Origin: Phycisphaerae bacterium
Lineage (GTDB): Bacteria; Planctomycetota; Phycisphaerae; UBA1845
Length of the DNA: 56,877 nt
Assembly (NCBI GenBank): GCA_040235375.1
Contig: JBECKQ010000318.1
Coordinates: 1-56,877, forward strand
Direction of reading: 5' to 3'
How positions within the stretch are numbered: position 1 is the first letter of the stretch; the number at the start of each line of letters is the position of its first letter. Positions 1 to 56,877 of the stretch are shown here, piece after piece. The position numbers were made by a program, and so were the translations under genes. The notes below the pieces were generated by a model that was not told the DNA's origin, did not search any database, and worked only from the letters and a program-made list of their open reading frames with translations.

Positions 1-2
1 GA

Positions 3-272
3 TTCGGAAAAACGGTCGAACACAACCTGACGTTGATGCAGCATCTCGAGCGGTTTGTCGGGCTGGGGCTGCCGGTCGTGGTCGGAGCGTCGCGCAAGCG
101 GTTCCTTGCCAAGCTGACGCCGAACGCGGAGGAGGTGGAAGCGCGACTGGGTGGCTCTCTGGCATGTGTCGTGCGGGCGATGGAGGCGGGCGTGCAGGTC
201 GTGCGCGTCCACGACGTGCGCGAGACGCGGCAGTTGATCGACACATTGGAAAGAGTGCGCGGACCGCGCTGA
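3..272 (+). CDS. folP: dihydropteroate synthase, C-terminal part (5' truncated by window edge)
   Basis: Frame reads FGKTVEHNLTL...PVVVGASRKRFL...VRVHDV, matching the DHPS GFGK, SRK and RVHDV motifs. Confidence 0.93.
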   Translation, partial: FGKTVEHNLTLMQHLERFVGLGLPVVVGASRKRFLAKLTPNAEEVEARLGGSLACVVRAMEAGVQVVRVHDVRETRQLIDTLERVRGPR

Positions 273-371
273 GCAGCATGGCTCTTGTGGCGCGGGCTTG
301 GCAGCCCGTGAATCACGGGCAAGATGCCCGTGCCACATGTGGGGCCGGACCGTGCTACCCAAGTGCGAATC

Positions 372-1730
372 TCAGCCGCGGATTGCCCAGCGGGCGAGTT
401 CGCCCAGCTTTGGCGGCTTGCCCTGCATGAGAATGCCGATGCGGAAGATGCGGCCGGCAAGCCAGACCAGAATAACGGTCATGATGACAACGCCGGCCAG
501 ACCGGCCCACGGCTGCCAGGCGGGTATGGTCTCCGGCATGGATTGCCGGATCAGCATGAGCATGGGCGTGAAGAACGGCACCAGCGAGATGCCGGTGGAA
601 AAGCTGCTGAGCGGCTCGCGGGCCACGTTCATCCACACGAACAGCGGCAGGCACACCACGATCCACACGGGCAGCATGAGCGACTGCGCCTCCTTGAGAT
701 CGTTGCACGCCGCGCCGATGGCGACGAACATCGAGCCGAACATGAGGATCGCGGCGACAAGGTAGGCGCCCATCCACGGCAGCAACTCGTACGGCACGCG
801 ATCCGCCAACCCCATCCGTTGGACGGCGATAAGCCCGCCGATCACGTACACACTGACGACCGTCAAGGCGACGCCGACACTGCCGATCAGCTTGCCCATC
901 ATGAGCTGGAACGGCGTGACCGAGCCCAGCAGCACTTCCGCGATTCGCTGCATCTTCTCCTCGATCACGGAGTTGATCAGCGGCGTCGCGCCGATCGTGA
1001 TCATCAGGAACATGAGCATGACGATGATGATCGGCATGATGATCACGTCGAGTTCGGTGCTGGTCTGGGCTTGGCGGACCTGGCCGGTGGCCTCGTCGAT
1101 GGAGACCAGGCCCATCGGCTCGACCGGCGCCGTCTGCGTCACGTAGGCGACGGTGGACGGGTTGAGGTCGGCCTTTTTCAGGCGGAGCTCACGTATGGCG
1201 TCGTTGACCGCCGTCCTCAGCCAGCCACGGACCGGGTCGAGGGCGGCGCCTTCGGCGTGATAGGCGATTCTGACGTTGGGGGGAACGCGGCCTTCCTTGG
1301 CTTCTTTGGCTTCGGCTTCGGCTTCGGCCTGCGGCGGAAAGACGGCGTCCGGGCCGATGTCGAGAAACGCGTGGATCTGGTTCCTGCGAACGAGGTCGGA
1401 CAGTTCGAGGCTTTGCGCCTGCGGATCCTTGTTGTTCGGTGGGACGATTTTGATGTGATAAGCAGGTTGAATCTTCTTTCCGGTCTTCGGTTCGTAGACC
1501 GCTTCCTCGTTCCGTTTTTCGGCCGCGGTGACCAACGCGCCGGCCAGGAGGCCGGAGCGGTCCACCACCGCGATCGTGCGGTCGGTCGTGTCCACCTGCC
1601 CCTCGAGAAGCGCATGGGCGAGAACGCCGCCGGTCATGAGCACGGGCATGAGGACAATAGTGACGATAAACGCCTTCGTGCGAACCGCGGCGATGTATTC
1701 GCGAGCCGTGATGACGAAAACCTTACGCAT
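372..1730 (-). CDS. ABC-2 type transporter permease (NatB-like)
   Basis: MRKVFVITAREY start, N-terminal TM plus large periplasmic loop, EEKMQRIAEVLLGSV and MMGKLIG motifs, C-terminal TM bundle; overlaps the ATPase gene. Confidence 0.9.
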   Translation of the reverse strand: MRKVFVITAREYIAAVRTKAFIVTIVLMPVLMTGGVLAHALLEGQVDTTDRTIAVVDRSGLLAGALVTAAEKRNEEAVYEPKTGKKIQPAYHIKIVPPNNKDPQAQSLELSDLVRRNQIHAFLDIGPDAVFPPQAEAEAEAKEAKEGRVPPNVRIAYHAEGAALDPVRGWLRTAVNDAIRELRLKKADLNPSTVAYVTQTAPVEPMGLVSIDEATGQVRQAQTSTELDVIIMPIIIVMLMFLMITIGATPLINSVIEEKMQRIAEVLLGSVTPFQLMMGKLIGSVGVALTVVSVYVIGGLIAVQRMGLADRVPYELLPWMGAYLVAAILMFGSMFVAIGAACNDLKEAQSLMLPVWIVVCLPLFVWMNVAREPLSSFSTGISLVPFFTPMLMLIRQSMPETIPAWQPWAGLAGVVIMTVILVWLAGRIFRIGILMQGKPPKLGELARWAIRG

Positions 1731-2634
1731 GTTGAACCTCCCGGGCCTCCGGCCCGGCGATGCGGACGAAGATGTCATGGAGCGACGGCCGGGCGACCTC
1801 GAAGTGGCGGACCCGCGCCCGGGCCATGACGGCGGCGAGGATTTCCTGCGTGTCCGTGCCGTTGCTCGTTCGGAGCTCCTGGAGCTGGCCGTAGTCGTTG
1901 ACGCGGGACACGCCGGGAATGTCGCGCAGCACGCTGTGATCGCCGTCGATGCGTACGCGGATCGTGTCGTCGCCGTACTGGTCCTGGATGCTGCTGAGCG
2001 TGCCGTCGAGGACCTTGCGTCCCTTGAAGATCATGAAGATGTAATCGCACATCTTCTCCGCGGTGTTCATGTCGTGCGTGCTGAAGATCACCGTGGTGCC
2101 GTTGGTTTGGAGGTCGAGCACGGCGTCCTTGAGGACCTCGACATTGACCGGGTCGAGGCCGCTGAAGGGCTCGTCGAGGATGACCATCTGCGGCCGAGCC
2201 ACGACGGCGGCGATGAACTGCGCTTTTTGAGACATGCCCTTGCTCAGTGCCTCGACCTTCTTGTCCGCCCAGTCGGCCAGGTCGAAGCGTTCCAGCCAGC
2301 GGTCGACCTCGGCGTTGACGTTCGCGGCGTTCTTAAGGCGGCCGTAGAACCTGAGCAGCTCGCCGAGCTTCATCTTCTTGTAGAGACCGCGCTCCTCCGG
2401 AAGATAGCCGATGCGGTCGGTCCACGCGCCGTGCAGCTCCTCGCCGAACACGCGGATGCTCCCGCGGTCGGGATAGTAGATGTTCATGATCATGCGGAGC
2501 GTGGTGGTTTTTCCCGAACCGTTCGGTCCGATGAAACCGTACACGCAGCCTCCGGGCACGGCCAGCGAGAGGCTGTCGACGGCAACGGTCGAGCCGAAGG
2601 TCTTGGTTACATCCTGGAGCTCCACGGCGTTCAT
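1723..2634 (-). CDS. ABC transporter ATP-binding protein (NatA-like, C-terminal DUF4162-like)
   Basis: Walker A GPNGSGKTT, signature LSKGM, Walker B ILDEPFSGLDP, H-loop STH. Confidence 0.95.
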   Translation of the reverse strand: MNAVELQDVTKTFGSTVAVDSLSLAVPGGCVYGFIGPNGSGKTTTLRMIMNIYYPDRGSIRVFGEELHGAWTDRIGYLPEERGLYKKMKLGELLRFYGRLKNAANVNAEVDRWLERFDLADWADKKVEALSKGMSQKAQFIAAVVARPQMVILDEPFSGLDPVNVEVLKDAVLDLQTNGTTVIFSTHDMNTAEKMCDYIFMIFKGRKVLDGTLSSIQDQYGDDTIRVRIDGDHSVLRDIPGVSRVNDYGQLQELRTSNGTDTQEILAAVMARARVRHFEVARPSLHDIFVRIAGPEAREVQHA

Positions 2635-2766
2635 CAGTGCACTCCTGCGATGCGTGACATTGCCTGACTCTCACCAGTGTAACAGAAGGTGGCCGCACTG
2701 CTAAGCGGCTCGCGGTCGCTACTTGTCGCACAGCGCCAAGAGTTGTAGGCGCGTGGCGTTGCCGGA

Positions 2767-5691
2767 TCAGTCCTGCAGAAGGGCGGCGGCCCGGGAGTGA
2801 GGGTCGAGCTCGACAGCGCGGGCGGCGTACTTGCGGGCGTTGTCCAGTTCGCCCAGCTTGTGGTAGGCGAGCGCGGCATCCGCGAAATGCTCCGGATCGG
2901 TCGGGACCAGATCGCAGAGCGTGACGTAGTTCCGGACGGCTTCCGGCGTGTCATTCAGCCGCATGGCGATGCGTGCGAGGGCCGCGTACGCCGGCTCCGA
3001 CATCGGGTCGATGAACAGCACGCGCCGATACCAATACTGCGCGTCCTGCAAGCGTCCCCGGCGCTCCAGAATTTCGCCGATCTGGAACGGAACGTCGGCG
3101 TCGTGATCAGCGCTCGGAGCGACGTCGAGCAGCTCCGGCAGCGCTTGGTCGTCATCGCCGCGTTTCAGATAGATGCCGGCGAGCGAACGGGCGGCGAACG
3201 TATCCAACGGCCAGGCGCGTTTCAGGCGGACGAGCAGCGGCAGGGCGTCGCCCAGCCGCTTGCGGCGCACGTAGACGTCCGCCAGGTACTTGAGCGCGTA
3301 ACGGTTGTCCGGATCCACCTCGAGCAGCCGCGGAGCAGTCTCGATGAGCCTGTCGTCGCGCGCAGTAACTGCCGCTTTGCTGTCCGCGTCGAGGCTTTCG
3401 CGATGGAGGCACCGAACGAGCACCTCGAGCGCCAGACGGTTCTTGCTGTCGATATCGAGCGCTGCTCGCGCGGACTCCGCCGCTCCTTCGACGTTGTCGT
3501 CATCCCACCTGGCCCGGGCGAGGCGGGCATGCAGATCGGCGTCGCTGCGATGCAGGGCGACAGCGGCGCGCAGCCAGGAAACGTCTTCCGGCGGTTCCAG
3601 GTCGAAGCCCCAGGTGGCGGCCTGCTGTCGCGCCCACGCGGCGAATTCCCTGTCGAGCTCTTCGGGCGATTTGTGGATCGCCTCCTCGAACACGGCCGCC
3701 TGCGGCCTGGCTTCGGCCATGGCGGACAGCAGTCGCGTGATCACATCGTAGCCGTAAGTGGTGATGAGATACTCGCACATCCATTCGCTCTGCGCATAGG
3801 CAAGCTGGCGATCGTGCGAGCTCTGCGGCCGCATGAAACCCCAGTCGAGCGAGTCGAGCGTGAAGAGCTGGTTGCGACGGACGGCGTTGGCCAGCAGTTG
3901 CCGCCAGTCGTAGCTGCGGGGCAGATCCTCCTGGAGGACGGCCAGCCCTTCAGTAAACCAGTGAGCGATCTGGTTGTGAGTGGCAGCGAGCGTCACCGTG
4001 TGCGTGAACTCGTGCTCCAGCACGGACGCATAGTTGTAAGGGCCTTGCAGATCGGCGCCGCGGCGGGGCGAATCGATGGCGATGACCGGCCCCGTGCACG
4101 CCCCGACGGTGTGGATCCAGGGCTGGCCGGTGATGCGCACGGCAAACTCGCTGTGCTTCGGAAAGATCTCGATCGTCGTCTTGCGCGCGAGCGTGGCGTT
4201 GTAATCGGCGCATACCGGCGCGTAGACGGTTTCCAGGTAATCCGCGCACCGGCGAGCAACGATCTTGTCGGGAGCGTCGTAGTGGATAATGAAGTGTTCG
4301 GTCTCGATTGTTTTGAACGCGGCGAGACGGTCGAGCAAGTTCAGCGTGTTGCGGGTCTTCTCGTTGTAGGGATCGAGCTTCCAAGAAACGTCCAGGGCGT
4401 CGCGGGCCTTGGCTTCGTAACCCCACTGCATGTACATCAAGCCGAGCTCGGTGCGCGGCGCGGACGCGGAGGGATCCAGCTCGATGGCCTTCTTGATGTA
4501 GCCCTCGGCCTGCGAGAACCGCCGCATGCCGGAGAGGACCTCGCCGATGATCGCGTTCAGCGCAGAGCTGTGATCGTTGACGCGCTGGGCGCGGGCGATG
4601 TACCCGGCAGCCTTGTCGGTCTCGTTGCGGGCCAGCAGAGACGCGGCGCAGCGGGCCAGAACTTCAATGCTGTTGGGGTTGACGGCCAGCGCCCGGTCGC
4701 AGGCCTGCTGGGCTTCCTCGTAACGGCGCTCGACGATCCGGCACGCAGCAAGCAGGTTGAGCGCATCGACGTCGTTCGGGATGGTTTGGAGAGCGAGATC
4801 GACGCGCCGCTGCACCTCCTCGAACTCCCAGCCTTCGAGGGCCAGCCAGCCGAGGCCGATCTGGGCGGCGGCGGCGTTGCTGTTGACCCGTAGCGCGGCG
4901 CGGTAGTCGTCGGCCGCCTCTTCGAGATTGAATTTCTCGCGCAGGAGGTCGGCGGCGGCGACCCGCGCCGGCCAGTAGTTTCGGTCGAGCTGCGTGTAGG
5001 CGGCCTGGTACATTTCGTTGAGCACGTGCGAAGTGCGATGGGCGAGATTGGGATGGCGGGCGAGCACGCTGTAGCGGTACAGGCCCTCGCCCGCGGCGGT
5101 CAGGCTCTCCGCATCTTCGGGCAGGCGCGTCGTGGCCAGGCGATTGAACCACTCGTAGTGCTCGAGCGCCGCGTCGCGCCGGCCGACGGTCTCGAGCGTA
5201 TTGGCGAGCAGCAGCCGGGCGCGGCAGAGTTGCGGATCCAGCCGGATGGCCTCATTCGCCAAGTCGATCGCGCGATCATAGCCGCCGACGGCGGCAGCGG
5301 ACTCGGCGAGCAGAAGCTTGACCCGAGCCGCTTCCTTGCCTGTTGCCTCGATCGATTCGAGCAGTTTCCGTGTCTCAGCGTAACGGCCGGTCTGTAGCCA
5401 GCATTCGGCCAGTCCGATCGATGCCGGCGTGCGCGTGGCGTCGTCGTCGAGGAGCGCGTTGTAGCTCTCTTCGGCGCGTTCGTAGTAGCCCTCGAGGAGT
5501 AGCTCGCGGGCCTCGAGCAGTGGAGGCAATTCGGGGGTGGCACTCTCCGCCGACGACTCGCCGTCGGCGTACGCATCCTGAGCCTCGACGGGCGGGGGAA
5601 GCGTCAACCCGACAGCAAGGAAGACCAGGAGAAGGTGCGGCCCGCGGAAGCAGCGAATTCGGGCGCACGTGCGACGTTTGGTGCCCAGCAT
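2767..5691 (-). CDS. secreted TPR-repeat protein with internal zinc metallopeptidase (peptidase MA-like) domain
   Basis: Signal peptide ending PVEA-Q, many TPR-like helices, HEFTH (HExxH) followed by WFTEGLA and LAYAQS; start chosen just after the upstream gene stop. Confidence 0.85.
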   Translation of the reverse strand: MLGTKRRTCARIRCFRGPHLLLVFLAVGLTLPPPVEAQDAYADGESSAESATPELPPLLEARELLLEGYYERAEESYNALLDDDATRTPASIGLAECWLQTGRYAETRKLLESIEATGKEAARVKLLLAESAAAVGGYDRAIDLANEAIRLDPQLCRARLLLANTLETVGRRDAALEHYEWFNRLATTRLPEDAESLTAAGEGLYRYSVLARHPNLAHRTSHVLNEMYQAAYTQLDRNYWPARVAAADLLREKFNLEEAADDYRAALRVNSNAAAAQIGLGWLALEGWEFEEVQRRVDLALQTIPNDVDALNLLAACRIVERRYEEAQQACDRALAVNPNSIEVLARCAASLLARNETDKAAGYIARAQRVNDHSSALNAIIGEVLSGMRRFSQAEGYIKKAIELDPSASAPRTELGLMYMQWGYEAKARDALDVSWKLDPYNEKTRNTLNLLDRLAAFKTIETEHFIIHYDAPDKIVARRCADYLETVYAPVCADYNATLARKTTIEIFPKHSEFAVRITGQPWIHTVGACTGPVIAIDSPRRGADLQGPYNYASVLEHEFTHTVTLAATHNQIAHWFTEGLAVLQEDLPRSYDWRQLLANAVRRNQLFTLDSLDWGFMRPQSSHDRQLAYAQSEWMCEYLITTYGYDVITRLLSAMAEARPQAAVFEEAIHKSPEELDREFAAWARQQAATWGFDLEPPEDVSWLRAAVALHRSDADLHARLARARWDDDNVEGAAESARAALDIDSKNRLALEVLVRCLHRESLDADSKAAVTARDDRLIETAPRLLEVDPDNRYALKYLADVYVRRKRLGDALPLLVRLKRAWPLDTFAARSLAGIYLKRGDDDQALPELLDVAPSADHDADVPFQIGEILERRGRLQDAQYWYRRVLFIDPMSEPAYAALARIAMRLNDTPEAVRNYVTLCDLVPTDPEHFADAALAYHKLGELDNARKYAARAVELDPHSRAAALLQD

Positions 5692-5702
5692 CACGGCGGA
5701 TT

Positions 5703-8276
5703 TTAGGTGCCAGAGTGCATGATGGTCAACAACGACTGCCACCACGGCGGGCCCACTGGCAAAGCAGTAACGTAAGGGTAGATCAGCGCGAACGCGATTC
5801 CGGCGACAATCAGCAATTCCGTGACGCCGCGCTTCAGCCTGGCGGTAATGACCACCCAGGCGAGCGCGATGTAGAGGAATGAAAGTGACGGCAGATAGTG
5901 GTAGATGAACATGATCCGCGGTGACGCCAGCCACGGCGCCCAGAACGCCAGATAGCCGGCCAGGAGCGGCAAAGCGCGCTGCTCGCGCCGCAGCGCCACC
6001 TGCAGCGCGGCAAACCCGATCGCCGCCAGGCCCGCCAGCCAGATGATGGGGTTGCCCATTGCATAGACGTTGGAACGGGGAGGGGTGTTGGACGCCGTCT
6101 CGCCATGGGCCGTCTTGGCCGGCGGGGTCTTCTCGGCGTACAGCCACATCATCTTGCTGTAGAGCGGCCACTCCGCCGCTTTGGAGCTGTAGGGGTGCGG
6201 CTGCGTCAGTCCCGTGTGGTACGACCACATCTGCACCTGCAGCTCCTTGAACTGGTCGATGGAGTAGCCGGCCCGGAAGAACGGCGTGTAAGAGAGCAGG
6301 TAGATGCCGGCGGGTAGCAACGCATAGGAGATGACCATCAACGCGGGGCGTTTCGGCCAGAACCTTCCCTCCTGTTTGGCGCGGTACAGGTGAATGACGG
6401 CCATCAGCGGAAACGCGAAGAGCGCCGTCCACTTGCAGGCCAGCGCGCCGCCGACAGCGAACGCCGCCAGCACGTAGCGGTCGTACAACCCGGCCAGGAC
6501 GGCGGCCAGCAGGAAGGCCGCGCAGTAAATGTCGTTCATGCCGATACGCGACAGGACGAGCGGCAGCGTGTCGAGGCTGGCCAGCGCCGCAGCAAGCAGC
6601 GCAATGCTATAGCGGTCGAACAGGCGGAGCGATATCGCGTAGATCAGAAGAACGACGATCGTACCGAACAACGTCGCCGGCAGCCGCCACGCCCACGGCT
6701 TGTCCCCGAAGAGCTGAATGCTCCACTGCATGAAGAGCTTGGCGAGTGGCGGATGCGTCCACTCATAAGCCACGCCCTCGATCGGCGCGGACGTGGACCA
6801 GAGCCACGGGTCGGTGTTGCCCGCCGCCCATTGCTCGGCGGTGTAGGCGTGATACACCTCGTCGAAGTATCGCTCGGGCGGAGCGTTCAGCCGGAAAAGC
6901 CGCGTACCCAGGGCGAAAAGCAGGATGACTGCCAGCAGCAGCGGCGCACGTCGGCGAAGCCACGGCGGATCCGCGGGCGTCACGAGCGATTCGAGTTCAT
7001 GCTTGCCGATCTTCAGCTTCGAAACGAGTCGATCGAACCACTTCTGGCCGGTCGGCGTGACGGAGATCGCCGTCAGGGGAAGGGCCAGCAGATTGCCCAG
7101 ACACAGGGCCATGGCCAGCGCCCGGTGGATAAGCTGTTCCGACCCCACAAAGCTCAAGGCGAACACGAGATTACCGCAGTACGTTGCGGACGCGAGGACA
7201 TAGGGAACAAGCGCGGCGGTGTGACGAGCGGCGACGATGGCCAACGGCGCGAAAAACGGAAAGAGGTGACGCTCGTGGGCGCGGGTCACGAATAGAAACG
7301 TGATCAGGTAGGCGAGCGCCGTCGCTTCCCAAAGGGCGGTGTCGCCTTCGCGTCGCCAGCGTCGCCAGAGCCAGACCGCGGCGAAGAGATAGCCGACCAG
7401 GCAGATGGCGGTTCCTGCCTGATGCACCGTCACCGGGCCGATGATCCGGCCGCTGTCCGGTTTCCAATTCAGATCGAACATGTACCAGAGGTTCATCGCG
7501 TTGACCGAGGCGTACTGGTACTGGTTCATCGTGACGTCGATGCGGTGCTCGATGAACTGCGGAAGCGTGCGCAGACTGCCACCGTTAAACGGAAGAAACG
7601 TGGCGGCGAAGACGGCGACGGCGATGCCGGCCGATGCCGCAATGCGGTGCCATCGAATACGGGCTCGCGCCGCGTAGATGAGCACCAGCGGTACGACGAC
7701 GGCCGTGTGCGGCTTGACCGCTCCGGCCAGGCCGAGAACGAGCGCCGACAGCAGCGCTCGGCGCGATACGAGCAGCGAAAGTGCGGCGACCAGCAGAAAG
7801 GCGTGAAAGCTGTCCGCCTGTCCCCACAGCGTCGAGTTCGCGAAGACCGCGGGGTTGAATATGTAGATGGCCGGCACCCAGAGCCGCTGGTGCTCCGCCA
7901 TCGGTCGGGCCATGCGCCAGATGAGGAAAGCGGTGGCGATGTCCGCCGCGATATTGGGCAGCTTGAACAGCAGGTACACGAGTCCGTGGGGCAGCTTCGC
8001 GTACACGGCGCCGAGAGGCCAGAGGACGTAAAGATAGCCAGGCAGGTAGTCGCACCAGTACTTTCCGTCCCAGAAGTGCTGAAGGCCTACGTCCGCGAGG
8101 TGCTGGGCCCAGCCCGTGAATGCGCCCATGTCCGAGGCGTGGCCGGTCCAGGGGGCGGCGACGATGCGGACGGCCAGACCTGCCAGAGCGAGGGGGATGA
8201 ACGCGCGCCACGTTACGGCGCTGCCGCTGGAGTTGTCTCGGATGAGGAGGGCCGCCTGATGGCCGGCTTTCGTCAT
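5703..8276 (-). CDS. fused double GT-C glycosyltransferase: N-terminal GT87/ALG6-like domain plus C-terminal protein O-mannosyltransferase (PMT/GT39)-like domain
   Basis: N-half WCDYLPGYLYVLW, WGQADS, HERHLFP; C-half YFDEVYHA, HPPLAK, HPYSS.A.EWPL, GNPIIW, FIYHYLP; highly hydrophobic. Confidence 0.85.
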   Translation of the reverse strand: MTKAGHQAALLIRDNSSGSAVTWRAFIPLALAGLAVRIVAAPWTGHASDMGAFTGWAQHLADVGLQHFWDGKYWCDYLPGYLYVLWPLGAVYAKLPHGLVYLLFKLPNIAADIATAFLIWRMARPMAEHQRLWVPAIYIFNPAVFANSTLWGQADSFHAFLLVAALSLLVSRRALLSALVLGLAGAVKPHTAVVVPLVLIYAARARIRWHRIAASAGIAVAVFAATFLPFNGGSLRTLPQFIEHRIDVTMNQYQYASVNAMNLWYMFDLNWKPDSGRIIGPVTVHQAGTAICLVGYLFAAVWLWRRWRREGDTALWEATALAYLITFLFVTRAHERHLFPFFAPLAIVAARHTAALVPYVLASATYCGNLVFALSFVGSEQLIHRALAMALCLGNLLALPLTAISVTPTGQKWFDRLVSKLKIGKHELESLVTPADPPWLRRRAPLLLAVILLFALGTRLFRLNAPPERYFDEVYHAYTAEQWAAGNTDPWLWSTSAPIEGVAYEWTHPPLAKLFMQWSIQLFGDKPWAWRLPATLFGTIVVLLIYAISLRLFDRYSIALLAAALASLDTLPLVLSRIGMNDIYCAAFLLAAVLAGLYDRYVLAAFAVGGALACKWTALFAFPLMAVIHLYRAKQEGRFWPKRPALMVISYALLPAGIYLLSYTPFFRAGYSIDQFKELQVQMWSYHTGLTQPHPYSSKAAEWPLYSKMMWLYAEKTPPAKTAHGETASNTPPRSNVYAMGNPIIWLAGLAAIGFAALQVALRREQRALPLLAGYLAFWAPWLASPRIMFIYHYLPSLSFLYIALAWVVITARLKRGVTELLIVAGIAFALIYPYVTALPVGPPWWQSLLTIMHSGT

Positions 8277-8526
8277 GGGGCGAATTGTAGCAGAGGCGAC
8301 GAATTGTACACCGCCGACGGTTGGCGTCGTCCGGGCGGATCCTGGTCGGTTGTGCGGTAGACGGTGGGCGAAGCGAATTCCCGGCAGGCGCGGGACGACT
8401 CCGAGCAGGCCAGGTGATTGGATTTACGCAGTCGTTACCGGCCGAAGCGGCGACCGCGCCGCTACGACGTGCGCAAGAGCCATGTCGCGCCGAATAGCCG
8501 AAAGGGAGAATCGAGACCGAGCCCGG

Positions 8527-9489
8527 CTAGCGGCGCGCTGCCGCTCTCGGGGCGAGAAGACGGAAGGTGTACCCGAAGCCGAAGTTGCCCTCCGGCCGAC
8601 TGACGGGCCGGCGCAGGAGCAGCAGCGTTTCGACTTGCGCCAGCATCACCGGATTGATTTGCTGCAACGCGTTGAAGTCGATCGGCAATTCGCCGCGTCG
8701 GGCGAGATCGTAGAGCTCGAAGCCGGCCGGACCCAGGTTGGAATAGCCCGTATGCTCCAGCGACGTGAAGTGCAGCTCCGGGTCGGTGAGCATCTCGACG
8801 TCGTAGAACCGCACGGCCCGGTCGAACAACGCCTGGTTGATCCATTGGATTGCGATCGTGACATTGGTGACGTATTCACCCGGACGTACCTCGCGCGATT
8901 CATGGCGCAGTTTCGATATGGCCGTCACCAGCCCGTACTCGGCCAGCGAAATACGGAAGCGACTGTTGATGGGATCGACTTCGAGCTCATAGCCCTCGGT
9001 GCCGCGCTTGGCGAGCGTCGCGACCGTCGAGTCGATCACGACGTCGCTTCGCAGAACGCCCTCGCTGCTACCGCCGCGGACGGCGCCATATCCGAGCCCG
9101 ATCCGCACGCGCTGCTCGTTCTGGGTGCGGTAGAAATCGGAGACGCTCGCGAGAGTCGCCCGCCGCACGCTGATAACGGTCATGTCCGGCTCCGCGCCGA
9201 ACATGAGAACGCAGTGAGAGCGCAGCCCGGTGCGGATGAGCATTCCCGCCTCGAGCGTCGTGTCCAGCGCCACCGGTTTCCACACGTTGGGATCGGCCGG
9301 GTCCGCCCCGGCCGGCGCGTATTCGACGGCGCCCGAGATGTCGATCACCTTAGCGGAGAGGCTTCGTCGCCGCTCGGCCGACGGCTGCGACGTGGGCATC
9401 GTCGTTGCGGGGCGCGTGGTCTGCGCGAAGGCCGGCATGCTTATCAATGCCACGATCAGCAAGGCGAGCGTACTGTTTCGAGTGCTCAT
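8527..9489 (-). CDS. secreted FecR-domain protein
   Basis: Signal peptide MSTRNSTLALLIVALISMPAFA-Q; FecR-like beta pattern (SGAVEY, LEAGMLIRTG, IDSTVATLAKRGT). Confidence 0.7.
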   Translation of the reverse strand: MSTRNSTLALLIVALISMPAFAQTTRPATTMPTSQPSAERRRSLSAKVIDISGAVEYAPAGADPADPNVWKPVALDTTLEAGMLIRTGLRSHCVLMFGAEPDMTVISVRRATLASVSDFYRTQNEQRVRIGLGYGAVRGGSSEGVLRSDVVIDSTVATLAKRGTEGYELEVDPINSRFRISLAEYGLVTAISKLRHESREVRPGEYVTNVTIAIQWINQALFDRAVRFYDVEMLTDPELHFTSLEHTGYSNLGPAGFELYDLARRGELPIDFNALQQINPVMLAQVETLLLLRRPVSRPEGNFGFGYTFRLLAPRAAARR

Positions 9490-9505
9490 GGCGCGTGCTC
9501 CTCGT

Positions 9506-10108
9506 CTAGCGATCAGGTCGCGGGGTGAGGTGGCGCTCGGTCGCATAGATGCCATTCTTCGCCATGTAGTCGTCGGCCCGCCCCAGCGCGAATACCATCT
9601 CGCCGCCCGTGACGAGCTTGTACGGTGGACCGAAGTAGACGATCTCATGATCCACCGCCCGCCGCAAGGCGTATCGCCGATCGCCGAGCCCCCACGAACC
9701 GAAAAGAGTGGAATCCACGCTGGGCGGCAGGTTGCACGTCGCCGCAAGCATGTACGCGAGCGTCCCCAGATCGAGCGCGTCATCGGGTTCCAGCCCCCAA
9801 GCTGCGCGAACGATGCCCTGCTCCTGCAAGCGAGCAATGGGCTCCTCCTGATCGCCGCGGTGACTGTCGCCTTCGCGCAGAATCGTGACCGCACGGCAGG
9901 CTTCGCCGTACGACACGACCGGAACCGTTTCCAGGTAATGGATGAACTCGATGTCTCCCAGCGTGTCGGGATTGACTGCCGGCTGCCAGGTCCGCGTGTG
10001 CGAACAGCCGGCGAAGAGCACGACGATCGCCAGGCACGCCGCCCCGGCGACGGCCGTCTTGCCTGATCCGCGTGCACGAGGGAATCGAATAACGGTTAGA
10101 AGCTCCAC
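9506..10108 (-). CDS. putative lipoprotein, helical SLH-like domain
   Basis: Lipobox LFAGC; GTG start overlapping the barrel gene stop; start uncertain. Confidence 0.6.
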   Translation of the reverse strand: MELLTVIRFPRARGSGKTAVAGAACLAIVVLFAGCSHTRTWQPAVNPDTLGDIEFIHYLETVPVVSYGEACRAVTILREGDSHRGDQEEPIARLQEQGIVRAAWGLEPDDALDLGTLAYMLAATCNLPPSVDSTLFGSWGLGDRRYALRRAVDHEIVYFGPPYKLVTGGEMVFALGRADDYMAKNGIYATERHLTPRPDR

Positions 10109-11520
10109 GTGACACCTGTCAGCAGAAAAGTCCTCGTCGTCTGATCGCTGAACGCCTGGCCCGGAAAGAACGCACCGTAGCGAACGGTCCAACTCAAGTC
10201 GGTCGTGATTGCCCAGTTGGCATAGTAGTCCATTTCCCAGCCGAGGTAGCCGGAGTCGAGGTCGGCCGTGGGATCGGAGACGGCGCCATCCCGGCGGTTC
10301 TTCCACGACAGGAACCAATTGGTGCCGAGCTCGAGCCGATCGAACCGTTCGCTGTCCTCGAACGGGAAGAAAGAGGCGCCGGCCCGCCACAGGTGGATGT
10401 TGCTCAATCGCGGAGCGAAAGCGAGGCCGGTATCGCGGTAGCCGAAGCCGATGAAGCTGCGATCGGTGAAGTCGCCGACGTTGCCGCCGATGGTGTCGGT
10501 CGGGCTCGCGTATCGGCCGGAATCGCCGCTGGCGAACATGTACTCCACGCCGAAACGCGGCTGCGTACGGACATCGGGCAGGTAAGTGAGCTCGAAATCG
10601 AACGCCCACGCCCGGATGACGTTGCGGCGCAGGAAGCGACGATCGCCGTAGCTGTGGCCGCTTTCATAGACCCATTCGGTCGAGTAGCGCAGGTCGCTCC
10701 CAAGCTGGCCGACCGAGCCGAGGCCCACGTAGAACGAATCGTAGTCGAAACGCTGCAAGGGTGTCGGATACGTGTCGCGGTTGAGGTCGCTTTGCCAGAG
10801 AACGTACGCGAACGGGCGGTGCTGCTCGAAGCCGAGGTAATCAAGCTGGGCGCCGAAGAATGCGCGGCGCGTCCGATCGGTCGGCCGCGTGAAGTCGAAG
10901 TCAACGCTGCTGCCGACCGTCCGGCCGGCAAGGCCCGTGACCGCGAAGTCCCGGTAGCGCCCCTCGACGGATACGTGGTCGAGCGTGTCCCAGAGAGCGA
11001 GGCCGGTGCCGAACTCGACGAGATCACGGCCGACCTTGAAGCGCAGGTTGTAGTCGGGCCACGACCGGCCTGGCCGGGCGAGGGCGCGGGCAAGGTCGAA
11101 CCGGTAGAACCCCCGTTCGAGGTTCATGCCTTCCCAGTCATTGTCGTTGCCGTCGTATGAATCGCCGCTGTTGAAATCGAGGTAGCTGAGCAGACCGCGA
11201 ACGTAGAACTCGTGGGCGCCCTCGTCCAGCGCCAGCCGCGACCAGAGGCGCAGATCGTGCCGGCGGAGCGTGCGGGAGCTGTTGACGCCGTCGTCGAAGA
11301 TGAACAGGTTGAAGCTGTACGCGCCGCCGTAGTCGAAGTCCACTTTCTGCGTGGCGGGCATTTCGCGGTCGATCTCGTCCCAGATGCGAAAGCGGACGTC
11401 CCGCTGTTGTTGCAGGAATGTGTCCGACTCGCGTTCGATTTGTGCCGGTGCGGCGGTCGCGACCAATGCCACGACGAGGGCCGTCGTGCAGAGAAGAGCG
11501 CGCGCCCGATCCGTGATCAA
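10096..11520 (-). CDS. outer-membrane beta-barrel, alginate export (AlgE-like) family
   Basis: Signal peptide APA-Q, amphipathic beta strands, KVGRD, ASGD and LGWEMDYY motifs, C-terminal Phe (TWSF); SD-like GGGAGA before TTG. Confidence 0.8.
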   Translation of the reverse strand: MITDRARALLCTTALVVALVATAAPAQIERESDTFLQQQRDVRFRIWDEIDREMPATQKVDFDYGGAYSFNLFIFDDGVNSSRTLRRHDLRLWSRLALDEGAHEFYVRGLLSYLDFNSGDSYDGNDNDWEGMNLERGFYRFDLARALARPGRSWPDYNLRFKVGRDLVEFGTGLALWDTLDHVSVEGRYRDFAVTGLAGRTVGSSVDFDFTRPTDRTRRAFFGAQLDYLGFEQHRPFAYVLWQSDLNRDTYPTPLQRFDYDSFYVGLGSVGQLGSDLRYSTEWVYESGHSYGDRRFLRRNVIRAWAFDFELTYLPDVRTQPRFGVEYMFASGDSGRYASPTDTIGGNVGDFTDRSFIGFGYRDTGLAFAPRLSNIHLWRAGASFFPFEDSERFDRLELGTNWFLSWKNRRDGAVSDPTADLDSGYLGWEMDYYANWAITTDLSWTVRYGAFFPGQAFSDQTTRTFLLTGVTWSF

Positions 11521-11805
11521 TGGACTTCTCCCCTTATCCGGTGCCCGCTTTCGGGGCGTTCACCCTATGACCGCTCGAGGGTACGCCCGAGAAACGACCG
11601 CCGCATCGCGACAGACAGCCTGCCGCACTTGTTCCGCAGTCGGAAGTGTCGCCGGGCTTCGCCGGAAGGTCAAGAAACTATTGGAGGCGAATGGCTCGGG
11701 TAGCCGCCGACGGGGGGGAAGAAGTGCCCGCGCAATAAGGGACCCCGTGTTTCTCTGACGAGAAACACGGGGCCGCTGAAAAGGGGACACGACAGCTTCC
11801 ATCCG

Positions 11806-11835
11806 TGTATAGGCACCGATGAAAGGGGTAGTCAA
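11806..11835 (-). promoter_or_regulatory. putative sigma70 promoter
   Basis: TTGACT-N18-TATACA on the minus strand, facing a perfect hairpin and the barrel gene. Confidence 0.4.
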
Positions 11836-12072
11836 TCGGTCCAACGATTTTCTCGCCGCGCGTTGCCTTCCGGCGGCCCGGGCACCGCTGCGCAGCACCG
11901 TGAACAACGGAAATCGGCCGTCGGAGGGAAATGTGCCGGCCCTGTCACATCGGTCAGGCCGCATTACAATGCCAACGCGGCGGTCAGATGCTCCTCGGGT
12001 CGGTACCATTTTCGGGCATGACGGCATCACTTATCGGCAGGGCGGCGGCCCCCATCGGTGGAGAAGCGATCC

Positions 12073-12708
12073 ATGGCCAAGTGGGACAACGTGACGGTTG
12101 TCGAGCACCCTCTGATTCAGGAACGGCTGACGCTCGCCCGCGACCGGCACACGGGTGTCGCCCAATTCCGCAAGCTCCTCGAGCAGATCGCCACCTTGAT
12201 GGCCTTCGAGATTACGCGCGACTACCCCACCATCGCGGTGGAGGTGGAGACGCCGCTTGGGCCTTGCCAGGGCGTCCGGCTGGCACAGCGCATCACCGTC
12301 GTGCCGATTCTCCGCGCCGGCTTGGGCATGGCCGACGGCGTTCTGCAGATCATTCCGGAGGCGAGAGTCGGTCACTGCGGGGCCTATCGCGACATCGAAT
12401 CTCTCACGCCCGTCGTCTACTACAAGAAGCTGCCGCCCGACATCGCGAGGACGGACGTGATCATCGTGGATCCGATGCTGGCCACGGGCGGGTCCATCTG
12501 CGAGGTCGTATCCACGGTCCGGGAGGCCCGCGCCGAGCGCATCAAGATACTGTGCCTGGTGGCCAGCCCGGAGGGCATCGCGGCGGTCAACCGCGGCCAT
12601 CCGGAGGTGCGCATCTACACCGCCGCCGTCGACGATCGTCTGAACCAGAAGGGCTACATCATCCCCGGTCTTGGCGACGCCGGCGACAGGCTATACGGGA
12701 CGGCATGA
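12073..12708 (+). CDS. upp: uracil phosphoribosyltransferase
   Basis: VPILRAGLGM, DPMLATGGS and YIIPGLGDAGDRLYGT motifs. Confidence 0.98.
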   Translation: MAKWDNVTVVEHPLIQERLTLARDRHTGVAQFRKLLEQIATLMAFEITRDYPTIAVEVETPLGPCQGVRLAQRITVVPILRAGLGMADGVLQIIPEARVGHCGAYRDIESLTPVVYYKKLPPDIARTDVIIVDPMLATGGSICEVVSTVREARAERIKILCLVASPEGIAAVNRGHPEVRIYTAAVDDRLNQKGYIIPGLGDAGDRLYGTA

Positions 12709-12998
12709 CACGACGTGACACTATTTGTCCGGTCGCGCGCGAGGGGCGCCGCGCCATTACAGTTGTGAAAACCACTCGCCGGCCTGCGGCTGCCGGTTAC
12801 GATCCTGTGTCTCGATGCCCCAGGCCGGTTCGTGGTTACGGCAAGATGCGTTTTTCGTCCAAGCTCGTGTGTGAGCGTGTATTGTTGTCAAACGCGGGGC
12901 TGTCGGCCTTCTGTGCGACCGGCGCCGGTGTAGACTGCATTGCAGCAAATGGCTAGTTGTCGAGGCGGACGAAGCGACCCTTCAGTAGGAGATCGGCG

Positions 12999-14834
12999 AT
13001 GAGAAGTTCAGCTCGTTATTCTGTGACAACCCTTGTTTGCGTAATGGGGCTCTGTGCGACTGCAGTCTGGGCCGCCGGGCCCGAGGTCGCGGTGATTCGT
13101 TTCGACGGTCCGGTGATCGAGAAACCGCAGGGCGATTTGGGGCTCCACCTCGGCATCGAGCCCGACACGCTGAGGGACATCGTTCATCGTTTCGAGAAGG
13201 CGAAGAACGATGACAACGTGAAGGCCGTCCTCATCACATTCGGCCGGGCGGCAATCGGCACCGCCCAGATCGAGGAGATACGCAAAGCGATGCAGGACGT
13301 GGGCAAGCCGGTCTACGTTCATGCGGATTCACTCGATACCGGGCTCTACCTGCTCGCGTCGGCGGCGTCGCACATCAACATGACGCCGACCGGCGATCTC
13401 TGGGTGATCGGCATCCACGCGGAAGCGCCGTATCTTCGCAACCTGCTCGACAAGATTCACGTCGCTCCCGACTTCGTGCACATCGGCGACTACAAGAGCG
13501 CCGGCGAAACGCTCTATCGCACCGGGCCGAGCGAGGACGCCGAAGCCAACATGAACTGGTTGCTCGACGGACTGTACGGGTCGATCCTCGAGCAGATTGC
13601 CAAGTCCCGTTTCAACGGCGACGTGGAAAAGGTACGCGGCCTCGTCAACCTTGCTCCTTACACCGCGGAAGAGGGGCTCAAGCTCGGTCTCATCGACTCG
13701 GTCGAGCACATCCAGCAGCTCTCCGAGGAGCTCAAGGGCAAGTACGGCCAGGACCTCACCTTCGTGCGCGACTACGGCGCCAAGAGCGAGATTCCGGAAA
13801 TCGACTTCACCAATCCGCTCGTCGGATTCATGCAGCTCCTCGAGCAGTTGACCTCGGGTCCGAAGGAGCAGGAGAAGACGTCCATCGCCATCGTGTACGT
13901 GGAAGGCATGATCGTTCCCGGCGAGGAGGAGCCGTCTCTGTTCGGCAGCAGCTCAGGGGCATGGAGCACGACCATTCGCCGCGCCCTGGACAAAGCGGCC
14001 AATGACGACTCGGTGAAGGCCGTCGTACTGCGCGTCGATTCGCCGGGAGGCTCGGCGCTCGCCAGCGAGGTGATCTACTACGCGACGCAGCGCGTTCGCG
14101 ACAGGGGCAAGCCTCTCGTCGTGTCGATGGGGAACGTCGCCGCCAGCGGCGGGTACTATGTCTCCTGCGGCGCGGACTACATCTACGCCGACGACATGAC
14201 GATCACCGCTTCGATCGGAGTCCTGGGAGGCAAGCTGGTGACGACCGGAATGTGGGACGCGATCGGCGTGAACTGGTTCCAGTACAATCGAGGCGACAAC
14301 TCGGACATCATGACCACCGCCCACAAGTGGTCCGACGACGATCGCCAGAGAATCACCAACTGGATGGAGCAAGTCTACGGCGTCTTCAAGGGGCACATTC
14401 GGGATCATCGCAAGGACAAGCTGGCCCAACCGCTTGACGAAGTGGCCGGCGGCCGCGTTTATACCGGCCAGCAGGCGCTGAAGCGGGGCCTCGTGGACGG
14501 CATCGGCACACTCGACGACGCCGTCGCCAAGGCGGCCGGTCTCGCAGGCATCACGACGTACGAACTGCGGGTCATGCCGCGCCCGAAGACGCTCTTCGAC
14601 CTCATCCGTGAGGGTATGGGGCCGCACGATACCAAGGAGATCGAGGCGGGCGCCTTCCGCAGGTCGCTGCTCGGCCCGGACTCGCCGTTCTCCCAGGCGC
14701 TGCTCGACGCGGTCCGCCGGCTGGATCCGCAGCGGGCGCGTGCGTTCACGCAGGCCGTCATGCGCCTCGACCTCATCGAGCAGGAAGGCGTCATTACCAT
14801 GATGCCGGAAGATTTCATCGTGCGGTTCCGGTAG
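12999..14834 (+). CDS. sppA: signal peptide peptidase SppA (S49, two-domain form)
   Basis: GDYKSAGE, LRVDSPGGSA, AASGGYY and GRVYTGQQA motifs; SD AGGAGA. Confidence 0.95.
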   Translation: MRSSARYSVTTLVCVMGLCATAVWAAGPEVAVIRFDGPVIEKPQGDLGLHLGIEPDTLRDIVHRFEKAKNDDNVKAVLITFGRAAIGTAQIEEIRKAMQDVGKPVYVHADSLDTGLYLLASAASHINMTPTGDLWVIGIHAEAPYLRNLLDKIHVAPDFVHIGDYKSAGETLYRTGPSEDAEANMNWLLDGLYGSILEQIAKSRFNGDVEKVRGLVNLAPYTAEEGLKLGLIDSVEHIQQLSEELKGKYGQDLTFVRDYGAKSEIPEIDFTNPLVGFMQLLEQLTSGPKEQEKTSIAIVYVEGMIVPGEEEPSLFGSSSGAWSTTIRRALDKAANDDSVKAVVLRVDSPGGSALASEVIYYATQRVRDRGKPLVVSMGNVAASGGYYVSCGADYIYADDMTITASIGVLGGKLVTTGMWDAIGVNWFQYNRGDNSDIMTTAHKWSDDDRQRITNWMEQVYGVFKGHIRDHRKDKLAQPLDEVAGGRVYTGQQALKRGLVDGIGTLDDAVAKAAGLAGITTYELRVMPRPKTLFDLIREGMGPHDTKEIEAGAFRRSLLGPDSPFSQALLDAVRRLDPQRARAFTQAVMRLDLIEQEGVITMMPEDFIVRFR

Positions 14835-14870
14835 CGATCCGCTGCCGCCGACCGGCGATCGACCAAACGC

Positions 14871-14907
14871 GGGGCCCGCGGGATTCACCCGGCGGGCCCC
14901 TTTTCTT
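14871..14907 (+). terminator. intrinsic terminator after sppA
   Basis: GGGGCCCGC...GCGGGCCCC stem followed by TTTTCTT. Confidence 0.75.
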
Positions 14908-15072
14908 CAGCCTCGCGGCTACCCCGGTTGCACTCTCTCACGCAGGTGTTAAAAGTTGGGATCGCTGCTCGTCAGCAATGCGGCAGTCCTCGCAAGGTAT
15001 CCGGCGGACCGCAGGACCGTGAGCGACCACCACCGGCCGGAATGGGGTTTCTTAGAATTGTCTAAGAATGCG

Positions 15073-16281
15073 ATGAGACAGATCCTGCTCGGGCTCCTGA
15101 TGGGCATGGGCACCGGCCCGATCGTTCACGCTGACAACGGGAATTTCCTGGCCCGCAAGTCGCCGCAAGACGTTCGGGTGCTGACGTACAACATAAACTG
15201 GGACTCGATTTTTCCCGCCAACGACCCCCACAACCACCGATTCCGCGAGCACGATCGTTCGGAGGCGTTTGTCCGCATACTCAAGGCGGTGAACGCGGAC
15301 GTTGTCTGCCTTCAGGAGATCGGCGAACGACGGCCGGCAGGGGACGTGCTCCGCATCCTCGAACAGGCCGTCCCCGCCCCGGCAGGGCGCGAATGGTACA
15401 TTTACAAAGCTGCGGACGATGTCATTGCTTCTATTTACCCGCTGCGGATGCCAGCCGGCGACACGGCGCCGCCGACGAATCGCGGCCTGGCCATGGCGCT
15501 CGTGGATCTGCCGGATCAGATGCACCGGCGGGATCTCTACGTGATCGACACGCACTTCAAGGCGGCGGGAGGTACCAAGAACATCGCTCGCCGGCAGCAG
15601 GAAGCGGATGCGATTGTGCACTGGATTGCGGATGCGCGTCAGACTGGTGGCCGGATTGATCTGCCCCACCTGACGCCGATCGTCATTCTGGGCGATATGA
15701 ACGCCTACGATACTGATCCTCAGCATCACGTCACGACGCTCGTTACCGGTGATATCGCCGACGAACGGCGGTACGGGCCCGACATCGCCCCGGATTGGGA
15801 CTCCACGGCGATGACCGACGCTCTCCCGCACCATAACGCCGGCCTGCCGGAGGTCTATACCTGGCGCGACGACACCGGCCAATACAATCCCGGACCGCTG
15901 GACCGCGTCATCTACACAGACAGCGTTCTGCGTATCGCGAACGCATTCGTGTTGGATACGTCGAAAATGGCTCCGGAGGAGCTCCAGAATGCCGGATTGG
16001 AGGCCGGCGACGTCGCTCTGAATGCCGCTACCGGGCTATTCGATCATTTACCGGTGGTGGTCGATTTTATCATCCCGCCGCCCGCTACGGGCGACGCCGA
16101 TGGGGACGGCCGCGTCGGACTGACCGATTTTGCGGTCTTCGAGGAGTGCGCGGCATCGGCTTCACCGAAACAGGGCTGTGACTTCCTCGACCCGTGCGTG
16201 CAAACGTTTGACTTCGACCTGGACTTCGACGTGGACGACGGGGATTTTCCCTATTTCCAAAGCCGTTTTCAGGGTGAATAG
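15073..16281 (+). CDS. secreted endonuclease/exonuclease/phosphatase (EEP) family protein with C-terminal Cys-containing dockerin-like domain
   Basis: TYNI, CLQE, THFK, LGDMN, LDRV and DHLPV motifs; tail GDADGDGRVGLTDF...C...C...DFDLDFDVDDGDF. Confidence 0.88.
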   Translation: MRQILLGLLMGMGTGPIVHADNGNFLARKSPQDVRVLTYNINWDSIFPANDPHNHRFREHDRSEAFVRILKAVNADVVCLQEIGERRPAGDVLRILEQAVPAPAGREWYIYKAADDVIASIYPLRMPAGDTAPPTNRGLAMALVDLPDQMHRRDLYVIDTHFKAAGGTKNIARRQQEADAIVHWIADARQTGGRIDLPHLTPIVILGDMNAYDTDPQHHVTTLVTGDIADERRYGPDIAPDWDSTAMTDALPHHNAGLPEVYTWRDDTGQYNPGPLDRVIYTDSVLRIANAFVLDTSKMAPEELQNAGLEAGDVALNAATGLFDHLPVVVDFIIPPPATGDADGDGRVGLTDFAVFEECAASASPKQGCDFLDPCVQTFDFDLDFDVDDGDFPYFQSRFQGE

Positions 16282-16768
16282 ACCCTACCGGGACATTTTG
16301 ACGGTCGCTTCAGCACAAGTCCGGACTGGCAATCGCCAGAGTGGTTCATACGTTCCTCCAGAGAGCAAGTCACAATCAGCACGCCGGGTCGGACTCTTCG
16401 TCGCAGTTTGCCAACCTTCTTAGAGTACCTGCGCGTTGGCAATCTGAGGGCTTTTTCGCCGCATGCGGCGAAAATGGGCATTTCCAACATGACCCCCCTG
16501 CGTCACGCGTGAACCGGAAGGCCCCCGCGTTGTCGAGCACCGTAGTTCCAATGTGAACGACGATCTAAACGAGATGGATCGCAGGCTTTGGGTACCCGGT
16601 CGGGGATGCCCTGATCGTTTCGCGGCGCCTTGCTGATTGTCTCAGACGCAAAAAGGCAGGAATATCGTGATATCTCTGTTTGCAATGAGGCGGACTCAAT
16701 ATATCATGCTGTCTGTTCGTAGGGTTTGTCGCGTGGTCGGGACGCCATACTAAAGGAGGACATTGCAG

Positions 16769-17170
16769 ATGGCGAAGACAACCATTAACGAGCTTCAGTC
16801 GTTGGTCAACCGGCTCAAATCCGAACGCCAGTCTCACATGAGTGCCATCGAGGAGATCGATGCCGCTTTTCGAGACCTCGGTATGCCAGCCGGTGGAGAT
16901 GGCACGGGCAGGCGGGTCGCGCGCCCCAGGATGACCGGTGGAAAGAGACGGAAACGCCGGCGTTTCGAGGTGAGCGGTATCAATTCGGTGTATGACTTCA
17001 TCAAGAAGTCGGGATCGAAGGGCGTGACCGGCGCCGACATCGACAAGCATTGGGACTCTGAGGGTCGGGCCGGCAGCGCATACAACATGCTTGGCCAACT
17101 CGTACGCGAGAGAAAGGTCAAGCGCAATAAGCTGAAAGGTCAGCGAGGCAGCATATACACCGCTACCTAA
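16769..17170 (+). CDS. small basic putative DNA-binding (nucleoid-associated-like) protein
   Basis: Strong SD AAAGGAGGA 8 nt upstream; N-terminal coiled coil, KR-rich linker, winged-helix-like C-terminus. Confidence 0.75.
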   Translation: MAKTTINELQSLVNRLKSERQSHMSAIEEIDAAFRDLGMPAGGDGTGRRVARPRMTGGKRRKRRRFEVSGINSVYDFIKKSGSKGVTGADIDKHWDSEGRAGSAYNMLGQLVRERKVKRNKLKGQRGSIYTAT

Positions 17171-17307
17171 GCGACCGCGCGCGATTCCGCGCCGCAATCG
17201 ACGTTCATCCGGACAAGGGGCGGGCGCCTGCGAGACCCTTGGCGTGCTCGATTGCGCATGCTGATTCAGCGCGAAGCGAATTATGCTTTGCGCTTACGCC
17301 AACCGTT

Positions 17308-17345
17308 CGAAGGCCGGCAACCTCCAATCGCCGGCCTTCGTTTTT
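17308..17345 (+). terminator. intrinsic terminator
   Basis: CGAAGGCCGGC / GCCGGCCTTCG perfect 11-bp stem plus TTTTT. Confidence 0.75.
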
Positions 17346-17480
17346 CCTGGTGCAGAGACGCCTTCGCTTGGCCTGACGCGTGCGCATGCACCGCGCGGCC
17401 ATTCGGCGCGCTTGACGGCGGTTCCTGCGGCGGACAAACTCTGAGCCCGGTTTCGGTGTCCTGACAGATGAGGTCTCGAC

Positions 17481-19085
17481 GTGACACAGACGGACTCGCT
17501 ATCTGCACCGCTGCCCACGACGGCCGTCAGTCGGCTTCGCCAGGGTGATCTGTTGCGGGCCGCCATTTGGGCGCTGGTCGTGCTGGCCGGCGTCATGGCT
17601 GTTGCCTTTCCCGTCTACATGCTGTTCTGCGGACGGGAGCGCCTGGTGGCCTACGTGTCCGATGACGCGTACTACTACTTCAACGTCGCCGGCCATCTGG
17701 CGAAGGGCGAGGGTCCCACGGCCGACGGGGTGACGGTCACGACCGGCTTTCATCCGCTCTACGCGTTCCTGCTGGCCGGCACACACACCCTCACGAATCC
17801 GTCGTTGGACGGCTTTATCCGGCAATCGATTGTCCTGAACGCCGTGTGCTTCATTGCCGCGGCGGTGTTTTTGTACCTGGCGGCCAAACGCCTCTGGAGC
17901 GGCGTGGCCGGCGCAGCCGCCGCACTGCTCTGGCTGAGCAATCCGCACGCCAACCTCATCAGCACAACCGGCCTGGAGGGCAGTGTTTACAGCCTGACGC
18001 TGGCCCTGCTGTTCTGGCGGCTGGCGGTGTTCGTCGTCGAACTCGAGCAGAGCGAAGACCACGGCAGATTCTGGCGGCAGGTGCTCGTTCTCGGCGTGGT
18101 TGGCGGCATGGTCGTGCTGAGCCGGACGGACGCGATCACGCTGCTGCCGCTGGTGGCGATAGTCATGCTGGTCGCGGCGCGGCGGATTCGCTGGACGCAG
18201 CGGGCCCTCGGCGTCGGGGCAACGTGCGTGATCGGCGTGGGCTTCCTCAGCCTCTGGTGGTACTACGCCTGGCGGTATACCGGGCAGATCGTCCAGGGTA
18301 GCGCCGCGATCAAGATGCTATGGCATGAGACCAAGGCCGGCGGAGATACCTTCGCCGCCGGGGCGGCGTTTGCGGCGGCCGTCTGGACGAAATACCTGTA
18401 CAAGTCGTTTTTCAAGGTCCCGGCGCTGCTGTGGGTGCTGTCCACCTTCCCCGCGCTCTTCGTCTGGCGGACGGGGCGCGGCCTGGGCCGGGCGGTCTAT
18501 CTGCACACGCTGTGGATCTTCCCGGCCGGCATCGGCCTCGCTTACGCACTGTTCATCGACCGGCCACGGACCTGGTACTACGTGCCGGCGTTGATCGGTC
18601 TTACGCTCATCTCCGCGGGTGGCGTGCATTACCTGCTGACGGTCATCCCCGCGAACCGGTTGTGGGCCCTCGCCCGCAAGTTCGCGCCGCTGCTCGCCTG
18701 GGTGGTCGTGATCGAATCGGGCGCCATCTTCGCCCGCGACGCGATCTACGGCCGATCCGGGGAACAGGTGAACGCCATCGCCGCCGCGGAGATGCTGGTG
18801 CAGGACGTCCCGCCCGGCACACGGCTCGGTTGCTGGCATAGCGGCATCGTGCAGTACTACACGCCCGGCCTGACGGTCATAAACCTGGACGGCTTGGCCA
18901 ACAACGAGATCCTCCCCGTCCTCCGCGGCGAGAAGACCATGAACGACTACTGGGACGAGCGCAACATCACCGTGCTACTCGGAGCGCCGCGTGCCAAGAT
19001 GGGAACATACGCCGAGGAGTGGGACGGCAAGCGACTCGTCACGGTACGCGCGGGCGTGCAGCGGGTGGTCGAAAAGGGCGACTGA
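17481..19085 (+). CDS. multi-pass GT-C superfamily glycosyltransferase
   Basis: DDAYYYF loop after the first TM, TTGFHPLY, GLE, SRTD and INLDGL motifs; many TM segments. Confidence 0.75.
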   Translation: MTQTDSLSAPLPTTAVSRLRQGDLLRAAIWALVVLAGVMAVAFPVYMLFCGRERLVAYVSDDAYYYFNVAGHLAKGEGPTADGVTVTTGFHPLYAFLLAGTHTLTNPSLDGFIRQSIVLNAVCFIAAAVFLYLAAKRLWSGVAGAAAALLWLSNPHANLISTTGLEGSVYSLTLALLFWRLAVFVVELEQSEDHGRFWRQVLVLGVVGGMVVLSRTDAITLLPLVAIVMLVAARRIRWTQRALGVGATCVIGVGFLSLWWYYAWRYTGQIVQGSAAIKMLWHETKAGGDTFAAGAAFAAAVWTKYLYKSFFKVPALLWVLSTFPALFVWRTGRGLGRAVYLHTLWIFPAGIGLAYALFIDRPRTWYYVPALIGLTLISAGGVHYLLTVIPANRLWALARKFAPLLAWVVVIESGAIFARDAIYGRSGEQVNAIAAAEMLVQDVPPGTRLGCWHSGIVQYYTPGLTVINLDGLANNEILPVLRGEKTMNDYWDERNITVLLGAPRAKMGTYAEEWDGKRLVTVRAGVQRVVEKGD

Positions 19086-19137
19086 TTCGGGCATTCGACA
19101 GCTTGGTGCGGGCGTCAGTGGCGAAGGCAGGAGGCGG

Positions 19138-20541
19138 ATGAACCTCCGGCAGAAAGTATTCCTTTGCATCGTCATCGTCGTCAACGTGGCGGTGTGGCTC
19201 ATTCCCAGCAACGTCGCCGAGCTGGTCATTCGCGACAAGATGGTGCTCTTCGGTCGTTACTCGCGAGAGCACTTCAGTTGGAACATCGCGATCGCCGTCA
19301 TTTCCGCGGTGGGGCTGTACATCGACCAGGCGCGGTCCCTCCAGCAGTACAAGCGCCGCTGGTTCGGTACGATCGCGACGACGGCGCTGCTCGTGCCGCT
19401 GCTGATCGTCCTGGACTTTTTCGCCCGGTACTTCGTTCCCCCGAACTACGTCCACGACGGCTTCGCCTATCGCCGTCTCCCGGACAGGCGCCTTACCTTC
19501 CGGTTCGACGATCTGCCCGCCGCCGCCCTGACACGATCGGACGCCCCGCGCGGCTATCCGACGTGCGACAGCACGTTCACCACCGATCAGGCAGGGTTCC
19601 GCAATCGGTCACGCCCGGCGCATAGCGAGATTGTGACAATCGGCGATTCCTTCACCGAGGGCAGCAACGTCTCCGACGAGCAGGTCTGGCCCGTGCTCCT
19701 CGAAAAGCGCTGCGGCATGTCGGTCTACAACCTCGGCGTGACGGGTTACAGTCCGCTTCACTATCGCGCCGCGCTGGCCGCCTATGGCTTGGCGCTCAAG
19801 CCGCGCGTCGTGATCTGCACGCTCTACGAGGGGAATGACTTTCGCATCGGCAGCAAGGAGGTCGCCGCAGCCGCGCGGCAGTCTTCGGGCGGTCTGGCCG
19901 CCTACGTCGAGGAGTCACCGATCCGGCGAACGCTCGACGGACTGATGGCGATGCTCGCGAGGGAAGTGAGAGTCGAGGCCGATCCGGCGCATGCGGAACT
20001 GCTCTCGTGGCTGCCGCTGCGGATTCCCGACGGCGCCCGTGGCAAGTACTACGCTTTCGGACCGAAGGCGCTGCTCGAGCACAGCGAGAGCCGGCAGGGG
20101 TTCGAGTCGGGCAAGTACTGGCGGCGATCGCGCGAGCCGATGGAGGAGATTGCCGCGCTGTGCAGGTCTTCATCCGCGCGGCTGATTTTCGTGTTTGCAC
20201 CGACCAAGGCCCACGTGATTCTGCCGCTCGTGCGCGACAGTCTCCCGGAAGAGAAGGTCCACGCGCTGGCGAGTCTGGCGACCGATCAGCTTCCGTCGGT
20301 GGAGCGATTCTGCGATCTGCTGTACGAGAACCTTGATGCCCGCGAGTCGGTGGTGGCTGATTGGTGCCGAGCGCAGAAAGTCGAGTTCGTCAGTCTTACG
20401 GGCTCCTTGAGGGCTGCCGTTGCCGCCGGCACGCAGGCCTACTATACCTACGACCACCATTGGACCCCCGAGGGCAACGCCATTGCGGCGCGAGCGCTGG
20501 CGGAGTATCTGCAAAGCACCGGCGCCGACCGATCGGAGTGA
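19138..20541 (+). CDS. membrane-anchored SGNH/AlgX-AlgJ-like acetyltransferase or esterase
   Basis: 3 N-terminal TMs, GDSFTEG, YNLGV.G, EGND and DHHWTPEGN (DxH) motifs. Confidence 0.85.
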   Translation: MNLRQKVFLCIVIVVNVAVWLIPSNVAELVIRDKMVLFGRYSREHFSWNIAIAVISAVGLYIDQARSLQQYKRRWFGTIATTALLVPLLIVLDFFARYFVPPNYVHDGFAYRRLPDRRLTFRFDDLPAAALTRSDAPRGYPTCDSTFTTDQAGFRNRSRPAHSEIVTIGDSFTEGSNVSDEQVWPVLLEKRCGMSVYNLGVTGYSPLHYRAALAAYGLALKPRVVICTLYEGNDFRIGSKEVAAAARQSSGGLAAYVEESPIRRTLDGLMAMLAREVRVEADPAHAELLSWLPLRIPDGARGKYYAFGPKALLEHSESRQGFESGKYWRRSREPMEEIAALCRSSSARLIFVFAPTKAHVILPLVRDSLPEEKVHALASLATDQLPSVERFCDLLYENLDARESVVADWCRAQKVEFVSLTGSLRAAVAAGTQAYYTYDHHWTPEGNAIAARALAEYLQSTGADRSE

Positions 20542-20547
20542 CATGAC

Positions 20548-21321
20548 GTGCAGGAATCGAGCTTGCTGATCGAAGAGCAGGAGGGGGCCGTCGCCGTATT
20601 AACGTTGAACAGGCCGGACCGGCGCAACGCCCTGTCGCTCGAGCTGATCGATCAGTTGCGTGCGTCCGTCGCGCGCTGCCTGGAGGACGACGCAGTGGGC
20701 GCGGTCGTGTTCACGGGCACTGGGCCGGCATTCTGTGCGGGCATGGACTTGAACATCATGACGGCCGCAGGGACGGAAGGCGGACAGATGCACGCCGCCG
20801 CTTCCGCGTTGCTCGATCTGTATCGACTTGTCTACGCGGCCCCCAAGCCGATGCTCGCGGCGGTGAACGGCTCCGCCGTCGCCGGCGGGGCGTGTCTGAT
20901 GACCGCCTGCGATATCGCCGTGGCCGCGAAGTCGGCGAAGATCGGCTATCCCGAGATCCAGCACGGTGTCGTCGCCACGATCATCATGCCGTTCCTGCTT
21001 GCCTGCGTCGGCGAGCGCCGGGCGAGGTATCTTCTTCTGACCGGGCGACTTCTCTCGGCGGCGGACGCCCTTGACTATGGTCTGGTGAGCGAATGTGTCG
21101 CGGACGACGCCTGCCTGCCGAGGACGCTTCAGTTGGGGGAGCGACTCGCCGGTTATCCGCGAGAAGCGTATGCGAAGACGAAAAACTTACTCGCCGAAAT
21201 GCAGGCCGTGGACCCGCTGGCCAGCCTGGAGGCGAGGCGGGAGTTGCACACCCGAATCATGCTGGGCGACGACTCGCCCGACACCATCGAAGGCTTCCTG
21301 AGCCGAAGGCGGCCTTCATAG
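20548..21321 (+). CDS. enoyl-CoA hydratase/isomerase family protein
   Basis: LTLNRPDRRNAL, FCAGMDL, VNGSAVAGG and GYPE motifs. Confidence 0.92.
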   Translation: MQESSLLIEEQEGAVAVLTLNRPDRRNALSLELIDQLRASVARCLEDDAVGAVVFTGTGPAFCAGMDLNIMTAAGTEGGQMHAAASALLDLYRLVYAAPKPMLAAVNGSAVAGGACLMTACDIAVAAKSAKIGYPEIQHGVVATIIMPFLLACVGERRARYLLLTGRLLSAADALDYGLVSECVADDACLPRTLQLGERLAGYPREAYAKTKNLLAEMQAVDPLASLEARRELHTRIMLGDDSPDTIEGFLSRRRPS

Positions 21322-23876
21322 ACGCCCGCGCCAGCGCTCGGCCTCATCCGGGCGATTCCACCGTTCGTACAGATCGACGATCCGCTCGACGACCTCGTGC
21401 AACCGCGCCTCAGGAACCGCCTTGTCGTCGTGCATGTGCTCGTAGGCATTGAGCAGAAGGGGCTCCCCCTCGGAAAACCGGCCTTGGGCGGCGATGGCGC
21501 TTCCCAGCGCGCTTTCCGCATTGGCAATGAGCCAGTGGCCTTCCGGCAGCGCTTGCCGGCATATCGAAATCGCCTCGCGCAGCAGCGGTTCAGCCTCCGC
21601 AGGCCGGTCGAGGTGGAGCAGCGTCAATCCCAGTGACACCAGCGTGTCGGCAATCGCCGGATGACCCGCCGGCAGCGTGTCGCGCCGGATTTTCAATGCC
21701 TCCCGAAACAGCGGCTCAGCCCCGGCATCGTCCCCCTGCGTTTTCATCAGGCGTGCCAGCCCGTTAAGGCATTGAGCCGTATTGGGATGCTCCTCCGGCA
21801 GGCGGCGGAAGATGGCCAGGGCTTCGCGGTAGAGAGAGGCGGCCTGGTCCAGCTTTCCCTGCGTGTGCAGGAACGCGGCGAGGTTGTAGGTCGCCAGGGC
21901 GACCTCCGCGTGATTCTCCCCCAGGACCTTGCGCCGCAACTCGAGGGCCTCACGCATGAGCGGCTCCGCCTCATCATCGCGACCAAGAGCGTGAAGGACG
22001 GCTGCGAGATTGCTGATGCTGGCCGCGACCAGGGGGTGCTCGGGCTCCAGCTTGTCCCGGCGGATGGCCAATGCCTCCCGCAGGAGCGGCTCGGCGTCCC
22101 CATACTTGCGTTGCGCGTGCACACAGGCAGCGATGTTGCTCAAGCTCGCGGCAATCGCGAGATCGTCGTTGCCGAGAAGCTTTCGCTGTATGGCGAGCGC
22201 CTGTCTGCCGAACATCTCGGCCTCGACGTAGTCTCCCTTCGCGTGCAGCAGGCCGGCCAGGTCGCTGAGGCTGGATGCGACTTTCGGATTCTGCTCGCCG
22301 TAGAGACCTCGGCGGATGCGGCGCGCTTCGCGAACGAGGGGCTCGGCCGCGGCAAGGTCACCGCTCGCATACAGCAGCGCGGCCAGGTCGGAAGCGCTGC
22401 GGGCCACCTCTTCATGATTTTTCGCCGAACTGGTCGCGCCGGAGTTGGAGGGCGCGCCGCAAATGCACCTCCGCCGGCTTGTAGAGCCCCAGAGCGCGAT
22501 AGGTGTTGCCGATCGTCGCCCGAAGCGTCGCCTCGACCCGCGGCTCGTCGGCGAAACTGCCCTCGATATCGTCCGCCGCCTTGTCCAGGACCTCGCGGAT
22601 CGTCACGTCGCGCCCGAGCGCCTGGGCCGGCTCCACGGAGGCGAGCAGGCCGCTGAGAAAATCGATGACCGCCACTGCCTCAGCGCGGTGCTTCTCCGCC
22701 TCCTGTTCGGCGCCGATCGCCCGGTCGCGCTCCACGACCGTCTCGGCCCGCGCCCGCTCCGCCCTCAGGTACAGGCCACCGCTGACCACCAGACCCGCGA
22801 CCAGCATGAGGAGCACGGCGCACGCCGTCGCGAGCAGCGTCGAGTGGCGTCGGGCGAACACTCGAAACTGGTAGGCGATGCTCGGGGGCCGGGCCATGAT
22901 GGCGTCGCCGGCGAGATATCGGCCGATGTCCTGCCCGAGCTCCAACGCCGACTGGTAGCGCCGATCGCGATCCTTTTCCAGCGCCTTGCGCACGATCGTC
23001 TCGACATCGCCACGGAGCGCGCTGCTGAACGTGCTCAGCGGCTTCGGCGATTCCTCGCGGATGACGCGCGTGCTCTCGAAAATCCGCCCGCGGCTGACGT
23101 CGTACGGGGGTTGGCCCGCGAGAACCTCGTACAGCACGACGCTCAGGGCGTACACGTCGCTGCGCGTGTCGATGTCGTGGGGATCGCCTTCGCACTGCTC
23201 CGGGCTCATGTATTGGAGTGTGCCCAGCAATTGCCCCACGTCGGTCTGGAGCGTCGTGACCGCCGTGTCCGAATCGGTTCCACGGGCGACGCCGAAGTCG
23301 ATGATCTTCGGATCGCCATGCGAATCGACGAGGATGTTCGCCGGTTTCAGGTCGCGGTGGATGATGCCGCGCTGGTGGCCGTGGTGCACCGCTTCGCATA
23401 CGCGCTCGAACAGCGCGAGCCGATCGCGCGGCGAGCCCTTTCTCCCGCGCGTAGTCCGTGAGGGGCTTGGCGCGCGGAATGTACTCCATGGCGAAGAACG
23501 GTACTGGAGCACCCGCGCCGGGTTCGGTATAGGTGCCGGCTTCGTACACCTGGGCAACGCACGGATGGTGAAGGCGTGCCAGAAGCTGCGACTCATATTC
23601 GAAACGGCGAAGCGCGGAGCGCGAGACGATACCTTGCCTCATCACTTTGATCGCGACGGCCCGACGCGGGCGATCCTGCACGCCCTCGTACACGGCGCCC
23701 ATGCCACCCGAGGCGATCAGCCTCTTGATGCGGTAGCGCCCGATCTGCCGCGGCATCTGTTCGGGTCCCGGGGCCGGCTCGGCCGGCGCTGGTGAGCTGT
23801 CCGAGCCCGCGCCGCCGGACTTCAACTCAGCGGTTTCCGCGTTCCATGGAGTTGGATTGTCGTGTCCGTCGGCCAT
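21316..23876 (-). pseudogene. Ser/Thr protein kinase - TM - TPR repeat protein split by two frameshifts (pseudogene or assembly error)
   Basis: GGMGAVY/AIK in one frame; HRDLKPAN, DFG and GTLQYMSPEQ in a second; TPR array in a third; breaks near 23433 and 22420. Confidence 0.85.
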
Positions 23877-24078
23877 GGCAGGTGATCCGCCTTCGGCTGT
23901 CTGACTGGCTGCGAGAACGGCGACGGGTCGAGCCCGCGATTCCGTTCGGCGGCGTTGAGGGCGATTTCCAAGGACGGCGCCTGAGCATACCTCATCGCCG
24001 CGATGCGACATAGGGGGGCGGCGGAATCGCTGTTTGACAGCGCCGCAGCGGCGGTTTCGGCCATCGTTTCCGGCAACT

Positions 24079-25662
24079 TCAGTGGCCGGTCGAGGTGGTG
24101 TCCGGCTTGTCATCCGCAACGTAACCGAGGCTGCGGAGGCGCTGGGCGGTATCCGATCTCTGCTCGCGGACAAAGTCGGACGGAAGGGGATGGGCGCCAG
24201 CCGTCCATGCCGTCAGCGTGGCGCGAAGCCGGTCGGCTTGGCGCTTGGCGTCGGCCGAGGGCGAGTCTATCAGGTTGTGACGTTCACCGGCGTCCGCGTG
24301 TATGTCGTAAAGCTCTTCGAGGCCGAGAAACGGCGCGAAGATGTACTTCCATCGCCCCTTGCGCACACACTTGGCCTTCGGCTCGTTCTGCCACGGCCGG
24401 CGCGGATCGACAGCGCGGTAGGGCTGCGTCGCTTCGCTGAAGACCGCCCGTGGCGCCAGCTCTTCGCCGCGGCAGGCGGGCACGAGACTTCTTCCTTCCA
24501 TCCTCTCCGGCGCGGCGATGCCCAAGAGATCCAGAATCGTCGGCGCGATGTCGATAGTGGACACAACGTTCTTCACGACAACGCCGGACGGACTGCCGCC
24601 CGGAAAGTGAATGATCAGTGGCACGCTCACCGTCGTGTCATAGACCCATAGCCCGTGATTCCAGAAGTCGCCGTGCTCCCACATCGTCTCTCCGTGGTCG
24701 GCCGTGATAACCACGAGGGCATCGTCGAGCAATCCACGCTGATTCAAGTGGTCCAGCAGGCGACCCAGATGATGATCCACGTACGATATCTCGCCCCGAT
24801 AAAGGGCATCGAGCGCCAGGTCGTTCCCGGCCGGCTCGCCGCTGACGGACAACATGAGCCGGCGCGTCGGACCGTTGATGATCGTCGGGACCTTGCCCAG
24901 CGCCCGTCCAATGGTGCGCTGCTGCTGGAGATCGACGGCGCGATCGATGCCGTCCTCCAGCGAATGGGGCACGGCGATCGCATCACGCGGATACATCGTG
25001 TCATAAGGTGGCGGCGGATCGTAGGGGGCGTGCGCATCGAAGTAATGGACGAACAAAAAGAACGGTCCGGCGGCCGCGCCGTCGATCCAGTCGATCGCGG
25101 CATCCGTGACTTTGTCGGCCCGCCGCTGATCCTGCCCGTCACCCATCTGTTCGACCAAGAGGCTGTATCGATCGTCATAGTGGTCGAAGCCCTGGTTGAA
25201 GCCGAAGCGGCTATCCAGGGCGAATGCTCCGATCACCGCGCTCGTCTTGAAACCTGCGTCGCGCAAAATCTCGGCGAGCATCACGTTCTTCTCGTTAACG
25301 CGGAAGCCGTTTCGTGGTACACCGTGCGAGTGGGGCGCGGTACCGGTCATGATCGACGTGTGCGACGCCAGCGTCGTCGGCGCCGCCGCAATGACATTGT
25401 CAAAACGCACGCCGGTCGCGGCAATTGCATCCAGCCGAGGCGTTTTGATGTTGGTGCATCCGTAACAGCCAAGGTGATCGGCACGAACAGTGTCGATTGT
25501 AATAAGGATGACGTGGTTGATGTTACTGCGCCGCACCGCTCGCGCGTGCGAAGCCGCCTTGCCCTCGTCCCTGGCGCATCCGCTCCACGCGGCCAGCGCC
25601 GCGCCGAGACAGGCCGTGAGAAACCGCCTGAGAATGCTCTTTCCTTTGAATGAATCGAACAT
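24079..25662 (-). CDS. sulfatase-like alkaline phosphatase superfamily protein, possible lipoprotein
   Basis: IDTVRADHLG, PTTLASHTSIMTG, HAPY, TADHGE and ELYD motifs; AAWSGC lipobox-like. Confidence 0.88.
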   Translation of the reverse strand: MFDSFKGKSILRRFLTACLGAALAAWSGCARDEGKAASHARAVRRSNINHVILITIDTVRADHLGCYGCTNIKTPRLDAIAATGVRFDNVIAAAPTTLASHTSIMTGTAPHSHGVPRNGFRVNEKNVMLAEILRDAGFKTSAVIGAFALDSRFGFNQGFDHYDDRYSLLVEQMGDGQDQRRADKVTDAAIDWIDGAAAGPFFLFVHYFDAHAPYDPPPPYDTMYPRDAIAVPHSLEDGIDRAVDLQQQRTIGRALGKVPTIINGPTRRLMLSVSGEPAGNDLALDALYRGEISYVDHHLGRLLDHLNQRGLLDDALVVITADHGETMWEHGDFWNHGLWVYDTTVSVPLIIHFPGGSPSGVVVKNVVSTIDIAPTILDLLGIAAPERMEGRSLVPACRGEELAPRAVFSEATQPYRAVDPRRPWQNEPKAKCVRKGRWKYIFAPFLGLEELYDIHADAGERHNLIDSPSADAKRQADRLRATLTAWTAGAHPLPSDFVREQRSDTAQRLRSLGYVADDKPDTTSTGH

Positions 25663-25806
25663 GCGGTTCAGCTCAGTGAAAATCTCGTTATAGCGGCGTG
25701 ACTCCCCAGTCTCGCGGAAGGAGCGTGGCATGGCGCGGAGAGGAAGAAGTCGGCGCAAGCAGTCACTGGCCGAGCATAACCGCAGAAGGCTCGTCGATCC
25801 AGAAGG

Positions 25807-26742
25807 TCAAACGTGGGCCGGGTGGGCCGGCTGGCTTACCTGGGCGTTCAGGAACGAGTTGAGGTCCGCTTCGTTCACCTCCGGCTCGCCCGGGCTGACG
25901 TTGTCCAGCTTGCCGTCGCGCATCCACTGCTCGAGCTCGTGAACCTGGTCAAACAGGTGCTCGAAGGAGTCGACAATGAACAGCAGCGGCTGGTAATGAT
26001 CGATCTCGAAATACTGGTTGATCACCCACTCGAGCTGGAATGGGTATCGCTGCACGTCCGGCGACTCGATGCAGTGCTCGAGCTCACCGGCCGAGCTCAG
26101 CAGGCCGCTTCCGTAAACGCACACCTTGCCGTTCGCCCGCATAAGCCCGAACTCGACGGTGAACCAGAAGAAGCGGGCCATCGCCTTGATGATGCTTTCG
26201 ACGACGTGAGTCCGCCGATCGGCGTCCTTGATGTCCGCCGCCAGCATGGCGGCCGTCCGGGCCGCCTCGCCGAATCGCACGAGCACGTCGGCGAACGTGC
26301 GATCGGTGTGCATGGGTACGTGCCCCGCGACGTCGTGAAAGATGTCCGGCTCGGGCAGGTAATCGAGCTTCCCGCCGTCGCGGATCGTGATGGTCGTCGG
26401 GAATGCCCGCTGGCGAAGGCAGTCGAAGAAAACGTACGCCGGCACGTAGCCGCTGACCGCCCGGGCGCTGAACCCGCTCAGCGGACGAAGGAACGTGTTG
26501 ATCTCCTCAAGGCGGGGAATCCGATCGGCCGGCAGGGCGAGCTTCTGCACGCCCTGGAGGAACTTGGGATTCGAGTATTTCTTCCACTTCGGAAGTATCC
26601 GCGCGTACAACCGTCGCCAGGTGTCCTGGTTTTCTTCGCTGTAGAGCTCGTACGGCTGGTGGATGTAGACTTCGCCATTCGCTCGCGCTTGCTCGATGAA
26701 CGGCGCCTTCGTTGTGGTCAGACCGCTCGCGCCGGCTGCCAT
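25807..26742 (-). CDS. phhA: phenylalanine 4-monooxygenase (pterin-dependent aromatic amino acid hydroxylase)
   Basis: YLPEPDIFHDVAGHVP, FWFTVEFGL, YGSGLLSS.GE and YQP motifs. Confidence 0.92.
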   Translation of the reverse strand: MAAGASGLTTTKAPFIEQARANGEVYIHQPYELYSEENQDTWRRLYARILPKWKKYSNPKFLQGVQKLALPADRIPRLEEINTFLRPLSGFSARAVSGYVPAYVFFDCLRQRAFPTTITIRDGGKLDYLPEPDIFHDVAGHVPMHTDRTFADVLVRFGEAARTAAMLAADIKDADRRTHVVESIIKAMARFFWFTVEFGLMRANGKVCVYGSGLLSSAGELEHCIESPDVQRYPFQLEWVINQYFEIDHYQPLLFIVDSFEHLFDQVHELEQWMRDGKLDNVSPGEPEVNEADLNSFLNAQVSQPAHPAHV

Positions 26743-26820
26743 CGCGGGACCTCCTTTCGGTTCGACTTGACACTCACCTGCCGGCGGCAGGTCGGCCCTC
26801 GGCCCATGTACCGGCCGTTC

Positions 26821-27441
26821 TCATTCTAGTACGGCGGGCGGCAGATCGAAACGATCCGTCGTTCGCGCGTACGTCGTCCCGCCCATACGCCCGATCGTCT
26901 GCAGCTTCGCCGGATCGCATGTGCCTTCGGGCGTGAGGCATTCGTCATCCACGTGGAACGCCACAACACGCCCCAGCACCATGCACCCCGCGCCGGGGTG
27001 ATCGCCGAACTCGATAATCCGATCCAGAACACACTCGAAACTTGCGGGCGACTCGGCCACCCTGGGCGGCTTCACCTTCGAACTGGCGACGGGCGTCAGG
27101 CCGACGATCTCGAACTCGTCAATCTCCGGCGGATACGGTGCACTGGTCTGGTGCATCCGTACTGCGATCTCCTTGTTCACGATGTTGATTACGAACTCGC
27201 CTGTCGCTTCGACGTTGACAAGCGTGTCCTTCCTGGCCGCGTCGCGCTTGCGGGCCGGGCAGAACATCATCATCAGCGGATTCACCGAGACGCAGTTGAA
27301 GAAACTGAACGGCGCGAGGTTCCGCGCGCCCTCTGCGGATACGGTGGAAACGAACGCGATCGGCCGCGGCGTCACCGTCGATATGATCAACTGGTACAGT
27401 TCTCGCGGCCGCATCCTGTTGTGGTCGACGTCGATATACAT
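26821..27441 (-). CDS. flavin reductase-like FMN-binding protein (DIM6/NTAB family)
   Basis: PRPIAFVST, NLAPFSFFN, KDTLVN, GEFVIN and IGRMGG motifs. Confidence 0.9.
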   Translation of the reverse strand: MYIDVDHNRMRPRELYQLIISTVTPRPIAFVSTVSAEGARNLAPFSFFNCVSVNPLMMMFCPARKRDAARKDTLVNVEATGEFVINIVNKEIAVRMHQTSAPYPPEIDEFEIVGLTPVASSKVKPPRVAESPASFECVLDRIIEFGDHPGAGCMVLGRVVAFHVDDECLTPEGTCDPAKLQTIGRMGGTTYARTTDRFDLPPAVLE

Positions 27442-27450
27442 CCGTGTGTT

Positions 27451-28626
27451 TCAGCCTTTCGCCCAGGTCAGGTGGTAGTCCTCGTCCTCGATGCCGGCAG
27501 CATACTTCGTCAGGATCAGCGGCTTGTATGTGTCGCACATGACCGCCAGCTCGTTCGTTCGTTTCGTGCCGATTGATTTCTCGTAGGTTCCCGGGTGCGG
27601 GCCGTGCGGCACGCCCTTCGGGTGCAGGCTGATCGACTCCGCCTCGATGCCCTTCCGGGACGTGAAGTTGCCCTCGACGTAGTACAGGATCTCGTCCATG
27701 TCCACGCTGGCATGGCCGTACGGGCACGGTATTGCCTTCTCGTGCGTGTCCACGACGCGCGGCACGAAGGAGCACACCACGAAGTTGTTGCCCGCGAACG
27801 TGATGTGAATCGTCGGCGGCAGATGGATGAGCCCGGTCTTCGGCTGGTAATCGCGAATGTTGAACGCCACCGGATAGACGAAGCCGTCCCAGCCTTTCAG
27901 CTCGTACGGCCAGTGCTCAAACGTGTGCACGCTGAGCTTGTTGTCCAGCTTGGTCATCTGCGGGTAGGGCGGGTCGCCGTGCAGCTTCCTGTCGAAGTGA
28001 ATCAGCTCGACCGGCACGCGGAAGTCGCGATGCGTGTACGGCGCGTACATCGTGATCTGACCCGAGTCGTTTCGGAATTCCCGGGGGATGCCGATGTGGT
28101 CGCTCCCCTCGAAGATCAGCATGGTTCCCTTGTGGCCTTCGAAGTGGATGCGGTAGGGCGTCCCTTTCGGGATCAGGACGTAGTCCTGCTCCTTGAACGG
28201 CAGCCGGCCGTACAGGCTTTCGACCCAGCCGTGGCCGGCGTTCATGAAGTACAGTTCGTCGCCGTCCGCGTTGGAGAAGAACCGACCGGCCGGCTCGGTC
28301 GGCTTGCAGACGCCGACCTGCACGTCGGCGTTCACCAGCAGCGTGCGTCGACCGGTCAGAAAGTCGCCGCCGGGCTTCATGTCCTGCGTTCGGATGTGCC
28401 GTCGGTGCAGCGGCTGGTCGCCGACGAGTTCGAACGGGCAGAAGCCCTCGATGCTGGTCGATTCGACCGCAGTTTCATCCGTCGGGGGTATGTGGAAGTA
28501 GAGAATCGAGTACGGCCCGTTGAAGCCCTGCCGCGTGATGCACTGCTCCATCAGAAGCTTGCCCTCATCGTAGAACGCGGTATGGGGCTTCGGGGGCACT
28601 TCGCCGAGTTGAAGTCGGTGGATCAT
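27451..28626 (-). CDS. hmgA: homogentisate 1,2-dioxygenase (short bacterial type)
   Basis: NADGDELY, HLPPTIH, CSFVPR, PYGH..VD.DEILYY, HGPHPG and ELAVMCDT motifs. Confidence 0.92.
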   Translation of the reverse strand: MIHRLQLGEVPPKPHTAFYDEGKLLMEQCITRQGFNGPYSILYFHIPPTDETAVESTSIEGFCPFELVGDQPLHRRHIRTQDMKPGGDFLTGRRTLLVNADVQVGVCKPTEPAGRFFSNADGDELYFMNAGHGWVESLYGRLPFKEQDYVLIPKGTPYRIHFEGHKGTMLIFEGSDHIGIPREFRNDSGQITMYAPYTHRDFRVPVELIHFDRKLHGDPPYPQMTKLDNKLSVHTFEHWPYELKGWDGFVYPVAFNIRDYQPKTGLIHLPPTIHITFAGNNFVVCSFVPRVVDTHEKAIPCPYGHASVDMDEILYYVEGNFTSRKGIEAESISLHPKGVPHGPHPGTYEKSIGTKRTNELAVMCDTYKPLILTKYAAGIEDEDYHLTWAKG

Positions 28627-28768
28627 CTCGGTGTTCCCTGTCGCTGGCGGATGGACGGAAACCGGCCCGGAGGCGGCGCAGCCCACCGCCTGCTATGGGA
28701 TGATAATGCCGAGTCCGACCCCTGACGAATTGGGAGTGGCCGCCCGCACGCGGCCCCGGGACGCGCGC

Positions 28769-28795
28769 AAAAAAAGAGCCCGCCGAAGCAGGCTC
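28769..28795 (-). terminator. intrinsic terminator immediately after the 5S rRNA
   Basis: GAGCCTGC-TTCG-GCGGGCTC followed by T7 on the minus strand. Confidence 0.85.
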
Positions 28796-28802
28796 AAAAA
28801 TA

Positions 28803-28910
28803 ATGCGGCAATCACCTAATCTCGCCTTTCGACTACCCTCGGCCGTGCGGGCTTAACTGCCGTGTTCGGGATGGGAACGGGTGTTTCCCCACACGTATGG
28901 TCACCGCAAG
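28803..28910 (-). rRNA. rrf: 5S ribosomal RNA (short form, not linked to 16S/23S)
   Basis: Minus strand reads ...GACCATA...GAAACACCCGTTCCCATCCCGAACACGGCAGTTAAG...; ends pair as TGCGGTGA/TTGCCGCA; about 108 nt. Confidence 0.95.
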
Positions 28911-28914
28911 GGAG

Positions 28915-28942
28915 ATAGTAGCGAGGTCGGGGCGGGTGTCAA
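28915..28942 (-). promoter_or_regulatory. sigma70 promoter for the 5S rRNA
   Basis: TTGACA-N16-TACTAT ending about 5 nt upstream of the 5S 5' end. Confidence 0.7.
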
Positions 28943-28994
28943 GAGCCTTCGCAGCGGGGGTGAGGATTGATATAACCCGTTCATTGTCAGCCTG

Positions 28995-29990
28995 TTACGG
29001 TTTCGGTGGCGACGTCCCTGCCTTCTCCACCAGGCGGTACTCAACCGGATCCACCTCGCCGATGATCGCCACCTCTTCCGGCAGATTGAACGCCGGCGTC
29101 TGGTACCGAAACTGTCCTGCCTCGGCCTTGTCGGCCGCTTTCAGAGTCACGATCCCGCGAAGCTTGATCTCTCCGGCCTGGATTCGTTCGATCACCTCCG
29201 CCGGCCCCTTGATTGTGACCGGGCGCGTGAGCGTTGCCGCCGCGTCTTTCACCTCGACGTTGTAGTCGTTGAAGATGTCCAGACTTGCCTCGAAGCGGAC
29301 AGGGACCGCGGAGATCGTGGCTTCCTGAAGCTCCTCCTTCAGCATGGCCCGCAGCGTCCCGAAATCGGGGTCCAACTCCACGCTCACACCGCCCACCACC
29401 GGGTGCAGCGGTACCGGCTCCGACAGCAACCGGCCGCGCGGCGCTGTCCGCAGGTATTCATCCGGATCGACGAGCACGCACCGCGCGGATTCATCCAGCG
29501 CGTTGTACTCCAACTCGGAAATGGTGACTTTCACCTCGCTCGGCTCGATAACCGGCTGCCGCTCGTAGTTCAGCGAACCCGACAGCACCACCACCGGCAT
29601 CGTGACCGTTATTTTGCGATCGACGAGGATATCCACCTCCGGTGGCGATATGCTGCGGATGAGCACTTCTGACAGTTCTCCTTCCGTCCCCCGGATTTCG
29701 TCCAGCAGCCGCAGCTTGTACCGGCCTGATTCACGGCTCGATACGGGCACGCGGATGGTCAGGGGTTCGCGGGCCTTCAGGCGGGCGACGATCGCCTTTC
29801 GACCGGAGACCTGTATCTCGAACGGGTCGGTTTGTGGAGAGAGAGCGGTGACGCGCATGTCGCTGCCGCCGGCGGACACCAGCTTCACCCGCGCCCGCAG
29901 CGTGGCGGTGTCCGTGAGCGAATGGTCGGCGACAAGCCAGACCAGCAGCGCGATCACGGCTGATAAGACGACCAGCTTCGCCTGCTGCAT
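28995..29990 (-). CDS. cdaR: CdaR/YbbR-like regulator of diadenylate cyclase
   Basis: Single N-terminal TM (VIALLVWLVA), repeated beta domains (V.G, P.EV motifs), directly downstream of cdaA. Confidence 0.75.
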   Translation of the reverse strand: MQQAKLVVLSAVIALLVWLVADHSLTDTATLRARVKLVSAGGSDMRVTALSPQTDPFEIQVSGRKAIVARLKAREPLTIRVPVSSRESGRYKLRLLDEIRGTEGELSEVLIRSISPPEVDILVDRKITVTMPVVVLSGSLNYERQPVIEPSEVKVTISELEYNALDESARCVLVDPDEYLRTAPRGRLLSEPVPLHPVVGGVSVELDPDFGTLRAMLKEELQEATISAVPVRFEASLDIFNDYNVEVKDAAATLTRPVTIKGPAEVIERIQAGEIKLRGIVTLKAADKAEAGQFRYQTPAFNLPEEVAIIGEVDPVEYRLVEKAGTSPPKP

Positions 29991-30048
29991 GCTCGACTCC
30001 TGCGTCCGACTGGCCGGTTGGGCAGCAGCGGTCGCGTGCTTGATGCGC

Positions 30049-31017
30049 TCATGTGCCCGTTTTTGCCTTGGCTACGCCGGCCGGCTCGCTTACGACGGTC
30101 GTCGGGGCCGGGCGAATCGTGCTGTCCGATCGTTCCCGCTCCGGGCTCTCTGGCGATTCCTCGGCCGTTGGTGTGCTCGACGGTTCTGTTTCGATCCGCT
30201 CGACCTCGTCCGGCCTGACCAGCAGCCCGGCCACCAGCAGCTCGCGCAACTGATCCGGCGTCAGCGGGCGGTGCAGAACGCCGCGGCGAGCGATCGAGAT
30301 CGTGCCCGTCTCCTCGCTCACCACGACGACGAGGGCGTCTGTCTCGAGGCTCAGACCCAGCGCCGCCCGGTGCCGGCTGCCGATAATCCGGTTCGCCGCG
30401 TCGGCCTCCGCGAGCGGGAACTCGCACCCGGCCGCCGCGATTCGGCCGTGACTGATGATTACACCCAGATCGTGCAACGCCGAGCCCGGCCAGAAGATGG
30501 TCTCCAGCAGCTCGCGCGTCGGCTCGGCGTCCACGCTGACGCCCGTCTCCATGATTCCACCCAGGCCGATCGTGCGCTCGACAGCTACGAGCGCGCCGAT
30601 CTTCCGGCGCGACAGGCTGCCCGCCATCTCCACGATGGGCTCGATCAGCTTGGCGGATTCAGCCGTTCGCGACCGCCAGCCGATTCTTTCGCCGATGCGC
30701 ATCAGCCCCCGGCGCAGCTCGGGTTGAAACACGACCAGGGCGATCAGAAACACGCCTGCTACGAAGTAAGGAAACAGAAAGACAATTCGGTCGAGCTCGA
30801 GCAATTGGGCGATGATCGCCACGACGAGAAAGGAGACGAGCAAGGCCAGCACCGCCAGCATCAACCGTGCCCCGCGAGTCCCTTCCAGGAAGCGAAGCGC
30901 CGCGTAGACGACAATGCCGATGAGCGCCAGCTCGATTGCGGCTTGCCACGGAACCTCGAAGCCTCGGTGCATTCGCTGGATGTACGAGTCCAGCAGGGGG
31001 AAGCGCGTAACCTGCAT
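30049..31017 (-). CDS. cdaA: membrane-bound diadenylate cyclase
   Basis: 3 TMs, VFQPELRRGL, IGAL, GSRHRAALGLS and VVVSEETGTIS motifs; start uncertain. Confidence 0.92.
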   Translation of the reverse strand: MQVTRFPLLDSYIQRMHRGFEVPWQAAIELALIGIVVYAALRFLEGTRGARLMLAVLALLVSFLVVAIIAQLLELDRIVFLFPYFVAGVFLIALVVFQPELRRGLMRIGERIGWRSRTAESAKLIEPIVEMAGSLSRRKIGALVAVERTIGLGGIMETGVSVDAEPTRELLETIFWPGSALHDLGVIISHGRIAAAGCEFPLAEADAANRIIGSRHRAALGLSLETDALVVVVSEETGTISIARRGVLHRPLTPDQLRELLVAGLLVRPDEVERIETEPSSTPTAEESPESPERERSDSTIRPAPTTVVSEPAGVAKAKTGT

Positions 31018-31087
31018 AAGAAGGTGAGCGACAGGCAAATATCGGGCCCCGAAAATGGTCGACGTTGCAGCGACGAAACGGTACGAA

Positions 31088-31116
31088 AGTATAGGCCGAA
31101 TTTGGACTTATGCCAA
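31088..31116 (-). promoter_or_regulatory. sigma70 promoter for cdaA-cdaR
   Basis: TTGGCA-N17-TATACT on the minus strand. Confidence 0.6.
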
Positions 31117-31551
31117 CCGGAACCTGCCTCGCCGCTTCACGAAATCGCTTCGCCGGCGCGCTCTGATTCAAGTCGAGTGCCGATTTGCTCAAAGCCGCAT
31201 GCGGACGACGCCTCGTTCAGATTGGGGCCCATCACACTCGATCGATCATGCGAGACTAGTCTCCGGGCCGTTGGCGGAGGCGTCCTCGAGGGCATTCACT
31301 CGGCACGCCGGAACCGCAGGCCGCCCGAACGCCTGCTGAGCTTCGATGGCGCGGCGGGGCCCCGAACCTCGCCGGAGGCGGAATCGGAGGCCGCGAGCAT
31401 GGGCATTGTGGCCTCGACAAGCGCGCGGGGCTTACCCTGCCCGTTGTAGTCCACGCCGCATGCCGTACAATCATCGGCCGCGCCGGACGCAAGGTGTTCG
31501 GTGTCATGGCTGTATCATGTACAGTCGATCGGTCGTGAGGGCGATCGAGGA

Positions 31552-31635
31552 GCCGGAGTGGCGGAACTGGCAGACGCGCGGGATTCAAAATCCCGTCCTG
31601 GCAACAGGGTGAGGGTTCGAGTCCCTCCTCCGGCA
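31552..31635 (+). tRNA. tRNA-Leu (CAA)
   Basis: GCCGGAG/CTCCGGC acceptor stem, D-loop TGGCAGACGC, anticodon arm CGGGA-TTCAAAA-TCCCG, long variable arm, GGTTCGAGTCC T-arm; CCA not encoded. Confidence 0.97.
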
Positions 31636-31847
31636 GTAGGCATGTCACTGAGCCGTCCGTGGCCCGTAACGAGCCCGCATTATTCACCAGCTTCTGCTAC
31701 GTCGTCGTAAGTGCCGGCGCCTGCTGCGTTGTGCTCCGTCGGCCTCCTCGACGACCTGTTCAAGGTCGCCTCCGGGGGCCTTGGTCGTACGCCTTGCATC
31801 CACCGACCCTTACGCCGACTCGCGACGAACCCGGTGAATAATCCGGG

Positions 31848-33053
31848 CTAGCGGACAAGCGTTCTTCTCGGCCGTGCGTTTCTCTCGCTGGGCCGAAGCC
31901 CGAGCGAGTCGATTGCTCGCGATCCACTAAATAGCGACGCATATGCGAACAGGCAGTACTGGCCGGTTCGGGCTCGGGCAATGTCGATCTGCCGGCGAGC
32001 GACGGCCAGCCGCTCGCGACTCGTGGTCTCAACCGAGATGCCTGGCACGACGGCTTGCGGACCGCACACGCGCAGCCAGGGATCGAGACGCCGCGAAAAC
32101 TCCTCCACGCTCGGCGTGTAATCCATTGGATAGGCGGCGTCCACCAGTCCGGCCTTCAGCCAGGCCCGGCCGTCCTGGAAGTGCCGCAGGGCGACACTGG
32201 GGTCCGGGCCGACCGCCGCCGAGAGGACCAGGTCCGGCCGGGTTCGCTTCACCATGGTCTGCAGGTCCGCCACCAGTCGCGTCACCTGCGCCGTCCGCCA
32301 TCGATTCCACGCCGCCGGATTCGTCTCCGGCGTCTGCCCCGTCGCCTGCCGGAAGAGCGCCAACGTGCGGTGATCGCGCGGATAGTCCGGCACCTGCTCG
32401 CCTGGCACGACCGGTTCGTTCGGAAAGCGCATGTAGTCCAGGTGCAGCCCGTCGATATCGTACCTGCTGACCAGTTCGTGCAGGACGCGGACGATATATG
32501 CGCGCACTTCAGGCAAGCAGGGATTCAGGCTCACGTACCAGTCGCGGGTCTGGCCGCCGCCGGCGTGCGTGATCGGCTGCCGCTGTCCGTGCGCATCGTA
32601 CCAGAACCACTCGGGATGCGCGTGATAGAGCTGATTGCGGATTGGTGGCGGGCCCGGACCCTGCCAGCCTGGCATCACGTTCACCCAGGCGTGCAAAGCC
32701 AGGCCGCGGCGGTGCGCCTCGCGGACGGCGATGGCCAGCGGATCGAACCCCGGGTCGCGGAACCCATACGCCCGGCTCCAGGGCTCGATCGTCGATCGGT
32801 ACGACACGGTCCCGTTGCCGCGGACCTGAAAAAGTACGGTATTGAAGCCCGCCGACTGGCAATTGCCCATGATGCGGGCCACGTCAGCCCCGGTTTTGTA
32901 GTCGAACCGTGTCACCCACACGCCGCGAACCGGACCTGTCTCGCGCCGCTCGGCCTGGCAGCCGATGAGGCAGGCCGCGGCGGCGCCGGCGATCAGTAGA
33001 CGACTCACGCGGCACAAGCGCGGCGCCGGTTCGACTGGTCGGCCGTGTTGCAT
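31848..33053 (-). CDS. glycosyl hydrolase-like 10 (GHL10/DUF187, YddW-like) lipoprotein
   Basis: Lipobox CLIGC; VRGVWV, FQVRG, DPL...AH.RGL.LHAWVN and DGLHLDYMRF motifs. Confidence 0.88.
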   Translation of the reverse strand: MQHGRPVEPAPRLCRVSRLLIAGAAAACLIGCQAERRETGPVRGVWVTRFDYKTGADVARIMGNCQSAGFNTVLFQVRGNGTVSYRSTIEPWSRAYGFRDPGFDPLAIAVREAHRRGLALHAWVNVMPGWQGPGPPPIRNQLYHAHPEWFWYDAHGQRQPITHAGGGQTRDWYVSLNPCLPEVRAYIVRVLHELVSRYDIDGLHLDYMRFPNEPVVPGEQVPDYPRDHRTLALFRQATGQTPETNPAAWNRWRTAQVTRLVADLQTMVKRTRPDLVLSAAVGPDPSVALRHFQDGRAWLKAGLVDAAYPMDYTPSVEEFSRRLDPWLRVCGPQAVVPGISVETTSRERLAVARRQIDIARARTGQYCLFAYASLFSGSRAIDSLGLRPSERNARPRRTLVR

Positions 33054-33062
33054 TCCCTGCGG

Positions 33063-33968
33063 TCAGCCTTTGTTTTCGAGAATCGACGAGACGTGTCCTC
33101 CGTGATCATCCAGCAGGCGTTCGGCCTCGGCCCGGCCCACGCTTCGCGCGTGCATGACCAGCGCGGTCTTGACGCGTCCGCCCGACTCCTTCAGAAGCTC
33201 CGCCGAGGTTTCCCGGTCGAGGCCGGTGACGGTCTGGATCATTCGCGTCCCGCGGTCGACCAGCTTCGAGTTCTTCGTCGTGTCCACGTCCACCATCAGG
33301 TTTTCGTACACCTTGCCGATCCGGATCATGCTGATGGTGGTGATCATGTTGAGCACCATCTTCGTCGCCGTTCCGGCTTTCAGGCGCGTGCTGCCCGTGA
33401 CGATCTCGGGACCAACGAGAACGCGAATGGAAACGTCGGCCTCGTCCGGCACGTGCTGGTTCTCCACGCAACCGAAGAACACCGTGCCGGCGGCGAGCTC
33501 CTTCGCGCGCCGCAGAGCGCCGTGCACGAACGGCGTCGTGCCGCCCGTGCTGATTCCGAAGACCACGTCGCGATCGGTTACTTGACGTTCGTCGACCGCC
33601 TTGGCGCCGTCTTCAGGAAAGTCCTCCGCGCCTTCGACGGCTTGTCGCAGCGCCGTCCAGCCGCCGGCGATGATCCCCTGGACCATGGATGGATCCGACA
33701 GGAACGTCGGTGGGCATTCCGACGCGTCCAGCACGCCCAGGCGGCCGCTCGTTCCCGCCCCGACGTAAATCAACCGCCCGCCGGCCGCGAACGCGCCGAC
33801 GACCATGTCGATCGCTTTGCAAATGTCGGCCTTGGCCGTCGCGACAGCCGCGGCGATCGTTGCGTCCTCGGCATTCATCAGGTCAAACGCCTCGGGGACG
33901 GACATGCGGTCCACTCCCTCTGAGCGGGCGTTGCGCAGTTCGGTCAATAGATGCCCACGGTCTTTCAT
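33063..33968 (-). CDS. murQ: N-acetylmuramic acid 6-phosphate etherase
   Basis: GAGTSGRLGVLDASECPPTF, GPEIVTGSTRLKAGTATK and NSKL motifs. Confidence 0.97.
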   Translation of the reverse strand: MKDRGHLLTELRNARSEGVDRMSVPEAFDLMNAEDATIAAAVATAKADICKAIDMVVGAFAAGGRLIYVGAGTSGRLGVLDASECPPTFLSDPSMVQGIIAGGWTALRQAVEGAEDFPEDGAKAVDERQVTDRDVVFGISTGGTTPFVHGALRRAKELAAGTVFFGCVENQHVPDEADVSIRVLVGPEIVTGSTRLKAGTATKMVLNMITTISMIRIGKVYENLMVDVDTTKNSKLVDRGTRMIQTVTGLDRETSAELLKESGGRVKTALVMHARSVGRAEAERLLDDHGGHVSSILENKG

Positions 33969-34131
33969 CTGCTGTTTTCCAGTGGAGTCACGTACCCCTC
34001 GGGTACGGGCGAGCGTAACGGCAGTGCCACAGTGTCGCATGACGGGCCTTTTTCTGCAACGGCCGGCGGATTCCGGCCCTGGGCAGGGCCACACGGGGAA
34101 GTGCCGCCCAGCTCGCCACCGCAAGTTTTTC

Positions 34132-34162
34132 TTGACAGACGGTTCGCTCCACCCAATATTAT
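34132..34162 (+). promoter_or_regulatory. putative sigma70 promoter for the small peptide gene
   Basis: TTGACA-N17-AATATT (TATTAT 2 nt further on). Confidence 0.55.
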
Positions 34163-34243
34163 CCGCGGTTCATCGGCCTTCGTTTACCCTGTCGGCGCGG
34201 CAGGGCGAAGGCGGTGAGAACTTCGCTTGAAGGGAGTCACGTC

Positions 34244-34315
34244 ATGTCGAGTTGGTGGATCTGGATCATTCTCGGTCTGGTAGTGGTGTTTTCGCTCGGC
34301 CTGTTCCAGGCGTAA
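34244..34315 (+). CDS. 23-aa hydrophobic membrane peptide MSSWWIWIILGLVVVFSLGLFQA
   Basis: SD GAAGGGAG 7 nt before ATG, upstream promoter, single TM composition; below the ORF-track cutoff. Confidence 0.6.
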   Translation: MSSWWIWIILGLVVVFSLGLFQA

Positions 34316-34690
34316 GGCGGCCAACACCGTAATGCTCAACAATCTCGTGGGGCGGGAGCAACCTGCCCGATGAGCAGTGGCGATGTTGGCGGTTGAACGC
34401 AATGCCGTCAGCATCGCGATTAGCTGCGTCAGGCGCTTGTTTCCGCCCCACTCTGCCCCATTTCGATCGAGCGGCCTTTTCGGCATCGTTCCGGCCGAAC
34501 GCGCTCGATTCCGATTCGGGCGAGTGTGCACACATTCGCTCGAAACCTCGCCTCGTGTTCCGCCGTTGGTGTTATCTGCGCGGGAACGCGCGGATTCCGT
34601 CTGCAGCGCGTCTGTCCTGCTACGTTCGGCAAGCGCATCGTTGTGGCGCGGCCTGTGCCGACCGCGTCGGCCGCCTCATCGTCAGTGGGT

Positions 34691-34818
34691 AAAAAAGGCG
34701 TGCGGCACCCCGAAAGTATTGGCGCGGTCAAAGGGTGCCGCAGCGAGTGGAAGGCTTGGTAATTTATGAGACGGCGCAAATGTTAAGCGAGGTTATTTTC
34801 CCACGGATTTCGCCGCCC
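34691..34818 (-). ncRNA. candidate small RNA
   Basis: TATAAT at 34830-34825 upstream; ends in a 10-bp perfect stem (34701-34710/34733-34742) and T6; no credible ORF. Confidence 0.4.
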
Positions 34819-35282
34819 CGTTTCATTATACGCGGTCGAAGACCCGAATCCACTTGCACCATGAATCCTCTTCGACCGTCGTCATCTGCTCCCGTGAAAC
34901 GTCCGTATCGCTCTGCCTGTCTCGCGTGGTTGAGTCGCGAAAGACACACATCCGCGACACTGTATCATCGGCTATTCGCCGCTGTTGTTTGTCCACGTCC
35001 GGCGAATTCTTTATCGGTCGCTTCGGCACTTTGCGTCCCGCGATTCCACAGACGGGCGCCCGTGCGCTATTGGCGACACCCATAAATCTGGGCGCAATCA
35101 CTCGCGTTTTCGCCGTCGATCCGCAGCACACGAATGCCACAGTCGGCACTGACGGCTGACGATTTCCTGAGCCGGAAATCCGTTAAAACCCGTCGTCTTT
35201 AACCCAGATCATTGGTTAGCTGAAGAGGTGATGCGCCGAGGTCTCACCTGCCCCAACCATTTGCCCCAACGTGAGTTATTGC

Positions 35283-35311
35283 AGTATAGCGATCGGTCTG
35301 GGCCGAAGCAA
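35283..35311 (-). promoter_or_regulatory. sigma70 promoter firing into a non-coding structured region
   Basis: TTGCTT-N17-TATACT on the minus strand. Confidence 0.55.
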
Positions 35312-35349
35312 CACAGAGCTGTACATTTTGTGAAAAAATGCCCCGAATC

Positions 35350-36543
35350 TCAGTCTGTGCCATTTCCGCTCGCGGCCGAGACGGCCGGTGACATGAGTCG
35401 AAGGTCGCTGACCTCTGGGGGGCAGAGCAGCCGCACACGGGGGGCATGGCCGCGCTCCAGCCCGATTCCCCGCGACACGTAAAGCAGGTGACCATTGAGG
35501 TGCGACAGGCCGCCGGCCGCCACGCTTCGCGGAACGTGGCTCAGCGTCAGCAGCGGGCCGAGCCTGGGTATTTGAACCTGACCGCCGTGCGTGTGGCCGG
35601 AAACGATTAGGTCTACCCCCGATTCCCGACGAAAGGTGAGCGCCACGTCCGGATAGTGCGCGAGCAGAATGGTGAGAACGCCTTGGGGGAGGTTCCCGAG
35701 TTGATCGATCGTTTCCTGGGCTTCCCGAGAGTCGACGTGCAGCTCGAGGCCGCCGACCGCCACAGGCAGGCCGCGCCATTCCGTCTGCTCGATCTGATTG
35801 TGCAGGAAAGTGACGCACGTTCCCGCGGTAGCCCGCCACAGCCGCTCCGGGGTGTCACAATTGCCCTGCACGATGTAGACGCCGGCTGGTGCGTGTAGAG
35901 GCTGCAACAACCCCCGGATCCGGGGAAGCTCATTCTGGAAGGCCTCGGCGTTGCCTTGAAAAATGTCGCCCGGCATCAGGATGAGATCCGGCCTCAACTG
36001 CATTGCCCTGGCGACCGCGCCGCGCTCGTAGTCCGTCACGTGTGAGAACTGAAAATCTGCCAGGACGGCGATCGTCATTTCGGCCCCGGAATCGATCTTT
36101 CCGCATGGCACCGCGACGTGCTCGACACGGAGCGCATGCGGCTCGACGAACGTTGCGTAGACCGCGATCGGCGCCGGGAGCAGGGCGGCAAAGCCCACCA
36201 TCATTGCCGGCCACGTCGGCGGTACCCGTCCGGGACCCGGCAGTCCGACCCACCACAGGTAGAGCACCGCCGCCCCGATCAACGGCACGACGATCGCCAG
36301 ATCCAGGTACACAAGGTGCATCGCGCCGAAAACACCCGCGCCGGCGGCCATGAGCCCGCAGAGCTTCACCGCGCTAACCAGTACCGCGACGGCCACCGCT
36401 CTCGCCACATCGCCGAGACGCACTTCCCAGTGCAGCGCGAGCGCCGATGCCGTGCGCCGATAGACGATCCAAAACAAGGCGCTGATCGCAATTGCGGCAT
36501 CGAATGTGGTCGACCACAAGAGGACGAGGGTGAATCGTTCCAT
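35350..36543 (-). CDS. membrane-anchored metallophosphoesterase (YkuE/YaeI-like)
   Basis: N-terminal TMs; GD, GNxD, HYPD, SGHTHGGQ and YVSRGIG motifs. Confidence 0.88.
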   Translation of the reverse strand: MERFTLVLLWSTTFDAAIAISALFWIVYRRTASALALHWEVRLGDVARAVAVAVLVSAVKLCGLMAAGAGVFGAMHLVYLDLAIVVPLIGAAVLYLWWVGLPGPGRVPPTWPAMMVGFAALLPAPIAVYATFVEPHALRVEHVAVPCGKIDSGAEMTIAVLADFQFSHVTDYERGAVARAMQLRPDLILMPGDIFQGNAEAFQNELPRIRGLLQPLHAPAGVYIVQGNCDTPERLWRATAGTCVTFLHNQIEQTEWRGLPVAVGGLELHVDSREAQETIDQLGNLPQGVLTILLAHYPDVALTFRRESGVDLIVSGHTHGGQVQIPRLGPLLTLSHVPRSVAAGGLSHLNGHLLYVSRGIGLERGHAPRVRLLCPPEVSDLRLMSPAVSAASGNGTD

Positions 36544-36692
36544 GACAAATGCGGCGCGGAGCCCCTGGCGGTGCAGTGAACGCCCTCCCCATCCGGGGGA
36601 TGGGGTTCGCGATCGGTGCCACCACGATTATACTGAATCGGGCAAAGGCCGCGGCAACAGCCCCTTTTTTGGGCGACGACCTCCGGTGGATC

Positions 36693-38273
36693 ATGGCCAG
36701 ACGCGCATTGATGAAGATTTCGCTCGCCGCCAAGTGTCAGATCCTGTTTGCGGGAGCCGTTCTCGCCATCCTGGCCGCCACGCTGATCATCCCGTGGATG
36801 CGGATGGGCGACCTGACGCTCGAGCGGTATCTGCGCATCGCCAAGGAGATGGCAACCATCGCCCTGCTCGAGGCCGACTGGCAAGGCCAGACCTGGCAAC
36901 AGGCTCAGCAGGATCTGAACGCCGTCTGGCCACAGTACGCCAAGCTCGGCGAAGGGGACTTCTCCCTCAAACCGCCCCAGTTGATCTCCGCGAACGAAAT
37001 GCAGTTTCTCTCGCTCGCCGCCCCGCGGGGCTTTATCGCCGAGACGGCCGCGAAGCTCCAGGCGGATCGCCACGCGCTGTACCAGTTCAAACTCGATCGC
37101 AACGAGGAGGGGCGCGACGAGTTTCGACTCGCCATGGCCGTCCGCGCGCTGGAGGGTGAAAAAGACCCCGGCTCCCTCAAGGGATTGATCGAGGTACGCG
37201 TGCCGATCGATCCTGAGCCGGCATTCCTTAACCTGGGCGTTCTGATCGCAGCCCTGTGCTGCGGCGCGTTGCTGGCCCTGCTCGTGTTCTACCTGGTGAC
37301 GCAGAAGCTCCTTCTTTCACCGGTCCGCAAGCTTCGACGCCTGGCGGAGCAGGTCACCACGGGCGACATGGAGGCACGCGCCACCATCCAGACCGGCGAC
37401 GAGTTCGAAGAGCTCGGCTCCGCGTTCAACGACATGCTCGTGCACCTGCAGAGTACGCAGGAGGAGCTGCGTAAGAGCAACCGCTCGCTCGACACGCGTC
37501 TGGGGGAATTGGCAGAGACGAACGTGGCCCTCTTCGAGAGCAACCGGGTCAAGAGCGAGTTCATCGCCAACGTAAGCCACGAGCTGCGCACGCCGCTGGT
37601 ATCGATCATCGGATTCGCCGAACTGCTGGCCGACGCCGGTCAGCGGGCGGGCGACTCCGATCGGCTGAAGCGCTACGCGACGAACATCCTGACCAGCGGG
37701 CGGATGCTGCTGGACATCATCAACGATCTGCTGGACCTGGCGAAAATCGAGGCCGGCAAACTCGAACTGCACATATCCCTCGTGGACGTTGCGGAATCCT
37801 GTCGCGACCTGATCGACTTCGTGACCCCGCTGGCCGACAAGAAGGGACTGTCGCTCGATCTGGACATGCCCGACGAGATTCCGAAGATGTCATCGGACGC
37901 CGGCCGGCTCAAGCAGATCCTCTATAACCTCCTGAGCAACGCAATCAAGTTCACGCCCGAGGGGGGCGCGGTGAAGCTCATGGTGCGTCCGGAAAACGGA
38001 GAGCTGATGACCTTCGCGGTGCGCGATACCGGCCCCGGCATTCCGGAGGCAGAGCACGCCGCCGTGTTCGAGAAGTTCCGGCAGGGCGATTCGTCCATGA
38101 CGCGGGAATACAGCGGCACGGGCCTCGGTCTGCCCATCACGCGCGAACTGTGCGCCATGCTCGGCGGAAGCGTGCGCCTGGAGAGCCGGGTCGGCGAGGG
38201 CAGCACGTTCTCCGTGCGCCTGCCGATCCGCGCGCCGACGGACGTTTCCGTCCCCGTCGTCAACCTGACGTAA
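36693..38273 (+). CDS. sensor histidine kinase (TM-periplasmic-HAMP-HisKA-HATPase_c)
   Basis: GDEF..L..AFN.M (HAMP), SHELRTPL, NLLSNAIKFT, DTGPGI and GTGLGL motifs. Confidence 0.95.
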   Translation: MARRALMKISLAAKCQILFAGAVLAILAATLIIPWMRMGDLTLERYLRIAKEMATIALLEADWQGQTWQQAQQDLNAVWPQYAKLGEGDFSLKPPQLISANEMQFLSLAAPRGFIAETAAKLQADRHALYQFKLDRNEEGRDEFRLAMAVRALEGEKDPGSLKGLIEVRVPIDPEPAFLNLGVLIAALCCGALLALLVFYLVTQKLLLSPVRKLRRLAEQVTTGDMEARATIQTGDEFEELGSAFNDMLVHLQSTQEELRKSNRSLDTRLGELAETNVALFESNRVKSEFIANVSHELRTPLVSIIGFAELLADAGQRAGDSDRLKRYATNILTSGRMLLDIINDLLDLAKIEAGKLELHISLVDVAESCRDLIDFVTPLADKKGLSLDLDMPDEIPKMSSDAGRLKQILYNLLSNAIKFTPEGGAVKLMVRPENGELMTFAVRDTGPGIPEAEHAAVFEKFRQGDSSMTREYSGTGLGLPITRELCAMLGGSVRLESRVGEGSTFSVRLPIRAPTDVSVPVVNLT

Positions 38274-38301
38274 CGCACTGCGTGCCTCGACACCCCACGA
38301 C

Positions 38302-38841
38302 TTACAGCGAGACGTTGAACGTCAGCGAGCCAATGATCACCGTCCCGTCCACCGGGGAGACGATGTCAACGCACAGGCTGAGTTGTCCCGAATTCAACAG
38401 GTCGATCGTTGCCTGCGAGAGGGTGACGGTCGGTGGATCCACCGATACCGGCACGTAGTTGCTGTCGAGGGCAACGGTGAACGGGCCGTACTGCTCGCCG
38501 GTGTCGCAGACCGTTGCGACCGAGTCAAAGTCGTCTACGCGGACGGTGATCTCCAGGGCGAGCTGGTCCTGAAGCACGGACGCCGTCTTCGCGCTCTGTG
38601 TGGGATTCACCGTAATGACGTCAGGGTCGAGGGCAATGGATCCGCCACCAATCTGGAGGCCGCCGGTGTCGAACGTGGTTTGGAAGCTCTTCTGCTCCGG
38701 CGTATTCGCCTGAACGCTGAATGTTGACGCGCTGCCGAGCCCGACATCGACGGGAATCGTAATGAGGCTTGGGCCGCAGCCGCCGCTCTGCCAACCCACC
38801 ACGGCGACCAGCGCCACGAGAGTCCATAGTTTCGCGCGCAT
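38302..38841 (-). CDS. putative lipoprotein, beta-rich
   Basis: SD CAGGAGG; signal MRAKLWTLVALVAVVGWQSGG-C. Confidence 0.7.
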   Translation of the reverse strand: MRAKLWTLVALVAVVGWQSGGCGPSLITIPVDVGLGSASTFSVQANTPEQKSFQTTFDTGGLQIGGGSIALDPDVITVNPTQSAKTASVLQDQLALEITVRVDDFDSVATVCDTGEQYGPFTVALDSNYVPVSVDPPTVTLSQATIDLLNSGQLSLCVDIVSPVDGTVIIGSLTFNVSL

Positions 38842-39029
38842 CGATTCGTCCTCCTGAGTTGCCTGGTTCTTCTCTTCCGCCGGCAAGTTGACCGCAAATT
38901 GCGCCGGCTCCGGCCCGATCTCTGCCCGACTTTCTACCGCCGGCCCAGGATCGGGGCAAGCGGTATCCTGGCCTGACCCAGTGACGAATCCCGGCATGCC
39001 AAGCTTGCCCCCGTCTCGGCCCGGAATGT

Positions 39030-39815
39030 CTACTTGAGCTCGATCGCTGTGCCGGGTGGCGGTCTGAAGCGATCCTGGGCGCTGCCGCCGTTGACCGAAA
39101 CCTCGAGCAGGCCGCTGCTGCCGACCAGCGCGATCGGTTCGCCGGGGGCTACGTCGGCGTACGTTTGCCGCACGGGTCCGACGGACGTTTCGGCCACGTA
39201 CACGTGCGCGTCCGGCCGCCAGCGGTAGATCGGTTTCAAGTCGTCCACGCCGATGTTCGTGATCAGGTTGCCGAAACCGTCGACGTGGATGATCTGTCCG
39301 AGAAGGCAGTGGTCATGCGTCACGACAGCGTGGGCGATTTTGAGCGCGTCCACCCGGTCCGTCAGCGGGCCGAACTCCTGCAGACGCCGGCCCGCGGCCA
39401 GGTGGGCGGCCGCGGGCGCCATTACGTCCCGCCCATGGAAGGTGCTGGACACCAGGGGCATCATCAGCCGCGGGTTTTCGAGCACGCGCACCTCCTCGGC
39501 CGGCAACTGCTGGTGCAGAAAGCTGATCAGCCCGTTGTCGGGGGCCACCACGAACTGCCCGCCGTACCGCCCGACAATGATCCGCCGGGCCGTGCCGACG
39601 CCCGGGTCAACGACGGCCAGGTGCACGGTACCGGGCGGAAACCACTTGGCCGTTTCACAAAGCACGAACGCTCCGTGCAGCACGTCGTGCCGGGGAATGT
39701 CATGCGTGACGTCCACGATCGTGGTTTTGGGCGCGATTTGAAGAATCACGCCCTTCATGGCGGCTGCGTAGTGATCGCGCCATCCGAAGTCGGTAATGAT
39801 CGTGACGATCGGCAT
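39030..39815 (-). CDS. SAM hydroxide adenosyltransferase / chlorinase-fluorinase family (DUF62)
   Basis: TDFG, VVDPGVGT.R, PDNG, STFHGRDV and DGFGNLITN motifs. Confidence 0.93.
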   Translation of the reverse strand: MPIVTIITDFGWRDHYAAAMKGVILQIAPKTTIVDVTHDIPRHDVLHGAFVLCETAKWFPPGTVHLAVVDPGVGTARRIIVGRYGGQFVVAPDNGLISFLHQQLPAEEVRVLENPRLMMPLVSSTFHGRDVMAPAAAHLAAGRRLQEFGPLTDRVDALKIAHAVVTHDHCLLGQIIHVDGFGNLITNIGVDDLKPIYRWRPDAHVYVAETSVGPVRQTYADVAPGEPIALVGSSGLLEVSVNGGSAQDRFRPPPGTAIELK

Positions 39816-39971
39816 CGTTGTTCTTTCCCTGTTCACCCACGGCGGCGAGGTCGACGCCGACACATTGCCGCGTTAGGCTTATTCAGGCAGTCGGAGGCAC
39901 CTCGCGACTGCTACGACGGTGGTGATTCGAACACAACTGCGCAAGCCGTTCAAGGGCTCTTGGAGACCGCC

Positions 39972-40652
39972 GTGTCCGAAGGCGAAACGACAACGGACGA
40001 CGCCTGGCGCCGCGCGCGCGACCGCGAGCAGATGATCGAATCGCAAATCGCCGCTCGGGGCGTGCGCGACCCGTCCGTTCTGGATGCCGTTCGGGCCGTT
40101 CCGCGAGAGTTGTTCGTGCCCGAGGCGTACCACAACGAAGCCTACGAAGATCGGGCCCTGCCGATCGGCCCAAACCAGACGATTTCTCAGCCTTACATCG
40201 TCGCCTACATGACGTATCAGCTCGAGGTCCGCCCCAGCGACACGATTCTGGAAGTGGGCACGGGAACCGGCTACCAGGCGGCCATTCTGGCGCGCCTGGC
40301 CTCGATCGTGCACACGATCGAGCTTGACGTCAGGCTGTCCGCCATGGCGAAAACGCGGCTCGAGGCCCTCGGTGCCCGGAACGTGCACTTTCACGTCGGC
40401 GACGGGACGCTCGGCTATCCGCCCGCGGCGCCGTACGACCGGATCATGGTCACGGCCGGCTGCCCTTCGGTGCCTCCCGCTCTGTTCGAGCAACTCGCCC
40501 GTGACGGCATTATGGTCGTGCCGGTCGGCGAAAACGAAACGCAGACCCTGCTGCGGATCGCCAGGCGGCCGAACGGCATGGTGGAAACACCGCTGATCGC
40601 GTGCCGTTTTGTGCGACTGACAGGGGCGCAGGGGTGGCCCGACCGGCCCTAG
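39972..40652 (+). CDS. pcm: protein-L-isoaspartate O-methyltransferase
   Basis: QTISQPYIVA, LEVGTGTGYQAA, GDG, APYDRI.VTA and RFV.L.G motifs. Confidence 0.95.
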   Translation: MSEGETTTDDAWRRARDREQMIESQIAARGVRDPSVLDAVRAVPRELFVPEAYHNEAYEDRALPIGPNQTISQPYIVAYMTYQLEVRPSDTILEVGTGTGYQAAILARLASIVHTIELDVRLSAMAKTRLEALGARNVHFHVGDGTLGYPPAAPYDRIMVTAGCPSVPPALFEQLARDGIMVVPVGENETQTLLRIARRPNGMVETPLIACRFVRLTGAQGWPDRP

Positions 40653-40711
40653 TGCTGCTCGGTGGGAGGATCGCCGCCCGAAGCCGGGGCGGACGCGGGC
40701 GTGGGCTTACT

Positions 40712-40963
40712 TCACCTCACGGCGGCGGCCTGCATCAGCGTCTGCTCGATCTTCGCGGCGAGCGACTCGACGTTGATCGAGCCAGGCACGCATTCGCACG
40801 GAATGATGATGCGCGGCGCCGTCTTGCTTTCGCTCACCACAAACCGCTCCCCCACGACAACGCTGGTCAGCGAGATCTTGACGTTCAGGTTGCCGAACTC
40901 TTTCGTGGCGTTGCCGGCGAGCTTGTTCGCACCGGCATGGCCATCGGATGATTCGGCGGTCAA
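40712..40963 (-). CDS. small hypothetical protein
   Basis: GC3-biased codons in this frame (…EFGNLNVKISLTSVVVGERFVVS…); start uncertain. Confidence 0.4.
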   Translation of the reverse strand: MTAESSDGHAGANKLAGNATKEFGNLNVKISLTSVVVGERFVVSESKTAPRIIIPCECVPGSINVESLAAKIEQTLMQAAAVR

Positions 40964-41037
40964 CTCCAGCCGGAGTGGGCTACTTCCTTGGGCGAGTCGT
41001 CCGCTCCACAGAAGACCCGGATCTGTCGGTCGCAGGT

Positions 41038-41532
41038 TCAGTCCGACCGCGCGGCCCCGTGGTGCTGCGACCACGCGTCGCGACGCCGCACGGTGGGCTG
41101 GCCACATCGCGGGCAAAGGACGTCTCCGTTCGACGCGGTCCATTCGGAATCGGGATATCGGAACGATGTGATCTTCTCGGTGGACGCCTGCGGGTGCGAG
41201 CCGGCCACTGCCACGCGGACGATCCTGACCTGTGCGTCAAATGCGTGCCCGCAATGAGGGCACCGGTAGGGGAGCTGGATGTGGCACCGGCCATCGCACT
41301 GGCGGCATGGACGTGAGCCGTAGCGCCCCAGCTCAAAGAATCGGTGCTCAGGGTGTTTCTCGCAAACCCACAAGACGCGAACGGACTCCAACGTTCGCTG
41401 CGGCGCAACCGTCGCGGGCCTTTCGGCAAGCGACAGCCAGATGAGGACGGCAATGATGGCGCCACCCAGCGCAGACGCGATGCTTATCCTCCGGGTTCGA
41501 CGCTGCTCTTTGTCGAGCGGTATCTTGACCAT
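41038..41532 (-). CDS. membrane-anchored zinc-ribbon protein
   Basis: N-terminal TM; CEKH...H, CRQC, CPHC and CPRC motifs. Confidence 0.65.
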   Translation of the reverse strand: MVKIPLDKEQRRTRRISIASALGGAIIAVLIWLSLAERPATVAPQRTLESVRVLWVCEKHPEHRFFELGRYGSRPCRQCDGRCHIQLPYRCPHCGHAFDAQVRIVRVAVAGSHPQASTEKITSFRYPDSEWTASNGDVLCPRCGQPTVRRRDAWSQHHGAARSD

Positions 41533-41554
41533 TGAGGCGGGAGGGGCGAACCGG

Positions 41555-42397
41555 CTACGGGAACGTCAACCGCCCGGTCCACCAGAACGCGTTCGACTCC
41601 GCGAACGAATAGTGGGCCATCTCGAAGTCGAGGCAGAGTGAGCAGCCTCGGTTTGCACAATAGTCGTAGTAATCGCGGATCACGCGCCGCAGCGCCGGGT
41701 TCGTATCGACTTCCTTGATGTTGCCCAGCACCGTCAGCACGTTGATCTTGTCCCGATGCCGTCCGGTGAGCCACGGCGTGACCTGTTGAGGGGAGCCCGC
41801 GCAGTATTGATCGTCTACGGCGAGTCGACCGTAGTTACGCTGCGGTCCCGCGCCCGCTCCCAGCGACCCGCCTCCGGTTGGGACCGTCTGGTCCGGTCCC
41901 ATGTCGGCCAGGAGCATCGTGTCGGCCGGGTGCTTCGGCGAATACTGGGCGGTATTGGCCAGGCAGGCGTTGGGGCTGGACGCTATGAAGTCATTGAAGC
42001 CGTAGCTCGAGCTGTTCCCGATGTCCGCCCCGGGCGTGTTGAGCGTATTGCGGAAGACCGTTGCCCATGGGTCCTCCGGGCAGATCAGCGCTCCTTTGCC
42101 GGCCGGCTGATGAAGGAAAAGCGTCTGGGCCCAGGTTGTCCCCGTGTTCGATTTTTCCAATGGAACGATCGGGTAGCGCCCGTTGTTGTCCGTCTGGTAC
42201 ATGTCCAGCGAACGATACAGATCCTTGAGGTTCGACTTGCACACGGTGGACCGGGCTTGACGAACGGAGACGCGCACGCTCGGCAGCATCATCGCCAGCA
42301 GCAACGAGATGATTGCCGCCACGACCAGTAACTCGACCAGTGTGAACCCCTTAGGGTTGACCCGGCCCCGCCCGGCGCGCACACGCCGATCCCACAT
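41555..42397 (-). CDS. prepilin-type N-methylation domain protein (DUF1559 / H-X9-DG-like)
   Basis: KG-FTLVELLVVAAIISLLLAMMLPS, C..NL, ICPED, SSYGFN and GRH...N motifs. Confidence 0.85.
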   Translation of the reverse strand: MWDRRVRAGRGRVNPKGFTLVELLVVAAIISLLLAMMLPSVRVSVRQARSTVCKSNLKDLYRSLDMYQTDNNGRYPIVPLEKSNTGTTWAQTLFLHQPAGKGALICPEDPWATVFRNTLNTPGADIGNSSSYGFNDFIASSPNACLANTAQYSPKHPADTMLLADMGPDQTVPTGGGSLGAGAGPQRNYGRLAVDDQYCAGSPQQVTPWLTGRHRDKINVLTVLGNIKEVDTNPALRRVIRDYYDYCANRGCSLCLDFEMAHYSFAESNAFWWTGRLTFP

Positions 42398-42701
42398 GTC
42401 GGGGTGGACGTAGCACATCGTGTTCCGCATATAAATTACATCGAACGACAAACTCACGCAACAAAATACTGCTGCCCGAATTTTCTTTTATCAGCTGCGC
42501 GCCCCCACCACCTCAGCGCTCGATTGACCAGGGAACCCGGTTTCCCAACACTGACACCCGCAACACTGGCGGGCTCCTAGATGTACGTATTATGTTCGCA
42601 TCGACATGGTCCAACGCCGGTCGGCCCCGCTTTGCGCTCCCCCGCCGCCCACTATAATCCGCGACAGGAGAGGTCCCATCGTGAAACTCGGGCGACACTA
42701 A

Positions 42702-44513
42702 ATGGACAACCTGCGGCATCTGGTGAGCACCCGGCTGCTTCCGTGCGTTCAGACCCCTGGTCAGTACGTGGGCGGCGAAACGAACCAGCTCCCGAAGGCG
42801 GGCGACTGGGAGGTGGCCGACGTGCGCGTGGTCGTCGCCTTTCCCGACACCTACCAGATCGGGATGAGCCATCTCGGCTGCCAGATCATCTACTGGCTCT
42901 GCAACCACACGCCCGGCGTTACCGCCGAACGGGTCTACTCGCCATGGGTGGACGCCGAGCAGGTCATGCGTCGCGCGAAAATCCCCATGTTCACATGGGA
43001 CACGCGCCGCAAGGTTGCCGAGGCGGACATCCTGGCGATCTCGCTCCAGTACGAAATGGCCTACACGAACATCCTGACGATTCTCGATCTGGCCGGCATC
43101 CCGTTTCGTTCCGCCGATCGAGACGACTCCCACCCCCTGGTCATTGCCGGCGGGCCCCAGGCGGACAGTCCGGAACCCATGGCGGAATTTCTCGACGTGA
43201 TCGTGCTCGGGGACGGCGAGGAATCGATGTCGGCGATTCTGGCCGCCTACCGGGAGCTGAAAGCGGGTGGAGCCGGCCGACGGGAGATGCTCCGCCACCT
43301 CGCGACGCACTTTCCCTGGGCGTATGTCCCGTCGCTCTATAACGTCTCCTACAACACCGATGGCACCGTGGCGGCGGTCACGCCGCGCCACGACGACGTA
43401 CCCTCGCGGATCGTGCGCTGCCGGACGCCTGATCTCGAAGCCGCGCCGTTTCCCGTTCGTCCACTCGTGCCCAACGTGAGGGTTGTGCATGATCGCATCT
43501 CGATCGAGATCATGCGCGGCTGCCCCCAGCGCTGCCGTTTCTGCCACGCCGGTTACACGAAACGGCCGATCAGCCGGCGGACCGTGAACAACATCATTGA
43601 CGTCGCCGAGCAGGCCTACCGCGCAACCGGCAACGAGGAGATCGGTTTGCTGTCGCTGTCGACGGCCGACTATCCATACCTGCCGGAGCTGTCGCGCCGA
43701 ATTCAGGAGCGCTTCGCCGGGCGCAACGTGAGCGTCTCCGTGCCATCGGTGCGCGTGGACAAAATGCTCGCGCACATTCCATGGATGGTGAACAGCGTGC
43801 GCAAGAGCGGCCTGACCCTCGCCGTCGAGGCGGCCCGCGACGACATGCGCGCCGCGATCCGGAAAGTCGTGACCGACGGCAACCTCCTTGACGGCGTTCA
43901 GCAGGTTTACGCCGCGGGCTGGAAGAGCCTGAAGCTGTACTTCCTCACCGGCTTTCCCGGCGAGCGCCCCGAAGATATCGACGGCATTTTCGAGATCAGC
44001 CGGAAGGTATCGGAGGCGCGCGTTCCGGTCGCCGGCCATCCGGCGGCGGTGAATTCGTCGGTTGGATGGCTGGTGCCCAAGGCTCACACGCCGATGCAGT
44101 GGGCGGCACAGCCCCGCGCGGCGTATTTCCGAGAAGTCAAGGATCGTTTGCTTACTCTCAAGCGATCGCAACGCTGCGCCGTGCGCATCAGCACGCACGA
44201 CGTGAATCGCTCCATCCTCGAGGCGGTCTTCGCACGGGGCGATCGCCGGCTGGCCCCTGTTATCGAGGCGGCCTGGCGGGCAGGTGCCCGTTTCGACGGC
44301 TGGGATGAGCAATTTGCCCCAGGCCTCTGGCAGAAGGCCTTCGAGCGCGCCGGCATCGACCCCGACTGGTATGCGCACCGCGAACGCGGCTACGACGAGG
44401 TGCTGCCGTGGGGCCACCTCGCCGGCGGCAACTCGGACGCCTATCTCCGGCGGCAGTACGACGACGTCTTCGTGCACATCAACGTGGACCGGCCCGAGAT
44501 CGCGTCCGCCTGA
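42702..44513 (+). CDS. B12-binding-domain radical SAM protein (TIGR03960-like)
   Basis: P.QY.GGE, FPDTY.IGMSHLG, RGCPQRCRFC, PK.HTP.QW and GARFDGW.E motifs. Confidence 0.9.
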   Translation: MDNLRHLVSTRLLPCVQTPGQYVGGETNQLPKAGDWEVADVRVVVAFPDTYQIGMSHLGCQIIYWLCNHTPGVTAERVYSPWVDAEQVMRRAKIPMFTWDTRRKVAEADILAISLQYEMAYTNILTILDLAGIPFRSADRDDSHPLVIAGGPQADSPEPMAEFLDVIVLGDGEESMSAILAAYRELKAGGAGRREMLRHLATHFPWAYVPSLYNVSYNTDGTVAAVTPRHDDVPSRIVRCRTPDLEAAPFPVRPLVPNVRVVHDRISIEIMRGCPQRCRFCHAGYTKRPISRRTVNNIIDVAEQAYRATGNEEIGLLSLSTADYPYLPELSRRIQERFAGRNVSVSVPSVRVDKMLAHIPWMVNSVRKSGLTLAVEAARDDMRAAIRKVVTDGNLLDGVQQVYAAGWKSLKLYFLTGFPGERPEDIDGIFEISRKVSEARVPVAGHPAAVNSSVGWLVPKAHTPMQWAAQPRAAYFREVKDRLLTLKRSQRCAVRISTHDVNRSILEAVFARGDRRLAPVIEAAWRAGARFDGWDEQFAPGLWQKAFERAGIDPDWYAHRERGYDEVLPWGHLAGGNSDAYLRRQYDDVFVHINVDRPEIASA

Positions 44514-44624
44514 GCAACCGAGCGACGGTTGAGCAACGGCGGCCGGGAGGATACACTCACACCCGCCACGAGAGAACGGTCCCGAAAACGGCATGACCTC
44601 ACACCCTTTTGCGGGCTCTGGAAA

Positions 44625-45650
44625 ATGACAAAACGAATTGCCTTGTTGTCGTGCCTGCTGTTGACTGCTTGCGGATGTCATGACAAGCAGTTCACGGCGA
44701 CCATCGTCAACCCGCTCAATCTGGATCTGCCGTTCCTGCCGCACCGCGATCCGGTTCGAGTGGGGATTGTCGAATGGGGCTCGTACCATGCGGACATGGC
44801 GGCATGGCAGGCGAACTCGCCGTGGACGCCATTCCGCCAGCGATTGCAACTCGCACTGGGCGTACCGGTGCAGATCGTCGAGGTGACGCCGTTCCAGGCT
44901 GCCGCCCATCTTCGCACAGGGCAGATCGATCTGACGTACATTCCCGCCGGCGCATACGTCGAAATGTCCGAGGAGGATCGTGCTGCCGGCAAAGCGCTGG
45001 CAGTGACCCAGCCGTTGATTCGCCAGGGGTTGATTGTGGCCGACTCCCGCTCCGACATCGCGCGCCTGGAGGACATCAAGGGCAAGCGGTTCTCTTTCGG
45101 GCCGCAGGACGACCCGGTGCTGGATGTCGCCGCCAAGAAGGCGCTGCAGGATGCCGGCGTTTCGCTGGATGACGTCCAGCGGGAGCTGTTTCCGCTACCC
45201 GGCTCGTTCCAACATCACACAAGCTCGCGCGCGTCCGCTTACCAGATTGTCTACGCCCTCACGACGCAGGTCGGCGTGATCGACAAGTCGGACTACGACG
45301 AATGGCCGGACAAGGCCGGCAGCGCCCTGTTGCGGCGTTTCTCCAAGGAGGATGTCCGCGTGCTGGGCGAGACCGAACGAATCAACGTGGCCCGCATACC
45401 CCAGGGCGTCTTCGTGATCTCCGGCGCGGAGAAGCCGGCGATGGCCGCGCAGATATCTGATTTCCTTCTGTCCGCGGGGGGCAAAGAGGCGAACCTGCTT
45501 AGTGCCATAGGAGTGGCTCGCTTCGATCCGCCTCCTGAAGATCTGCCCGCTCAACTGCGGCAGATGGCGGCAACCGACAACGGTCTGTGGACGCGGGCCA
45601 CGGACCAGTCCGGCGGCGCGGGCGACGAAGCCTCGCCGCCGCCAGAGTGA
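44625..45650 (+). CDS. phosphate/phosphonate-type (PhnD-like) substrate-binding lipoprotein
   Basis: Signal peptide with Cys; GLIV...SDI..LEDIKGKRFSFG motif. Confidence 0.7.
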   Translation: MTKRIALLSCLLLTACGCHDKQFTATIVNPLNLDLPFLPHRDPVRVGIVEWGSYHADMAAWQANSPWTPFRQRLQLALGVPVQIVEVTPFQAAAHLRTGQIDLTYIPAGAYVEMSEEDRAAGKALAVTQPLIRQGLIVADSRSDIARLEDIKGKRFSFGPQDDPVLDVAAKKALQDAGVSLDDVQRELFPLPGSFQHHTSSRASAYQIVYALTTQVGVIDKSDYDEWPDKAGSALLRRFSKEDVRVLGETERINVARIPQGVFVISGAEKPAMAAQISDFLLSAGGKEANLLSAIGVARFDPPPEDLPAQLRQMAATDNGLWTRATDQSGGAGDEASPPPE

Positions 45651-45684
45651 TTTTCCAGTTCTTCTCGAGGGGTAAACGTCGCTC

Positions 45685-46851
45685 GTGACCAGTTTTCTTG
45701 TGCTCGGTGCAGGCCGGCAGGGAGCCGCTTGCGCGGCATTCCTGCTGGAGAACTTCACGGACACGCGTGTCGAGTTCGTTGATGCGGCGACAGACCGGCT
45801 CGACGCCGCGACCACGCTCCAGGCGGATTCGTCACGTGTCAGCACGCAGCTTCTGGGCGTGTCTCCCGTCACCGACGAGCTTCGCGCGATCATTGCCCGG
45901 GCGGACTGCGTGATCTCCAGCTTGCCGTTCTTTCTGAACGCGAGTTTGACGAAGGCGGCGATCGAGGCTCACCGGCCTTTCTGCGACCTCGGCGGCAACA
46001 TCGCCACCGCGCGCGCCCAACTCCACATGCACGCAGCCTGCCTCGAGGCGGGCGTGGCAATCATTCCGGACTGCGGTCTGGCGCCCGGTCTGATCAACGT
46101 TCTCGCCGAGTATTGGTCGAGCGAATGGGAGTACTCTGCCGTTCGCCTCTATTGCGGCGGCCTTCCTCAGAATCCGACGGGATCGCTGAAGTATCAATTG
46201 ACGTTCAGCGTTTACGGCCTGCTCAACGAATACCTCGAAGACTGCGAAGTCTCGCGCGGTGGAAAGCTGATGACCGTGCCCGGATTGAGTGGCCTCGAGC
46301 CGCTCGGCGATCTGGCCTTTCCCGGGGCGTTCGAGGCCTTCTCGACGAGCGGCGGGGCATCGCTCGGCCCGCAAGTCTACGCGCCGCGCGGCGTCGACTA
46401 CGAGTACAAGACCATTCGCTATCCCGGTCACTGCCGGATCATGCGGGCGATGCGGGAAATGGGTCTGTTCGATGAGACGCCGCGCCCCGTGTCGCTCGAC
46501 GGCCGGCGTGTCACACTCAGCCCGCGCGCCGTCGTCGGGCCGGTCATGGAAGCCTCGCTTCGCGCCGACGGCCGCGACCTCGTTGTGGCCCGCGTCAATG
46601 TCCGCGGCAGGATCGACGGCCAGCCCGCTGTCGGCCGGATCGACCTTCTCGATTACGCCGTCGATCGCTTCACGGCCATGGAGCGCACGACCGGCTTTGC
46701 CACCGGCGTCGTCGCCGCGGCGCTGGCCGGCCTCTACGACCGGAAGATCGAGCCCGGCGCCTATGTTCCCTTCCAGGTCATCGACCCCAAGCTCATGATC
46801 GCGGAGCTCGGCCGCGCCGGCATCTCGGGCATCTCCGTGCGGTTGGAGTAG
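45685..46851 (+). CDS. saccharopine dehydrogenase / lysine 6-dehydrogenase family oxidoreductase
   Basis: GAGRQG Rossmann motif, CDLGGN, DCGLAPG, GGLPQ.P, YKTIRYPGH and AMERTTGF motifs. Confidence 0.9.
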   Translation: MTSFLVLGAGRQGAACAAFLLENFTDTRVEFVDAATDRLDAATTLQADSSRVSTQLLGVSPVTDELRAIIARADCVISSLPFFLNASLTKAAIEAHRPFCDLGGNIATARAQLHMHAACLEAGVAIIPDCGLAPGLINVLAEYWSSEWEYSAVRLYCGGLPQNPTGSLKYQLTFSVYGLLNEYLEDCEVSRGGKLMTVPGLSGLEPLGDLAFPGAFEAFSTSGGASLGPQVYAPRGVDYEYKTIRYPGHCRIMRAMREMGLFDETPRPVSLDGRRVTLSPRAVVGPVMEASLRADGRDLVVARVNVRGRIDGQPAVGRIDLLDYAVDRFTAMERTTGFATGVVAAALAGLYDRKIEPGAYVPFQVIDPKLMIAELGRAGISGISVRLE

Positions 46852-46852
46852 T

Positions 46853-47521
46853 TCAGAGGCCGCCGTCGTGGCGGAAGCGTTCGAGCGGGCAGCCTTCGCA
46901 GACGGCCTGCCCGCGGCAATGCCGCTTCGCCAGCTCGACGAGAAGGGCGTGGCACTCGTTGTAGGTCTGCACGTCGGCCGGCAACGCCGCTTCGAAGAGC
47001 GCCTTCACATCGGCATAGAAGGCGACACCGTCGATGATGTAGTGCCGGCGCAGGACGCGCCGCGTGTACGCATCCACAACAAAGCTACGCCGCCCCCCGG
47101 CGTAGAGGAGTATCGCGTCCGCCGTCTCGGGGCCGATTCCCGGCAGGGCGAGCAGCTCGCGCCGGACTGCCGACAGATCGCCGGACAACGCGCGCGCCAG
47201 ATCGCCGTCGTGTCGATCCACGAGCCACTGCGCGAACGCCTGGAGACGTCGCGCCTTCACTCGGTATGTGCCCGCCGAGCGGATCATCTCGGCCAGCTTG
47301 TGCGTGTTCATGGCGGCGATGCGCCGCAAGTCGAGGCACCGCGAATTCTTCAGTGATGCAATCGCCTTTTCAACGTTGGTCCACGCGGTGTTCTGCGTCA
47401 GGATCGCGCCGACGACGACTTCCTGGGGCGAGTCCGCCGGCCACCAGTTCTGCGGACCGTACGCCGCGTGAAGCTCGTCGTAGAACGTGCGCAACAGATT
47501 CGTGACGTCTGTTTCGCTCAT
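46853..47521 (-). CDS. HhH-GPD base-excision DNA glycosylase (endonuclease III-related)
   Basis: WWP, GAILTQNT.W.NV, LPGIGPETAD.ILLYA and VVDAYTRR motifs. Confidence 0.9.
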   Translation of the reverse strand: MSETDVTNLLRTFYDELHAAYGPQNWWPADSPQEVVVGAILTQNTAWTNVEKAIASLKNSRCLDLRRIAAMNTHKLAEMIRSAGTYRVKARRLQAFAQWLVDRHDGDLARALSGDLSAVRRELLALPGIGPETADAILLYAGGRRSFVVDAYTRRVLRRHYIIDGVAFYADVKALFEAALPADVQTYNECHALLVELAKRHCRGQAVCEGCPLERFRHDGGL

Positions 47522-47582
47522 GAAGAATCGTCTCGACGAATCGCTTGCATGCCGGCTCGATCGTCGCCACCATATAACGGCG

Positions 47583-48356
47583 ATGGCGAACTCACGGAAG
47601 AGCAAGCCCAAGCCCGCGCGGAGCGCGGCGCCGTCGACCGCTCGTTCCCTGCTCGAGCTGCAGCCGGAGCGTCTCTTGAGCAAGCCGCTCGAGGCGCTCG
47701 TTTTCCTGCTGCCGCTGATTCTATTCTACGAGATCGGCTGCCTTTTCCTTCAACCTGCGGACGTGGGCGGGGCGTCACAGGACCGCGTGGTCGCGTTCCA
47801 CCTTCTTCAGCTGTTTTTCCGGTTGTTCGGCTCCACCGGCGTGTGGATGCCCGGGCTGGCCGTCATCGTGATACTCTTGTGCACGCACGTGGCGAGCCGG
47901 CAACCCTGGCGCATCCGGCAGCGGACCGTGGCCATCATGTATCTCGAGTCGGTGCTGCTGGCCGTCCCGCTGTTGATGTTCAACCAACTGTTGCGCTCGA
48001 CGACGGCGTGCGGGCCGGCGGAAGGCTCGGTTTGGGTCGATGTCGTGCTCGGCGTGGGGGCAGGCGTCTACGAGGAACTCGTCTTCCGCTTGATCTTCAT
48101 CTCCCTGATCGTGATCGTGGGGACCGATCTCCTGCGGTTGCCGAACTCCGTGACCCTCGGGTCGGCGGTGGTGCTGTCCTCTTTGGCGTTCGCCGCGCAC
48201 CATCATCCGCCGTTGGGCAGTGAACCGTTTTCGTTCGACATCTTTGCGTTCCGCGCGCTGGCCGGCGGCTACCTGGCGATTCTTTTTGTCTGCCGCGGCT
48301 ACGGCCCCGCGGCCGGCACGCACGCTGCTTACAACATCCTCGTCGCGCTGGCATAA
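47583..48356 (+). CDS. CPBP family intramembrane glutamic endopeptidase (CAAX type II)
   Basis: EELVFR (EExxxR), FAAHH (FxxxH) and HAAYN (HxxxN) motifs, multi-TM. Confidence 0.9.
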   Translation: MANSRKSKPKPARSAAPSTARSLLELQPERLLSKPLEALVFLLPLILFYEIGCLFLQPADVGGASQDRVVAFHLLQLFFRLFGSTGVWMPGLAVIVILLCTHVASRQPWRIRQRTVAIMYLESVLLAVPLLMFNQLLRSTTACGPAEGSVWVDVVLGVGAGVYEELVFRLIFISLIVIVGTDLLRLPNSVTLGSAVVLSSLAFAAHHHPPLGSEPFSFDIFAFRALAGGYLAILFVCRGYGPAAGTHAAYNILVALA

Positions 48357-48449
48357 CAGAGGTCTGACCTGTTTGACAGTGTCTCACGGCGTCGCTAGAA
48401 CCCGCGGCGGCGCTAGTCGAGTGGAAGGAAGGAGTGGTGGGCGGCGCGG

Positions 48450-50705
48450 ATGTTTGAACGACTGGGACGAGCGGTGGGCGCGGCCCCTGTTCGGTGGGTG
48501 GCCGGATGGGTCGCGGCCAGCGCCCTGCTGATCATCCTTTCGCCATCCGCCAGGAACCTGACCGAGGCCGAGCCTCGCTCTCTCCTTCCCGCCGACCAGC
48601 CCTACAACCGGGCGATCGAATTCGAACGTCGGGCATTCCCCGATCTCGCGTACCGCACGCGGACCGTCCTCGTCTTCGAGCGCACGCCGAAGCTCACGTC
48701 CGACGACGATCGGTATCTCGCCGACCTGTCGCAGCAGCTCACCACGGAATGCGGTCAGCGAGAAGGCTGGTCGGTTCGGTCACCGTACCTTCAGCCGTAC
48801 CTCGCCAGCCGACTTGAATCGGCCGACGGCGCCGCGGCGATGATCATCGTCAATTCAAACAGCAACTACCTCACGAATCGGTCCGTGGTGGCGGTCGGAG
48901 CCATCGAGAAGCTCGTAAAAAAAGACCTGCCCGCCGGGCTGACGTTCGAAGTCACCGGCGAGGGCGGACTGGGGCGCGATCTCGCGGAGGCGACGGAGCA
49001 AGCGTTCGATCGAACGACGCTGGTGACGCTGGCCGTGCTGATTGTCATTCTCGCCTTGGTCTACCGGGCTCCGCTCGCAGCGCTCGTTCCGCTCGTATCG
49101 ATCGGCACGAGCGTTCTCGTCGCGGTCATGCTGCTCAACCAGGCGACCCGCCTCGGCTGGGGCATCAGCACGATAGAGAAGACGATCACCGTCGTGCTCG
49201 TCTTCGGCTCGGGCACGGACTACGCACTGTTCTGGCTCTCCGCGTTTCGAGAGCGCCTGGGTGCCGGCGGCGAGCGTGAGGACCGGCGGCAGAGGCGCCG
49301 AGTGGCGGCAGCCCGGGCGACGGTGCAGGCCGGCCCCGGCATCCTGACCAGTGCCGCCACCACCATCGGCGGGCTGATGATGCTGATGGCCGCCAATCTG
49401 CTGCCGTCCTTCAACGCCGGCCGCGCTCTGGGCATCGCACTCACCGTTTCGTTGATCGCGGCGTTGACGCTCGTGCCCGCAGTGGCCCTCCTGATGGGCA
49501 GCGTGCTGTACTGGCCGCGCCGCGAGAGCGAGCCGGACCCGAGCCACCGTTCCGGCGTTTGGGCTCGGCTGGCCGGGGTGATCGTCCGGCGGCCGGCCGC
49601 GGTGACCGCCGGCGTCCTCATCGTGCTGGCCTGGCCGATGTACGACGGATGGAACGCACACTACACGTACGATGCCCTCGGTGTCGTGCCGGCCAACAGC
49701 GGCTCCGAACGCGGACAGCAGATCGTTCGCGAGCACTTCTCCGCCGATCAGATCTTCTCCTGGACGGCACTCGTGCAGACCAGCAGGATCAGGACCGACG
49801 CCGAGACGGCGAAAGAGTTCTCCCAACGCGTGACGGCGAAGTGCCTTTCCGTTCCCGGCGTGGCGGACATCTGGAGCGTCAGCGATCCGCTGGGCACGAA
49901 GGTGTCTGCGGCCATGCAGGCGCTGCTGGCCACTTCCGCTGGGCAAGCCCGCGCCGAACAGGCGTACGTCTCATCGAAGCCCCCCGCGCTTCGCTTCGAG
50001 ATCATGCTCGAGTATCCGCCGCTCTCCGGCGATGCGATGGAATCGTGCCTTACGGTGCGCCAGCGCATCGAGTCGCTGGCGAAGGAGTGGTTCGGCAAGG
50101 CGTCGCAGGTTCACGCCACCGGCCTGACTCCGTACATCCTCAACATCAAACGTGTCGCGGACCGGGACCATCGGCGTGTGGTCGTGCTCGTCGTGGTGGT
50201 GATTTTCCTTATCGTCCTGGCGCTCGTGCGCCGGATCGTTTTGGCGGCAATCATGCTGGCCGCGACCATCATGATCTATCTGGTGACACTGGGCGTCACC
50301 GAGGCGTACTTCGTGTACGTCGTCGGCGAGCCCGGCATTGACTGGAAGGTCCGGCTGTTCTCATTCGTGGTCCTCGTGGCCGTCGGGCAGGATTACAACG
50401 TATTCCTTATCACCCGGCTGCTTCAGGAGCGTGCCCGGCACAGGGAGAAGGAGGCGACGCGGCGGGCGATCGCCGCCACCGGGTCCGTCATCAGCAGTTG
50501 CGGGCTGATCATGGCGGCCACGCTGGGGTCGCTGGCCGTCACCGGTCTGACGTTCTTCCAGGAGCTGGGCATGGCCTTCGCCTTCGGCGTGCTCCTGGAT
50601 ACGTTCCTGGTTCGGCCGGCGTTCGTGCCGGCCACCTATCTCCTCATTCACGGACGTGAAAGGAGCGGCGAGCCACCCGGCGCCCGTGGCGATCGATCGC
50701 CGTAA
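48450..50705 (+). CDS. MMPL family (RND superfamily) transporter
   Basis: Two repeats of TM, periplasmic loop and 5 TM; FGSGTDYALF, AVGQDYNVFLITR and LDTFLVRP motifs. Confidence 0.92.
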   Translation: MFERLGRAVGAAPVRWVAGWVAASALLIILSPSARNLTEAEPRSLLPADQPYNRAIEFERRAFPDLAYRTRTVLVFERTPKLTSDDDRYLADLSQQLTTECGQREGWSVRSPYLQPYLASRLESADGAAAMIIVNSNSNYLTNRSVVAVGAIEKLVKKDLPAGLTFEVTGEGGLGRDLAEATEQAFDRTTLVTLAVLIVILALVYRAPLAALVPLVSIGTSVLVAVMLLNQATRLGWGISTIEKTITVVLVFGSGTDYALFWLSAFRERLGAGGEREDRRQRRRVAAARATVQAGPGILTSAATTIGGLMMLMAANLLPSFNAGRALGIALTVSLIAALTLVPAVALLMGSVLYWPRRESEPDPSHRSGVWARLAGVIVRRPAAVTAGVLIVLAWPMYDGWNAHYTYDALGVVPANSGSERGQQIVREHFSADQIFSWTALVQTSRIRTDAETAKEFSQRVTAKCLSVPGVADIWSVSDPLGTKVSAAMQALLATSAGQARAEQAYVSSKPPALRFEIMLEYPPLSGDAMESCLTVRQRIESLAKEWFGKASQVHATGLTPYILNIKRVADRDHRRVVVLVVVVIFLIVLALVRRIVLAAIMLAATIMIYLVTLGVTEAYFVYVVGEPGIDWKVRLFSFVVLVAVGQDYNVFLITRLLQERARHREKEATRRAIAATGSVISSCGLIMAATLGSLAVTGLTFFQELGMAFAFGVLLDTFLVRPAFVPATYLLIHGRERSGEPPGARGDRSP

Positions 50706-50816
50706 AAGTGGTTCGCCCTTGTGCAGAGCGCCGCCAGCGCAGATGATGGGAGAGCAGTTTCCTCCACGGCCGTCCAGCTGGCGGCCGGAGGCGATCTTGT
50801 CAGCGAGGGAAGAGCA

Positions 50817-51953
50817 ATGACGACTGACGATTTCGTGCCACGACGTGTCACCTGGTTTGTCGCCGCGCTCGCGGTATCGTCGCTCGCGCCGCCGGCCTTG
50901 GCCAAAGTGCATCGGATCACCGCGACCGTGGAAGCGACGGTGCGCGAGCTCATCGGGGGTCAGCCGGCGTCGCTCGACACGTCGTTCGACTCGTACCCCG
51001 AAACCGCGCCTGTTCTTCCGATGGAGGCCTTCGCCGGTCTCGGCGATTTCACCGGCGACCAGGACCTGCTCCAGGGCGCACGCAGCATCGCGGCGTTCGC
51101 CGATCCGACCCTTTCAACGGATCCGAATCCTGCCGAGTTCGGCCTCGAGCTGGCCAACTACTCGCGGGACGCGTCCACCAGTCACGAGTCGTTTGCCGAG
51201 ACGATCGAACGGCGAAGGATCTCTCTGGACGTGTCGGAGCTCGGCGCGTCCGCGTTCGCCGGCACCGTTGATGTTACGAGCTACGTATTCCTCTCCGGCG
51301 CCATTGTCATCTGGAGCGACGCGAGCCAGACCGATCTGACCGGCCTCGAGGCGACGTTCGCATTCACTGTGAGCAAAAACGACGCCGCCACGAACATCGA
51401 CACGAACGGCCCCGAAGTGCTGTTCGACACCGGGCTGACACTAACCGGTGGGCCGCAGGGCAGCGTTGGTACGGCTCCAACAGGGCCGATTGTTGCGCTC
51501 CTCGGCGGCCCCGAACTGCTGGACCTCGCCGGCGGCAGCGCCGACGCCGTCGCGGCGCTGAACAGTCTGGGCGAGGCCCACGTCGTCATCATTCCCGAGC
51601 AGACCCTGCCGTACACGTATCCAGGAACGGCCGGGGAGTCGTTCGAGTTGGTGGCCGATGTTCGTTGCACGGCGGTGAATCTTCCGGGCGGAACGGGCAT
51701 CGCCGTCGGGTTCGGACGTGAGCTGACTCTGCTCGCCCCCGCGCTTGCTGAGCCCCTGGGGCCGAAGATGGCTGGCCAAGTCCAGGAGGCGACCAACCGG
51801 GCCATCCAGCAGGCCGACCCACGGACGATCGCGGACGATTCGACGGCAGGGGGGCCGCTCTGTGGCTTGTTCGGCGCGGAGACGGCGTTCCTGGGCCTGA
51901 TGACGTTCGCGGGCGGTTTGTGGCGATGCCGGCGTCGCCGGTTGGGGCGCTGA
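50817..51953 (+). CDS. secreted acidic beta-rich protein with Cys-containing C-terminal sorting signal
   Basis: Signal peptide ending PALA-K; tail GGPLCGLFG + hydrophobic helix + RCRRRRLGR. Confidence 0.75.
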   Translation: MTTDDFVPRRVTWFVAALAVSSLAPPALAKVHRITATVEATVRELIGGQPASLDTSFDSYPETAPVLPMEAFAGLGDFTGDQDLLQGARSIAAFADPTLSTDPNPAEFGLELANYSRDASTSHESFAETIERRRISLDVSELGASAFAGTVDVTSYVFLSGAIVIWSDASQTDLTGLEATFAFTVSKNDAATNIDTNGPEVLFDTGLTLTGGPQGSVGTAPTGPIVALLGGPELLDLAGGSADAVAALNSLGEAHVVIIPEQTLPYTYPGTAGESFELVADVRCTAVNLPGGTGIAVGFGRELTLLAPALAEPLGPKMAGQVQEATNRAIQQADPRTIADDSTAGGPLCGLFGAETAFLGLMTFAGGLWRCRRRRLGR

Positions 51954-52148
51954 TCCCCCGACGCGACCGCAACGGCGTGCGGAGTCTCCCCGGTACGCCT
52001 ATAGGGACGCCGGCCGATTGACATGAAACGCTAAGCATCTATCCTGCAAGCCGATAGCTGCTGCCTGCCATCCTCCGCGGGGCGGCGGCACCACCGCTGG
52101 TACCGGGTGAGAAGTGCGGGCTCACCCAGGCTGGTTGGACGCAAAACG

Positions 52149-53093
52149 ATGATTGTCGATTGCCACACCCATATCTGGGACTCGCCCGGACAGCTTGGCC
52201 AACTTGCCCAATCCGTCCAGAGGCCTGTTCGCGTCCCTGCCCCCCTCGTGCGCCGGGCGCCGGAAGTAAACGCCGGCCGGGCCCGGCATCTGGCGGCCGC
52301 CCAGCATGTGGACGCGACAATCGTGCTGGGGTTCACGAGCCTCCGACTGGGGGCGGAAATCCCGAATGACGTAGTCGCCTCCTATGTCCGCTCCCATCCC
52401 GACAAGCTGATCGGTTTTGCGGGCATCGACCCCAGCAGGCCGGCGGAGGCCATCGCGGAGATGAGTCGGGCCCGCAAGGAACTGGGGATGAAGGGCATCA
52501 GCCTGTCGCCCGCCGCACAGGACGTTCACCCCTGTAGCAGCAATGCAGACCTGGTGTACGCCCAGGCGGCGGAATGGCGCATGCCCGTTCTGTTCCATCC
52601 CGGAATCCAGATTTCGCGCGAGTGCAAGCTCGAATACGCCCAACCCTTGCTGCTCGACGAGGTGGCCCGCGAGTATCCCTCGCTGAAGATCATCATCGCC
52701 CACCTCGGATATCCGTGGGTGGCCGAGACGCTTGTGCTGCTGGCCAAGCACGAAAACGTCTTCTCCGACATCAGTTGGCTGCTGCACCAGCCGTGGCAGG
52801 CCTACCAGGCGCTCTTGTCCGCCTACCAGTACGGGGTGGTCGACAAGATCGTCTTCGGCAGCGGCTTTCCTTACAACTCGCCCACCCAGAGCATCGAAAC
52901 GCTTTACAGCATCAATCATCTGTGTGCGGGCACGAATATGCCGCGAATTCCTCGCGAGGCCCTCCAGGGCATCGTCGAGTGCGACGCTTTGTCGCTTCTG
53001 GGCATTCCGCACACAGCCTCCACGAAGCCCGCGGCATCGGCCGGCACGCTGCTGGACGAAGATTCCGAGCTCGACGGCACTGACTTGGGCTGA
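52149..53093 (+). CDS. amidohydrolase family protein (Amidohydro_2)
   Basis: DCHTH, PVLFH.G, IIAHLG.PW, NVFSDIS and IVFGSGFP motifs. Confidence 0.9.
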   Translation: MIVDCHTHIWDSPGQLGQLAQSVQRPVRVPAPLVRRAPEVNAGRARHLAAAQHVDATIVLGFTSLRLGAEIPNDVVASYVRSHPDKLIGFAGIDPSRPAEAIAEMSRARKELGMKGISLSPAAQDVHPCSSNADLVYAQAAEWRMPVLFHPGIQISRECKLEYAQPLLLDEVAREYPSLKIIIAHLGYPWVAETLVLLAKHENVFSDISWLLHQPWQAYQALLSAYQYGVVDKIVFGSGFPYNSPTQSIETLYSINHLCAGTNMPRIPREALQGIVECDALSLLGIPHTASTKPAASAGTLLDEDSELDGTDLG

Positions 53094-53134
53094 TCCACCG
53101 AGCCACGCGAACGTACCAGACGGGCGCCCGGCGG

Positions 53135-53163
53135 TTGACATGTCGTTTTCAGCCTTCGAGAAT
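53135..53163 (+). promoter_or_regulatory. putative sigma70 promoter
   Basis: TTGACA-N17-GAGAAT upstream of the coiled-coil gene. Confidence 0.45.
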
Positions 53164-53355
53164 AGGGTATGGCTTTCGGTGATCGCGATGGCTTGGTCGG
53201 CCATCAGTCGTTCGAGTCGGTGGCGACCATCGAAGACCGAGCTATCCGGCCGTGCACAATCCGCCGCGGCCAGTGCCCGCTCAGCAGGCCAGATGCGGCG
53301 TGTGCCGTGGCCCGCGCACCCATAAGTTCCACCCCCTGAAGGGAGATAGACATTC

Positions 53356-54789
53356 ATGGCCGTTGCCCGAGCCCAAGGACAAGGCGGCATGTCCGCAATC
53401 CACATTTGGCTGATCGTCTTCGTCGCCCTGTGGCTGACCTCCACCGTCCTGCTCGTCATCCTCTACATGGACCAGGAGGCGGTGAAGAAGGACAACGCCG
53501 ACCTGCGAGCGGAAGTTCAGCAGTTGATTTCTCCGCAGGGGCGCAGCCTCCCGCAGTTCACCGAGGCCAAATCCAGTCCGAAGACGATGGTCGACCTTCT
53601 GGAAGACGCTCGGGCCAAGAGCGCTCAACTGCTTAGCGGCAACGGCGAGGACAATCCGGCGACGCTCGAGACCAAGCTCAAGACGCAACTCGACGCGATT
53701 CGTGCCGATCGGCGGATCGAGGATCCCGAGGTGCTCGGCGCCGGTTCCTGTCTCGATGCTCTGGCGGCCATCTACAGCCAGTTCCAGATGAAGGCGGACG
53801 CGCTGGCGGAGGCGACGAAGGGCGTCGACGAATTGTCCGAAGAGCTCAACGCGCTGCGCGCGGCGCGTGAGCAGCAGCAGAAATCGTTCGAGCAGAAGGC
53901 CGAAGAGCTGTCCAAGCAGATTGCCGGAATCGTGCAGGATCAGGAGTCCTACCGTAAGGAGCGCGATGAGCAGGTCGATTCCTTCGAGAAGAAGATCAAC
54001 GACATCAATCGCCAGTACTTCGAGGACATCCAGAAGCAGCGGACCGAGAACGTCAGTCTCAGCGGGAAGTACGATGAGCTCATGACGAGGTACCAGGCGC
54101 TCAAGGACAAGCTGGGGCAAGCGCAAATTCGACCGGTCAAGCTTGCGACGGCGCGGCAAGGTGACGGTGTCGTGCTGGCCGCCAAGCCCGGCGAGGACGT
54201 TGTCTACATCAACCTGGGTTCGAAAGACGGGATGACGCTCGGGCTGGAGTTCGCCGTGTACGACAGCCTCAAGGGCATCCCCGAAAGCGGCAAGGCCAAG
54301 GCGCGCATCGAGGTGGTCAGCGTTCACCCCAGTAGCAGCGAGTGCCGCGTCGTCGATCTGATGGGCAACGCGATGGTCATGGCCGGCGACATCATCGCCA
54401 ACCCCATCTACGACAAGGATCGGAAGCTGACCTTCTTTGTGCTCGGCGAATTCGATCTCAATGGCGACAGCCACTACGACCGCGACGGCGCCCGGACGAT
54501 CGAAGCCCTGATCAAGAACTGGGGCGGCAAGACGACCGACGATCTGACCGCGCAGGTCGATTTTGTCGTGCTCGGCGGCCCACCGCCTCATCCCCAGCGC
54601 TCCCTCGATCTCGATCCGGAGGCCGACACCCGCTACCAGCGCGCCCAGAAGGCGCTCGACGAATACAACTCCGAGTTGGCAACGACAAAGGTGCTGGCCA
54701 TACCGGTCCTGACGCAGGAAGTTTTCCTCAATTTCCTCGGATACGAGGGCAGCTCACCGCTGCCGGTCTCGGCGCTTGCCGGCCTTTGA
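53356..54789 (+). CDS. membrane-anchored coiled-coil protein with beta-barrel domain and C-terminal BRCT-like domain
   Basis: SD GAAGGGAG; N-terminal TM; long E/Q/K-rich coiled coil; VYINLG..DG; LIKNWGGK...VDFVVLG. Confidence 0.75.
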   Translation: MAVARAQGQGGMSAIHIWLIVFVALWLTSTVLLVILYMDQEAVKKDNADLRAEVQQLISPQGRSLPQFTEAKSSPKTMVDLLEDARAKSAQLLSGNGEDNPATLETKLKTQLDAIRADRRIEDPEVLGAGSCLDALAAIYSQFQMKADALAEATKGVDELSEELNALRAAREQQQKSFEQKAEELSKQIAGIVQDQESYRKERDEQVDSFEKKINDINRQYFEDIQKQRTENVSLSGKYDELMTRYQALKDKLGQAQIRPVKLATARQGDGVVLAAKPGEDVVYINLGSKDGMTLGLEFAVYDSLKGIPESGKAKARIEVVSVHPSSSECRVVDLMGNAMVMAGDIIANPIYDKDRKLTFFVLGEFDLNGDSHYDRDGARTIEALIKNWGGKTTDDLTAQVDFVVLGGPPPHPQRSLDLDPEADTRYQRAQKALDEYNSELATTKVLAIPVLTQEVFLNFLGYEGSSPLPVSALAGL

Positions 54790-54896
54790 TGCCCGGTGAT
54801 GACGCCTGGAGCAGCCCCGTGAAACGCGTGTCGCGGCCCGCGCTTTGCGCAGACTGTACAACCTATGCTGTTTGACCGGTTTGCGAGGGCGTTCTT

Positions 54897-54925
54897 TTGA
54901 CAGCTCTTTAAGAAGGTGTTATAAT
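54897..54925 (+). promoter_or_regulatory. consensus sigma70 promoter with extended -10
   Basis: TTGACA-N17-TATAAT, TG at -15/-14. Confidence 0.9.
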
Positions 54926-54984
54926 ACAGTGTTTGCGGTTTTTCGGGGCTGACATACGGCGGGTTGAGGCAATCCCTGAGAAGT

Positions 54985-55008
54985 GGGCTGACAGCAGCTC
55001 TTTTTTTT
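54985..55008 (+). terminator. intrinsic terminator/attenuator upstream of dnaG
   Basis: GGGCTG-ACAG-CAGCTC hairpin plus T8. Confidence 0.65.
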
Positions 55009-55088
55009 AACAGCTACTCGATAAGCGATTGGGACGGCGGCAAAGGCTGGGCGCACGGTGTGCGTATCGGACTTTGCGGGGGCGCTCA

Positions 55089-56877
55089 TTGATTAACTTC
55101 GAGTCGGTGAAAGAAGAGATCCGCCAGCGGGTCGACCTGGTGGAGTTGGTGTCGGAGCACGTTGCCCTCAGACGGGCCGGCAAGGACTTTATCGGTCTGT
55201 GCCCCTTCCACAACGATAAGTCCCCGTCCCTTACCGTCAGCCCCTCGAAGAGCATCTTCAAGTGCTTCGCCTGCCAGGCGGGCGGGGACGTTTTCACCTT
55301 CGTGCAGATGCGCGAAGGTGTTTCCTTTGGCGAGGCAATGCGCCTCCTTGCCGACCGTGCGGGCGTCACGCTCACGCGGATGACGCGAGCGAAGTCGTCC
55401 GGACCGGACAAGGCTGATCTGGCCAAAGTCAACGGGTGGGCGGCGGAGACCTTCTGCCGAGCCCTCAGGGAGGCCCCGGGAGCAGAGGCCGCCAGGCGAT
55501 TCATTGCGGAGCGCGATCTTGCCGCGGAGGCCATCGCGCGTTTCCGCCTCGGATACGCCCCGGACAGCAGCGACTGGATTCTCGCTGCGGCCCGTCGGCG
55601 CGGCATCGATATTGCTCTGCTTCGCGAAGCCGGCCTCGTGCAGACCAGCAATGACGGCCGGCCCTACGGCGTGTTTCGCGAAAGGCTCATCTTCCCCATC
55701 ACCGACACGATGAACCGCGTGATCGGCTTCGGCGGCCGTACGCTCAAGGGGGACCGGGCGAAGTATCTCAACACTGCTCAGACCACCCTTTTTGACAAGG
55801 GCCGCAATCTCTACGGCCTCGATGTCGCCCGGCAGACAATGTCCGAATCTCGCCGCGTCATCGTCGTCGAGGGCTACACCGATTGCATCGCTGCCAGCCA
55901 GCACGGCTTCGTCAACACGGTGGCCACGCTCGGCACCGCATTGACCGACGATCAGGTTCGACTTTTGCGCCGCTGGTGCGATGAGCTCCTTCTCGTCTTC
56001 GACTCGGACGAAGCGGGAGCCAACGCCGCAGATCGCGGTCTGAGTGTCGCTCTGCGGCACAATTTATCGGTCAAAATCGCCAACGTCCCGGCCGGAAAGG
56101 ACCCCTGTGAGTTTCTCGGAAGTCACGGGGCCGAGGCGTTTTCCGCCGTGTTGAAGTCCGCGGCCGACGCGCTAGTATTCAAGTGGCGCCGCACCAGTGA
56201 GCGGTTTGCCACGGACTCTGGGCAGGGGAGGAGCGAGGCGATACGAGAATTTGTCGGTCTCATCGCCGGCATGATCCGGTATCGGACCGTCGATCCGATC
56301 CATCAAGGGCTGATTGTCAATCAGCTCGCATCGCTTCTGGCAATCCCGGCGACCGACGTCCACGGCCTGCTGCTGGCCGCGTCGCGCAAGGCAGCGGGCG
56401 GTCCGGCTCCTGCCGGCGGGTTCCCCCACGCCGCGGGTCGGGTCGAGACGCCTCCCGACGGTGAACAGTCGGCTTTGGTCGCCATTTTGGAAGTGCTTGT
56501 GAACGAGCCCGCATTGTATGGGCAGATTGCCGACGCGTTCCGACACGAACGATTCGCCGATGAGCGGCTTCGCCGTATCGCCGGGCGTGTTGTCGACCTC
56601 TGTCGCGAGGCCACCGCCTTCACCGCGACGGAACTGCTGGACGGTTTCGAGGACCCCGCCGAGGCGGGTATCGTCACCGACCTGATCGTCCGCGGCGAAC
56701 GACAAGGTGAATTCGAAGCCACGCTGGCCGCCGCGCGGCAGCGCCTGGAGATGCTTGTCCCGCTGCGGGACGGACGCAGGGCGGCAGAGGATTTGCGGCG
56801 GGCAATGGCTCAGGGCCCCGTCGACTCCAACGAGGAGACGGAGAGCCTGCGACGGATCAGTCGCGCTCTTTCCGGGT
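55089..56877 (+). CDS. dnaG: DNA primase (3' truncated by window edge)
   Basis: Frame from TTG 55089 reads ...GLCPFHNDKSPS...FKCFAC (CHC2 finger), IGFGGR, KYLNT, VEGYTD, TLGTAL, FDSDEAG and KDP; missing from the ORF track because no stop lies inside the window. Confidence 0.97.
   Translation, partial: MINFESVKEEIRQRVDLVELVSEHVALRRAGKDFIGLCPFHNDKSPSLTVSPSKSIFKCFACQAGGDVFTFVQMREGVSFGEAMRLLADRAGVTLTRMTRAKSSGPDKADLAKVNGWAAETFCRALREAPGAEAARRFIAERDLAAEAIARFRLGYAPDSSDWILAAARRRGIDIALLREAGLVQTSNDGRPYGVFRERLIFPITDTMNRVIGFGGRTLKGDRAKYLNTAQTTLFDKGRNLYGLDVARQTMSESRRVIVVEGYTDCIAASQHGFVNTVATLGTALTDDQVRLLRRWCDELLLVFDSDEAGANAADRGLSVALRHNLSVKIANVPAGKDPCEFLGSHGAEAFSAVLKSAADALVFKWRRTSERFATDSGQGRSEAIREFVGLIAGMIRYRTVDPIHQGLIVNQLASLLAIPATDVHGLLLAASRKAAGGPAPAGGFPHAAGRVETPPDGEQSALVAILEVLVNEPALYGQIADAFRHERFADERLRRIAGRVVDLCREATAFTATELLDGFEDPAEAGIVTDLIVRGERQGEFEATLAAARQRLEMLVPLRDGRRAAEDLRRAMAQGPVDSNEETESLRRISRALSG

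Follow-up and report, generated by a model that had tools for sequence, protein, structure and literature searches.

In a Phycisphaerae bacterium, the C terminus of a secreted protein forms a Cys–Gly tail resembling a protein-sorting signal of an undescribed kind; the CPBP protease encoded nearby is probably not its processing enzyme. The gene lies at 50817–51953 of the window, the 56,877-nucleotide stretch of contig JBECKQ010000318.1 (assembly GCA_040235375.1) that was analysed, and we use TAILP as a working name for its 378-residue product. We think it fairly probable that TAILP is exported and held by its tail, and that the tail is processed as in MYXO-CTERM, by an enzyme that is probably not the neighbouring CPBP.

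Genomic context

Three co-oriented open reading frames occupy the plus strand at 47583–48356, 48450–50705 and 50817–51953 (starts as given by the sequence-only reading). Together with Pfam matches, they bear out the arrangement described in that reading: a CPBP/Rce1-like glutamic intramembrane protease of 257 residues (PF02517), an MMPL/RND-family transporter of 751 residues (PF03176) and TAILP, a secreted, tailed protein without a match among Pfam and NCBIfam models. The intergenic gaps measure 93 nt (CPBP to MMPL) and 111 nt (MMPL to TAILP), no terminator-like sites were found in either, and the adjacency of the three genes could be functional in this genome.

On the minus strand, a gene for an HhH-GPD base-excision DNA glycosylase (46853–47683; PF00730, 62.2 bits) is transcribed away from CPBP, and its true start is probably an internal Met near 47521. 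It is the usual neighbour of CPBP, a homologous reading frame standing next to CPBP at 16 of the 20 loci from relatives and at 57 of the 80 from named MAGs, and is outside any sorting system. An Amidohydro_2 family gene (52107–53093, plus strand; PF04909, 124.6 bits) is frequently found downstream of TAILP and adjoins it in 7 of 20 relatives' loci, with no functional link shown.

TAILP is a conserved secreted protein

The secreted β-sandwich protein TAILP is conserved in a Phycisphaerae lineage, mostly as a single copy; it is present in 28 of 40 relatives, and its family numbers 385 representative clusters at E ≤ 0.001. A hydrophobic, signal-like N-terminal segment ending in ALA is followed by an elongated β-sandwich, a helical stalk, a linker and the Cys–Gly tripartite tail. 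With the AlphaFold2 model (pLDDT 87.2), the best solved structural match was 8okh (Bd1399; VIA-align Z of 7.7, 149 residues aligned), and the fold resembles carbohydrate-binding-like β-sandwiches (VIA-align Z of about 5); Foldseek returned low-TM matches only. Bd1399 is a secreted protein of function not known, according to the part of its report that was available (PMC10792529). Assignment of a function to TAILP from its fold was rejected, as the Bd1399 and sandwich matches imply none. Separately, a search for homologous proteins returned four relatives only, without Pfam domains.

A Cys–Gly tail with the layout of a sorting signal

The TAILP C terminus (...GGPLCGLFGAETAFLGLMTFAGGLWRCRRRRLGR) consists of LCGLFGAE, a hydrophobic helix and RCRRRRLGR. 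The signature motif CGLFG covers residues 349–353 (51861–51875, plus strand) and is followed by A-E; on the same strand, the hydrophobic helix extends over about residues 351–369 as read from the sequence (51867–51923; 351–376 in the model) and the basic end over residues 370–378 (51924–51950). All 20 aligned orthologues, whose overall identity is 25–39%, keep C349, G350 and G353 of this CGxxG without exception, and such a tail closes 19 of the 20 orthologue reading frames extracted. Among 153 family representatives, 138 have CG..G within the last 50 residues, most of the remaining 15 carrying a Cys variant or being cut short, and 148 have at least two R/K among the last 12 residues. Their signature reads L-C-G-[AL]-[LF]-G-x-E, in which a conserved Glu (112 of 136) stands two residues past the last Gly. 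Judged from these alignments, the TAILP tail is conserved beyond chance.

The tail is modular: a tail profile gave 11 matches in this genome, namely TAILP and ten further unrelated secreted proteins, and at E ≤ 0.01 it also hit 27 of the 40 relatives. The carriers differ in Pfam content, among them a subtilase with PKD domains, a legume-lectin protein, an fn3/TSP3 protein and an InlB-repeat protein, so the same kind of tail sits on several otherwise unrelated proteins. Low-complexity linkers, Pro/Thr-rich in at least three carriers, precede tails that have the generic tripartite layout of signature, helix and basic C-terminal cluster on proteins with an N-terminal signal. Most of the other tails in this genome lack the Glu that TAILP tails keep, so that the TAILP tail may be a sub-type. 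Across the phylum, the profile matched 9 of 300 sampled genomes, with 24 candidates scored per genome, and like tails were verified in seven genomes from other planctomycete families. A short profile trained within this order, used at a depth of 24 candidates per genome, could miss diverged tails in CPBP-bearing genomes.

With its signature kept, its Cys near-invariant and its presence on unrelated secreted proteins, the tail has the properties of the C-terminal sorting-type signal that it had been taken for. No Pfam or NCBIfam model matched the Cys–Gly tails, searched as TAILP, as its last 51 residues alone and as seven other carriers, with HMMER filters that may drop very weak tail-model matches. 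A planctomycete Cys tail was not found described in the literature outside subscription journals and the Haft supplementary tables, and Planctomycetota has 0 occurrences in the available portion of the Haft preprint (10.1101/2023.06.07.544157).

Proposed fate of the tail

The mechanism that we propose is drawn entirely from the analogy with MYXO-CTERM, for which the accessible part of the literature describes Cys-dependent cleavage by MrtX and proposes lipidation (PMC11980579). An N-terminal signal would direct the export of TAILP, and the tripartite tail (L-C-G-x-Φ-G-x-E, helix, Arg-rich end) would retain it in the cytoplasmic membrane. The invariant Cys at the membrane face would then be modified, probably by lipidation, an intramembrane protease would cut off the helix and basic end, and TAILP would remain attached to the envelope through the modified Cys.

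Search for a processing enzyme

The genome encodes five CPBP proteins. The four paralogues of the one beside TAILP match Mrt models, all below cut-off, and the paralogue on contig C307 comes nearest to the myxosortase models (MrtS, 52.5 bits with a cut-off of 130; MrtJ, 52.3 with a cut-off of 75; Mrt_core, 42.7), which makes it the best candidate enzyme, although a weak one. A search at E ≤ 1e-15 detected no CPBP of this type in any of the seven outside genomes whose tails were verified, and the neighbours of this type are housekeeping genes only. The CPBPs that the outside tail genomes do encode were rejected as orthologues of the paralogues in this genome, the likeness being confined to the core domain and no orthology being drawable.

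Synteny was likewise rejected as a guide to the enzyme, the tail genes lying away from CPBP, exosortase and rhomboid genes. Except at the TAILP locus, no tail gene in this genome shares a contig with any of these three; in the relatives, no tail match lies close to a CPBP of either type, and where both occur on one contig the smallest distance is about 64 kb. The genome also has about 35 PEP-CTERM-like tails and an exosortase; the exosortase on contig C309 is XrtA/XrtW-like. An exosortase-like gene on contig C127 is XrtH-like (83.5 versus 86 bits) and adjoins a gene for an XrtH-associated protein. XrtH pairs with IPTL-type tails, at least one of which is present, at C375.

These searches bear on a reading in which the tail is a permanent C-terminal membrane anchor, its helix uncleaved and its CGxxG used for helix packing, a disulfide or partner binding. 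Such an anchor would accord with the finding that neither synteny nor distribution ties any processing enzyme to the tail, and with the three rhomboids of this genome, none of which exceeds the rhombosortase cut-off (34.6 and 39.5 versus 84 bits) and which were rejected as rhombosortases; the strongly conserved G-x-E at the helix start could be a partner contact site. However, a plain anchor has no need of a near-invariant Cys at the membrane face, and a motif, helix and Arg cluster placed after low-complexity linkers on unrelated secreted proteins are a hallmark of sorting signals, as far as the accessible text of the preprint goes (10.1101/2023.06.07.544157). A lead, and no more, comes from a protein-feature search, in which TAILP fell next to clusters of secreted PEP-CTERM proteins (0.90). 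We regard a permanent anchor as rather doubtful.

The MMPL transporter and its pairing with TAILP

The transporter matches PF03176 at 308.7 bits, above the gathering score, over model positions 2–332 of 333, and falls below the cut-offs of the actII, HAE3, HpnN and MmpL3 models (42.5 against 1400 for MmpL3 and 44.1 against 751.85 for HpnN). At E ≤ 1e-60, MMPL matches occur in 15 of 40 relatives. Counting the present one, six genomes have MMPL directly upstream of TAILP; the others, G002, G013, G017, G022 and G033, belong to GTDB families f1 and f10 and represent 5 of 28 other genomes. The link that the sequence-only reading drew between transporter and tailed protein is weak: the adjacency recurs, but TAILP occurs in at least 19 genomes where no MMPL match reaches E ≤ 1e-60. 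Only a minority of relatives have the pair, and common descent or a loose functional connection may account for it.

If the tie is functional, TAILP might be an accessory of the transporter, a periplasm-facing β-sandwich held by its helix beside the pump and acting in lipid or polymer export. The shared position in the six genomes, the placement of the two genes at facing contig ends in G030 and the likeness of the TAILP fold to carbohydrate-binding β-sandwiches speak for such a role. Nevertheless, MMPL and TAILP are both present but apart in G026, G036 and G040, MMPL is present with no TAILP match in G028 and G038, no tail-bearing gene was found beside 9 further MMPL loci, and TAILP is far commoner than MMPL (28 versus 15 of 40 relatives). 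We consider an accessory role unlikely. A more far-reaching reading, quite improbable in its full combination, is that the L-C-G-x-Φ-G-x-E tail is a new planctomycete sorting signal with TAILP as its most conserved client, that an enzyme outside the recognised sortase, exosortase, rhombosortase and myxosortase models processes it, and that MMPL takes part, for example by moving a lipid donor or the lipid-anchored product.

The neighbouring CPBP protease

CPBP enzymes carry the catalytic motifs EExxxR, FxxxH and HxxxN/D. The protein encoded at 47583–48356 scores 36.7 bits against PF02517, the cut-off of which is 22.4, and 39.5 bits when the whole genome is searched. Its residues E164, E165, R169, F203, H207 and H247 satisfy these motifs and are invariant in 18 orthologues, which gives it the look of an active glutamic intramembrane protease. 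Its gene is a phylum-wide, single-copy housekeeping gene: 38 of 40 relatives have a single orthologue, and at E ≤ 1e-10 an orthologue was detected in 149 of the 300 genomes sampled across the phylum. The position beside TAILP is peculiar to this genome. CPBP and TAILP share a contig in 0 of 27 other genomes that have both, and neither MMPL nor TAILP adjoins CPBP in any of 20 relatives' loci or of 80 named MAG loci gathered with the CPBP alignment.

The sequence-only reading had cast this protein as the protease of the tail, and had stated in advance that a clade widespread in genomes lacking such tails, with no conserved synteny, would refute the proposal. This is the pattern observed. In a myxosortase-type distribution test, the presence of CPBP does not track that of the Cys tail (149 versus 9 of 300 genomes), and CPBP is present in only one of the seven verified tail genomes outside, a figure to be read with the limited reach of the tail model. 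The CPBP profile found nothing in five of five tail-bearing genomes, and its positive control gave a match in five of five; conversely, the tail profile at E ≤ 0.1 found nothing in five of five CPBP-bearing genomes at least 99% complete. Searches against NCBIfam (E ≤ 10; E ≤ 1) gave no match, the myxosortase models Mrt_core (NF040914), MrtX, MrtC, MrtP, MrtJ, MrtS and MrtA included. Co-occurrence within the order has no power against CPBP, because CPBP and the tails are both near-universal there. Because CPBP is phylum-wide and adjacent to TAILP in one genome, it is probably not the cognate enzyme.

A dedicated sorting protease for TAILP or its tail family, with MMPL supplying the lipid or exporting the product, is accordingly very improbable: the co-oriented genes with short, terminator-free gaps, the intact catalytic motifs, the processing of Cys-containing tails by CPBP enzymes described in the available part of the literature (PMC11980579) and the MMPL adjacency in five other genomes speak for it, but are set against the absent adjacency at 100 other CPBP loci, the phylum distribution, the missing myxosortase match, the genomes with TAILP and no MMPL match, and a chance of about 5% that some tail–CPBP pair would fall within two genes, a rough inference from 11 tail genes and 5 CPBP genes in a total of about 4,300.

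Significance and comparison with known systems

C-terminal sorting signals determine surface display in bacteria, and with each new class a new processing enzyme has come to light. In Planctomycetota, where the envelope is unusual and genetic tools are few, a Cys–Gly tail common to proteases, lectins and adhesin-like proteins would mark the surface proteome and would offer a handle for finding its enzyme. The locus also illustrates how three neighbouring genes may look like a plausible 'system' and yet be a single-genome juxtaposition, and CPBP, as an enzyme conserved throughout the phylum, is of interest in its own right.

Compared with the MmpL3 and HpnN lipid exporters, the transporter has the full-length MMPL architecture (308.7 bits) but lies far under the equivalog cut-offs. 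TAILP tails are like PEP-CTERM tails in length and layout, with a common Glu just before the helix, but their signature is CGxxG, not PEP, and they match no PEP-CTERM model. According to the accessible text of the preprint, Cys-containing tripartite tails pair with CPBP-family proteases, and gene neighbourhood was what revealed some of the pairs (10.1101/2023.06.07.544157). By contrast with pairs of the MrtJ, MrtS and MrtA type, the neighbourhood here is not conserved and the adjoining CPBP matches none of these three models.

From MYXO-CTERM, the Cys–Gly tails differ in that they match no NCBIfam sorting-tail model at E ≤ 1 to 10, a set that includes the MYXO-CTERM model; in addition, TAILP tails have the Glu beyond the last Gly, and, in contrast to MrtX, all CPBPs encoded here stay below the myxosortase cut-offs. 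The likeness to this system of Myxococcota lies in an invariant Cys within a Gly-rich signature (GCGC there, CGxxG here), followed by a helix and an Arg cluster, and in a tail carried by many unrelated secreted proteins. As described in the available part of the report, the MYXO-CTERM protease is itself a housekeeping CPBP enzyme, chromosomally unlinked to its substrates (PMC11980579).

A conserved family of tailed proteins

The secreted 378-aa protein encoded at 50817–51953 (+ strand), hereafter TAILP, has no Pfam or NCBIfam match, begins with a hydrophobic, signal-like N terminus closing with ALA and ends in ...GGPLCGLFGAETAFLGLMTFAGGLWRCRRRRLGR. Its gene is preceded by those of a 257-aa CPBP/Rce1-like protein (47583–48356, +; PF02517, 36.7 bits) and a 751-aa MMPL transporter (48450–50705, +; PF03176, 308.7 bits), with intergenic gaps of 93 nt (CPBP–MMPL) and 111 nt (MMPL–TAILP), in neither of which a terminator-like site was found. 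An HhH-GPD DNA glycosylase gene lies upstream of the CPBP gene on the opposite strand, and an Amidohydro_2 gene lies downstream of TAILP. ORFs and family matches confirmed that the window contains a CPBP protein, an MMPL protein and a tailed secreted protein in succession on the + strand, as the sequence-only reading had described. The window corresponds to contig C74 in an assembly of 5.2 Mb and 482 contigs, 90.5% complete. Among named records that contain the CPBP gene, the nearest are MAGs of Phycisphaerae and Phycisphaerales, which places the organism in this class of planctomycetes.

TAILP was matched in 28 of the 40 relatives from the same family and order, mostly as a single copy. Of the ORFs at 20 extracted TAILP loci, 19 carry CG..G, a hydrophobic stretch and then a basic end; the ORF at L042 lacks the tail, a frame problem being the probable cause, and was omitted from later work on the family. 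When the window protein was aligned with these 19, identity to the query was 25–39%, yet C349, G350 and G353 were invariant, and all 20 proteins had a hydrophobic N terminus. An exhaustive profile search retrieved 385 representative clusters at E ≤ 0.001, of which 308 also passed E ≤ 1e-30; almost all of the 385 are 340–400 aa long and match over their full length. CG..G falls within the last 50 residues in 138 of 153 TAILP representatives, the remaining 15 being mostly Cys variants or truncated, and at least two R/K residues occur among the last 12 in 148 of the 153. The signature reads L-C-G-[AL]-[LF]-G-x-E, with the Glu present in 112 of 136. A second, more distant copy in the relative G022 (contig C366, locus L182) matches query residues 15–376 and keeps the tail region.

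The AlphaFold2 model of TAILP (mean pLDDT 87.2, pTM 0.79) shows an elongated β-sandwich (residues 30–300), helices (306–341), a linker modelled at low confidence on either side of the Cys, and a terminal helix. Foldseek returned only low-TM matches. VIA-align matched the model to Bd1399 of Bdellovibrio (Z 7.7, rmsd 3.6, 149 residues aligned), which PMC10792529 describes as a secreted protein of unknown function, followed by carbohydrate-binding-type sandwiches (Z ~5). As a lead only, a protein-feature search placed TAILP beside a cluster of planctomycete hypothetical proteins (0.97) and beside clusters of which about a quarter bear PEP-CTERM (0.90).

The sequence is 64% G+C, and long antisense ORFs of up to 798 aa overlie real genes (at 42513–44909 and elsewhere). 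One + strand ORF over the glycosylase gene (46799–47353, stop to stop) appeared conserved by tblastn; a strand check showed these matches to be spurious. The ORF at 55029–56876 (+), which runs off the window end, has a CPFH..K.PS-type zinc-finger motif and is a putative DnaG primase.

The tail on other proteins and in other genomes

A scan of all ORF ends, and then a search with an eight-tail profile, identified 11 carriers of the Cys-Gly tail in the genome under study (G000), TAILP among them. The others include a subtilase with PKD domains, a legume-lectin protein, an fn3/TSP3 protein, an InlB-repeat protein and several proteins that match no Pfam family. The tail follows a linker of low complexity, which in at least three carriers is rich in Pro and Thr. 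The tail regions of TAILP and seven other carriers had no NCBIfam or Pfam match at E ≤ 1 to 10. The same genome contains about 35 PEP-CTERM-like tails and an exosortase, and the Cys-Gly tails therefore form a second, separate set.

The eight-tail profile matched 27 of the 40 relatives at E ≤ 0.01, a lower bound, as many TAILP tails themselves fall short of this threshold. Across the further 300 genomes of the phylum, which bring the sample to 341, a 27-tail profile matched nine at E ≤ 0.001, the model being short and trained on one order. Reading of the matches showed unambiguous Cys-Gly tails, such as GGGGCGAIGLEALLILGLL...RKR, in seven of these (G071, G165, G182, G201, G283, G285 and G298); the matches in G080 and G297 are doubtful. 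The Cys-Gly tail resembles a sorting signal, apparently a variant new to the literature searched.

The neighbouring CPBP protease

The sequence-only reading had proposed that the adjacent CPBP protein cleaves the tail. This protein is very likely an active protease, because its catalytic residues are kept; it has no NCBIfam match and, by those models, is not a myxosortase. Searched against its own genome at E ≤ 0.001, it matched only itself. Single orthologues (39–61% identity) are present in 38 of the 40 relatives, and the gene occurs in all 26 high-quality genomes, G000 included. CPBP and TAILP never share a contig in the 27 other genomes that contain the two, and neither MMPL nor TAILP was found in the CPBP loci (~10 kb) of 20 relatives, 16 of which keep the glycosylase at the same divergent position. 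Among 80 CPBP loci from named Planctomycetota MAGs (Phycisphaerae, Sedimentisphaerales, Tepidisphaeraceae, Pirellulales and Planctomycetales), the adjacent genes include no MMPL, no TAILP and 57 glycosylases; one 105-aa ORF has a weakly tail-like end (E 0.13).

The protein is also widespread without the tail. Window-type CPBP occurs, usually full-length and single, in 149 of the 300 phylum genomes (E ≤ 1e-10). Only G071 among the seven phylum genomes whose tails were verified has it, and a profile of 18 orthologues, built without L052, L056 and L070 (stop codon or precaution), gave no match at E ≤ 0.01 in G165, G285, G298, G182 or G283; in control genomes, five of five were matched (1e-45 to 1e-62). 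Conversely, the tail profile found no match at E ≤ 0.1 in five CPBP-bearing genomes that are at least 99% complete, although this short, order-trained model may miss diverged tails. The clade is therefore widespread in genomes that lack such tails and its synteny is not conserved, the outcome that the sequence-only reading had named as refuting its proposal; the idea that this CPBP is the tail's protease is not supported. The gene is a housekeeping gene, and its position beside TAILP is a juxtaposition confined to G000 among the genomes examined. By our own rough estimate (11 tail genes, five CPBP genes, ~4,300 genes), the chance of some such pair falling within two genes of one another is near 5%.

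The divergent CPBP–glycosylase pair (46853–48356 in the window; loci L051–L150) recurs across several orders; why an intramembrane protease and a DNA-repair gene should have stayed together for so long is not obvious.

The MMPL transporter

The MMPL gene sits immediately upstream of TAILP in G002, G013, G017 and G022 (4 of 20 loci) and in G033, from another GTDB family, so that five of the 28 other TAILP genomes, every one of them inspected, show the adjacency. In G030, the pair is at facing contig ends: the MMPL orthologue (C23, bases 258–2432, −) ends about 257 bases from one, and TAILP (C293, bases 196–1275, +) begins 196 bases from the other, which fits an adjacency split by assembly. The genes are both present but apart in G026, G036 and G040, and G028 and G038 have MMPL without a TAILP match. 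MMPL was matched in 15 of the 40 relatives at E ≤ 1e-60, with 11 of these matches at 40–54% identity to the window protein, and no tail-bearing ORF was found beside nine further MMPL loci. The window MMPL scores far under the MmpL3 and HpnN cut-offs. The suggested partnership is thus partial and may reflect a gene order passed down by descent or a weak functional link; MMPL is dispensable for the presence of TAILP in a genome.

CPBP paralogues and exosortases

G000 has five CPBP paralogues. One, on C201, is a PEP-CTERM-associated CAAX protein above cut-off, and two have weaker core matches to NCBIfam models. The closest to the myxosortase models is a 360-aa paralogue on C307 (L015, 5027–6109, −), with 52.5 bits to MrtS, 52.3 to MrtJ and 42.7 to Mrt_core, all under cut-off. 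Its neighbours are all housekeeping genes: a class I (Trp/Tyr-type) tRNA synthetase, IGPS, RNase E/G and ScpA. This type occurs in 39 of the 40 relatives and in three of the 300 phylum genomes (E ≤ 1e-15), none of the three tail-positive, a distribution that comes closer than the window CPBP's to the order-centred spread of the tail. It is only a weak candidate for the tail enzyme, because any order-specific gene would show the same distribution.

Two exosortase genes were also located, one XrtA/XrtW-like (C309; L184, 5189–6241, −) and one short and XrtH-like (C127; L183, 5069–6305, +; 83.5 against 86 bits). Downstream of the latter lie genes for an XrtH-associated membrane protein (34.5 against 35 bits) and for a protein resembling a type III polyketide synthase. 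One IPTLSQWG tail is present on contig C375.

Comparison with MYXO-CTERM

The original interpretation is supported in part: the layout, conservation and modularity of the tail were shown and fit a sorting signal, whereas the proposed system of CPBP, MMPL and substrate is, for the protease, a juxtaposition in G000 only and, for the MMPL, an incomplete pairing. We found no literature description of a planctomycete Cys tail, although supplementary tables might list such genomes, and neither 'Planctomyc' nor 'MMPL' occurs in the accessible text of the Haft preprint (10.1101/2023.06.07.544157).

Analogy with MYXO-CTERM suggests the most likely route: TAILP and the other carriers would be exported by Sec and retained by the C-terminal helix, the Cys would be modified at the membrane face, the tail would be cleaved within the membrane, and the modified Cys would then hold the protein on the envelope. 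Less probably, the tail is a plain anchor, its helix staying in place and nothing being cleaved. For MYXO-CTERM, PMC11980579 presents lipidation by an Lgt-like enzyme as proposed but unproven, and cleavage by MrtX as dependent on the Cys.
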